DNA from: Rebecca billardiae RCC1528
Lineage: Eukaryota > Protista > Haptophyta
Reading direction: 5' to 3'
Assembly (NCBI GenBank): GCA_965240325.2
Contig: OZ251222.1
Span: 3,658,001-3,722,000 of the forward strand
Length of the DNA stretch: 64,000 bases
Of this stretch, positions 1-64,000 are shown piece after piece. The first letter of the stretch is position 1. Each line of letters begins with the position of its first letter. The notes beneath the pieces were generated by a model. The model worked only from the letters and a program-made list of their open reading frames with translations. It had not been told where the DNA came from and ran no database searches. The translations under genes and the position numbers were made by a program.

Positions 1-593
1 GCCGCACCGACTGGGCACGCCTCGCCTTCACCGTGCACCTCGGCTCGCGCGACGAGCCGGCCAGCGACGACGGCACCGACGCACCGTCGGAGGAGCGGGG
101 GGAGGCACCGAACGTCCGCTCGATCAAGCTCGTCGAGGACCGCTGCGCTGGCGACTCGTCCGCGATCCGCATCGGCACTGACGAAGCCCTGCCCAAGCAG
201 TTTGACTGGCCGCTCGCAGAGGAGCGCGAGGCGGTGGGCTCGCTGCTCAAAGCCGAGCCGACGATGCGCACCATCCTCGCCGTGGCGTACCCGACTTACC
301 TGGAGGCCAAGCAGCGGGTCTTTGCGCACATCGAGTCGACGTGGCGCGCCGATGGCTGCAGCGAGGTGGTGGCGGACGGCGAGGGTGGGTGTGTGACGCC
401 GCGATCTGCTGCGTGGCCAGCAGGCATCTGCTCACTGTCGGACGCGCTCACCGTGCTGGAGATCATCGAGAAGCTCGAGCCTATGCTGCGCGAGCAGGTG
501 GGCGTCAAGCAGCCCTCGCTCAACAGCCTCACCAACCTGTCCACGCTCTCGCTCGCCAGCACCGTGCACAACTCGACGCCTACTGCCACCTGA
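1..593 (+). CDS. 3' end of a gene truncated by the window edge; unknown product
   Basis: GC3-biased, protein-like reading frame running from the window start to TGA at 591-593. The C-terminal ICSLSDALTVLEIIEKLE is only weakly reminiscent of Gfo/Idh/MocA oxidoreductase C-termini. Confidence 0.6.
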   Translation, partial: RTDWARLAFTVHLGSRDEPASDDGTDAPSEERGEAPNVRSIKLVEDRCAGDSSAIRIGTDEALPKQFDWPLAEEREAVGSLLKAEPTMRTILAVAYPTYLEAKQRVFAHIESTWRADGCSEVVADGEGGCVTPRSAAWPAGICSLSDALTVLEIIEKLEPMLREQVGVKQPSLNSLTNLSTLSLASTVHNSTPTAT

Positions 594-1270
594 GCGGTTC
601 GGCCCCGCTCCGGGGGCGCGGAGGCGGCCGGGAGGCTGCACTGCTGTGACGAACCGTCAGGCGCGGTCAGCATCTATCACTATCTGCATCGCGGGCCACA
701 TCGGCAGTCGTCAGGCTTCAGCAGTCAGAATTCGGCACCGGCTTCGCGTCGACAGTATATATATCTAGCTGCCAGCTGGCGTCTCTGGCTCTGTCTCTCT
801 CTCGGCTCTCTCTAGCTCTCTAGTCTCTCTCTCAGTCTCACTTCTCAGAGTCTCAGACAGACAGACTCTCTCTCTCAAGCTAGGACCCTCTACTTCCACG
901 ACGTATCGATCGTGCGGTATCGTCCGGCGGACGAGTCGTCGCTCACGGCTCAGCCGATCATCACTACGAAGCCGGCCTTGAAACGACCAATCAAACGCTT
1001 CTGGACCGTTGACGCGGCCGCCTCAGTGACTCACTCGGCCCTCACTCCTCACTCAGGCTCCGGGACCGGGGGCCGCGGGCGCTCCGAAGGCCGCCCCTCA
1101 CAGTCGCGGAGTGTCGTCAAACATATCAATGCTTGACTCAGCCCCTCACTCAGAGCAGTGAACACTTGACTCAGCGACTCTGTCTCAGACATCGTGCGTA
1201 GCTACTCACGTCTCACTGCGTACAATGAACAATGCGTACAATTACATGCCGCCTCCCGCTCGCCGAGTAG

Positions 1271-2428
1271 CTAAGACGACGACGAGACGATGCGCTCGAC
1301 CATGGTGCCGTCGGCGATAGAGCTGCAGAGGCACGCATTGCACACAATGCCCGCGCCTCGCACCCACACGAGGCGCTGCTGACCCTCCCCCGCGGCTGCG
1401 CACTGCGCCCCAAGGTTCCAGCCGCACTGGCTCATGCCGGTCCCCGCCTCCGCGCGCGCGCGCCCAGCCTGCTCGGCCAGATCGGCTTGCGACGGAACCG
1501 CCTCGATGGCAGCGTCAAGCCTGTGCTCGCTCAGCGCCGCTTCGACTCCGAGCGAAATGTCGTGCGCCTTCGACGCAACCCAAAGCATCCACGAGCCGTC
1601 ACTCGCTGCGTTGGTGCGCTGGAGCATCATGCGCGCGTGCTGCTCGATGCGCACCGGCTCGCCGTGCTCTCCGGTGTCCCAAGCGCCACCGCTCGCGGAG
1701 ACTAGGCCAGGGAATGCGCCGAACTCGAAGAACGGGGTGTAGCCCGGCTGCGTCTGATACACCATGCGCTCGAGCGTCGCCAGCTCCGTCTGCAGGCGCG
1801 CCTCGTACGCGTCATCGCCCGCGCAAAGAGCAACAGACGGGCGTGAGTCCTGGTCGTGCTTTGCCAGCGCCCGCGCGGTGGTGCCGAGGGCATTGAGGGA
1901 GTCGCCGATGGCCTGCAGCCATTGCGCCTCGAAGACTTTCGTGGGCGTACGCTTCTGCACGCGATAGGCGCGCGCGCTCTTCTCGAGCGCGACGCGGTGG
2001 TCCCCGCTGCGGCGCAGGCACTCGATGAGCACCCAGGTGGCTTTGTGGTGGCCATCATTCAGCTTGGTCGCGCCGACGGCGTCGACCTGGGCCGCCATGA
2101 GGTCGCCGAGCTTCAGGCGGCAGATGGCCCGGTTGGTAAACAGGATCGCCGCTTCGCGCAGCTTCGCCGTGTCGCCGCCGATGGCGAACTGCAGCGACAT
2201 CGCCTCCATCATCCCCGGCGGCATGCTGTCGGCCGAGCCGGCGCGTGCTGCGCCGACCGAGTCGCTGTCATCGGCAGCCGGCGGGTGCGCGTCCCGACTC
2301 GCTCCAGATGAGCCCCAGCCGTCGCTTACCATCTGCTGGATAGCGCGCGTGTACTCCGCCGCCGCATCTGCGTACCTCGCAGCCTTGAAGAGCTCACCGC
2401 CGCGCGCCCTGGCGTCGTCACGAGACAT
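1271..2428 (-). CDS. TPR-domain protein (co-chaperone-type TPR at N-terminus)
   Basis: GGELFKAARYADAAAEYTRAI and AILFTNRAICRLKLGDLMAAQVDAVGATKLND match the TPR consensus of Hsp70/90 co-chaperones. The C-terminal part is unassigned. Confidence 0.8.
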   Translation of the reverse strand: MSRDDARARGGELFKAARYADAAAEYTRAIQQMVSDGWGSSGASRDAHPPAADDSDSVGAARAGSADSMPPGMMEAMSLQFAIGGDTAKLREAAILFTNRAICRLKLGDLMAAQVDAVGATKLNDGHHKATWVLIECLRRSGDHRVALEKSARAYRVQKRTPTKVFEAQWLQAIGDSLNALGTTARALAKHDQDSRPSVALCAGDDAYEARLQTELATLERMVYQTQPGYTPFFEFGAFPGLVSASGGAWDTGEHGEPVRIEQHARMMLQRTNAASDGSWMLWVASKAHDISLGVEAALSEHRLDAAIEAVPSQADLAEQAGRARAEAGTGMSQCGWNLGAQCAAAGEGQQRLVWVRGAGIVCNACLCSSIADGTMVERIVSSSS

Positions 2429-3621
2429 CGGAACCAGGGCCGGCGGGCGTACAATTTACTTTCATGCGGTGCCGACTTTTTTTTAAAATATGGGTTGGCG
2501 CTGCGCGTCAACTTGGGCTGGAAACCTGTTTCTGAAACGCACGATGGCAGCTCGCGGCCGGTGGCTCGAGCTCGGAATTCCGACGCTGCCAAGGGCGCCA
2601 CAGGGGCGCAGCGGCGGGGCTGACGACGCGCGCGCGTGTGCACGTCTGACCACGGAGTGCGCGCTGCAATGACCGGCCCGTCTGCAGCACCACGCCCCGC
2701 GCTGTGAGTGAGAGTGTGGCCCGCGCCCAAGCGAGAACGCGGGCCGGGCGGCACTCCGCCGACCTCGCCGGCCGCCGACCAGCCCGCGGCCGCCTGCTGC
2801 AGCTCGTGGAACACGCAGTCGCGCGCTCGCGCGTGGAGGGCGGACCTGCGCGTATGCGCCCGCCGGGCTTGCCGCTTCATCCGCTGGCACCGCAGGCGAG
2901 CCGCTCGTCGCGCGCAATGCAGGTCGAGCCCTCCGCCGCCACGGCGAGCCGGCGCCACGCCTCGCGCTCGTGCTCGAGCTGAGGCGGCGCGTGTCGCCCG
3001 AGCCGGCGGGTTCGCGCGCGTGCGCGTGGTGGGCAGCCTCGCGCGTGCGCCCGCCGCGCGCCCCGCGTCGCTCGCTTGGCGCCGCAGTGGGCTCACCCGC
3101 CTGTCGTCGTGGCGTCCTTCACGGGACGTCGTCGACGCGAGGCCGCGCGAGGTTGCTCCGATGCTCGTAGTCCAATGCAAGATGATACCCGCGTGCCTCT
3201 ATCAACGCGCCCTTTCGCTCGTGAAATGTGTGAACTCGCGACACGACGAATAATGGGCCGATGCGATTCGCGCGAATGTGAGCACGCAAAGCGCCGAACG
3301 ACGAGCGGTTTTTGACCGAACGACGAGCGGCTTTTGCCCTATCGCGCGCGTAAGCGGGTACGCGAATTGCGCTTATGTGACCGACACGTGAGTGGGCGTC
3401 AAATAAAGGCCCGCGACGGGCTGGTCCCCAGCGTGAAGTCGTGCCTTTGTTCTCGTGGGTTTCCAGAATTCCCCTTTATAACGGGCTCCGGGCCGAGCGA
3501 GCGACCGCAGCGCGCAGTTGAGTAATGAGAATTTAGTAATCAAGGTAGTATGTGTGTAGTGATGGCTACAGAACAGTAACGAGCACTGCTGCGTGACACA
3601 TACGTAGTACCCGACGCGCTG

Positions 3622-4899
3622 CTACATCTCGCCGGACTCACCCAGGCGCGCCTGGTGCGTGGCGACCGTATCGAGCGCGTCCTCGATCATGCCGCGCAGC
3701 GCCTCGACCTTGCGCTCGACGCGCGCGTGCTTGCGCTCCTGCTCCTCGGTTGACGCTGGACCCGCAGCGCCCGGTCCGGATGACGACGTCGGCCGCGGCG
3801 CGCAAAAGGCCATGGGCTCGTCGTCGCGCGCGCTCAGCTTGGCGGCGACGGCGCGCACGTACCCGTGGTAGCGCGCGAGGCACTCGGCGACCTGGTCGAT
3901 CCATTGCACCTCATCGCCCGGCGGATCGCGCAGCAGCGCGTCGATCGCGCCCACGCGCCGCCGCGTGCGCGAGAGCTCCTCGCTCATCGCATCGACCGTC
4001 GTGAGCGGCAGCTGCTCGCCAGCCTGCTCTGCATCCATGCCGAGCACGCTGTCGATGCGCCAGCCGCGCGCGCGCTCGCCCAGGCTGCTCCCGGCCGTGG
4101 CTCGGCCCGCGTGCGGCCGCTCGGCGCTGCGGTGGCGCAGGCCGTCGCCGTGTGTCTCCGCGCGGGCGCTCGCCGCACGCTCGTGCGCGGGCGGGCCCAT
4201 CGCGGCAGACGGCGCGCGTTCCCCAGTCGCGTCGTCATCGTGCTCGCACGTGTCGAACGTCACCGCGTCCGCCGACGCGCTCGCGGCGGGCGGCCGCCCG
4301 TCGTCCGAGCGCACCCGCTTGTGCGCTTTTTGTTCCGCCGGCGGCTGCGGCCGGCGCAGCGCGTCGTCCAGCCCCTCGACGCCGTGGGCGGAGTAGCGCA
4401 CGCAGCACGCGCGCCCGAGCCAGAGCACGTCCCCGTGTCGTATCGGACGCTCGCGCGAGTCGTCGGGCAGGCGCTCACCGTTCAGGAATGAGCCGTGCGT
4501 CGAGCGCAGGTCGCTCGCGTGGAATGTCGAGTTGCTCGCGTTCGTCCGATCGGCGCGCCAGACTAGCTTGCAGTGCCTGCGAGAGACGTTCGGCGCCTCC
4601 GGCCCGAACTGAAGGTCGAGGGCATACATGGCATTCCTCCGCCCGATGACGTAGGACCCGCGAGCGGCGTTCAGAGGCCACGTCGCAATGTGCGTGCGGC
4701 TCTCCCACGCGATGAGCGTCGGCAAGAAGGGCTTACGCAACGGCGGTGGAGCTGCCGCTCGCGCTGGAGACACCGAAGCGGGTGGCGTGGGCGTGGACAC
4801 GTCGCCCGCGAGGGCACGCTTGGGTATGCGAAATGCCTTCGCGCGATGCGCGGGCGGGTCGCCCTCGGGCGCGCCCCCTGCCGCATGTTGAGTGGGCAT
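3622..4899 (-). CDS. FHA-domain protein with C-terminal coiled coil
   Basis: FHA motifs YVIGR, VSRRHC, DLRSTHGSFLNG, IRHGDVLWLG. First ATG at 4899 (MPTQH). Confidence 0.85.
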   Translation of the reverse strand: MPTQHAAGGAPEGDPPAHRAKAFRIPKRALAGDVSTPTPPASVSPARAAAPPPLRKPFLPTLIAWESRTHIATWPLNAARGSYVIGRRNAMYALDLQFGPEAPNVSRRHCKLVWRADRTNASNSTFHASDLRSTHGSFLNGERLPDDSRERPIRHGDVLWLGRACCVRYSAHGVEGLDDALRRPQPPAEQKAHKRVRSDDGRPPAASASADAVTFDTCEHDDDATGERAPSAAMGPPAHERAASARAETHGDGLRHRSAERPHAGRATAGSSLGERARGWRIDSVLGMDAEQAGEQLPLTTVDAMSEELSRTRRRVGAIDALLRDPPGDEVQWIDQVAECLARYHGYVRAVAAKLSARDDEPMAFCAPRPTSSSGPGAAGPASTEEQERKHARVERKVEALRGMIEDALDTVATHQARLGESGEM

Positions 4900-5182
4900 T
4901 CTGCGCAGGGTCTGGAGAGTTACAGAGTGGAGAATGATGAGCCACCAGCCCGTGCACCACCCTTGCAAGTGCCCACCCAACGGTAGAGTCCGGCTGTGGT
5001 CCGGACCCCCAGCTTTTTTTTCCTAGGCGGGTATCTCGCGCTCGACCGACGTGATCAAGGCATTCAAGCCGGCTTGACGAGTCAGTGCGGAGGTCCTGCA
5101 CCTTGAACCTGCTCCAAAAGGCCGAAGCTGCTGACGACGAAGAGCAGGCAGCCCAGCCCGAGCTGGAGCTCTTCCGCGACTG

Positions 5183-7081
5183 ATGAGCGCTCTCGCGCCG
5201 CGTGGGGGCGCGGTGGCCGTCGCGTGCGGCGTTGGGGGCGTCGTGGCCGGCGTACTCATCTCCGATCACGCGAGGAGGCTGCTCGCACGGCTGGGCGTAT
5301 GGGCGGGCGTCTCTGGGCGCAAGCGCGTGTCACTCGTCCTCTCGGACGATGAGCAGCACTCGCTGGCCAATGCGCTGCATGACGAGGGCCCCCACAGTGA
5401 CGAGGAGATGGACGAGTCGGACTGCCCACCAGCGCGCACCGCTCGCTCGGCGTCCATGTCCCCCGAGTTGGAAGCTCGGCTGCGCGGCGCGGAGGCGCGT
5501 CGCAAGTATTCGTTCGAGCCCATCTTTGACAAGGAGGGCACGCAGGACAAGGAGGACATCGTCCCCGCCGTGGCGATCTCCGCCCCCAGCCCGAACAGCT
5601 CGAGAAACCCGAGTCCCCGCACGTCCGTCCGGTTGAGGCGGGACCGCGCCCGCACCGGGAGCGGCAGCGCGCCGCCGCCGCGCAGCCGCAGCATGTCGAC
5701 GTTTGCGGCCGGGAAGACACAGATCGAGCTCGCGAGCCACAGCGTGCGGGCCATGCTCCAGTCCGAGCGCGAGGACTTTCGGCAGGCGGAGACTGTGCTG
5801 TACGTGACGAAGCAGGTCACGTCCGACGACGTCCTCGTCGAGGTCGAGCGCGTCGTCTCGCCCTCGGAGGAGCTGCACGCGTCCTTCAAGCGCGTGGGCA
5901 GGCGGTCCGCCTCGGACCGGCGCAACTCGTGGTGCCCGTCCGCGGCTCTCAGCGCGAGCGCGAGCACGCGCGGCTCGAATGCGTCGGCGCAGTCGCCGCA
6001 CGTCGGCGCGACGTGCGACGTGGCCGAGAGGGACGTCACCGAGGACTTGCCGCTGCCCACCTTCCTGAGCATCCAGCCGGCGCCGCCGCTCGACCGCACG
6101 CCGCTCAGCACGCCGGCGGTGCACGCCTGCCTCGCGCACGCGTCCGAGTGGGACTTCGACGTGTTCGAGCTCGAGCGGCTGACGGGCGGGCACGGGCTGG
6201 TCGCGCTGTGCGCGCACCTGCTCGCGCCGCCGTGCGCCGCGCTCGGCGTCGACGTGGCGAGGCTGCACCCCTTCCTCTGCGCCCTCGAGGCGGCGTACCG
6301 CAGCGACGTGACCTACCACACGTCGACGCACGCGGCCGACGTCGTGCACGGCACGGCGTGGCTGCTGCGCGCGCACATGGTGCCCGACGCGCACTACTCG
6401 CCGCTGCTGGAGCTGGCGCTGATCATCGCCGCCGCCGCGCACGACGCCGCGCACCCCGGCGTCAACGCCGACTTCCTCATGAAGACCGGCGACCCGCTCG
6501 CGCTGCTGTACAACGACAAGTCGATCCTCGAGAGCATGCACGCGAGCGTGTGCTTCCGGCTGCTCTCCGTGACCGAGAACGGCGCGCTCGACGACCTGGA
6601 GCCGGGGGCGCGCAACCAGCTGCGCGCGTGGACGATCAGCTCGATCCTCGCGACCGACATGAAGGGGCACTACCCGATGATGGGCCGCCTCGCCGAGGCC
6701 GACCCGTGGCGGACCAGCTCAGAGCTGGGCGACGAGGAGCTCAGCTTTGCGCTCGGGCTGGTGCTGCACGCCGCCGACCTGTGCGGGCCCATCAAGCCGT
6801 CGGTGGTGGTGCGCTTCTCGAGGAGGGTGGCCGAGGAGTTCTTCCTGCAGGGCGACCGGGAGAAGGCGCTCGGCCTCCCCGTCACGGACGGCTTCGACCG
6901 CGTTACCAGCATGGAGCGCTGGCCGCAACGCAACGTCGCGTTCATCGACTTCATCGTCAAGCCGCTCTACGACGCGCTGCACACCGCGGCGCCCGACATG
7001 GACATGACCGCGTGCCAGGAGGGCCTCGTCGCGGCCAAGGCGGCCCTCGACGAAGCGGACTGGGCGATGCCCATCGAGTGA
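5183..7081 (+). CDS. Class I 3',5'-cyclic nucleotide phosphodiesterase with N-terminal hydrophobic anchor
   Basis: PDEase_I motifs WDFDVF, YHxxxHAADV, HDAAHPG, YNDKSILExxH, ILATDM, LHAADL, EEFFLQGDREK, FIDFIVKP. Confidence 0.95.
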   Translation: MSALAPRGGAVAVACGVGGVVAGVLISDHARRLLARLGVWAGVSGRKRVSLVLSDDEQHSLANALHDEGPHSDEEMDESDCPPARTARSASMSPELEARLRGAEARRKYSFEPIFDKEGTQDKEDIVPAVAISAPSPNSSRNPSPRTSVRLRRDRARTGSGSAPPPRSRSMSTFAAGKTQIELASHSVRAMLQSEREDFRQAETVLYVTKQVTSDDVLVEVERVVSPSEELHASFKRVGRRSASDRRNSWCPSAALSASASTRGSNASAQSPHVGATCDVAERDVTEDLPLPTFLSIQPAPPLDRTPLSTPAVHACLAHASEWDFDVFELERLTGGHGLVALCAHLLAPPCAALGVDVARLHPFLCALEAAYRSDVTYHTSTHAADVVHGTAWLLRAHMVPDAHYSPLLELALIIAAAAHDAAHPGVNADFLMKTGDPLALLYNDKSILESMHASVCFRLLSVTENGALDDLEPGARNQLRAWTISSILATDMKGHYPMMGRLAEADPWRTSSELGDEELSFALGLVLHAADLCGPIKPSVVVRFSRRVAEEFFLQGDREKALGLPVTDGFDRVTSMERWPQRNVAFIDFIVKPLYDALHTAAPDMDMTACQEGLVAAKAALDEADWAMPIE

Positions 7082-7628
7082 GGGGTCTCGCGCGGATGAC
7101 GGCGCGCGAGCCCCGCGCTGCCGTGCTGCTTGTGCCCCGCCGCCGGCGACGGCCGAGGCCGCGCGTGGCATCGAGCTCTGAGGCGGCCTGCTCCCCGCCG
7201 ATCTCTGCTCTATAATAATTTAGTATTTACGTCGACGTCGTCGCGCGAGGAGCATGAGACACGCGTGCGCTCGTGACATGTGACTCACTGTGACGCGGTC
7301 TGAGGAGCCAGCTCGCGAGGGGCTGCCTGTGCAGACAGAGTCAGAGAGTGTGACTAGTGAGCCAGTCGACGGACGGACCGTCACCGTGCACCGGGTCCGG
7401 GACTGCAGAGTGACTCACTCAGTGAGCCAGTCCATTCGTCACCTGATAGGCTGATTGGCGCACTACTCTAGAGACGGTAACAGTGCCGAGTGCGGCTGTA
7501 GTAAATAATAACTACGCGATATATGATCATGATGTCGATGACGATGATGGCTAGCAGTTAGTTATGTAACTCTACTACTGTGAGTTACTGTCTACTCAGT
7601 ACTAGTACCGTGCGCTCCGGCTCATTAG

Positions 7629-7631
<3 letters not shown>

Positions 7632-7686
<55 letters not shown>
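7632..7686. repeat. (GA)n microsatellite
   Basis: Perfect AG dinucleotide run of about 55 bp. Confidence 0.95.
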
Positions 7687-7689
<3 letters not shown>

Positions 7690-7737
7690 ATACGGTCCGC
7701 CCATAGTAGTACGGAATCGTACTCGGCCGCCCCGCTA

Positions 7738-8249
7738 CAGGCAATCGCGGGCAATAAGAAGTCAGAGATCTCACTGCTAGCCTCGGTTTCTTAGCCGTTC
7801 GGTAGCCCGAGCGCCTACGGAGTCTCAGTTTCTTAGCTAGGTCCGCCCGCCGCGCAGCGCAGGGGGGCAGAGCCCCCCGCTGAGTCTTTAGGCCCGGCCG
7901 GCGAGGCCGAGGGAAATTGTGGGCCTTTTTGGAGCAAATCTGGCATGAATCCCATGATGTTGCATGGATGCTGCGGTGCACTGGCCAGGAGTCAGTCATC
8001 AGGAGAAGTCGGGACTTGGCCTGAACTCGTAGTCGGGCCGCGCGCCGCGTCCCCGACGCGGGCCGACTGCGCCTCGCCCTCGGCGGACCACTCGTCAGCC
8101 GGGACGACGTAGTCCCGGTTTCTTAGTGTGACTATGCGTATAGCGAACCAGCCAATCGCTAGACGCTAGTCTCAGTTTCTAGGCCAGATCCGCAGATAGC
8201 AAGCCCCCGTTTCTTAACGTGACAGCTCCTTATTGCCCGCGATTGCCTG
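7738..8249. mobile_element. 512-bp MITE, Tc1/mariner-type ends
   Basis: Perfect 21-bp TIRs CAGGCAATCGCGGGCAATAAG (7738-7758) and CTTATTGCCCGCGATTGCCTG (8229-8249), flanked by TA on both sides. No transposase. Confidence 0.9.
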
Positions 8250-8629
8250 TACTTCTGCGAGACTCGCGGGTACTCATCGCGGACATGAACGCGCCACGCG
8301 GTACCTGGCGCTAGTTATATTAGTAGTTAAGTGTACTAGCCTAGCTTACTACGCGGTACGCCGACGCGGCGGGAGTCTCATTCTCAAGCGACCCAAGGCG
8401 GGCAAGGGCAAGGCCGTCCCGTCAGCGGCGGCCGTCTGACAGGATCTGACTGATGTCTGCCGATTCTGCTGACTGAATTCTGTCTGAATCTGAGATTCTG
8501 TCATTCTCAATTCTGAGACTGCTGAGTTCTCAGAGTCAGACTCCGATGCCAGCCATGAGGTCGGAGGAGGAATTGATACTATCAATCAGTGGACGAGTAG
8601 CTAGCTAATAAGCTATTACTACTGCTTTT

Positions 8630-8955
8630 CTACGACCTCACCCTCATCCAAGTGCTCCGGGACCGTCGGAAGGCGCTCGGCTGCGGCGGCATCTGCCGTC
8701 GCCGCCGCGTGCCCCAGGCCAAAGTGGTGCTCCACCCCGGCCCCGCTCCCGGACCCGTACCCCGTAGGCGGGGGCAGCGGGCTGCGGGTGGCGCACTCGG
8801 CGACGGCACTCGGCACTGCCTCAGACCTGGTCGGCCAAGGGCAAGGCGCGGACGCATTAATCTAGCTTCAGATATGTGTCTAGGCACGGTCGGCTGCAGC
8901 GTCTGAGGCTCCGCTGACGCCGTTGCCCGTTGCATAAGCCATAACTACCACGTCG

Positions 8956-8991
<36 letters not shown>

Positions 8992-9494
8992 TATTTCCGC
9001 TTCATCGCCCAGAGCGCACTAGGCGGCGCGCTCACTCTCCAAGCCCCTGCTCTTCTGCAGCTGCGCGCCGCTTGGCCGGCGCGCGGCGACGCGTACTACG
9101 ACCTCATCCTCATCCAGGCGCCCACGCGGGCGCACGGGGGCGACAGCCGCGGCTGCCGTCTGCCGCAGCTGCTCGCCGCTGCTAGGTCGGCGGGCGGCGA
9201 CATTGACTACGACCTCACCCTTGTCATCCAAGTAGTCAGCTCCGGAAGGCGCTCGGCCGCGGCGGCATCTGCCGTCGCCGCCGCGTGCCCCAGGCCGAGG
9301 CGGTGCTCCCTCCCGGCCCTGCTCCCTCAGACTCAGAGGGGCAGGGCTGCGGGTGGCGCACTGCCTGACCTGGTGGCTGGTTGGAAGGCGCGGACGCATT
9401 CTACTACTACGTGTCTCAGTAGACCTGCTGCACTCCGGTGAGTGACGGCCTGACGCCGTGCCCGTTGCCCGTTGACGGCATACCACGTCGTTAA
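8630..9494. repeat. Diverged direct repeat (about 300-330 bp; 8630-8958 and 9207-9494), each copy followed by (TA)n
   Basis: Shared blocks CTACGACCTCACCCT, GGAAGGCGCTCGG, GCGGCGGCATCTGCCGTCGCCGCCGCGTGCCCCAGGCC and ACCACGTCGTT. Partial third copy at about 9096. Confidence 0.85.
8960..8987. repeat. (TA)n microsatellite
   Basis: Perfect AT dinucleotide run. Confidence 0.95.
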
Positions 9495-9512
9495 ATATCG
9501 ATATATATATAT

Positions 9513-10802
9513 ATGGCCCGCGGTGCAGGGCGGAGCGCGCAGCGTGGAGCCCGCACCAGCGGGCCCGAACCACGTTTCAAAAAGATCTTTGATCAAGAAA
9601 AAAGGGACGGGGGGCGGCGGAAAAAAAGGGACGGGGGGCGATTTTTAGGGCTGGCGGAGACCGAGTTTCGAGTTTTTGAGATCGCATTGAGAGGTCTATC
9701 AGGCCAAAAAAAACCGCGCCCAGCTGATTCCCTTAAGTAAAGTGCGATCTGGACGTCAGCTGGACGTGACATTAGTGTAACGGTTCGTTACGAGCGAATC
9801 GTACTCGTCTTCCCGGATCGCGTGACGTCCGGACTGGGCCACATCCGGATCGTCGGAGGTGACGTGCCCCGGCACGATGGGCGATGGCGGATATGCGGGA
9901 CGGCGCCTGCACGTGCCTCCGGACCCGCCTCCCGCTTGCTGCTCACGCAGTCAGCTGCGACCGTGGCGCATGATCGCAGAAGCAGTGCCGGCAGTACGGC
10001 CTGCATCAGCTAGTGCCGCGCCGTCGTGGCGCGCGCGGTACGGTTGCGCGTTTGCAGCGCTCGCCCGCTCGGCGACGGCACGCGCGTGCGGCTCAGGTGT
10101 GTCAAATGCGGTCTCGTCGGCGCGCTTTCGCCTGCCACCTCGTGCACCCGTGCCGCCAGTTTCATCGTCTTCATGAGGACTGCTGCTGCTGTCGCCATCC
10201 GCTCTCCATCACCCCGAGTCGCCGGTCGCGCGGCGCGCGCGGTAGGCACTAGGCAGGGCGTACGGTCACTCACCCGTGCAACGGGTCAAGTGGCCAGAGT
10301 ACGTCTGGTCGTTGGCTGGCACGGGCCGCAGCGCTAAAGCACCCTGCTGTCACACCCGACTCCTTCAGTACTCCGAGCTCCGCGGCACGACTCACTCGGC
10401 ACGATCGCGGACGGGTCGGATCCGAGCTGATCAGCCAGAGTTGGACACAGTTTGGCAGCTACTACAGTAGTAGTAATTCCGATGCCGATGGCACGATCGC
10501 GGACGGGTCGGATCCGAGCTGATCAGCCAGTTGGACATTTGGCAGCTAGTTGTCAGACGGACGTCCGATTTGACGACCGGTGCCGGGTGCGGTCTCAGGT
10601 CCGCTGCTGTGATTGTGTGAAGTGTGAATGAGTCTCGCGGTCGCGCAGGCAGGGCGACGGTCGGACTAATATAGCTTCAGTCATCTCAGAACCGACTTCA
10701 ACTGGCGAACTGCCACTACGGCGGAGAGCCGCGATTGCACGGCCACCGCGGGCCCCCAACTGCGTTGATTCTATGCAGAAAAGGACCGCGGAACGCGGTC
10801 AT
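9513..10802 (+). mobile_element. Non-autonomous Helentron/Helitron2-like element, copy 1
   Basis: 5' GGCCCGCGGTG (9515-9525) has its inverted partner CACCGCGGGCC about 50 bp inside the 3' end (10744-10754). There is a 5' fold-back partner GCACCAGCGGGCC (about 9553-9565) and a terminal hairpin GACCGCG-GAA-CGCGGTC (10784-10800). No TSD; starts in (TA)n. Confidence 0.7.
10398..10548. repeat. Duplicated ~60-bp segment (10398-10461; 10489-10548)
   Basis: GGCACGATCGCGGACGGGTCGGATCCGAGCTGATCAGCCAG...TTTGGCAGCTA occurs twice, differing by 2-3 nt indels. Confidence 0.9.
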
Positions 10803-11855
10803 GGCCCGCGGTGCAGGGCGGAACGCGCAGCGTGGAGCCCGCTCCGTGGGCCCTAACCACGTTTCAAAAAGATCTTTGATCAAGAAAAAAGGGACGGGGG
10901 GCGATTTTTAGGGCTGGCGGTGACCGAGTTTCGATTTTTGAGACCCTCTCTACACATGCATTACGGACGGAAATAACCGCGTCCACGACATTCCCCTATT
11001 CAATCGATGGACGGGACGTGAGCGGCCGTGACTTTAACGTAACGGTTCGTTACGAGCGATTTAGTTTGATAGTGAGATTGCCGCGAACCGATGTGACAAT
11101 GTACGTCCCTTGAATCAGTTGATCATCTATTCAATCGCGCCCTATCTGAATCTGTATCAGGAGCCGACAAGGCAAGGGTCAGTAGCAGAGGGCCCAAGCT
11201 CGGCGTATATCTCAATACTATCTGACGCGAACGGACTTGGTTGGGCGCGCGCGTGGCCCCGGGCGGCGGCCCACCAGAGGCGGCCCGCGTTTGGAGGCGA
11301 GCCACGGGCACGAGGCTCACGAGCGACCGACGGGTGAGGACGGCGATGGGCAGGTGCGCGCGGCGAATGGCGCCTGGAGCGCGCGGCTGCGGCGGGTCCC
11401 GACTGCCGTCGACATCGCGTTCGTCGTGCCCCCGCTCACTCCGCGCGCCCCCGCCGCCCCTTGCCGCCCTGTCGATGCCTCGGCGCGGCCTTGCGCGGCC
11501 CCGGCGCGTCCGCGAGCCGGCGCCGCAGCCGCCGCCCTGTGTTCGGGCTCTCGCAAGCTCGGGGGCAGCGGCGCCTGATGCCGGACTGATCGATCTCTGA
11601 GCCTTCGACTTCACCACGCGCCGCCCTTGCCATGCCTTTCCGGGGTCTCCCAGAACTCTTCTTGATTGAGAGAGAGCAGGCGCGCCGACGATCCGAGTCC
11701 ATCGTCGGTCGACTCTGAGCGAGGGCTACGCCTCGGAACTGAACGGTACTCTACGAGGAGGACGAGCTGCGCGGGCGACGGTGGTGCGTGACGTCCCCAG
11801 AGCTGGCCGTGCCTCTGCAACGCGTGCCGAGCCTGATCGAGGTGTGTCAGCTGCC

Positions 11856-13572
11856 TAGGGGGGCCAAACCGCCCATTTAAAAATGAAAAGCAAAGTCGCG
11901 TCGCATTTTCGCTCCGCCCTCGGCCTTTTAGGGTGGCGCGGAGCCTTTTTCTCGGACCTCGCTCGAAAATCGAGCTCCGACGCCTTCGGGCGCTCAGAGC
12001 TCGGTTCCGCTCCAGCACGAGCGGCCGGAGGCAGTGGACCGCCGCGCGCTCGCGACCTCTGAGACGCCGAGATGGTCTCGGGTGCGCGCGCGCGTGACGC
12101 TGGTGGGCGCTACTGACCCGTGCCTTTGCGCCACCAGCGGCTCACCACCCGCTTCTTGGCCACCTCGCGCCGTGCGCGGCGCGCGTCGGCCGGCTTGAAT
12201 TGGTGCGCTGCGTACGCCCGCTACGCTACCGCACGGTGTGGCGCATGATCAACTCGGACCAATGAGATCGATGCTCGGACCAATCGTCCATGTATGTCTG
12301 TGAATGCCCAGCTCGCCTAACCTGCCCTACTGCGCCGGAATCGCCGTCAGCAGACCGGCGCGAGCTCGCGCACAGCACCTCCGCGGAGCTCGCAACTGTC
12401 ATGTTCCGCTTGTAGGGCCCGTGTTTGCACCTGCCGTGGCACTTGCGATGGTCAGTACGTTGGGTATGGGTCACGTGTGCCCTCTGATGGCGTCTGGGCG
12501 CCTCCCATTCGCCTCTCAGGACGTCGCGGACGTGCTCGCAGGCAGCGGTTGGCTCATTCGACAGGTCCGACGTGCACTCGACCGTGCCTGCAAGCGCGCC
12601 CCTGTGACGCTCATGCCTGCAGAAGCAGATGCAGATGGGCCCTCATGCACCCTGGTGCGCCCAAGACCGGCGGGAGCGTCAGAGACCGTCTCAATCTTGA
12701 CACCTTGCACACGCCGGCGCTTGCCGTTGGGCTCCGCGCAGCCAGCCAGGAGCGCCGAACAGCGCCGGATCAGCCTCTGTAGGCCGAATATCCGCCCCTA
12801 AGCCCAGAAATAGCGCGGAACAGGGTAGTGCGTACCTATGTGGACCAATCCCATCCAGCCTGGTTTGGTGCAGACACGCCAGCCACCGCCTGGAGCAGAC
12901 GTTTGCTGCCGAATCGCATGCTCGGCACTGTGCCGCACTGCGACGACGACAGATTTGACCTGCCTCGTAGGTCTCGGCCAGGGAGCGGTGACGGTTGGCT
13001 CGAGTGACTTTAAACCTTGACTATGACCGAGAGCACTCCCGGGCTGAGGACGTGGGGCCGGTGCTTTGGGTCTAATATGTCTGCAATACGCCGTACGCGT
13101 GGCCGTATACACAGTCTGAAAACGTATCTCGCAGCTCGAGATCAGATGAGGCTGTATTCATCAGCATGGCGCCTATATACACAGTGGGTATGTAACGATC
13201 GGTGGCTTCTAGGAAACTACATATTTGACCGCCTGCCAGTACACAGCCTATATCGCATGTTGGGACCTGCTGCTGCTGGGGACTCAGAACGATCTCGCTG
13301 AGATGCTCTAACAAAGTGAGGTCGACATGGTCTATATGTCACATATAGGACGACCGTTACATGCCGTTTCCAATAAGTTCAGGCTCATTCTAATAAGTAA
13401 ATATGCTAGCCGTTACGCCCCATATTCAGGGTATGTGCACCTGATTTTTTTACATGGCCGGCCCAGACCCCTCCAGAGGGCAAATGATCCAGCCCGAAAT
13501 CAGCTCTAAACACTCGCTAGGACCCGCGCTCGTGGCCGTCAGTAATGCTACAGTGCCACTTTGGCCCCCCTA
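11856..13572. mobile_element. 1.7-kb non-autonomous TIR DNA transposon (hAT-like ends) nested in copy 2
   Basis: Perfect 13-bp TIR TAGGGGGGCCAAA / TTTGGCCCCCCTA. Direct 7-bp flank AGCTGCC at 11849-11855 and 13573-13579. Confidence 0.85.
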
Positions 13573-13631
13573 AGCTGCCCGTGCACGCGCGGCGAGTGCG
13601 CGAACCGGATCACCGGTGCCCTCGCACCTCG

Positions 13632-13934
13632 GCACCGTGCTCCCTCGGGCTGTCAGCTCCGCGTGGCCTGGCGTGCACGTAGAGTTGCGCTCATGCGTCG
13701 ATCACGCCTCGCGCCCGCCTGTCGGCCGTCGCGCAGGCGCTGGTCGAACCCTACTCGGACCCTACTCCTCCAGCCCTACTCCCGGGCGCTGCCGGCGCGG
13801 GGGGTGACCCCGGGGACAGCGGTCAGCAGCAGCGGCCCGAACGAATCCGCGGCCCCGCACCGTGCTCCCTGGCTGTCAGCTCCGCGTGGCCTGGTGTGCA
13901 CGTGGAGTCGCGCTCATGCGTCGATCACGCCTCG
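13632..13934. repeat. ~80-bp direct repeat (13632-13711; 13857-13934)
   Basis: GCACCGTGCTCCCT...GCTCATGCGTCGATCACGCCTCG occurs twice with few differences. Confidence 0.9.
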
Positions 13935-14934
13935 TCGCATCCGCCTGTACACAATCGGCGCCGCGCCGGCGGCTGCAATGTGAATGGGCCCGCCCGGCGC
14001 GGCGGGCGGCGGCGCGCCGCTGGAGTCTAGTTGTACGGGCATATGCAACTGGTCTGTCAATAGACGACTGCGACGGAGGGTGCACCGCCACCGCGGGCCC
14101 TGAACTACGTTCGTTCTACGGAAAAAGGACCGCGGAACGCGACGGTCATATATATATTATTGATATGTATGCCACTTATATGGCCTATCACGAGAATATT
14201 ACTACGACTATATATATGCTGTTTATAATCAGCCAAGGCAAGGGGCGCGGGCCGCGGCCATCCCGCATCGGGCGCATGGCCGGTCGGGCTCGGATCGGCG
14301 GGATCGGACATCGGTGCCGTGAGTCCGAGTAGGTTTTGAGGTCGAAACTTTTGCTCCGCCCCGATGGGACGCATTTATAGCGTCGATTCTGGGTGAGAGA
14401 CAAAATCTAGGACGTCATTCTGAGTGCGCCAGAATATCGCCCCAGTTGGGAGGGACCCACCTAGTGAGTGCCGTCCGCGGCGGCATCGGCGGTCGATTCA
14501 GGTCTGGCGCGCCGCGCGCACCGGTCCCGGGGCAGGTGACCGGGTCCGGGGCCCGGGTCAGGGTGGCAGACGACAGACGTGAGACGATGGTCAGTCACGA
14601 TGACGATGCAGCGGCCCGGCCGAGTTAAAACTTAAAAGTGATGACGTTGAACTCGCTTGAGCTTCGGGCCTTGCGGAAGACGTGCGCTGCTCTGCTAGCA
14701 CCGTGGTGGCGCGTCCGGCACCCCTCGCATCATCGACGAGCGAGCCGCGGGCAAGTCCTAGGCGTGAGATGCAGGTGAAGAACCGCGTGAGCGCATTGGG
14801 CCGTGGTGGGATAGCCGATCATCCGCTGTCCAGCGGATCGACACTCATTGGTCGCAGGCGGCACGCAGCAAGAACACACGGAGTACAGGGAGGGTGCACA
14901 CTTGCAGCGAAAGGCCAAGCGTGGCCGCTCCAGC

Positions 14935-15810
14935 TCAGTCGGACTCGTCGTCCGAGTCGATCGTCGCCTCTGCCTCTTGCGGTTCGTCGCCACTGACTGC
15001 GAAGATCACCGGCGCGTTGCTCTCACGAAACTGGTGCAGCTGCATGTCCGGGCTCCGGTCACCGCGGCTGGTTGCGCGCGTGTACGCGGTGCTCGTGCGC
15101 GCGGGGGAGAGTAATGGGCGCGCTTGGCGGGAGGCCTGCGTGGTCTCGAGTAGCTCCATGTAGCGTGAGGCCTGATGCCCCTGCTGAGCGACGGTCCGGC
15201 CGAGGAGTCCGCGCAGCCTTGCCAGCTCGGCACGCATCCGCTCGTTCTCCGCGCCCTGCCGCGCGGAAAGGGCGCAGGCGGTGGGTCAGCTCCGGCTGAA
15301 AAAGGCAGCGGCGGGGGGAAACGGCGCGGGCAAAGCGCACACCTCTTCACCGGAGCCAGTCACGCCGCTGGCCTTGGTGCGCTCGAGCTCCGCGCGGCTG
15401 GCAGCAGCATCCCGTTCCGCTTTCTTGAGTGCTCGCTCACTCTCGGCGAGCTTCTCACTGGCCTCACGCCGAGCCAGCTCGAGCGCCTGCGCGAGATCAT
15501 CGCGCTCAGCCAGCGCACGTGAGAGCTCGGCCTTCATCTCTGCGGCCTCTGCGGCGGCGACAGAGGCGATGCGCGAAGCTTGTAGCGCCTCCGTCTCTGC
15601 TCGTGCACGCTCAGCCTGGAGCTGCTCGCCGAGCTCTGCCACCCGGAGCTTGTGGTGGGTGAGACTGATCAGCTCGTCGCCTGCGACAGATTGGCGCGAT
15701 GTTGGAGTGACTGGCGTCGTGGGCACGCCCGAAAGGCGCGCGGAGATGTGGCGCACCAGTGCCTCATCGTCGTTCTCGGCGTCCGCCGGCACAGCGGAGC
15801 CCGCCATCAT
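14935..15810 (-). CDS. Coiled-coil protein, 2 exons (intron 15256-15342), about 262 aa
   Basis: Heptad-rich E/A/R/L sequence. A phase-0 GTGTGC...GCAG intron joins ...GSGEE to GAENERMRAEL in frame. Confidence 0.75.
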
Positions 15811-16098
15811 GTCCGTTTTGAACTGGACAGGGAACGAACGGGTCGTCCAGTCTGAAGTTGTCCGGACGGGGAAGACGCGTAAGATTGAAGATCCGGACTT
15901 ATTATTATCCCAAAAATCGGCCGCCCATTTCTCAAGCTCAAGCCAGCTCGCACCCGCTCGCACCCCGGCTTGTGCACCGCTGGGACTCGACAGTGGGACG
16001 CGCTGGGGCTACCGCATCATCAGGCCCAACGCGCACAGCGCAGTCCTGGCATTCGCCCGTGCGACAACCAGTTGGCGCGGCCGGCGTCGGCGCCGCCC

Positions 16099-17472
16099 TT
16101 ATCGGGGACGGTAGTCCGCGTCGACGTCGCCGCTGCCGCCACCCGCTCTGTCGTCTGACGTGGCAGGGTCGGGCAGCATGCTGAGCTTCCGCCCCTTGCC
16201 TATCTCGCAGTACGCCTTGAATCTACCCCCGCAAGGGTGCAGCAGCGGCACGAGCAGGTGGCTCGCGTGGCTGTCGCTGCAGCGCATGCAGTACACCTTG
16301 AAGCGCAGGTCGCACTTGGACGGGACGCAGTTGGCGCCGTGGCCGATCTTGGTGTCCGCGATGGGGATGCAGCTCTTGCCCTCCTCCGTGGTGCGACTCG
16401 TCAGGGTGGGCATGGCGTCGGGGCCGACTTGCTTGATCGGCACGCCGTGCTTCTTCATCACGTTGAGGAGGTAGTGCTCGGGGTTCTTCAGCCGGCCGTG
16501 CATGTTGTTCACGCCGGAGAAGGAGAAGTACCAGTCGAGCAGCGGGCGCGCAAAGAAGTGGTAGCCGTGCTGCCCGTCGATCACCGACACCTTGTCGTTC
16601 AGCCCGCCCCACGAGTTGCACTCCTTGAAGACGGCGGTGCCCGAGTAGTACGAGCGCGCGGCGATCGGCCACGGCCGCAGGATCAGCGAGTCGTCGCGCA
16701 GCTTGACGAAGACCTCGTACGGACGGCGGTTGGTCTTCTCGAGGTGCACAAAGTGCTTGTGGCACAGGTAGAGCGCGCGCCACTGCCGCACGTGCGACTT
16801 GGCGCGCTCGTCCTTCGCCTCGGGGCCGCGGTAGTCCTTGTCATTCTGCTGCACGTACTCCTTGTGCAGCATCGGCTGCTGGTCCTGCGGGCGCATGTCC
16901 AGGATCAGCCTGCCGCCCTTGAGCACGGCGCCCACGCGGTTGCGGATGCGCTCCGCATTCCACCCCTTCCGCCCGCCCGCGTCGGTGTGCTTGTTGACGA
17001 ACCTGGCCTGGCCCGGCGGCCCGAGGGCGAAGACGACATCGACCGTGTAGAAACGCGTGTTCTTCTCGAACACGTTCATCACCTTCGAGCCCAGGTCGAG
17101 GCGGTCCGCCTGGCCGATCACGCAGATGCCCATGTGAGGCAGCTTCCCCGGCCTCGAGTTTGCGGCGCGCTTGGCGTTCTCCGCTCGCAGGGCGTGCATC
17201 TCGCGCTCCTCCGCGGACAACCTCTTCTTCTGCCCGTCCCATGCCCGCTTCTCCGCTGCCGTGGGGTTCATCGAGCTCAGCCGCCGCGCGTACGACGCGG
17301 CCTCGCCCACGGAGAGCGCCTCCTCGCCGTCGCCGCCGCAGCCCAGCGACGAGTTGTGGTGGGCGCGAGGCTCGGGCGCCGGCGCGGTCACATTCACGCC
17401 GGGTAGATGAGGCGCCGCTAGCTGCCCGGCCGAGCCGGCGACGAGCGCGAGCACAAGGGAGAGCACGCGCAT
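16099..17472 (-). CDS. Secreted/luminal protein with putative glycosyltransferase-like domain
   Basis: Signal peptide MRVLSLVLALVAGSAG. Motifs ICVIGQxxR, YEVFVKLRDD, GGLNDK and NPEHYL recall an uncharacterised GT-like family common in algae and large viruses. Cys-rich C-terminus. Confidence 0.7.
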   Translation of the reverse strand: MRVLSLVLALVAGSAGQLAAPHLPGVNVTAPAPEPRAHHNSSLGCGGDGEEALSVGEAASYARRLSSMNPTAAEKRAWDGQKKRLSAEEREMHALRAENAKRAANSRPGKLPHMGICVIGQADRLDLGSKVMNVFEKNTRFYTVDVVFALGPPGQARFVNKHTDAGGRKGWNAERIRNRVGAVLKGGRLILDMRPQDQQPMLHKEYVQQNDKDYRGPEAKDERAKSHVRQWRALYLCHKHFVHLEKTNRRPYEVFVKLRDDSLILRPWPIAARSYYSGTAVFKECNSWGGLNDKVSVIDGQHGYHFFARPLLDWYFSFSGVNNMHGRLKNPEHYLLNVMKKHGVPIKQVGPDAMPTLTSRTTEEGKSCIPIADTKIGHGANCVPSKCDLRFKVYCMRCSDSHASHLLVPLLHPCGGRFKAYCEIGKGRKLSMLPDPATSDDRAGGGSGDVDADYRPR

Positions 17473-18218
17473 CTCGCTCGTTGCGCACCCCGTGCTTCGT
17501 GAGCGGCTCCGGGGCGCACCCTCGCCTTGACGCTTGCTGCTCGTGGCACTGGATCCTCCGCAGCTAGAAAACTGTTCAACTGATATCGTCGCCGTCGGTC
17601 GTCCCGCGCGCTCGCGGCGCGCTCCTGCTCCAGCCGCGTCAACGATCGTCATCTAACTGACATTCAGTGCGCTACTGCGGTATGGTACAGTACAGCCTTG
17701 TAGTAAGTACTAAGTATCTACGGTACAGTAGTACGTCCATAACTGTATCATACGGTCGTCGCAGCAGCCCGTCCACTCTCAGAAGTCAGAGTACTCCGCC
17801 ACTCCGGATTGTCTGACCCATGATGCCCCATGGCATCAAGCTCTCACTGATACTGTCGCGTGCGGCTCGTGGCCGTGACGCCGCACTGTCTGGCGGGTGC
17901 CGGCCCGCGGACCGTCACGGCGCCTGAGCCAGGCGGCCACGGCCCGCGGCGCCCCCGCGGACAGTGCCAGTCCGAATCATAGGCCGGCGGGCCGGCCGAC
18001 TGAGGGCTGCCAGCAGTGCTCAGTGCAGGCGCCGGCACCGGCCGTGTCCGCGACGGGCGGGCCGGACTGGTGTCGTCGTGCCCGCCAGCAGAAGAGGCAC
18101 TGGGAGCCTGTGCTGCCTGCGACCTGGTGACTCGTGGATGCGGTAGTACGTGTGCTGTTGGATGTAGACGACGCGCGGCTTTCACCGCACCTGCGCAGCG
18201 TGCGTGGACGCCGACGCA

Positions 18219-18662
18219 TCAGTGCCCTCCGATCCCGAAGCCGCCCTTATTCCCCGACATCACTTGCTCAGCTTCAACGTGCTCCACGTGCTCGTGCTGC
18301 TCCACCTCGGCGGCAAGCTCTGGCGGGAGGAATGCGGAGAAGCCCTTCAGCACTGTCCTGAAGCGGTTGCGCACCTGGCCGCCGTGCGCCTCGATGTAGT
18401 GCTCGAGCTCCTCCATGTCCGCGACGGACGCGGCGGCCGTGAAGGTGACGATGTATCGGTTCTGCAGCAGGCGGGGGAAGGCAGGGGCGGCGCCGCCGGA
18501 TGCTCTCAGCCAGACGGCAGAGGACGACCCGGCGTTCGCCGTGCGCTGGCGTACCGAGACATCAGGAGCGCCTGACGAGGTGTGCACCCTGCCCACGACC
18601 TCGGCGCGCACGGAAGCGAGGGCAAACGACGCGCAGAACGCCGTCACGAGCGCGGCGCGCAT
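18219..18662 (-). CDS. Stand-alone peptidase inhibitor I9 (subtilisin propeptide-like) with signal peptide
   Basis: RYIVTF...GGQVRNRFRTVLKGFSAFLP...VEHVEAEQVM matches I9. A stop follows with no S8 catalytic domain. Confidence 0.85.
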   Translation of the reverse strand: MRAALVTAFCASFALASVRAEVVGRVHTSSGAPDVSVRQRTANAGSSSAVWLRASGGAAPAFPRLLQNRYIVTFTAAASVADMEELEHYIEAHGGQVRNRFRTVLKGFSAFLPPELAAEVEQHEHVEHVEAEQVMSGNKGGFGIGGH

Positions 18663-18912
18663 GACGATCCTCCCCCTGCGGTGTGGTGGGCGTGAGGCTG
18701 ACAATGTGGGTAGCCAAGTAGCCAACCGTGATGGCGGAAGGCGGCAGGCGGCCGGCAGCAGCAAGGAAAAATCATCTCTGCTCTCCAAAGCGGTTTAATA
18801 CTAGGGTTTTATCTAGGTTGGTTGCTGGTTTGTAAACACCGGTCGACCTGTAGATCGCGCAGCCAATCAAAATGTTTCCCCGTCCCGTACCGGTCCGCAG
18901 GCGTCTGTGAGG

Positions 18913-20182
18913 ATGGCGCCGGTGCTGGCGGTACCGCGTGGGTGGCATGCCAAGCTGCTGATCTGCCCAGCCCTGCTCTCGCTGCCGTTCGTGCGCGGGT
19001 ACGCTGTGTCGCGGGGTGCGACGCGCTCGATCAACGCGTACAAGCAGCTGCGCAAGACGCCAGAGCTGTTCCAAGAGGGCTGGCCAGCCGCGTGGTTCGA
19101 CGAGCGCTACCTGCAGTTCCGCCACTCCTTGGCGAACGGCTCAGTCGATGCCTTTTTCGAGCTCGCGCGAGAGGAGGGCCCCGGCATCTACTCCTTCCCG
19201 CTCTTCTCCAAGGCCTTCTGCAACCTCTTTCTGGACGAGGTCGACAACTACAAGAAGTCCGGCCTGCCCATCCGCCGACCAAACTCGATGTGAGCGGGCG
19301 CCTGCGCGTACCCATCTGCGCACAAGCGAGGCACGCTTGGGGCGCCCGCGCGACGCACCGGCACCCACGCCCCAGGCGCCCACCTACCCCCGTTCCCGCG
19401 CAGGAACAACTATGGGCTGATCGTCAACGAGATCGGCATGCGCGACGCCCTGTCGCACTTCCAGCAGCAGCACGTGCTGCCGATCGCACGGCTGCTCTTC
19501 CCGCAGGCCGCGAGCAACTTCGACTCGCACCACTCCTTCATGGTGCAGTACAAGCAGGACGAGGACCTTGTGCGCGCGAGGCGCCCCGCGCCCTGGCCTG
19601 TCCGCGCGCGCGTGCGCACACCGGCCTCACGCGCGCGCGCCGCGCCGAGCTGCGCCGCAGGGGCTGGACATGCACACGGACGACTCGGACGTGACGATCA
19701 ACATCTGCCTCGGCCGCGAGTTCGAGGGCGCCGGGCTGACCTTCTGTGGGATGCGCGGGGAGCCGGACCACCGCCACTTCAAGGTCACCTACAAGCACGA
19801 GGTCGGCCGCGCGGTCATCCACTCCGGTGACCGGCGGCACGGCGCTGACGACATCTCCGAGGGCGAGCGCAACAACCTGATCATCTGGAACCGCAACCTC
19901 GACTGGCGCAACTCGCGCGAGTACCTCGAGATGCGCGCCGCGTACCTGGCCGAGAGCGCGCCGCCTGACGAGCGCTGCCTGTCGTACACGCACGACCGCG
20001 ACTACGGCATGTTCAAGTCGTACCCGATCGGCGTGACGCCCGGTGGGTGGTGCCCGCCGCCCGGCAAGCAGTACCCTGGGTTCGGCGTCAGACCTGCCAC
20101 CGCCCAGCGCAGGGCGGCGAGCGCCGCAGCGGCAGCAAACCCGTCTTCGATCGGAACTCCAGGGACGCAGGATGAGCTTTGA
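18913..20182 (+). CDS. 2OG-Fe(II) dioxygenase, OGFOD2/ICU11-like, 3 exons (introns 19290-19403, 19570-19660)
   Basis: Spliced sequence gives GIYSFPLF, RPNSMNNYG, DSHHSFMVQY, LDMHTDDSDVTINICLG (HxD), RRHGA (distal His) and GERNNL (2OG-binding Arg). Confidence 0.92.
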
Positions 20183-21110
20183 TGCGCGCCGCGCGCGTCT
20201 CGTGCTGCTATTTACCGTGCTGCGCGCATGATGATGCGCGCTATAATCCTATGTCAATATATGCCATCGTGACGAGCACAGCTCTCAGACTCGCGCAGAG
20301 AATATCGTCAGACGAGATATCATCGCGATATGATGATTAGTAGTTGTCATCGGACTGGGCACCAGTCCGGCGCCGACCTCGCGCGGTGCCCGACACCGAG
20401 GCACCGTACGTAACAGCGTTCCGCGCCGAGCCCGCGAGGAGTGGCGCGGGTCAATTTTCATATCCACATCTACCCGCACGTTACCATCACGTACCGGCGG
20501 AGGCACGATCTCACTGCTGCTACTATCTCGGCCAGTCCTGAGTCCGGAGCCCCGATAAACTGCCTGGGTTTGGTTGCGGGCTGCCGACGCATTCATGATT
20601 TCATCCGTCATGTGAGCCCGTCCGCCTGCCCCTTCGCCTTCGGGGCCGCGGTCCTTAGCCCCGCCTGGTCGGCTTCCGGTGGACCGGTATCGCCCACACG
20701 CGCGGTAGGGAGCACCCTACCTGGTAGATTTTCAGCCACCTGGATTCGGACATTTCGGATTAGGCGAGACGGCGAGCACCGAACCGTTTCCCTTAAGAAG
20801 AGCTGTACCCACCGTAGTTATAATAACATATGGATTATGGTCGCATTGCACTATTCACGCGCGGCGCCTTCTGGGGCTTCTGGTCATTTTTGAGACTAGG
20901 ACTTCTGAGCGGCTGTGAGTACTTTATTCGTTGTTCAGAGAGCACGAGCAAGGAATCCAAGTTGGAGCCGCCGCCCCCATAGTCAAGGCCCATCCGGCCA
21001 TCGAAAACGGCGCGGCTCGTATTGGGTTTCGGACGGAATCTTACCTGATGTGAAGCGTATTTCCAATAGGTGTCCGCCACGCCGCCACCGTGAAGAAGGT
21101 AAGACGACAT

Positions 21111-21167
21111 CTCTCTCTCTCTCTCTCTCTCTCTCGATCTCGTCTCTCTCTCTCTCTCTCTCTCTCT
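21111..21167. repeat. Interrupted (CT)n microsatellite
   Basis: CT dinucleotide runs. Confidence 0.9.
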
Positions 21168-21408
21168 TACTAGTGTAGTGCATACATGCACAGACGAATC
21201 ATATATATCCGGCAGCATCACGGCACGCCGCACTAATACTACGGTAGCAGCTTACTTAGCAGCAGACTTTATTAGCAGTACGACTCTGTCATCTAAGTCC
21301 GTCGTGGTCGTCGAGTGAGTACTGAGTGATCTGAGTGTATCAAGTGAGACTAGCCGCGTCTAGCGCAGCAGAGTGAGCAGTAGAGTGCTTCAAGGCGCGG
21401 ACGACTAG

Positions 21409-23652
21409 CTAGTGGTAGCTGTGGTAGCGCAGCAGGAGGTAGACCGCCGATATCGCGACGGTGATGGCGCACACCGGCACGCCTAGCCTCGCGAACGCGC
21501 CGAAGCTGATCGGCTTGCCGAGTGCCTGCATCACGCCCGCGCCGACCACGTTGGCGCTCGCCGCGACGATGGTGCCGTTTCCGCCCAGGCACGTGCCGAG
21601 CGCGAGCGCCGTGACGAGCGGCTCCAGCGGCAGCGCGGTCGCGGGCGAGTCTGCGAGCTGCTGCACGATCGGGATCATGGCGGCGGTGAAGGGCACGTTG
21701 TCCACAAACGCCGAGATGAGCGCCGACGAGGTGACGATCACGACGAGCGAGACGCCCAGCCGGATGTCGGCGGGCACGGCGGCGATCACGTGGGCGATCG
21801 TGTCGCCGAGCAGGCGCACCAGCCCGAGCCACTCGATCCCGCGCATGAAGACGCTCAGGCAGCCGAAGAAGAGCAGCGTCGGCCACTCGACGCGCTCGAG
21901 GGCGACGTCCAGGCCGGCCGGGTGGAGCGTGACGAGCAGCGCAGCGCCCCAGAGGGGCACCCACGCGAGCTCGACGTCGCCGATGAGCGGCCCGGCGCAG
22001 AAGAGCACGAGCACGCCGCACAGCACCGGCCCGGCGCGCGCGAGCATGCGCGGGTCGCGGATCGCGTACCGCTGGCTCAGCCGCGCCACCTGCGCCTCAA
22101 ACGCCGCCTCATCCATCGTCAGCGGCTCGTCGCCGCCGGTGGCGCCGTCGTCGGCGCCGTCGGCGCCGCGCCCGCCGCGCAGGCAGCCGAGCGCGGAGGC
22201 GGGGCCGGCGCCGCGCGCGCGGCGCGGCGCGGGCCGCGCGGGCGAGAGGCTGCCGTCGCGCGGCGCGGGCGCCATCGGCGCGGAGCGCGCGCCGCCGCCG
22301 CCCTCGTCGGCGCTCTGCCCCTGCCGGCTCGCACCGGCGCCGCCGCGCTTGCGCGCGCGCGCGGCCGCGGCCGCCGCGGCCGCCGCGCCGCGCTTGGGCA
22401 TCCAGAGCTCGCGCAGCGCCCAGTACAGGTACGCGCACGCGCCGAGGAGCGCGAGCAGCGCGCCGGGCGCGACGTGCTTCAGGAACATGCCGAAGGTCAC
22501 GCCCCGCTCGTACAGCGCGGACGAGATCATCACGTTGGGAGGGTCGCCGATCACGGTGGCGGCGCCGCCGATGTTGGAGGCGAGGATGGTGGCGGTGACG
22601 ACGGGGACGGCGGGGAGGCCGAGCACGTCGCAGAGCTGCACGGTGACCGGCGTGATGAGCAGCACGGTCGTCACGTTGTCCAGCACCGCCGACAGCGCCG
22701 CGCACACGAGGAGCGAGACGCACGGCAGCGGACGGCCGCGCGCGAGCGTGAACGCGCGGATCGCAAGGTGCTCGAACACGCCCGTCTGCGAGAGGTAGCC
22801 GACGATGAGCATCATGCCGAAGAGGAGCGCGACGGTCTCCGCGTCGACCCACCCGAGCACCGTCTGCAGCTGCACGCGCTCGCCCAGCGCGCCCATCAGC
22901 CCGAGCAGCAGCAGGCTGCCGCCGCCGACCGCCAGCAGCCGCGGCACGAGCTCGAGCGCAATCATCCCGAAGCACGCGACCACCATCACGCCGGCGAGCG
23001 CCCAGCGGTGGCGCCCGGTCGAGCTCATCTCCTGCGCCTGCACGACCACGGCGAACGCCGCGGGCACGTTCGTCCAGAAGTGCAGCCGCGCACGCCCGCG
23101 CGCGCGCCGCCCGAGGTCAAACTCGTGCCTGTGCTCGCTGATCGCGCTCACCTCCGAGCGGCCGGGCTCGGCGCGCTCGCGCTGCTGCCAGTGGCGCACG
23201 TCGTCGGCGAGCGAGATGTTCCACGTCCCCGCCGCCTCGTCGTCCAGCCAGCGCCCCTCCATCTCCGCGTACAGCTGCACCGTCGTCACGAGCACGGGGT
23301 GCGCGTCGTCGGAGAGGATCAGCCGGTTCGACACGTCGCGCAGCTCGAGCGTCGTGCGGATGATGGAGCGCGAGCGCTCGATGAGGGGCTGCCACGAGGG
23401 GCTCGCGGTGCTGATCGCGACGATGTGCTTGTGGTCCTCGCCGATCGCGCTCTCGCGGCAGTACGACACGAAGGTCACGCACAGCAGCACGGCAAACGCC
23501 GCGCGGCACACGCGCGACGCCGCTCGCGCGAGCACGCGGCCGTGGGCCGCGGGCGCGGCGGGCGTCGGGGCGGGTGCGGGGGCGCGCTCGAGCTCGACCG
23601 CCTCCACGTCGCCACCGAGGTTGGCGAGCTCGACGAACCCGCCGGCGGGCAT
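21409..23652 (-). CDS. OCA2/P-protein-like transporter (ArsB/NhaD/CitMHS superfamily)
   Basis: SAVLDNVTTVLL, ASNIGGAATVIGDPPNVMI, ISAFVDNVPFTAAMIP, LALGTCLGGNGTIVAASANVV. N-terminal TM plus luminal domain as in OCA2. Confidence 0.92.
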   Translation of the reverse strand: MPAGGFVELANLGGDVEAVELERAPAPAPTPAAPAAHGRVLARAASRVCRAAFAVLLCVTFVSYCRESAIGEDHKHIVAISTASPSWQPLIERSRSIIRTTLELRDVSNRLILSDDAHPVLVTTVQLYAEMEGRWLDDEAAGTWNISLADDVRHWQQRERAEPGRSEVSAISEHRHEFDLGRRARGRARLHFWTNVPAAFAVVVQAQEMSSTGRHRWALAGVMVVACFGMIALELVPRLLAVGGGSLLLLGLMGALGERVQLQTVLGWVDAETVALLFGMMLIVGYLSQTGVFEHLAIRAFTLARGRPLPCVSLLVCAALSAVLDNVTTVLLITPVTVQLCDVLGLPAVPVVTATILASNIGGAATVIGDPPNVMISSALYERGVTFGMFLKHVAPGALLALLGACAYLYWALRELWMPKRGAAAAAAAAARARKRGGAGASRQGQSADEGGGGARSAPMAPAPRDGSLSPARPAPRRARGAGPASALGCLRGGRGADGADDGATGGDEPLTMDEAAFEAQVARLSQRYAIRDPRMLARAGPVLCGVLVLFCAGPLIGDVELAWVPLWGAALLVTLHPAGLDVALERVEWPTLLFFGCLSVFMRGIEWLGLVRLLGDTIAHVIAAVPADIRLGVSLVVIVTSSALISAFVDNVPFTAAMIPIVQQLADSPATALPLEPLVTALALGTCLGGNGTIVAASANVVGAGVMQALGKPISFGAFARLGVPVCAITVAISAVYLLLRYHSYH

Positions 23653-23893
23653 CCCGCGCCGCCCGTCGTCGTCCGCCGCCGCTCTGCGAGCGCGCGGATG
23701 CGCCTCGGCCCGCGCGTCGTTTGCAAAGCCTCACAGCAGCGCAGGACCAGGTCTGGAGCAACGTCCGGCGCCCACGGAGTTTCGTCCGCAGAGCAGACGG
23801 AGCAGGAAGGGCCGCGGCTCGACGCGAAGCTGCTGCATCGATTGCGAGCGTCGAGGGCGGACGGGCGGCAATAAGCCCGCGACGCTCGCGAGC

Positions 23894-26800
23894 ATGGAGG
23901 CGTCGGAGTCGCCGTTCGTCGCGTTCGCCGACGACGAGGAGGAGCCCGATGTGATCGTTGGCCGCCGCTCGCTCTGGTCTCGCGCCGTCAGCGCGGTCAC
24001 ACGCGGCGCGCGCGGCGCGCGCGCCACGCTCGAGTCGGCGCTGACGAGGGAGCCGTCTGCGGACGAGCTCGAGCCGCTGGGCTCGCCGTCGACGACGGAG
24101 ATGGGCGAGCGCGCGAGCACACACTCGTGCTTCGAGCTCGCCTCGCCCGCCTTCCCGCAGCTCGCGCCCTTCACCGACCCGTCCGCGGCGTACGGCGGCG
24201 GTGACGAGCCGTCAGCGATGCGCGCGGCCGCCGAGCCGATGCTCGGCGGCGGCGGCGGCGGCGCGGAGTGGAGCGAGTATGGCGCGGGCGCGCGCGCGCG
24301 TCGGGGCAGGTGGCGCACCAAGCCGACCCGCCGGCGCGCCGCGTGCGCCGCGTGCTGCGCGCTCCTCCTCGCGTACGGCGCGTGGGCGGCGCACGTGGCG
24401 TTGGGTCTGGCGGCGCTGGCGCGCTGCGCGGCGCCGGGCGGCGCGTGCGCCGAGCTCACGCTGGTGCGCGTCGGCTCGTTGTGCGCGCGGGAGGTGGAGG
24501 TGGAGGTGCACGCGGCCGTGCACTCGCCCTCGGGCGCCGCGCTCGCCGTGCACGCCGTGCGCCTTGTCGCCGAGCTCGGCGACGGCGGCGGCGGCGGCGG
24601 CGGCGGCGGCAGCGGGCGGCAGCCGCTTGGTGAGATGAGCGTCGATGCGCGGTTTGCGCCAGCCGCCGGCGCCGCGGCGGCGGCGGCGGACGGCGGCGAG
24701 GGCGGCGCGTGGGCGCCGGTGCTGCGCGCCGGGCACAGCGCGATGCGCGCGCGCGCGCGCCTCACGCTGCCCAACGCCACCGAGTTTGCCGCCGCGCTCG
24801 CGCCGCTTGCCGACCGCGCGGCCGCGCTCAGCGTCGCACTGCGAGTGCGCGCGGAGCTGGGCGTGAGCGCGCTGACGGGGTTCGAGGTGCGGCGCGGCGT
24901 GGACGCGGCGGCGCAGCTGGCATGCGTGCCGCTCGAGGGCGGCGCGCTCGCGGCCGGCTGGCGCTGCGGCGTCGGCGACGCGGACGATGTGCGCGCCGCG
25001 CCGCCGCCGCCGCCGCCGCCGCCACTTGCCCTGCGCGCGCGCTCGGCGCGCGCTGAGGTGCACCTGCGGCAGGGGATGGAGGCGGAGGCGACGGTGGGCG
25101 CCGAGCTCGAGCTGCCGCGCTCGGCGGTGCCGTTCGCGCTCGAGCTCGCCCTCCCGCCTCTCGCCGTCGCGCTCGGCCCGTCGGGCGGCGCCGTGCGCGC
25201 GGGCGACGGCGCGCCGACCGCGGCCGCGCACGCCGGCGGCGCGGCCGAGGCGGCCGGCGGGTCGGCCGCTCTGGCGGAGGCGCTGCTGCCCGTCGTGCTG
25301 CTGCTCGACGGCGTGAACGTGACGCGCGCGCAGAGCGGCGGCGCCGCCGCGCCCGCCGCGCTCGCCATCGCGCGCGCCCAGCTCAGCGCGCGCGCGCTCG
25401 CCACCACAGCCACCTCTGAGCGCGCGCTGGGCGCTCTGATGGCGGCGGTGGGCGCGGCAGCCGGGGGCGGCGGCGCGTGCGGCGTGGAGGTGCGCTTCCT
25501 GCGCGTGCACACGGCCGGTGGCGGCGGCGCGGGCTGCTGGCTCGAGGAGATGCTCGAGCAGCTGCCCGCGCTCGAGCTCGACCTGGGCGCCGCCGCCGAG
25601 CGCGCCGCGGCCGCGCGCGGCGGCGGCGGCGCCCGCGCGGCTGCCGAGCGCGCGGCCGGCGGCGCGGGTGCGGTGGGCGGTGGCACGCTGCTGGCGCAGA
25701 TGCTCGGCAGCGCGGAGGCGGAGGTGGCGGTGGCGGGCATGGCGGACGGCGACATCCGCTTCGAGGCGCGCGCGCTGCCCCTCCGCCTCGCCCGCCGCCT
25801 CCTCGACCCGACCGCCGAGCCGGCCGCGCTCGGCGGCGGCGCCGGCGGCGGCCTGCCCCGTGCGGCGGCGGCGGCGGCGGCGGCGGCGACCGCTTGGGGG
25901 GCGGCCGACGAGGGCTCGGCGGTGGAGCTGACGATCACGTCGGACAGCGCGCTCGGCGCCGCGCTGCGCGAGCCGCCGGCCGGGCCCGACGCCCCGCCCC
26001 CCGGCGCGTGCGACCCCGACTCCGCCGGCCTGCTGTATGCGCGGCTGCTGCCGTTTGAATTCCGCGGCGAGGCGCTCGGCGCGGCGGCCTCGGCGGCGCG
26101 CGGGGCGGGCGGGCGCGCGGCGCGCTCTGTCGATGGGGCGGCGGCGGAGGGCGAGGAGGCGGCGCTGATCGTGCACGCGCACGCCGGCGTGCGCATCGAC
26201 GCGGCGCTGAACGCGAGCGCCGCGCACGCCGGCTGGGCGCGCCGCCTGTCCTGGTGCTCCGACGCGCCCCTGGTGCGCGCGCTGCTCCGGGGCGCGAGCG
26301 CGGCGGCGGGCGCGGCCGCGCGGCGCGAGGCGCGCAGCACGCGGTCGGCGGCGCGGCGCGCGGTCGGCGGCGGGGGCGGCGGCGCGCCGCCGCCCGCGTA
26401 CGCCGCGATCGTCACGTCCGGCGCGGACGAGACCGAGCTCACGCTCACCGCGGCTCACAGTGCGCTCCTCGCGCGCGCCGCTCCGTGCGGGCTCGTGCTG
26501 GGCGAGCTCACGCTCAGCACTGCCGCTGTGCACGGCGGCGGCGAGGGCGGCGGCGAGGGCGGCGGCGAGGGCGGCGAAGGTGGCGGCGGCGAAGGTGGCG
26601 GCCCCGGTGCGGAGCTCGAGCTCGCGCTGGACGAGGTGCGCGTGCACGCGCGCGGCGCCGAGGGCGCGGGCAGCGTGCGCGTGCACGCCACGCTGCGCGG
26701 CGAGCCGCCGCCGCCCGACGCGCCGCCGCGCCGGCTGGTCGGCCAGTTGCGTGTGCCGCCGTTTGCGCACCTGCCTGCGCGGCGCGAGGGGGTGCGCGTG

Positions 26801-29800
26801 GGCGCGGGCGCGGCGTCCGCGCTGCCCACGCTGCTCGGGCGGCTGCTCGCGAGCGGCGGTGCCGTCGCCCCCGCCGCCGCGCGCGGCCACGCCATGTACC
26901 ACACGCTCAGCCTGCTCCAGATCGGCTCGAGATCGCGGCTCGAGATCGGCTCGAGATTGCGGCGCGCGGCCATCCAGCGCGCGCGCGCCGCCGCGCCGCC
27001 GCTGCAGCCCGCGGCGGCGGCGGCGGCGGCGGACGAGGCGCCGGACGAGGCGGAGGGCGGCGTCGTGTTCGCCGAGGCGTCGCTGGGCGTGGGCGTGCGC
27101 GCGCCGCTCGAGCCGGGCGCGCGCCTCGACGTGCGCCTCCCCGAGCTGGCGCTGGGCGTGTGTGTGCACGCGTGGGGTAACCGCACGCGCGGCCGGGCGC
27201 GCGCGCGCGGCGCGGGCGGCGCGCGCGGCGACGGCGGCGCGTGCGTGCGGGTCGGCGGGCTGACCGTCGGCGCGCTCGCGCTGTCGACGCGGCGCGACGC
27301 GGCGGCGGCCCCGGCGCGCGGCCTCGCCGCCGCCGCGCGCGCCGCGCGCGCCGCGCCTCTCTTTGAGCTGCGAGTGGTCGCCGAGGCGGACACGGAGGCG
27401 GCGCGGCGCGAGGCGGCGCGCGTCGCGAGCTCGGCCGGAGCGCGCGTGCGCGTGGGCGGCGAGGCGGGCGCCGCGCACCTCGCGCGGCTGCTGCGGCTGT
27501 CGGTGCCGCTGCGGGGCGGCGAGGGCGGCGGCGAGCGCGCGGCCGGCGGCGAGGGCGAGGGCGGCGCCGCCGGCGAGCAGCACGCCGCCACCGCGCTCGC
27601 GCGGTGGCGCGCGCGGCGGCGTCGCCTCGGCCGCGCGCCGCCGGCCGCGTCCGCGCGCGCTCGATTCGTCGGGGTGCGACTGGCGGAGGCGGAGGAGGGC
27701 GAGGCGGCGGCGTTCGCGCGGCTGACCGCGCGGATCAACCGCGGCGCGCGCGACGCGGGCGCGCTGCCCACCGCGCCGCTGCTCGTGCGCCTGCCCGCGC
27801 TGCGGCTGCTGCTGAGCGCAGCGGCCGCGCGCGACGGCGGCGCGGCCGAGCGCGCCGCCGCCGGCGCGGACGGCGCGGCCGCGCGCGTGCACGTGCGCAC
27901 CGCGCCGGTGGCGCTCGACCTGCGCGCGGGCGCGCCGAGCGCGCTCGCCGCCGGCCTGGCGGAGGTGCGCCTGTGCGACGCGGACACGCCCGCCCTCTCC
28001 GCCCTCGCGCGCGCCCTGCGCCAACCACAGCCGCCGCCGCTCCGTGCGAGCCTAGGCGCACAAGTCGCAGACAACACGGCCGCGGGCGCGCTGCCGAGGG
28101 GCGGGTGCGCGCACCCGCCGCCGCGCGCGCTCGACGTGCGGTGGGCGCGGCTGCGCGCGCCGCGCGGCGGGGCGGACGGCCCGCGCCCCTCCGCCGCCCA
28201 GCTCGCCGCCTTCCTCCCCTCGCTCAGCCTCGAGCGCGCGCGCGCAGCCTCTCTCACCCTCTCCGCGCGCGCGCTCGCGCCCCGAGGCGGCGGCGGCGCG
28301 TCGGCGGCCGACGCCGACAGCGCCGACCTGTTCGTGGGGGCGGCGCGCGGCGAGGCGGGGGCGCAGCTGCGCGCGGGCGTGGACGGCGCGGCGCTCGCGC
28401 GCGCGGCGGGCGCGGAGCTCACGCTCGAGCTCGGCGCGCCGCTCGACCTGCGCGTCTGCGCCGAGGCGGACGAGGCCGCGGCCGCGCGCGGCGGCGCGGC
28501 GCGCGGCGGCGCGGCGCGCGCCGCCGACCCGTGCGCCGTGCGCGCGCGCGCGCGGCTCGCGCCGCTGACGGTGGACAGCGCCGCGGCGCGGCCGGCGGAC
28601 GCGCTGCTCGTGCTCGGCGCGAGCCTCGACCCCGCCGGCGCCAACGCGCTGCTCCGCGCCGCGCGCACCGCGCCGCTCTCCGCACGCGCCGAGCTGAGCA
28701 GCTGCGCGGGCCCGCTGTCGCGCGCGCTGTGCGCGCTGGCCGACGGCGCGCGGCTCGGCGGCGGCGGCGGGGCGGCTGGCGTGGTGCGCGCGCCGCTCGA
28801 GCTGCGCGTGCGCGTGCGCGACGGCGAGGCGCCGCACGGCGAGGCGGCGGCCGAGCTCGACGCCCGCGCCAACCGCACCGCCCTGCCCCCAGGCCTCAGC
28901 GTCGGAGCGCTGCTGCTGAGCGCGCGCGCGCACGTGAACGGCTCGGCCGCGAGCGCGCGCGGCTGGGCTCGCGCGCACGGCGGCGGCGGCGCGGCGGGTG
29001 CGGGTGCGGCGCTGGGCGGCGCGGAGGGCGCGGAGTCGCCGAGCATCGGCACGGTGCGCACGGATCGGCTGCGCGTGCGCGCCCGCGGCGCCGTCGAGCT
29101 GCGCGCGCGCGCGGCCGCCTCCCGTCCGCAGTCGGAGCGGCTTGGCGCGCTCCTGAGCTGGCTGAGTGCCACCGACGGGGCAGGGGCGGAGGTGCGGCTG
29201 AGCGGGGGGCTGGTGCGCGGCGGGCGCGGCGAGGGGCGTGGCGGGCGCGCGCCCGCGCGCGCGGCCGACGCGTGGTGGCGGGCCGACGCCGCCGGCGCAC
29301 CCGCCTCCGCGCCGATCCAGCTTGCGCTCGCGCAGCTGCCCGCGGCCGGCGCGGCAGGCTCGCGCGACACGCAGGCGTGCACGCGCGAGGCGGGCGTGCT
29401 GTGCCTCGGCGACCTGCTCAACGTGAGCGGCGTCGAGCTGGTCGGCGGCGGCGAGGCGGGCAGCGCCGCCGCCACGCTCCCGTGCATCTTCCCCGGCTCG
29501 ATCTGCGCCGACCTCAGCGTGGGCGCCGCGCGCGCCCTCGACGAGGCCGTCTATGTGGTGGACGCAACCGTGCAGGTGGGCGCGTGGCTGTCGAGCGGGG
29601 CGAGCCTCGAGCTGCCGGCGTGGCCGCTGGCGTGCGCGATCGACGGGCGGGAGCGCGCGGTGCTGCTGCGCACCGCGCCGCTCCTCGCGCGCGGCGGCCA
29701 GCCCGCCACCCTCCGCGCCACCGTGCGCGTGCGCGATTGGTACGCGATCGCGCGCGCGCTCGACGGCCTGGAGCACGGGCGCAACACGACGGCGCGGTGG

Positions 29801-30142
29801 CGCGGGGACGAGGAGGAGGGCGGCTCGCTGCTCGCCGCGCTCACGCCGGCGATGCCGCCCGAGCTGCTCGCCGCGCAGCCCGACGCGCCCCCGCTCCTCG
29901 CCTTCTCCCTCCCCTTCGCCCACCCCACGCCCATGTTCCCGCACGCGCGGCCGCTGCCGCCGATGTCTCTGCTGTCGACGGACGCGCACGGCGCGCGGCT
30001 CTCGATCACAGTCGAGCTGCACTCGCCGCTGCCCACGCGCGTGCTCGTGCGCAGCCCGCGCGTGGCGGTGCGGCTGCGCTCGGCGGACTGGGCCGCGCGC
30101 GCGCGCGCCGTGCGCGCCCAGCGCGGCGTCGCCGCCGCCACG

Positions 30143-30174
<32 letters not shown>

Positions 30175-32392
30175 CGCCGCCCTCGTCGCGACGGCGACGC
30201 TCGAGGGCTGCGACGAGGACGACGAGGGCGGCGGCGCGGCGGCCGAGGCGTGCGTGCTCGAGCTCGCGCCGGGCAACACCACCTTCGTCCTCTCCGCGCG
30301 GCTGCGCGCGCACCTCGGCCCGGCGTGCGCCGCGGAGCAGTGCTTCCTGCCCGGCGCGCCGCCGCCGCTCGAGTGCGTGCCGTGCGCCGTGTCTGGGTTC
30401 ATCTTCCTGGCGGCCTTTCAGCAGCCGATGCCGCTGGACGTGGAGCTGCGCGCGCAGCGGGCGCCGGGCGGGGGCGAGGGCGCGCCCGGCGTGGCGGGCG
30501 GCACCGCGCTCGCGCGCGCCTCGCTGCAGCTCTTCTCCCGCCCGAAGGCCACCTCGGACGTGCCCTCCGTGCTGCGGCTGCGCTCGGGCGCCTTCTTTGA
30601 CGCGCAGGCGCAGGCGACGCTGCTCGCGCCCGTGTTTGACCAGATGATCCACTTCGGGGTGAACGTGTGGCACACGATCGAGAAGTCGGTGCGGTCGGGC
30701 GTGAAGCCGTACGTCGAGCTCGCCCTCGGCGTGACCAACCCGCTCTCCTTCGGGCTGCACGTCGGCGAGGTGCAGGCGAGCGCGTGGATGCGCGACACGA
30801 ACGGCGTGCCGCACGCGGACGACGCGCCGATGGCCTCGCTGCTCGGCGACGGCTACGCGCCCGCGCGGCAGTACACGCTGGTGCAGCGGATCCAGAAGGT
30901 GGTGAACGCGAGCGTCGCGCCCGACGGCGTCTCCGCCATGTACGCCGTCTCCGCGCGCGTGCCGTGGGAGGCCGTCGCGCGCATCGTCGACGAGGCGTAC
31001 ACGCGCGCGCGCCTCTGCCTCCACATCGGCGCCGGGCTCGTGAGCGCGACGCTGCGCGCGAGCGCGCGCGCGGGCACGCCGCTGGTGGTGGGCGTGCCGT
31101 TCGACGTGTCCGAGGCGGGCGTGCTGCTGCGCCGCGCGTGCCACGCGCCCGCCGCGTGCGCGCGCGACGCGAGCACGGCGCCGCTGCCGCTCCCCGCCGT
31201 GAGCGACGCCGACGCGTGGGCGCTGCGCGGCGCGGCGACGCGCGAGCCCGCGCCAGGCGACCGCAGCGGCGCGCAGGACTCGGCGATCCGGCTGGTGGGC
31301 GGCAAGGGCGCGGCGGGCGCGGCGTGGCTGGGCGGGGGCGCGCTCGACGCGTCCGCGGGGCTGCGCCTCAGCTTCCGCTTCCGGCTCAAGCCGCGCGCGT
31401 GCCGGCTGCGCTGCGGCGAGCACTCGGGCGGCCTGGCGCTCGTGCTCGCGAGCCGCGTGCCGAGCGCGCCGCCCGCGCCCGCCGGCCAGGGCGGCCGCTG
31501 CCGCGCGACGCTCACGCCGCAGGACGCCAAGATCCCGGCGGTGTCGCCGCTGCAGCTGCACACGCAGGCGTCGTGCGCGGGGTACCGCGGCGTGGGCCAC
31601 TCGCTCGGCGTCGCGCTCTCGATCGACCAGTCCGCCCTCATCACCGCGCTCGACGCGAAGCGCGGGTGCGCGGCCGTGTGGGCGGGCGGCAACGTGAGCT
31701 CGACCGGCTCGGAGAAGGGGCCTGCGCTCGCGTACGCGCAGCTGCTCACGCACCGCGCCAGGCCGCTGCTCGGCGACGCGGCGCACGACGCGACGCTCGT
31801 GTGGCAGCCGAGCGCGCGCATGCTCTACCTGTACGTCGACGGCGCCGAGCACCCCGTCCTCGCCGCGGACGTCGAGCCGGGGCGCGCGGGCGGGTGGGAG
31901 CCCGCGCGCACGCACCTCGGCTTCACCGCAGAGAGCGCGCTGCAGCTCGACGCGCACGTGTGGGACGTGCGCGCGGCGACGCCCGTCGCGCACGCGCCGT
32001 CGAGCGCGCTCGAGCGCGAGCCGCTCGCGCTCTTCACCGCGTGCGCGGACGTGCACGTCACCCTCGACCCGCGCGACTCGTGCGGCTTCCCCATCGTCGC
32101 GCGCGGCGAGGACGGCGGCTGGGAGGTGAACGTGCGGCGCGCGCGCGCGCCCGCGCGCGCGGCGCGCGTGCTCGCCGTCGCCGCGCGCGCCGACGGCACG
32201 TTCGGCCTCAGCTTCCGCGCGCCGGCGGCGGGCAACTACACGGTGCTCGGCCGGCCTGCAAACTCGACCGAGCCGATGGCCGAGCTCGGCGTCGTCGAGG
32301 TCGAGGCGTGCACCCAGCCCGTGCGCCGCGACCCGTCGCCGTGGCGAGCGCCCGATGAGCCCCGCCAAGACCTCCGCCAACGACGGCTGTAG
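23894..32392 (+). CDS. Giant 2832-aa type II membrane protein: TM, LEA_2-like beta modules, legume-lectin-like domain, filamin/Ig-like repeat
   Basis: Uninterrupted 8.5-kb ORF from MEASES with a single TM (AACCALLLAYGAWAAHVALGLAAL). LEA_2-like motifs VHSPSGAALAV, LHSPLPTRVLV and VTNPLSFGLHV. Lectin-like WALRGAA..IRL..GAAW..LSFRF..GGLALV. Filamin-like RDSCG..DGTFGLSF..AGNYTV. Confidence 0.75.
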
Positions 32393-33562
32393 CCGGGGCC
32401 CACGTGTGGTCGCGGCGGCGACGGTGCTGCTGACCCGGCCAGTACCCGGCCGACGGCGCTCGGCCGAGCTTCTTCCGAGTGCTAAGCTCCCGCCGAGACG
32501 GCGCGCGGTCATTCGCGAGAGAATAACCGTGAGTCTGTCTGGTGTCGTGCGCATGCTGCTGCTGGCCGTCGAGTCGTCTGACGTCGGCGTCGCTGAACTC
32601 GTGCTGAGTCTCGTCACTGACACTGTGTCTGTGACTGACTGTGTCGAGTGTCGTCATCAGCTAAATTTCATCATCAGAAGCTGTCAGCAGCCGCCCCGCG
32701 CCCGATACGACATCATACAGCAGGTATGAGCCACGCCCGCCGCCGGCACCGCGCATTCAGACAGTCTCGGCGGAATGCTGCCGACTGACGAGTGACGTCT
32801 GACGACGTCACGACTGACGCCGTTACGGAGACGTGCGTCAGACTACGGTTGATTCGACAGTAATGGTCACTGCCGTGCATGTAGTCCGTGGCCGTATTGC
32901 CGTAGTAGGCTTCGTCCGCGGCCGCAACGGTCGTAGTTACTAGTTCTCACGGTCGTGCTGCCGTGCCACCAGTCACAATCGGGTCAGTCAATATAGTCAT
33001 CCTGATCCCTGCGGCCACGGCACTGCATGACGGCCGTTGATGGCGGGAGGTGGCCCGGAGCTGGCGGCGGACTCAGGCCTGACATAACTCCGATAAGTCA
33101 CAAGGTCAAGGCCTGACAAGGGCAATAAGGAGGCACCGAACCGCCGGCGGACGGAACGGCGGCCCAGGCAATTCCAGCCGCGCGCCGGTGACGAGAAGGA
33201 AGACGCGAACTGCCGCCGCTGTCGCCCCACGCCCGTGCGGGTGAGTCCAGTATTGTACGAAGAGGTTCTCAGGGACGTTCTTCTCACTTTTAATTAACGT
33301 ACGATCACTAGTTACTGCGTGATGAATATCAAGTTGGGATTTCATTGACGAGATGTCAGATGTGCGCACCCCGCCGCTGCCGCTGGATCCGCACCACGGC
33401 ACAAGATGATGCTCGTCAATACTACTACTACTACCGATATTAATCGAGATTTCCCGATGAATATGCTCGCCTTTGTGGTACGGTACGTAATCTTCATCGT
33501 GCCAACCTACTGCCCCGTACTTTGTCAGCTCAGCTCTCGTCCCCTTGCAGCTCTTGAGCGGG

Positions 33563-45579: not shown

Positions 45580-47654
45580 GGCGGACCGCCGCTGGCCCCC
45601 CCCCCCGCACGCCGCCGTCGGATAGAGCTCTCAAGTTACCGGATCATTGGCCCGGACCGCACTTTTTCTTTCTCTATAACCGCGCGCGCGTCGCGCTCCT
45701 TCTGGCGATCCGGTGTTTACGATAGGCGGATGCAGGGGTTGCCTGGGGCCGCCAGTCGCCACGGGGGGGGGCAGGGCGGCGAGGCAGCGCCCGCCCGGCA
45801 GCACATCGCCCCCCCCGTGGACGCTGACTCAAGCCGCACCCACCCCAGCGCGGCGATCCCACGCCAGGGAGGGCGGGCGGGAGGCGGAGGAGCGCCGCTG
45901 GCTGTCCGTGAGTGTGCCGGCGCCGCCGCGGCCTGCCGCCCGGGGGCCCCGGGCCCGGGCGGGGCCGCTGTGCTCAGGCGTCGGCCGGGGCAGGGTGCGC
46001 CGGGGGGCAGTCGCGGCGGAAGCGGTCGGCTGCACGACGTGGGCTGCCCTGACCGGCCCCGAAGGTGCGCCTGTCACGCCGAGGGTCGGCCCTCCTGCAG
46101 GTACGCTCACTTTCCGCTTGGTACCCGCGCCGCAAAGGCGAGCTGCTTCCGACTCACATCTCGTCACCGTGCGGTCACTCCGGCGATGCCGCTGCGAGCG
46201 CCGAGCCCGCGTCCGGCCAGGTATACGCCCACCTAGCGGGGAGGGGCACGGGCGGCGGCGGAGCAGCGACGCGGCAGTCATAACGCGATAACCGCCGCGG
46301 ACTGCCAAACCCACCACTCCCGTCGCGTCGGCCATCGCCCCATAACCGCGCGCGCGTCGCGCTCCTTCTGGCGATCCGGTGTTTACGATAGGCGGATGCA
46401 GGGGTTGCCTGGGGCCGCCAGTCGCCACGGGGGGGGGGCAGGGCGGCGAGGCAGCGCCCGCCCAAAGAGGCGCAGCGCCAGGCGCCACGCCGGCGTGGCC
46501 GGCGTCGGCCGGCGCGGCCGAGGCCAGGCCCGGCCCCGACCCCCAGAGGCGCAGCGCCCTGCCCACCACCACGCCGCACGCCGCCGGTGTGAGGCCGCGG
46601 AGCGGCGGACTGGGTGCCCCCCCCCCCTCCCCCCCAGCGCTCAGCCCCTGCCAGAGGTCGCCGAGAGCCCGCAGCGACCGGCGGACCACAGGACCACTGG
46701 CGTAACCCGCCCGTCGTCGCGCGCCGGCACAGGCCAGGCGAAGCGCTGCAGGTGACCCGCAGGCCACGCCGTCCACTTGCCCGACGAAACCGCCCAGCAG
46801 CACGCGCGCACCGCCGCCGCCGCCGCCGGCCGGCGAGAGCGCATGCGCCCGAGCCGTCGCGGAACACACCCGAGCCGACATGAGGCGCAGGTATCGACGT
46901 CGGCTTGCCGACAACGTCGTCAACCACGCGCCTGCAGACCGCACGAGCGCCCGTGAAAGCGCGCCGAAAAGGGGCGTGCGAGGTGACGCGCACGGTGCGC
47001 GAATGGTGATGGCCGTGCGGCGCACGAATGACGATCGGTGCGCGCGCACGATGAGCGGCGCACGCGCGGGCGGATCGGAGCGCGCGCATGATAAACGGCG
47101 CATGATACTCGGCGCGCGCGCATGACGGCGCGCGCGCATGATGATCGGCGCTGGTCGGTGCGCGCGCATGATGATCGTCACGCGATGATCGGCGCGCGCG
47201 CATGACCATGCGCGCGCGTGACGAATTCGCCGCAACGGCTCGCGCGAGAGGCACAAGGCGATTGACGATGAACGCGACCACGTTCGAGCGCTCGAGCGAA
47301 GCAGGAGGTGATGAGTGAGGAAGATGGCACAGGAATGGGAGAGGAACGCGTGGCGCGTGGCGGGAAGGGCCAGGCACGCTCGGCGTGAGGAAAGGAACGC
47401 GCGTAGAAACGGAACGGAACGGAAAGCAGCGGTTCGAGCGATAGACAGGAGGTGATTGACGACGATGAGCGCGTGCGCGCTCGAGCGACGCAGAAGGTGA
47501 CGAGCGAGGAAGACCAAGGCCAGGTGAAAGCGCCGCAGGTGGCCAGCGGGCCACGTCGCTTTTCGCGCCCGAAAACGCCCAGCAGCGCGCGCGCCCCGCT
47601 GCAGTGGCAGCCGACCGGCGAGAGCTGCATCCGCCAGAGCCGCCACGCGGCGCA

Positions 47655-47945
47655 GGTATCAACGCCGGCCCGCCGACAACGTCGTCCCCGACACCCCGGC
47701 CACAGACACCACGTACACCCATGTAAGCGCGCCGAAAGGTGCGCGCGAGGATGGCGCACTCGGCACCCGAATGATGATGATGGTTGCGCGGAGCACGAAT
47801 GATGATCGGCGCGCGCGGGTATCAACGCCAGCCCGCCGACGACGTCGTCCCCCACGCCCCGGCCACAGACACCACGTACGCCCATGTAAGCGCGCCGAAA
47901 GGTGTGTGCGATGATGGCACGCTCGGCACCCGGATGATGATGCGA
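47655..47945. repeat. ~160-bp tandem duplication inside the element, with a diverged third copy near 46890-47010
   Basis: GTATCAACGCC..CCCCGGCCACAGACACCACGTAC..CCATGTAAGCGCGCCGAAAGGTG occurs twice. Confidence 0.85.
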
Positions 47946-48073
47946 TGGTTACGCTGAGCACGAAGTGATGATCGGCGCGCGCACATGATGATGATCGGCG
48001 CGCGCGCATGAGAAGACAGGTGCGAGTGACGCGCGGAGAAGATGCGCGCGGAGACGATAGGCGCGGAGGACAT

Positions 48074-48673
48074 AGGCGCAAGTAACGCGCGGAGGAGATA
48101 GGCGCAAGTAACGCGCGGAGAAGATAGGCGCAAGTAACGCGCGGAGAAGATATAGTAGGCGCAAGTAACGCGCGGAGACAGGCGCAAGTAACGCGCGGAG
48201 AAGATAGGCGCAAGTAAACGCGCGGAGAAGATATAGTAGGCGCAAGTAACGCGCGGAGACAGGCGCAAGTAACGCGCGGAGAAGATAGGCGCAAGTAACG
48301 CGCGGAGAAGATATAGTAGGCGCAAGTAACGCGCGGAGACAGGCGCAAGTAACGCGCGGAGAAGATAGGCGCAAGTAAACGCGCGGAGAAGATATAGTAG
48401 GCGCAAGTAACGCGCGGAGACAGGCGCAAGTAACGCGCGGAGAAGTAGATAGTATAGGCGCAAGTAACGCGCGGAGGAGGTATAGGCGCAAGTGACGCGC
48501 GGAGACAGGCGCAAGTAACGCGTGGGGAAGTAGATATAGTAGGCGCAAGTAACGCGCGGAGAAGTAGATGGGCGCAAGTGACGCGCGGAGACAGGCGCAA
48601 GTAACGCGCGGAGAAGTAGATAGTAGGCGCAAGTAACGCGCGGAGATGAGATAGGCGCAAGTGACGCGCGGAG
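48074..48673. repeat. Minisatellite: 22 copies of AGGCGCAAGTAACGCGCGGAG with 2-13 nt purine-rich linkers
   Basis: Counted by eye. Linkers cycle AAGAT / AAGATATAGT / AC. Confidence 0.95.
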
Positions 48674-48727
48674 AAGATAGGGTGCGCACACGATGATCGG
48701 CGCATGATGATCGGCGCGCGCGCGAGG

Positions 48728-48806
48728 GATAGACAGATAGACAGATAGACAGATAGACAGATAGACAGATAGACAGATAGATAGACAGATAGATAGACAG
48801 ATAGAC
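48728..48806. repeat. (GATAGACA)n / GATA-GACA microsatellite
   Basis: Alternating GATA and GACA tetramers. Confidence 0.95.
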
Positions 48807-50343
48807 GCGCGAGTGAGCGACGGCGAGCTGTAGAGAAGGGTGAGTCGTGCGGCGGCGAGTGGCGGCGGCGTGCTTGCAGCGCGGCAGCGGCGTGCGGCGA
48901 GCGCGAACACGCGGAGCGCGCGCGGCTCCGCTGTTGCGCCCCGAGGGGCCCGCGCCGAAGAAGCGCGCTCGCTCGAGCGGGGGGCAGATCGAAGGTGATG
49001 AAGCGCGCGGTTCCGCTCAAGCGAAGTAGAAGGTGATGAGCGACGAGTGTGCCCGACGGACGACAGCGCAACGACACCTCACGCGCCGCCCCGCCGGCCG
49101 CCCAACAGATGGCCGAGAACGGGACGCCGAAGTAGCATGTGTGCGCTCACTGCCCGCGCCGCCGACATGCGCTCCAGCTCGGACGAAGGGCAGAAGGTGT
49201 TGTTGAGCGCGCCCCCGCGAGCGCGCAGCAGCTGGTGAGGAGCGTGTTGTTGAGTACGCCCCCGCGAGCGCGCAGCAGCTGGTGAGGAGCGTGGAGCGTG
49301 CCCGACACACGCCCGCTGGCGCCGCCCCGCCGTGCGCCCAGCCGCCGGACGCTGCCGATGGACGCAGAAGCAGCATGGATGCGCACGAGTCTCGTCCAGC
49401 GCCAAAATGCGCTCGCGCGCGAGCGAGGCAGACAGCGCCGAGCGCGCCCACGCTCGAGCGAAGCAGGTGGAGATGAGCGAGGAGCGCGCACGACGGACGG
49501 CAGCGCACCGGCACCTCACTTACCACCCCGATGTGCGTCCCCGATGTGCGCCCGGCCACCGGACGCCTCAGAAGGACACCCAGCACAAGCGTGGTCGCGC
49601 ACGAGCGGATGAGAGAAGCAGAAGGCGCTGAGCGTTCCCCTCGAGCAAAGCAGTGGGCCATGAGGAGGAGGGAGCACGACGGACGGCAGTGCCCAGCACC
49701 TCGCGCTCCGCCTCGCAGTGCGCACGACCGTCGGATGCCGCCGCAGAAGGACGCCGAAGCAGCATCGTGAGAGTTCGAGCGTGATGCACGCGCACCACGC
49801 CAGGGGGGGACAACGAGGAACGGGGAGCGAAGGAGGCGGAGGAGCGCCGCTGGCTGTCCGTGAGTGTGCCGGCGCCGCCGCGGCCTGCCGCCCGGGGGCC
49901 CCGGGCCCGGGCGGGGCCGCTGTGCTCAGGCGTCGGCCGGGGCAGGGTGCGCCGGGGGGCAGTCGCGGCGGAAGCGGTCGGCTGCACGACGTGGGCTGCC
50001 CTGACCGGCCCCGAAGGTGCGCCTGTCACGCCGAGGGTCGGCCCTCCTGCAGGTACGCTCACTTTCCGCTTGGTACCCGCGCCGCAAAGGCGAGCTGCTT
50101 CCGACTCACATCTCGTCACCGTGCGGTCACTCCGGCGATGCCGCTGCGAGCGCCGAGCCCGCGTCCGGCCAGGTATACGCCCACCTAGCGGGGAGGGGCA
50201 CGGGCGGCGGCGGAGCAGCGACGCGGCAGTCATAACGCGATAACCGCCGCGGACTGCCAAACCCACCACTCCCGTCGCGTCGGCCATCGCCCCGAGTTTG
50301 CGGGCCAACGGTCGCCAACTCAGGACCGCCCATCGACCACACG

Positions 50344-51337
50344 ATGGACGAGATCAAATGGCCCGCGGGCACCGACGGCCACTCGCGGCGGATCCTGTCG
50401 GGCGAGGCGAAGAAGCTCTTCTTCCTCGACGCGGCGGACTTGCGCGAGATCGGAGGTGAGTCCTTCGGCGGCTGGAGCCGCGCCACTTTCTATTCTGTCG
50501 GCTCGCTCAAGGCGTGTGCGCTGCGCAAGTATGGCGCGGCCACGCTGGCCAAGAAGTACGAGCGGCGGGCGAAGCGCGAGGAGGGGGTGCAGCAGATGCG
50601 GCACGCGACCGAGGCGCCCGCGTGCGCGTCGGGCGTGATCGACCTCACCGCTCCGTCGCCTTCCCGCCAGCCGCTCGCGCCGGGCACCGCGGCGAACGCG
50701 GCACAGGCCGACCCCGTGCGCGTGCGCGCGGCGCTGCTGAAGATGCTGAAGAAGCACATGGGCTTCGCCGAGTCGGGTGGGCCGGGCGACTCGAAATTCA
50801 CCATGCCTCTGATCGACAAGGCCACATTCGCCGCGCTCATCTGGCGCGGCGCCGACCCGACGCTGAGCAGTCTCGTGAAGCGCGGCGCGTGGTACCAGTA
50901 CTGCATCGGCTACGAGGACGTGCCGCGCTTCCTCGGCCTCGGCGCAGGCGGGAGCGCCATCTTCCCCGTGCGCTGGAGCCCCATGGAGGACCTGGACCAG
51001 GAGGTGGGCGCCATCTCGCTTGGCTGGAAGGAGTGCAGCGAGGAGCTCAACGTCTACGCACCGTGCTCATGGGGCGGGGAGGGCAGGTGTGCGCGCTCGC
51101 GCGGCGCTGGCTGTGAGACAACAGGCGTGCCACAGCCCGCGCGGGCGCCCACATCGACCTGCCAAGGCTCGCTTTGCGTGCGCGTGTACATCGCGCCAAC
51201 ACGCAGCCTCGAGGCCGCCGTGCCCCCTGCCCCATCCCCACCGCGCCACGCTCGCCCGCCACAGCTCGTACGATGACATCGTGACTGGCCAGCCGCCCAT
51301 CGGCAAAAAGTTCCGCTCCCTCGAGGGCGGGGCGTGA
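50344..51337 (+). CDS. Uncharacterised protein with XPA C-terminal-like helical motif; intron 51087-51264, about 271 aa
   Basis: EAKKLFFLDAADL...FY...ALRKYG...LAKKYERRAKR resembles the XPA DNA-binding subdomain. A GTGTGC..ACAG intron restores the frame to TGA at 51337. Confidence 0.65.
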
Positions 51338-51915
51338 CGTCGACGGGCTGCCGCTTCTAGCAGCACCCCCTCCGACCAGCCGCCGAGCCGTCCTCGTCCA
51401 CCTGACCACCCGGTCGAGCAGCACTGGTCGGGCCCTTACCTGAAAAACGGGCGGGGACCGGCGTCCGGGCGGCGCGGGACCGGGACGGCATTCGCCTGAT
51501 GCTGCTCTTAAAGTGCTCTGCTCAACTCTGTCTCTATCATCAATGGTGTACTCCGACTCGTTCGGCGGGATCTGCATGCTGCATGCCAGCATGGCCCATG
51601 CACTCATGCAGGCATGCTGGCCGTCCAGGACCAGGGATGAGGGATTCGGGCTGGCGTCCGCGTAACTTACTACTACGCGAGTCTAGTTATAATTAGTCTA
51701 TCTAGTATAGTAGTACTCCACTAGGCACTACTCGTGACGACTGACAGTGACCGCACACTGCTATTCGATTGTATGACGAGGATACAGTCGTATAGTAGTA
51801 CTGCTGACAGTGAGTGAGTGCTGACTACTTTGCATGACGATGACCGCGCAATAAAATAAATTAATAACGACTACGACGCGCGCGATATGGACCGCAATAA
51901 GTGATGCATATGTTA

Positions 51916-53216
51916 CTACACGAGAAGGTGCGGCTGCAACGCGAGCGGCAGCGACAGCGTCTTGATGTGCACCTCGAGGGCGGACGGCGGCACCCCTGCC
52001 GGCTGGTCCTCCTGCACGGCGCGCGTGGCAGTGGCAGCGCAGGGGCGGCGGGGGCGCGCGGCGCGCGTCGACGCCGGCCCGGAAGGCGACGGAGGCGTGG
52101 GGCGTCGGCTCGTGAGCGCGGCCGTACGGCTCAGCGTGCGCGCGCTGCCGGGCCGTGCCGGGCCGAGCGCGCGCGGCGGGTGTCGCGCGCCGCCCGCGCT
52201 CCGCGCGCGCGCGCACCAGGGATTGACTCGCCGAGCCGAGGCCGGGCACGCGGTGCGGCCGCCCCGCCGCGCCCGTGGGCGAGGGCACGAGCGTGCCCTG
52301 CACCATCGCGCGCACCGCCGCGATCTTGGGGTGCGGCACCGGCCCGCCCATGTGCGCGAGCATCTCGCTCAGGTCGGGAGCGGGCCGGCGGCGGCGCGGC
52401 GAGGACGAGGCGGCGCGGCGCGGTGGCTCCCAGTGCGTTCGCTCGGTGTACTTGCGGGGCATCCCCGTGATCGGCGCGAGCTTGTGCCGGATGTACGGCC
52501 GCGCGCGCAGCTCGAGCGGGGGCGCGAGCTTCGAGGGCGGCAGCTGCGTCTGCCCAAAGATCTCCCGCGGCAGCCCGCCCACCGGGTACTTTGCGGCGAG
52601 CTCGCGGTCGGAGCCGCTGACGGAGCGGCGGCGCGCGGCGGCCGCCGCGTTCGCCGCGGCCTCGGCGGCGGCCTCCGCCTCGGCGCTCGCCGCGTCCATC
52701 TCGTGCGCGCCCTTGACGGCCGCGTGCCACTGCTGCCAGCGCTCCCTCGCCTCCGCCACCTCCGCCTGCTTCTCAAACGCCAGCTGCACCTGAGGCGCCG
52801 GGGCAGGCCGTTACAGGCCGTTACGGGCCGTTACGGGCCGTTACAGGCCGTGACAGGCCGTTACGGAGGCGGGAAGGAGGGGAGGAGGGGTGAGCGGCGG
52901 TGTGCGTGTGTGTGCGCGCGTGTGTGCCGCGGGCGGGGGGCGAGGGGGCGCACGGCGCGGCGCCCGCGCGCACCGAGCGTATGCGGTCGAGCAGCATCTT
53001 CTGGTGGCTGAAGTCCCTCACGCCCAGCTGGCCGAGCTGCGCGGACGAGACGGACAGCAGCCGCGCGCCCGAGCTGCAGTTGGCGCCGATGGCGTCGGCG
53101 TACTGCGCGAGCCCGACGTTCTTGACGAAGCGGCGCACGTCGGCCGCGCTCCACTCCTCGGGGCGCACCTCCGTGCCGTGCGGCGCGAGGTCGCGGAACA
53201 CCCACTGCCTGCTCGC

Positions 53217-53247
<31 letters not shown>

Positions 53248-56162
53248 GCGTCAACGGCGGCCGGCCGGCGCGGCGGTGCGCGGCGCTGCGGCGCGGTGCA
53301 CGGCTCAGGCGCGCAAGGCGCGCGCGGTGCGGTGCGGCGGTGCGCGCACCACTGCGCGAGGATGGCGTCGTGCTTGGACTCCTCGATCCGCCACGCGCCC
53401 TTCTCCGCGTTCGCGCCGAGCACCGCGCTCAGCTCGACCAGCAGCTTGGCGTTCCGGAAGTCCGAGGCGCGCTCGTCTGCCGCGCCGTACAGCCGCACGT
53501 GCGTGAGCGTGTAGTTGGTGCGGAGCGCCTCGCGCAGCGCGCGCACCGCCTCGGAGCGGGAGGGGTCGAGGGGGGCGCGCGCGCGGGGCGAGGCGGCGGG
53601 CCGCTCGTCGGGCGCGCCGCCGCGCGAGCCGCCGCGCTTGAGCGGCGACGACGCCGCGAGCAGCGAGAACGAGCTCCCCTGCGCGGCGGCGGCGGCGGCG
53701 GCGACGCCCGCAGCCGAGCGCGCCGCGGGCGATGTCGCCGCCTCGCGACGCTCGGCCTCTGCGACGCCGCAGCCCGCGGCGGTGAGCACGCGCAGCGTGG
53801 CGTTGTCGGCGAGGCGCGCGATGATCGCGCCGCACCCCGCGTCCCCCAGCCCGTCGCACCCCGAGATGTCCAGCCGCGTGAGCGACGTGTTCGCGCGCAG
53901 CGCCTCGCCGAGCGCGAGCGCGGCCGCCACCTCCATGCGCGCGTTGGCTGAGTAACCCAGTGGCACGGGCGGGGGCGGCGCGCCGGCCGCCTCGGCGTCG
54001 GCGGCGGCGGCGCGCGCGGCGCGCCACTCGAGCAGCTCGGCGCCGTCCGGGTCGAGCTCCCCCGCCTCGCCGCCGCCCGCCGACGCCGCCCGCCCGCCGC
54101 CGAACGCCACCCCCGCCTCCCCCGCGGCCGCGGCGCTCTCCAGCAGCGGGCCGCCGAGCACGAGTCGGCGCAGCACGCGCGACGCGCGCAGCCCTTCAGA
54201 GAGGTCCTCGGCGCCCTCGTCGCCGATGCGGTCGCCGAGCTGGAGCACGCGGACGGCGGCGCCCGCGCCGAGCGCGAGGCCAAGCGCCGACGCGCCCGCG
54301 TCACCCACGCCGCGCCCGAGCGAGATCACCGACGCGACGAGGCCGGCGCGCAGCGCGTCGGCCAGCACGCGCGCGCTGCCGTCGGCCGCGCGCGTGCCGC
54401 CCGCAAACACTTGCACGGGCGCGCCCGCGGTCGCGACGGCGGCGGCGGCGGCCTTGGCGTTGCCGCGCTCGCGCGCCGCCTTCGCCTTCGCCGTCGCGCG
54501 CGCGTGGCTCGCCGAGAGCGACGGCAGCCAGTTCTTCAGCAAAGACCCCAGCGCCTCGTCCGTGAGGCGCGCGCACCGTGACAGCCGCAGGGCGGTGAGG
54601 CCAGCGCAGTGCTCGCCCAGGGTGGCGCCCAGCCGCGCGCACGCGCGCCCGTCGGCGCCGAGGGCGTTGGCGCGGAGGGAGAGCGCGGCGAGCGCGGGCT
54701 TCGGGCCCGTGCCCAGCGCCTCCGCCAGCGCGCGCACGCCCGCGTCGCCCACCCCCGCGTTGTCCAGCGAGAGGAACGCCAGCCGGCTCAGCATCGAGTG
54801 AACGGCGCCGGCGAACAGCGGAGGCGCGCGCGGCGCGCCCGAGCGCGCGCTGGCCGCCGCGGCCGCGGCCGCGGCGGCGGCCGCGGCGGGGCTCTGCTTG
54901 GGCATCGGCCGCGTCGGGTTGGCGGCGGCCGCCGCGCGCGCCGCCGCGCCCACGTCCGCCGCCGCGCGGCGGAACGCGCCGCCCACCTCGTCGTCGAGGC
55001 CGGCGCCGTCGGCGCCCGCCGAGCCGCCGCCGCCGCGGCCGGCACGGTCGTCTGCTCCATCGGCCTCGTCCGCGCGCGCCGACGGGGCGGCGTCGGCGGC
55101 GCGCGCGGGCTCGCCGTCGGCGTGGATCTGCATGAGCGTGCACACCCCCTCGTCGCCGAACAGCGGGTTGTCCGACAGGTCGAGCACCGAGAGCGCGACG
55201 CGCGCGCGCTTGGTCGGCGAGCGCGGCGCGCCGCCCGACAGCGCGAGTGACGCCGAGCCGCCGCCGCCGCCGCCGCCGCCGCCCGGCCCGAGGCTGAAGC
55301 TGCCGTCGAGGTCGGAGAGGCCGGGGAGGAGCGCCTCGCGGACGGAGAGCGCGTGCAGCGGCTCGAGCTGCGTCGCCACCAGCCGCACCTCGGGCAGCTG
55401 CTCCTCCACCACCGTCGCGAGCGAGTTGCGCAGCAGCAGCGGCTCGATGGCGGCGTGCGTCGCCGCGCCCACGCGCGTGTTGCCGCCGAGGTCGAGCGCG
55501 CGCAGCGAGTGGTTGGAGGACTTGATGGCCTCGGCGAGCGCGCCGCCGCCGGCGTCGCCCACGTCGTTGTCGCGCAGGTCGATCCGCACGAGCGACTCGT
55601 TCTGCCGCACCACCGCCGCCAGCGCGTGCGCCGCCTCGTCGCCGAGGCCGGCCGCGCGCAAGTCGAGGCTGTCGATGAGCCGGGCGCGCGAGAGCGCGGC
55701 GGCGAGGTGCACAAAGCCGTTGGGCGTGAGGGCGTTGCGCGCGAGCGAGAGCGCGCGCACGTGCGTGGCGGCGGAGATCAGGTCCGACGTCATCAGCTGC
55801 AGGTCCTCGCTGCCCAGCTGCCCCGACAGGTCCAGCTCGACGGAGCCGGGCTCGGCGTCGGCCGGCGGCTCGAGCGCCTCGCGCAGCCACGCGGGCATCG
55901 TGCGCGCGCGGCTGAGGCGGAGCATGAGGCCGCAGAACTCGTTGAAGTCGATCGTGCCGGAGGCGTCGTCGTCCACGTCGTCCACCATCCGCTGCAGCTC
56001 CTTGTCCGTCGGGAACTGCCGCAGCGCGCGGAACATGACGCCCAGCTCGCGCACGTCCACGTCGCCGCCGCCGTCGCGGTCAAACTGGTCAAAGGTGCGG
56101 CGGTACTTGGCGAGGAGGTCGGGCGCGAGCTTGGACTCGTACTCGCGGATGAGCGCCGCCAT
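51916..56162 (-). CDS. EF-hand pair + RNI-like LRR + SAM domain protein; introns 53209-53349, 52790-52973, 52012-52216; about 1238 aa
   Basis: FDRDGGGDVDVREL and VDDDASGTIDFNEF EF-hands, repeated LxLxxNxxGDxG LRRs, and SAM EWSAADV..GLAQY..LL..LGV. All three donors are GTGCGC. The last exon is less certain. Confidence 0.88.
52806..52865. repeat. Intronic 10-bp tandem repeat (GGCCGTTACR)x6
   Basis: Direct reading of the sequence near the 3' splice site of intron 52790-52973. Confidence 0.9.
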
Positions 56163-56361
56163 GGCCGCGACGCGCCGCCTGCTCGCGCGCCGCGCGAGAC
56201 TCAGGCGCCTGGCCGCGAGCTTGGGCTTGCTGCGGTGCCCACGACCGCCCTTGCAACAACCAGTGTCGTTTCGCGATGGGCGTGAGTCCGGGGATGGGAT
56301 CGCCCACCCAGCCGGACTGCTTCCTTCGGGAGTGGCAGGGAAGCAGTGCACGTGTGCAGCC

Positions 56362-56961
56362 ATGGCGGAGCCCAGCGCGCCGGCGGCGCCCAAGATCTCG
56401 AGCAAGCTGCTCGGCATGAAGTTCATGCAGCGCCGGCAGGAGTCGGACCTGCGCGCCAAGCTCCAGCGCGAGGATGCGCAGCGCCACGAGGAGGCGCGCT
56501 GGGTGCTCGCGCAGGAGGCGGCCGCGGACGGCGGCGGGCCGCGCGTGCAGCTCGAGTCGGAGGCGGCCTCGTCGACCGCGGGCGGCGGCGCGCGCGCCGC
56601 GGCCGTGCTCGACTTCCGGCCGTCGCGCCGCTCGTTCGGCAAGTTCAACCCAAAGACGGACACGGCCCTCGCCGCCGTGCGCGACGCGCAGGCCGCCGCG
56701 CGCCGCGCGCTCGAGGAGGCGGCCACCGAGCGCGAGCGCGCAGCCGTGGCTGCAGACGGTCCGTACGACGAGGGCACCGTGGCGGACGACGAGATGGCGC
56801 GGCGGTACAAGGAGCTGATGGGCCGGGGGCAGGGGGAGGACGACGGCGCGAGCGGCGCCAAGCCGCCGGCGGTCGTCGTCGGCAGAAAACGCAAGGCGGC
56901 GCCGACGGGCGCGGAGCCGGCTGAGGGCCAGGAGGCGGCACATGTCACTGATGTCACATGA
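56362..56961 (+). CDS. MPP6: M-phase phosphoprotein 6 (nuclear exosome cofactor)
   Basis: ISSKLLGMKFMQR, W-V-L, RRSFGKFNP and VADDEMARRY motifs. Confidence 0.9.
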   Translation: MAEPSAPAAPKISSKLLGMKFMQRRQESDLRAKLQREDAQRHEEARWVLAQEAAADGGGPRVQLESEAASSTAGGGARAAAVLDFRPSRRSFGKFNPKTDTALAAVRDAQAAARRALEEAATERERAAVAADGPYDEGTVADDEMARRYKELMGRGQGEDDGASGAKPPAVVVGRKRKAAPTGAEPAEGQEAAHVTDVT

Positions 56962-57318
56962 CATGAGGCTGCGAGGGGCTCAGAGGCCAGACTCTGACGA
57001 GGCTGTGTGCTGAGCTGCGAACGCGGAAGTACTGCGCGACTCTGCTGGTGCCGGGGGGCGAACGATGCACGCATAGTATAGCATCAGTCACACTGAGTTA
57101 CTATATATACCGCTACTCCCGGTGCGCCGACCAATTCGCCCAATTCCGACGATGGCCTGACGGCTGACCCGCGCGCCGCTCAGTGACGGGCTCTGACAGA
57201 ATATAATCTGCCGCTAATATCTGCTATTCGGATGATATGTCTATGATCTATCAGTGGCATAGTACCCGGCGCGCGCGCCGCCAAGCCGTGGCACTCAGCT
57301 GATGCGCGGGCATCGTCA

Positions 57319-58657
57319 TCACTCATGATCAGCGGTCGTGATGCGCACCCGCGCGAGCGCGCCCGCGGCGGCGTCAGTCTCAGTGTGATCCACTTGTGCG
57401 GCCGCTGCCTCGCCCTCGACCTCGTCGGGCGCGGGCGCCGCCCCGACCGGCGGCAGCTCGGTAATCAGCGGCCGCCTCGGCCGTTGCGCGCCGTCGGCGG
57501 CGGGCGGCGCCTCCACGCCGTCGTCGGCTGCACCCTCGCCGCACTCGTCGTCCGAGTCCGAGTCGGAGTCGGAGCCTGAGCCGGAGGAGTCGTCGTCGTC
57601 CGAGTCGTCGTCCGAGTCGGTCGTGGACGAGCGCGCGGCCGGCGCGGCTGCGCCGAGCACGTCGCGCAGGGCGAAGAAGTGGGGCGGCATGTGCTCCGGC
57701 TCGACGCGCGCGGCGCGCACGCGCGCGCCGAGCGCGCGCAGCGACGCGCGCGACGCGCCCCTCTGCACCCACGCGATCAGGTGCTCCGTCCACAGCTCGT
57801 TGTGCACGTGCGCGTGCGCGTACCCGTCCGCGCGCTCGAGCAGCGCGTGCACGCGCAGCAGGCAGCGCAGCACGGCGGGCGCGCCGAGCTCGAGCACGTC
57901 GGCGACGTCGGCGAGCACGGCGAGCGCAAGCCGCCAGTGCCTGTGCAGCGGGAACACCAGCGCGCGGCGCACGCACGACACCGCCACCTCGTCCGCGGGC
58001 TCGGCCCCGAACCGCTCGAGGTGCGAGATCGAGGCGGAGAGGCGCGCGACGCTCCACGCAGACTCACACGTGCCCTCGCCGCCCGAGCTGCGCACGTCGT
58101 GGCAGTGCGCGTACAGCAGGTCGACGAGCGCGTTGGGCACCGCGGTGCGCGCCTCGCGCGCGGAGAGCGCGTGCTCCCGCGGGCGCAGCCGGCGCAGCCG
58201 CTCTCGCTCCGCCTCGTCCAGCCGCACCGGGCCATCCTCATCCTCCGCACCCGCACCCGCCTCCGCGCACGCTGCGGGCGCGCCCGCCGCGGGCGCGCCC
58301 GCCGCGGGCGCGCCAGCGCCCGCGGCGGACGGCGCGGCGCGCGCGGCCTCGGCGGCCCACCACGGCTGGTAGCGCAGCAGCGGCTCGATCTCGTCCTCCT
58401 CGTTCAGCAGATCCGCCGTGTAGTGCTCGTCGTCGTACGCCGCCGCCTCCATCTCCAGCCGCTCCGCGCGCCGCTCCGCCGCGCTGCTCGCCTCCGGCTG
58501 AGCGCACAGCAGCAGCGCCTCCTCGGCCGGCAGCTGCGCAAACACGCGGGCGTACGCGCGGTCGAAGCCGTACCCGCCGCCCGTGCCGAGCCCGAGCGCG
58601 ACGCCCACGCCGCCGTCGGCGCCCTCGTCGAGCCGCTGCTCCACCTCCCACTCCGCG

Positions 58658-58692
<35 letters not shown>

Positions 58693-59070
58693 CGCTTCGT
58701 CCGCGCCGGGCGCGCCCTCAGCCGCGGCCGCGGGCGTGCCGCCGAGCACCTCGATGCGCGGGGGCAAGGGCGCGCGCGCGGGCCGGAGGAGCTCGGTGAG
58801 CAGCTGCAGCCCGCCGAAGCGCTCGCCCGGCGTCGCCTTGGGCAGGTGCACCGTGAGCACGCGCGTGTCCCAGTCGTACGCCGCGCGCTCGCGCCCGTCC
58901 TCGGCGAGCTCGTGCCGGAAGGTGAGGCGCAGAAAGTAGGGGCGGAGGTGGAAGCGGAACTGGCGGCCGTCGATGTGGAACTCGCCGTCGTCGAGCCGCG
59001 CGTGCGGCAGGTTGATGCGCACGATCACAAAGTCGTCGTCCTGCTCGAGCACGAACTTGGGCGTGATCAT
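57319..59070 (-). CDS. SHQ1: H/ACA snoRNP assembly factor SHQ1
   Basis: MITPKF..QD CS domain, PYFLRL, YGFD, YDDEHYTAD, LVDLLYA, GEGTCESAWSVARLS, RRALVFPLHRHW. Confidence 0.95.
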
Positions 59071-59312
59071 CGGCGCGGACACGCGCGGCCGACCAAGACC
59101 GCGTTGCTGCTGTACGGCAAGCGGAACGGCGGCGGTGTCGCGGCGGAACGCGCACTTTTTTTGTTTTTTCTACTATTTTCGAATAATCGTCCGCGGCGAC
59201 GAGAATAAATCGACCGGCGGGTGAGGCGGGGTGAGACGGTGCCGACGGTCAATCTGAGACACGCCGTTGGCACCAACGTCGTCGGGGCGCCAGCGGCTGG
59301 CTGGCGCACGGG

Positions 59313-59681
59313 TTGGCGACTGTCGCTGCCGTGCTTCCCCAGCAGCAGCTGGCAGCGCAGCCATCTGAATCAGCCACGCCGCACCGTGGCTTCCTAGGCG
59401 ACACCCGTCGCGTCCCACAAGCGCCGCGTCGACTGTCACCTGCGGGCCCGCAGGCCGCACGGCGCAGTCCGCGGCGGCGCTGGCGCCTGGCTTGGCGACT
59501 GTCGCTGCCGTGCTTGCCCAGCAGCAGCTGGCAGCGCAGCCATCTGAATCAGCCACGCCGCTTGGCTTCCTAGGCGACACCCGTCGCGCGGGCGCGGCTT
59601 CCTAGGCGACACCCGTCGCGCGCGCGCCGCGTGGAATGTCACCGGGGCCCGCAGGCCGCGCGGCGCAGTCCGCGGCGGCGC
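59313..59681. repeat. ~180-200-bp tandem duplication between SHQ1 and the GNAT gene
   Basis: TTGGCGACTGTCGCTGCCGTGCTT..CATCTGAATCAGCCACGCCGC..GGCTTCCTAGGCGACACCCGTCGCG at 59313 and 59492, with a third partial copy at about 59597. Confidence 0.9.
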
Positions 59682-59732
59682 GGCTGGCCGCGCGCGACGC
59701 GGGCGGCGGCCGCGCCTCGCCGAGCGGCCGTG

Positions 59733-60431
59733 CTACGGCCCTTCCCACGGCGGCAGGGCTTGCACGAGATGGAGCGCGTCCTCGCCGTCCTGGTAGTACT
59801 GCGCCCACGTGTGCTTCGCGCGGTACCCCAGCTTGGCCGTGTACACGTGCAGCGCGGCCGCGTTCGACTTTCGCACGTTGAGTGTCACGCTGAGCGCGCC
59901 GTGCTCGCGCCGCATGCGCTCGGTGACTTGGTGCATGATCGAGGTGGCGGCGCCGCAGTTGCGGAAGTCGGGGAGCACCGCGATCGACGTGATGTGCCCG
60001 CGCGAGCCCACCTCCATCTTCGCGAGGCAGTACCCCACCACGCGCTCGGCGCTCGGCGCGCCTGACAGCGCCGCGAGGCCGCCGGCGGCGCCCGGCGCGG
60101 CCGGCGCGCACGCGACGAGCTGGAGCCCGGGCCAGTCGGCGAGGTGCATGCGGTAGAAAGCGAGCGGGTAGTTCTCCGGCAGAACCTCCTCGTTGATCGC
60201 CTTCATCGCGTCGATGTCCGTCGCGAGCGCCTGGCGGATGCGCACGTTGGCGGTGCGCTCCGCCGAGCCACCCCAGACGGCGCTGGCGGCGAGGAGGCAG
60301 CTGGCGGCGGAGGTGACGCCGCAGCGCGGCTGGAAGGCGCGTATGCGCGGGACCTGCACGCTCGCCACGCCGCGCACCCACGCCGACGACGAGAGCACCG
60401 CGGTCGCCGCCGCGGCGAGCCGGTGCCGCAT
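59733..60431 (-). CDS. NAA10/ARD1-like GNAT N-terminal acetyltransferase with N-terminal extension
   Basis: LPENY, WPGL, VVGYCLAKME, GHITSIAV, VRKSNAAA, YYQDGEDA. Confidence 0.9.
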   Translation of the reverse strand: MRHRLAAAATAVLSSSAWVRGVASVQVPRIRAFQPRCGVTSAASCLLAASAVWGGSAERTANVRIRQALATDIDAMKAINEEVLPENYPLAFYRMHLADWPGLQLVACAPAAPGAAGGLAALSGAPSAERVVGYCLAKMEVGSRGHITSIAVLPDFRNCGAATSIMHQVTERMRREHGALSVTLNVRKSNAAALHVYTAKLGYRAKHTWAQYYQDGEDALHLVQALPPWEGP

Positions 60432-60868
60432 CGGGCCGCGGAGCGCCGCGTGCGCGCTGCGGACGGGGCGCGGCGGGGGCGCACGCCGCGCTGTGCTGCG
60501 AGCGGGCGGCGGGTAACGCTCGTCGTCGCCACTGGCGCCGGCGACGAGGCGTGCGCAGGGCGGTTGGACAGAGCGCGCGCCCGGTCGCGCAGATGCGTCG
60601 TCGCCGTCGTCCCGACCACGGCGACTCCGCGAGATGCGAACAGGCACGCCACCGCACTGCACGCCACGCCGCGTGCACCGGCCTGGGCAGGCCCCACCGA
60701 ATGTTCATCGCGATGTGTTCAGATCCAGCTTTCGGAGTCGTGATTGTTTCGATCGGAGCTTCATGAGACTACGTACTGTACTTTGGTATACAGTACAGGA
60801 CTCAGCAGACGCTGGAGCCAGGGCAGCGAATGGCTGCTACTAGTTACACGTCTTACTACTACTACGTA

Positions 60869-61421
60869 CTGGCTCCGGTTGACCCCTGCCAGTCCGGTCA
60901 TAGAAACCGGGCGTACCGAAAATGATCTTCGCGCATTCCTGCGGCCGAATGAATAACGCCTGACGTGTCCCACAGGACCCCAAGTAGGGTTGCTATGGTC
61001 AGTTAGATAAAGTACTGCTACTATGGATGGCCAATTATAAGTGCCCAGGGTGTGAAACCCAGTTTGTGACTACTTCAGACTCTATTTTTCATAGCTATTT
61101 ACCCAGTCTGGTGACACATTTCCAATAGCTACGGGTGCATCCGGATCGGATGAGATCGCTCCCGGACCGTGTAAATCGCCGTGTTCTGACCAGAGTCTGA
61201 AAAGTAATATGGGTAAATACATAGTAAAAATATAGAGTCTGAACTCTATAGACGAGGAAGTGCTTGTTCGGGCCCATCAATATATATCGCTCTGCTGCTG
61301 AAGTCGTCATCATCTAGGCATCCGTTGAGGTCCTCCTGTGCAGTTTTCACGAGTGACTTCATGAAGGAGCTCACTCACTCACAGTGCCCGTCTCTGGCAG
61401 GGGTCATCAACCAGAAGCCAG
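60869..61421. mobile_element. Degenerate foldback/MITE-like remnant with nested inverted repeats
   Basis: Perfect 13-bp IR TGACCCCTGCCAG (60880-60892) / CTGGCAGGGGTCA (61394-61406), extending imperfectly outward. Inner ~33-bp IR at 61074-61105 / 61210-61243. AT-rich relative to flanks. Confidence 0.6.
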
Positions 61422-61458
61422 AGCCACTACTGTCTACTGCTACTATTATTGATATGTA

Positions 61459-63884
61459 CTACATCAACAGCGCGAACGAGCGCCGCGCACGCGAGGGCAC
61501 GCCCGAGGGATGCCTGTCCGCGGCCTCGCTGCCCACGCTGCGATCAACGTCCGCACGGTGCGCGAGCGCCAGCCGCTTCTCGTCGACTCCGCCGCGCGCG
61601 GGCGAGCGGGTCGGCGCGTCCGCGCGCGCCGCTCCGCGCGCGCGCGCCACGGCCGCAGCGGCGAGGAGGAGCAGACCCGCCGCCAGCACGAGCGACGCGA
61701 CGGCGCGGCTGCCGCCCCTCGCCGTGTGCGCCTCGAGTGGCGCTTGCGCGGGCGCCTCCGCCTGCGCGGCGGCGAGCAGCGGCGTGCGCCTGGCCGCGTG
61801 CGATCGCGCGTCCGCGTGCTGCGCGGCCGGCCGCCCGTCGGCCGCGCTCGCTCGGAGGGACTTCTCGAGGCGGTCGGGCGGCGGCGGCGGGCTGGGTGGG
61901 GGCATCGGCGGCGGCGGCGGCGAGGGCGAGGGTGGCGGCGGAGGGAACGGCGGCGGCGGCGGCGGCGGGCTCGGCGGTGGGAGCGGCGGCGGCGGCGGCG
62001 AGGGCGAGGGCGGCGGCGGAGGGCTCGGCGGCGGCGGCGGCGGCGGCGGCGGCGGGCTCGGCGGCGGGAGCGGCGGCGGCGGCGGTGAGGGCGAGGGCGG
62101 CGGCGGAGGGCTCGGCGGCGGCGGCGGCGGCGGCGGCAGCGGGCTCGGCGGCGGGCTCGGCGGCGGCGGCGGTGAGGGCGAGGGCGGCGGTGGCGGCAGC
62201 GGCGGCGGTGGCGAGGGCGAGGGCGGCGGCGGTGAGGGCGAGGGCGGCGGTGGCGGCGGCGGGCTCGGCGGCGGCAGCGGCGGCGGCGGCGGCGAGGGCG
62301 AGGGCGGCGGTGGCGGCAGCGGCGGCGGTGACGAGAGCGAGGGCGGCGAGGGCGGCGGCGAGGGCGAGGGCGGCGGCGGCGAGGGCGAGGGCTTCACGGG
62401 GCTGTCGGGCGGCGGCGGGCTTGGTGGGGGCATCGGCGGCGGCGGCGGCGAGGGCGAGGGCGGCGGCGGTGGGAACGGCGGCGGCGGCGGCGGCGGGCTC
62501 GGCGGCGGAATGGGCGGCGGCGGCGGTGAGGGCGAGGGCGGCGGCGGAGGGTTGGGCGGCGGCGGCGGCGGCGGCGGCGGCGGGCTCGGCGGCGGGACGG
62601 GCGGCGGCGGCGGCGAGGGCGAGGGCGGCGGCGGCGGAGGGCTCTGCGGCCGCGGCGGAGACGGCGGAGGGCTCTGCGGCCGCGGCGGCTGCGGCGGAGA
62701 GGGCGGAGGGCTCTTGGGCCGCGGCGGCGGCGGCGGCGGCGAGGGCGAGGGCGGCGGCGGCGGGAACGGCGGCGGCGGCGAGGGCGAGGGCGGCGGCGGC
62801 ACCGGCCCCGCGGGCGGCGAGCACGACCGAGCGACGGCGTGGCAGTTGTGCTTGCGGTTGCACTGCACGCGGCAGCAGCCGCAGCTGCACAGGTTGAGCT
62901 GCGCGCCCTGCGGGTCGGTGTACCCCCACCTAGTAGCGCACTTGTTGGCGCCGTACCGCGTGCAGCGGTGCCGCTGGCACATGCCGCACGTCCACGTCCA
63001 CGCGCTCGAGGGCGGCGACGGCGGCGGCGGCGGCGTGGTCACGTCGTACGGCCCGGCGCGGCAGGTGTGGATGCGGCGGCACTGGTGCTTGCAGCAGCCG
63101 CACGCGCACTGCGCGGCCTGCTCGCCCTGCGGCGCAGTGTAGCCCATGCGAGTCGCGCACTTGTTAGCGCCGTACAGCGTGCACCGGTGCCGCTTGCACT
63201 GCGCGCACAGCGGGCGCGGGCGCGGCGGGAGGGCGCGGCGCGCGTGAGGGCGCGGCGCGCGTGAGGGCGCGAGACGGAGGGGCGCGGAGCGGGCGACTCG
63301 CACGCACGCCGCGCGCGCGCGCGCGGGCGGGCCGCGCGGGGGGGGGGGGGACGCACCATCCCGCACGACCAGCGCCACGCCTCGCCTTCGGTGACCGGGC
63401 CACAGCCGTCGCCGGGGTCGGGGCCGCCGCCGGCGAGCGGGGGCGGCGGGCTCGGCGTCGGCGGCGGCGGCGGCGGCGCGTTCGGCGACGGCGGCGGCGG
63501 CGACGGCTGCGGGGGCGGCGGCGGCGGGGCCGAGGGCGGCGGCGGCGGGGTCGGCGGCGGCGAGTACCGGCAGAGATCCTTCTTCCGCTTCCGGCTCATC
63601 CTGCCGTGCGTCGCCGTCGAGTCGTAGTTCCAAGCGCCCGGGTCGGTGCAGCCGAAGTAGACGCACGCGGACGGGTCGTGCACGACCGCGTCCGGGTCGT
63701 AGTTGTCCGCGTGCGAGTCGGCGCAGCCGGTGGGCGGCGGCGGGCTGGGCGGCGGCGCCGGGGGCGGCGAGGGCGGCGGCGGGGTGGGCGGCGGGCTGGG
63801 CGGCGGCGGCGACGGCGGCTTGCTTGGCGGCGGCGGCGACGGCGGCGGCGGCGGGGTGGGCGGCGGGCTCGGCGGCGGGCTGGG

Positions 63885-63917
<33 letters not shown>

Positions 63918-64000
63918 GGGCGGCGAGGCGGGCGGCGCCGACGGCGGCGCGGAGGGAGGCGAGGGCGGCGGCGGGCTGGGCGGCGCGGCGGGCGGGCTGG
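61459..64000 (-). CDS. Extensin-like (Ser-Pro-rich) membrane-anchored surface protein with Cys-rich modules; 5' end outside window; intron 63199-63356
   Basis: Long SPPPP/SPSPPP tracts, two GCxD..AxNYD repeats, two copies of a 10-Cys module and a C-terminal TM AVASLVLAAGLLLLAAAAVA. Confidence 0.88.

Follow-up and report, generated by a model that had tools for sequence, protein, structure and literature searches.

A young non-coding split-direct-repeat element in Rebecca billardiae that most likely spreads with the reverse transcriptase of a larger related family

Introduction

We wondered how a 4.6-kb element that encodes nothing might multiply in the genome of the haptophyte Rebecca billardiae. 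The element occupies positions 45676-50293 of the 64,000-nucleotide stretch of DNA that was analysed (the window). An original prediction described it as a recently active, non-autonomous element with split direct repeats and with an internal junction between its own end and its own start. Such features bring to mind the tyrosine-recombinase retrotransposons, which are, to our knowledge, the least understood order of retroelements; we know of no reconstitution of their integration step. The layout A1-[ORFs]-B1A2B2 is a hallmark of PAT, Ngaro and VIPER elements (PMC4157794, PMC8547959), and integration sites in the DIRS order are believed to be set by short sequences at the junction (PMC7192593).

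Results

The element consists of two split repeat pairs around a non-coding interior

Re-reading of the element confirmed the layout that had been proposed for the minus strand, A1(462)-internal(3368)-B1(122)-A2(462)-83 bp-B2(121). The same applies to the B1|A2 boundary of the window copy, at which the end of the element is joined exactly to its start. On the plus strand this boundary reads ...CATCGCCCC|ATAACCGCG... at 46341/46342, with the right terminus directly adjoining the left terminus. The parts of the element and its flanks are as follows.

45669-45675, minus strand: target sequence |agagaaa, beyond the sense 3' end; no duplicate of the other flank
45676-45796, minus strand: B2, the 3' terminal repeat (121 nt), complete in the window copy and ending in GGTTAT
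45797-45879, minus strand: spacer between A2 and B2 (83 nt), found in all copies and 90-93% conserved in subfamily 3
45880-46341, minus strand: A2, the second copy of A (462 nt)
46330-46348, minus strand: end-to-start junction core CGGTTAT|GGGGCGATGGCC (end of B1 | start of A2)
46342-46463, minus strand: B1, the inner of the two copies of the 3' split repeat (122 nt), with the sense-strand end ...GCGCGCGGTTAT
46464-49831, minus strand: non-coding interior (3368 nt), crowded with tandem arrays and, on the plus strand, rich in purines
48010-48681, no strand assigned: main internal tandem array, in which 26-nt units are nested within longer periods of 81 and 161 nt
48728-48806: internal tandem array (GATAGACA)n
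47650-47983 and 49197-49293: further internal tandem arrays
49832-50293, minus strand: A1, the 5' split repeat (462 nt), with the sense-strand start GGGGCGATGGCC; identical to A2
50233-50247, and again in A2 at 46281-46295, minus strand: tandem CGGTTAT / GCGTTAT motifs at A positions 48-62
50294-50300, minus strand: half-site of the target, just upstream of A1, with the sense-strand reading caaactc|

The copies of each repeat had been described as near-identical, and so they are: the A pair shows 0/462 mismatches (copy L001) and the B pair differs by one homopolymer G. Identity of this degree over 462 and 121 nt excludes chance. Within the window element GTTAT occurs only in the motifs at A positions 48-62 and at the ends of B. 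The expected lack of a target-site duplication (TSD), of terminal inverted repeats and of an RT or recombinase ORF was also borne out. The flanks, tttctct| and |gagtttg, have no duplication in common, a terminal inverted repeat is absent, and no ORF of the element matches any Pfam family above threshold, tyrosine recombinases included. An Rfam scan of the element returned only sR3 at E = 0.11 and no hammerhead.

The element belongs to a young family of about 34 copies

Searching the 72-Mb genome for copies of A and B yielded about 34 elements that combine the exact junction with the B of the window family; the element is not single-copy, and all of these copies keep the four-repeat layout. There are at least 45 genome matches to the element, about 10 of them full-length over 4.6 kb at 99.8-100% identity, and 75 copies of A were counted. 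The 19-nt junction core has 49 exact matches in the genome, 34 in the window family and 15 in elements with another B. Copies are spread over at least 20 contigs, with unrelated flanks and with boundaries that are exact and common to them.

The split-repeat layout is kept in all three subfamilies. Subfamilies 1 and 3 are 98-99% identical in A and about 90% in B and the spacer, compared with 67-80% in the internal region. Within single copies, A1 and A2 show 0/462 mismatches in 21 of 24 cases, and variants specific to a subfamily occur in the two A copies of an element, and likewise in its two B copies. The window element is thus part of a real, young, multi-copy mobile family. With many near-identical copies, a conserved four-repeat layout, A1 equal to A2, no TSD and no coding capacity, the family fits the recent activity and non-autonomy that had been proposed for it. 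It accounts for about 0.16 Mb of the genome's repeat. The window copy sits between two divergent ORFs, and the family also occupies short promoter gaps between genes. When a metagenome was scanned with the 19-nt junction, two contigs matched over only 21-23 nt and were dismissed as chance.

A larger relative with the same junction encodes a reverse transcriptase

The family had been expected to have an autonomous partner, and this expectation held in part: we found an RT-encoding relative with the same junction, but no tyrosine recombinase matching that junction. The relative, known here from match coordinates alone, is about 6.7 kb long. A 575/576-aa RVT_1 frame (match of 37 bits, over the cut-off) is present in seven copies, which fall within C1:3344700-3351600, C13:2781300-2788100, C11:70600-77700, C11:2484600-2491500, C18:217300-224300, C24:647600-654500 and C14:1852300-1859400. 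About 8 derivatives are shorter, and the relative is included in the 15 junction matches with another B. Each of the seven frames lies about 2.5 kb upstream of an exact junction match on the same strand. The 19-nt junction core is identical, and the 5' ends of the relative read TTTY|GGGGCG, the same target as in the window family. A 25-nt block at the A end of the window family matches the relative at 23/25 positions, at the matching offset and at both A1 and A2. The mid-A 25-mer and B upstream of its last 7 nt differ, so that the sequence common to the two is limited. The window element, then, has no coding capacity of its own and has its termini and junction in common with a coding relative. 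The RT of the relative is encoded on the strand with the order A1 to B1|A2, which fixes the minus strand of the window as sense. The RNase H profile (PF00075) gave no match at the relative's coordinates, an uninformative result.

Insertion is exact at the 5' end and often incomplete at the 3' end

Twenty-eight independent copies have an exact 5' end. The consensus in front of it is ARWTTY|, where position -2 is T in 27/28 and position -3 is T in 20/28 on a background of 28% A+T, and the left half of the target resembles the donor junction. Judged from the flanks of 29 copies, insertion neither duplicates nor deletes the target, and removal of copy L009 restored a perfect 40-bp palindrome. Two apparent TSDs were set aside: that of L013 (11-13 bp) lies inside a tandem 10-mer and was hence left out of the TSD count, and that of L011 is imperfect.

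The 3' ends of the same 29 copies are heterogeneous. They are complete in 12-13 copies and short by 1-4 nt in 7-8; four copies have a 6-8-nt deletion that spares the terminal AT, and five are short by 69-124 nt. Clean two-sided site-specific recombination does not predict this heterogeneity. The 4-nt duplication that would match a staggered-cut overlap as the cause of the 1-4-nt losses was not seen. Copy L024 has a partial duplication at its ragged end. This copy alone hints at an intermediate longer than the unit; for the family, we infer a circular or tandem form.

The only recombinase detected belongs to elements with another junction

No tyrosine recombinase was found with PF00589 at the relative's coordinates or together with the junction of this family, a search of limited sensitivity. 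Within the same limits, the L040 recombinase used as a protein query had no match in either setting. DUF3504 (PF12012) had none there either, but its control matched nowhere. The sole tyrosine recombinase family detected in the genome is that of the L040/L034-type split-repeat elements. Their junction is a different one, GGACAC|GTGGCGTTATA (GGACAC|GTGGCG), and they are flanked by (TA)n/(AC)n. L040 carries a 1286-aa ORF in which the recombinase is the only recognisable gene, with no RT by Pfam, and around this ORF it has the order A1-ORF-B1|A2-spacer-B2 with a spacer of 435 nt. Owing to the GGACAC|GTGGCG junction and the (TA)n targets, the recombinase matches L031-L035 and L040 were rejected as the direct autonomous parent.

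The L040/L034 type nevertheless resembles the window family in its layout, in the GKGGCG hexamer right after the junction and in (C/G)GTTAT motifs that are confined to the junction-proximal part of A. Junction and flanks differ, and there is otherwise no sequence similarity. As the GKGGCG segment and the (C/G)GTTAT motifs near the junction are common to both groups, the L040-type recombinase is a candidate for the joining step.

Alternative explanations

From these data we consider it likely that the element is a non-autonomous, non-coding split-direct-repeat retrotransposon of PAT/Ngaro-type (DIRS order) architecture that is copied by the RT of its relative. A methyltransferase-like domain separates PAT/DIRS from Ngaro elements. 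The order A1-internal-B1A2B2, with B1|A2 as end joined to start, and the identical repeat pairs within copies are those of PAT-like, Ngaro and VIPER elements; the recombinase expected in the element or its partner was not found by the searches run.

Movement at the DNA level is an improbable alternative. In a Crypton-like scheme, a tyrosine recombinase would cut out the split-repeat unit as a DNA circle and insert it again, and RNA would play no part. The genome does contain split-repeat elements with a recombinase as their sole recognisable gene (L040), and conservative insertion without a TSD as well as the resemblance between the target's left half and the donor junction would suit such a mechanism. 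However, the family reaches 34 near-identical copies, its subfamily variants recur in the two repeats of a pair, a sign that each cycle regenerates them from a single template, and its closest relative has an RT frame and no recombinase that could be detected. Nor does circle integration predict shortened 3' ends.

Because of the ragged end, we took seriously a target-primed (LINE- or Penelope-like) element with plus-strand sense, having an exact 3' A end, a ragged 5' B end and B-x-A as a pseudo-LTR. One exact, target-specific end opposite a ragged one is what this model predicts, and both the partial duplication of L024 and a reading of L013 as an 11-13-bp duplication would agree with it. We reject it on the strand of the relative's RT, which makes the ragged end the sense 3' end, the opposite of target-primed truncation. 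In addition, shortening is restricted to the last 124 nt and not spread along the element, TSDs are generally absent (the L009 insertion is clean and the L013 duplication falls within its tandem 10-mer), and neither a hammerhead ribozyme nor another Rfam family was found. Target priming is therefore very improbable. Penelope-like elements are known by a pseudo-LTR partial tandem, variable 5' truncation, an exact 3' end and hammerhead ribozyme motifs; with the ragged end on the 3' side of the RT sense strand and no hammerhead in the Rfam scan, membership was rejected.

Two further classes were discarded. LTR derivatives (TRIM/LARD) have two complete terminal LTRs and a 4-6-bp TSD, whereas the element starts with A, ends with B on the sense strand and lacks a TSD. 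Helitrons and Helentrons start with 5' TC, end with 3' CTRR after a subterminal hairpin and insert between A and T (or T and T); the plus-strand ends of the element are ATAACC...CGCCCC, with no 3' hairpin visible.

The original prediction had also allowed for a 666-bp mini-element and a 3952-bp element in tandem; these would have common termini and would have inserted head to tail by chance. On the plus strand both units indeed run from B to A, and one solo 666-bp A-x-B unit exists at C21:1045070-1045735. Yet the composite occurs in the same order in all 34 elements and in all three subfamilies, which leaves two independent insertions unsupported. A solo 3952-bp unit was not seen among the B-end matches, copy-specific variants are common to A1/A2 and to B1/B2, and the RT- and recombinase-encoding relatives show the same composite around their ORFs. 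The solo unit itself is the expected remnant of A1 x A2 recombination. A chance tandem is scarcely credible on these grounds. Finally, an assembly artefact or segmental duplication, for which one might cite the B1/B2 difference, confined to homopolymer length and perhaps a sequencing error, is ruled out for practical purposes by the recurrence of the layout at about 34 places: the copies are scattered over at least 20 contigs, their flanks are unrelated, and their boundaries are exact and common to them.

Discussion

The element is a non-autonomous retroelement with split repeats, similar to TOC1 and SIRE. It adds a new member to a known kind of element, and most likely it spreads with the RT of a larger related family in the same genome. 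Transcription would run from A1 towards B2, and the relative's RT would make the cDNA. The internal B1|A2 would be the template from which the ends are rebuilt, and this would account for the identical repeat pairs within a copy. At the restored junction between B end and A start, CGGTTAT|GGGGCG, the element would be joined to a target with a similar left half; one candidate for the joining enzyme is the recombinase of the sister split-repeat group with the other junction. The shortened B2 copies, about half of the total, could be cDNAs in which restoration of the 3' end was imperfect or did not take place.

TOC1 is a non-autonomous DIRS retrotransposon (PMC9940879), and Toc elements are listed among PAT elements (PMC4157794). 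TOC1 of Chlamydomonas reinhardtii and the window family, likened here by description, are both non-coding, several kb long and multi-copy, have split repeats in place of LTRs and presumably depend on a coding relative. Unlike TOC1, the window family lives in another, very GC-rich eukaryote, its internal region consists mostly of private tandem arrays, and its coding relative has an RT frame and no detectable recombinase. With Ngaro and PAT-like elements the family has in common the order A1-[internal]-B1A2B2, the internal end-to-start junction, the absence of a TSD and the presence of solo A-B units (PMC8547959, PMC4157794). It differs from them in that it encodes nothing, that the defining recombinase was undetected both in the element and in the RT-bearing relative, and that it has an 83-nt spacer between A2 and B2 and an often shortened 3' end. 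Solo A-B-type units have been reported for Ngaro elements (PMC8547959) and for SIRE/VIPER (PMC6681497). SIRE is a short non-autonomous unit that matches the A2-B2 region of the VIPER split-repeat element (PMC6681497), and the 666-bp A2-spacer-B2 unit, with its one solo copy, is analogous to this Trypanosoma cruzi pair. SIRE, however, measures about 0.4 kb and is highly repeated on its own, whereas the window family consists mainly of the full 4.6-kb composite and the solo unit occurs once.

A more tentative idea, which we hold to be possible but doubtful, is that the TTAT|GGGG group, that is, the non-coding family and the RT-only relative, integrates without a recombinase of its own. It may borrow the recombinase of the sister family by way of the GKGGCG/(C/G)GTTAT sites common to both. 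Alternatively, the reaction may be one-ended: a sequence-directed step would join the A end exactly, and host repair would then seal the B end imprecisely, which would account for exact 5' and ragged 3' junctions.

The genome thus offers a recently active set of elements whose functions are apparently divided between families: the non-coding family has 34 copies, the relative that shares its junction encodes an RT, and a recombinase was found only among elements whose junction differs. If borrowing is true, this would be a three-part system in which one family supplies the RT, a second the recombinase and a third most of the copies. Concrete, testable predictions on transcript ends, end restoration and joining follow from the exact 5' junction, the ARWTTY target and the 3' shortening.

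The window element carries split direct repeats and an end-to-start junction

The original prediction of two split direct repeats with an end-to-start junction was borne out by the coordinates of the individual parts.

Parts of the window element (plus coordinates; the sense strand is minus)
45676-45796: B2
45797-45879: spacer, 83 nt
45880-46341: A2
46342-46463: B1
46464-49831: internal region, 3368 nt
49832-50293: A1

The two A copies agree at all 462 nt and a single G in a homopolymer is all that distinguishes B1 from B2, matching the near-identity claimed beforehand. The junction ...CATCGCCCC|ATAACCGCG... at 46341/46342 represents the right end of the element fused to its left end. Neither a duplication common to both flanks nor terminal inverted repeats were present, and none of the element's GC-driven ORFs gave a Pfam match above threshold. 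GC content across the window ranges from 58% to 85%. Most of the interior, which is purine-rich on the plus strand, is made up of tandem arrays.

The element separates two divergent ORFs, 44452-45579 (-) and 50344-51276 (+), whose start codons lie 96 bp and 50 bp away from it, respectively. A former shared upstream region of ~145 bp is therefore now split. The left ORF had aspartyl-protease matches in Pfam, all sub-threshold, and the right ORF had no Pfam match.

The layout is conserved in a young multi-copy family

The assembly holding the window comprises 72 Mb in 41 contigs. A whole-genome search with the window element as query returned 47 matches, 10 of which cover positions 1-4618 at 99.8-100% identity and lie on different contigs with unrelated flanks. 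The genome has 49 exact matches to the 19-nt junction core CGGTTAT|GGGGCGATGGCC, in 34 cases together with the B end of this family, and probes from mid-A and the A end located 75 A copies. The element thus belongs to a multi-copy, young, non-coding family, as predicted. Three subfamilies were distinguished: subfamily 1 (4617-4619 bp), subfamily 2 (4.8-4.95 kb with an internal duplication; 93-95% identity to the window copy in the whole-genome search) and subfamily 3 (copies L036 and L037), which compared with subfamily 1 has 98-99% identity in A and ~90% in B and spacer, falling to 67-80% in the interior. The order A1-internal-B1|A2-spacer-B2 is kept in all three. This conservation across copies and subfamilies excludes both an assembly artefact, against which the different contigs and unrelated flanks also speak, and the chance tandem of a 666-bp mini-element and a 3952-bp element that had been offered as an alternative. 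In one region (G000:C31:582000-602000), 3-4 family copies, not all in one orientation, are clustered in 20 kb.

A1 and A2 had 0 mismatches in 21 of 24 copies. Some subfamily-2 copies carry a C-to-T exchange at A position 48 in both A members, and some an A-to-T exchange in both B members. These patterns indicate that the repeat pairs are regenerated as in LTRs, where both members are copied off a single template per cycle. L036 and L037, with 3 differences between A1 and A2 in each, represent older insertions.

A single solo A-spacer-B unit of 666 bp was found (C21:1045070-1045735). Such a unit would remain if A1 and A2 recombined. Comparable are the AB repeats that Ngaro elements of Cafeteria leave in solo form (PMC8547959) and, in Trypanosoma, SIRE (PMC6681497).

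Insertion is conservative at an AT-rich target, and the 3' end is often ragged

The 5' end of the sense strand, GGGGCGATGG, was exact in 28 independent copies and is preceded by A-R-W-T-T-Y (T at -2 in 27/28 and at -3 in 20/28), against a background of only 28% A+T. The left half of the target matched the element's own B end, CGGTTAT, at a mean of 2.3 versus 1.6 of 7 positions (P ~4e-4). The first 3'-flanking base was A in 10 of the 12 copies with a complete 3' end. Comparison of flanks revealed no target-site duplication in the family copies examined, and removal of the element from copy L009 restored a perfect 40-bp palindrome, so that this insertion neither duplicated nor deleted target bases. 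Insertion at ARWTTY| is conservative.

In L012 (sense ~1500-1531) and L023 (sense ~1500-1553), A1 is truncated by 29 nt and ~10 nt, respectively, and abutted by one common foreign sequence ending ...ccgcaaattagcctaaacccaaaatatttgcc, which suggests that another repeat family inserts into, or recombines with, the A start. L005 and L018, members of different subfamilies, share the flank (a)gctggcatccgccactgcagag directly after B2; both thus hit an identical position within another repeated sequence. The 3' flanks of L007 and L016 and the 5' flanks of L010 and L015 contain the motif gagacgcacacagctcaggcaggcgagat at 4-40 nt from the insertion point; it is probably the end of another repeat with the same AT-rich target neighbourhoods.

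The 3' end was scored in 29 copies. It reads GGTTAT in 12-13, lacks 1-4 nt in 7-8, is 6-8 nt shorter within the (CG)n tract but retains the terminal AT in 4, and has lost 69-124 nt in 5, two of them at the same nucleotide. One further form is a 3' partial duplication in L024 (sense 5100-5470), where B2 is cut at 4548 and followed by A from 347, spacer and a second B2, joined at a CCC microhomology. This arrangement hints at a longer-than-unit or template-switched cDNA.

An RT-encoding relative shares the junction core and the target

The genome encodes several RT families detectable with Pfam RVT_1. In one of these, which has seven copies of a 575/576-aa open frame, every RT match is followed, ~2.5 kb downstream and without a change of strand, by an exact copy of the junction core. 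The three cases listed also have a flank|A-start match ~3 kb upstream of the RT match (GTGTTTT|GGGG, CGCTTTT|GGGG and GGGTTTC|GGGG). This relative, known here from the coordinates of HMM and pattern matches, thus has the same junction core and target. A 25-nt block from the A end matched at 23/25 positions in the RT-encoding relatives, at both A1 and A2, with an offset from the A start of ~403 nt versus 433 nt in the window family. The span from A1 start to junction is ~6.04 kb, from which we infer a whole element of ~6.7 kb. Fifteen elements have this A variant or lack the window family's B; RVT_1 matches 8 of them, the remainder being shorter derivatives. Compared with the window family, the relative has >3 mismatches in the mid-A 25-mer and likewise in the part of B that precedes the last 7 nt, so the common features are limited to the junction core, A ends and target and do not extend to whole repeats. 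As its RT reads A1 -> RT -> B1|A2, the sense strand of the window element is minus. The same polarity is seen in L040, a copy of a recombinase-encoding split-repeat family, where a 1286-aa ORF lies between A1 and B1|A2-spacer-B2.

A second RVT_1 set (584/585-aa frames, seven copies, several contigs) and further families whose open frames are very long (1880-3371 aa in some, 2170 aa in another) were also present, none of them near the window family's repeats.

The recombinase genes detected belong to a family with another junction

The search for an autonomous partner, proposed in the original prediction, thus yielded the RT-encoding relative with the exact junction core; a recombinase for this junction was not found in the genome with PF00589, the L040 protein or DUF3504 as queries. 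PF00589 gave five matches, all in the L040/L034 family, the protein search recovered the same five only, and DUF3504 had no match. L040 (G000:C33:125000-134999, element ~2146-7799) contains a single intact ORF whose sole Pfam match is a C-terminal Phage_integrase domain (23.9 bits), leaving the first ~1100 residues without explanation by Pfam. A 36-nt tandem array precedes its B1, its flanks consist of (TA)n and (AC)n(AT)n, and it adjoins an RCC1-repeat gene.

The junction of this family, GGACAC|GTGGCGTTATA, is conserved between its two subfamilies. Both junction types have a G(G/T)GGCG hexamer directly after the junction. (C/G)GTTAT occurs in the window element at the B ends and A positions 48-62 and nowhere else, and in L040 at A positions 6 and 20-26 and nowhere else. 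Read another way, the window family's junction core is an inverted repeat, though an imperfect one: CGGTTAT-GGGGCG-ATGGCCG, shaped like the core site of a tyrosine recombinase. The hexamer, the GTTAT motifs and the inverted repeat hint at, but do not prove, a single enzyme able to use either junction.

Proposed mechanism and classification

Based on the published models for DIRS-1 (PMC7192593) and for split repeats (PMC4157794, PMC8547959), a transcript shorter than the element would be copied by the relative's RT, internal B1|A2 would serve as template to restore its missing ends, and the junction so rebuilt would recombine with the target. Shortened B2 ends would reflect imperfect or failed end restoration; the small deletions with a retained terminal AT resemble template switching that was misaligned within the (CG)n tract, and the points beyond which 69-124 nt were lost may correspond to transcript 3' ends. 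On this reading, the A junction would always be formed by a sequence-directed step, while the B junction could be formed by repair. Alternatively, a linear cDNA with a single junction might be joined through just one of its ends. An element moved by a recombinase purely at the DNA level is less likely, being a poor fit to the copy number, to the existence of an RT-bearing relative and to repeat pairs that are regenerated. Target priming, as in LINE- or Penelope-like elements and with plus as the sense strand, would account for one exact and one ragged end. It is contradicted by the strand of the RT in the relative, by shortening that never extends beyond the last 124 nt, by the clean insertion in L009 and by the lack of a hammerhead in the element.

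The window element shows the A1-B1A2B2 layout by which PAT, Ngaro and VIPER elements are recognised, and it probably works like SIRE/VIPER (PMC6681497) and like TOC1 of Chlamydomonas, a non-autonomous DIRS element (PMC9940879). Together with the lack of coding capacity and the RT-encoding relative, this layout upholds the predicted non-autonomous PAT/Ngaro/TOC1-type nature. The recombinase that defines the DIRS order was not detected in the element or its RT-encoding relative; by its enzymes the family is a tentative member of that order, and we filed the element with the known non-autonomous split-direct-repeat retroelements. What is possibly unusual lies at the level of the group and not of this copy, namely a relative without detected recombinase, the ARWTTY target, in contrast to (TA)n for L040, and the ragged 3' ends.
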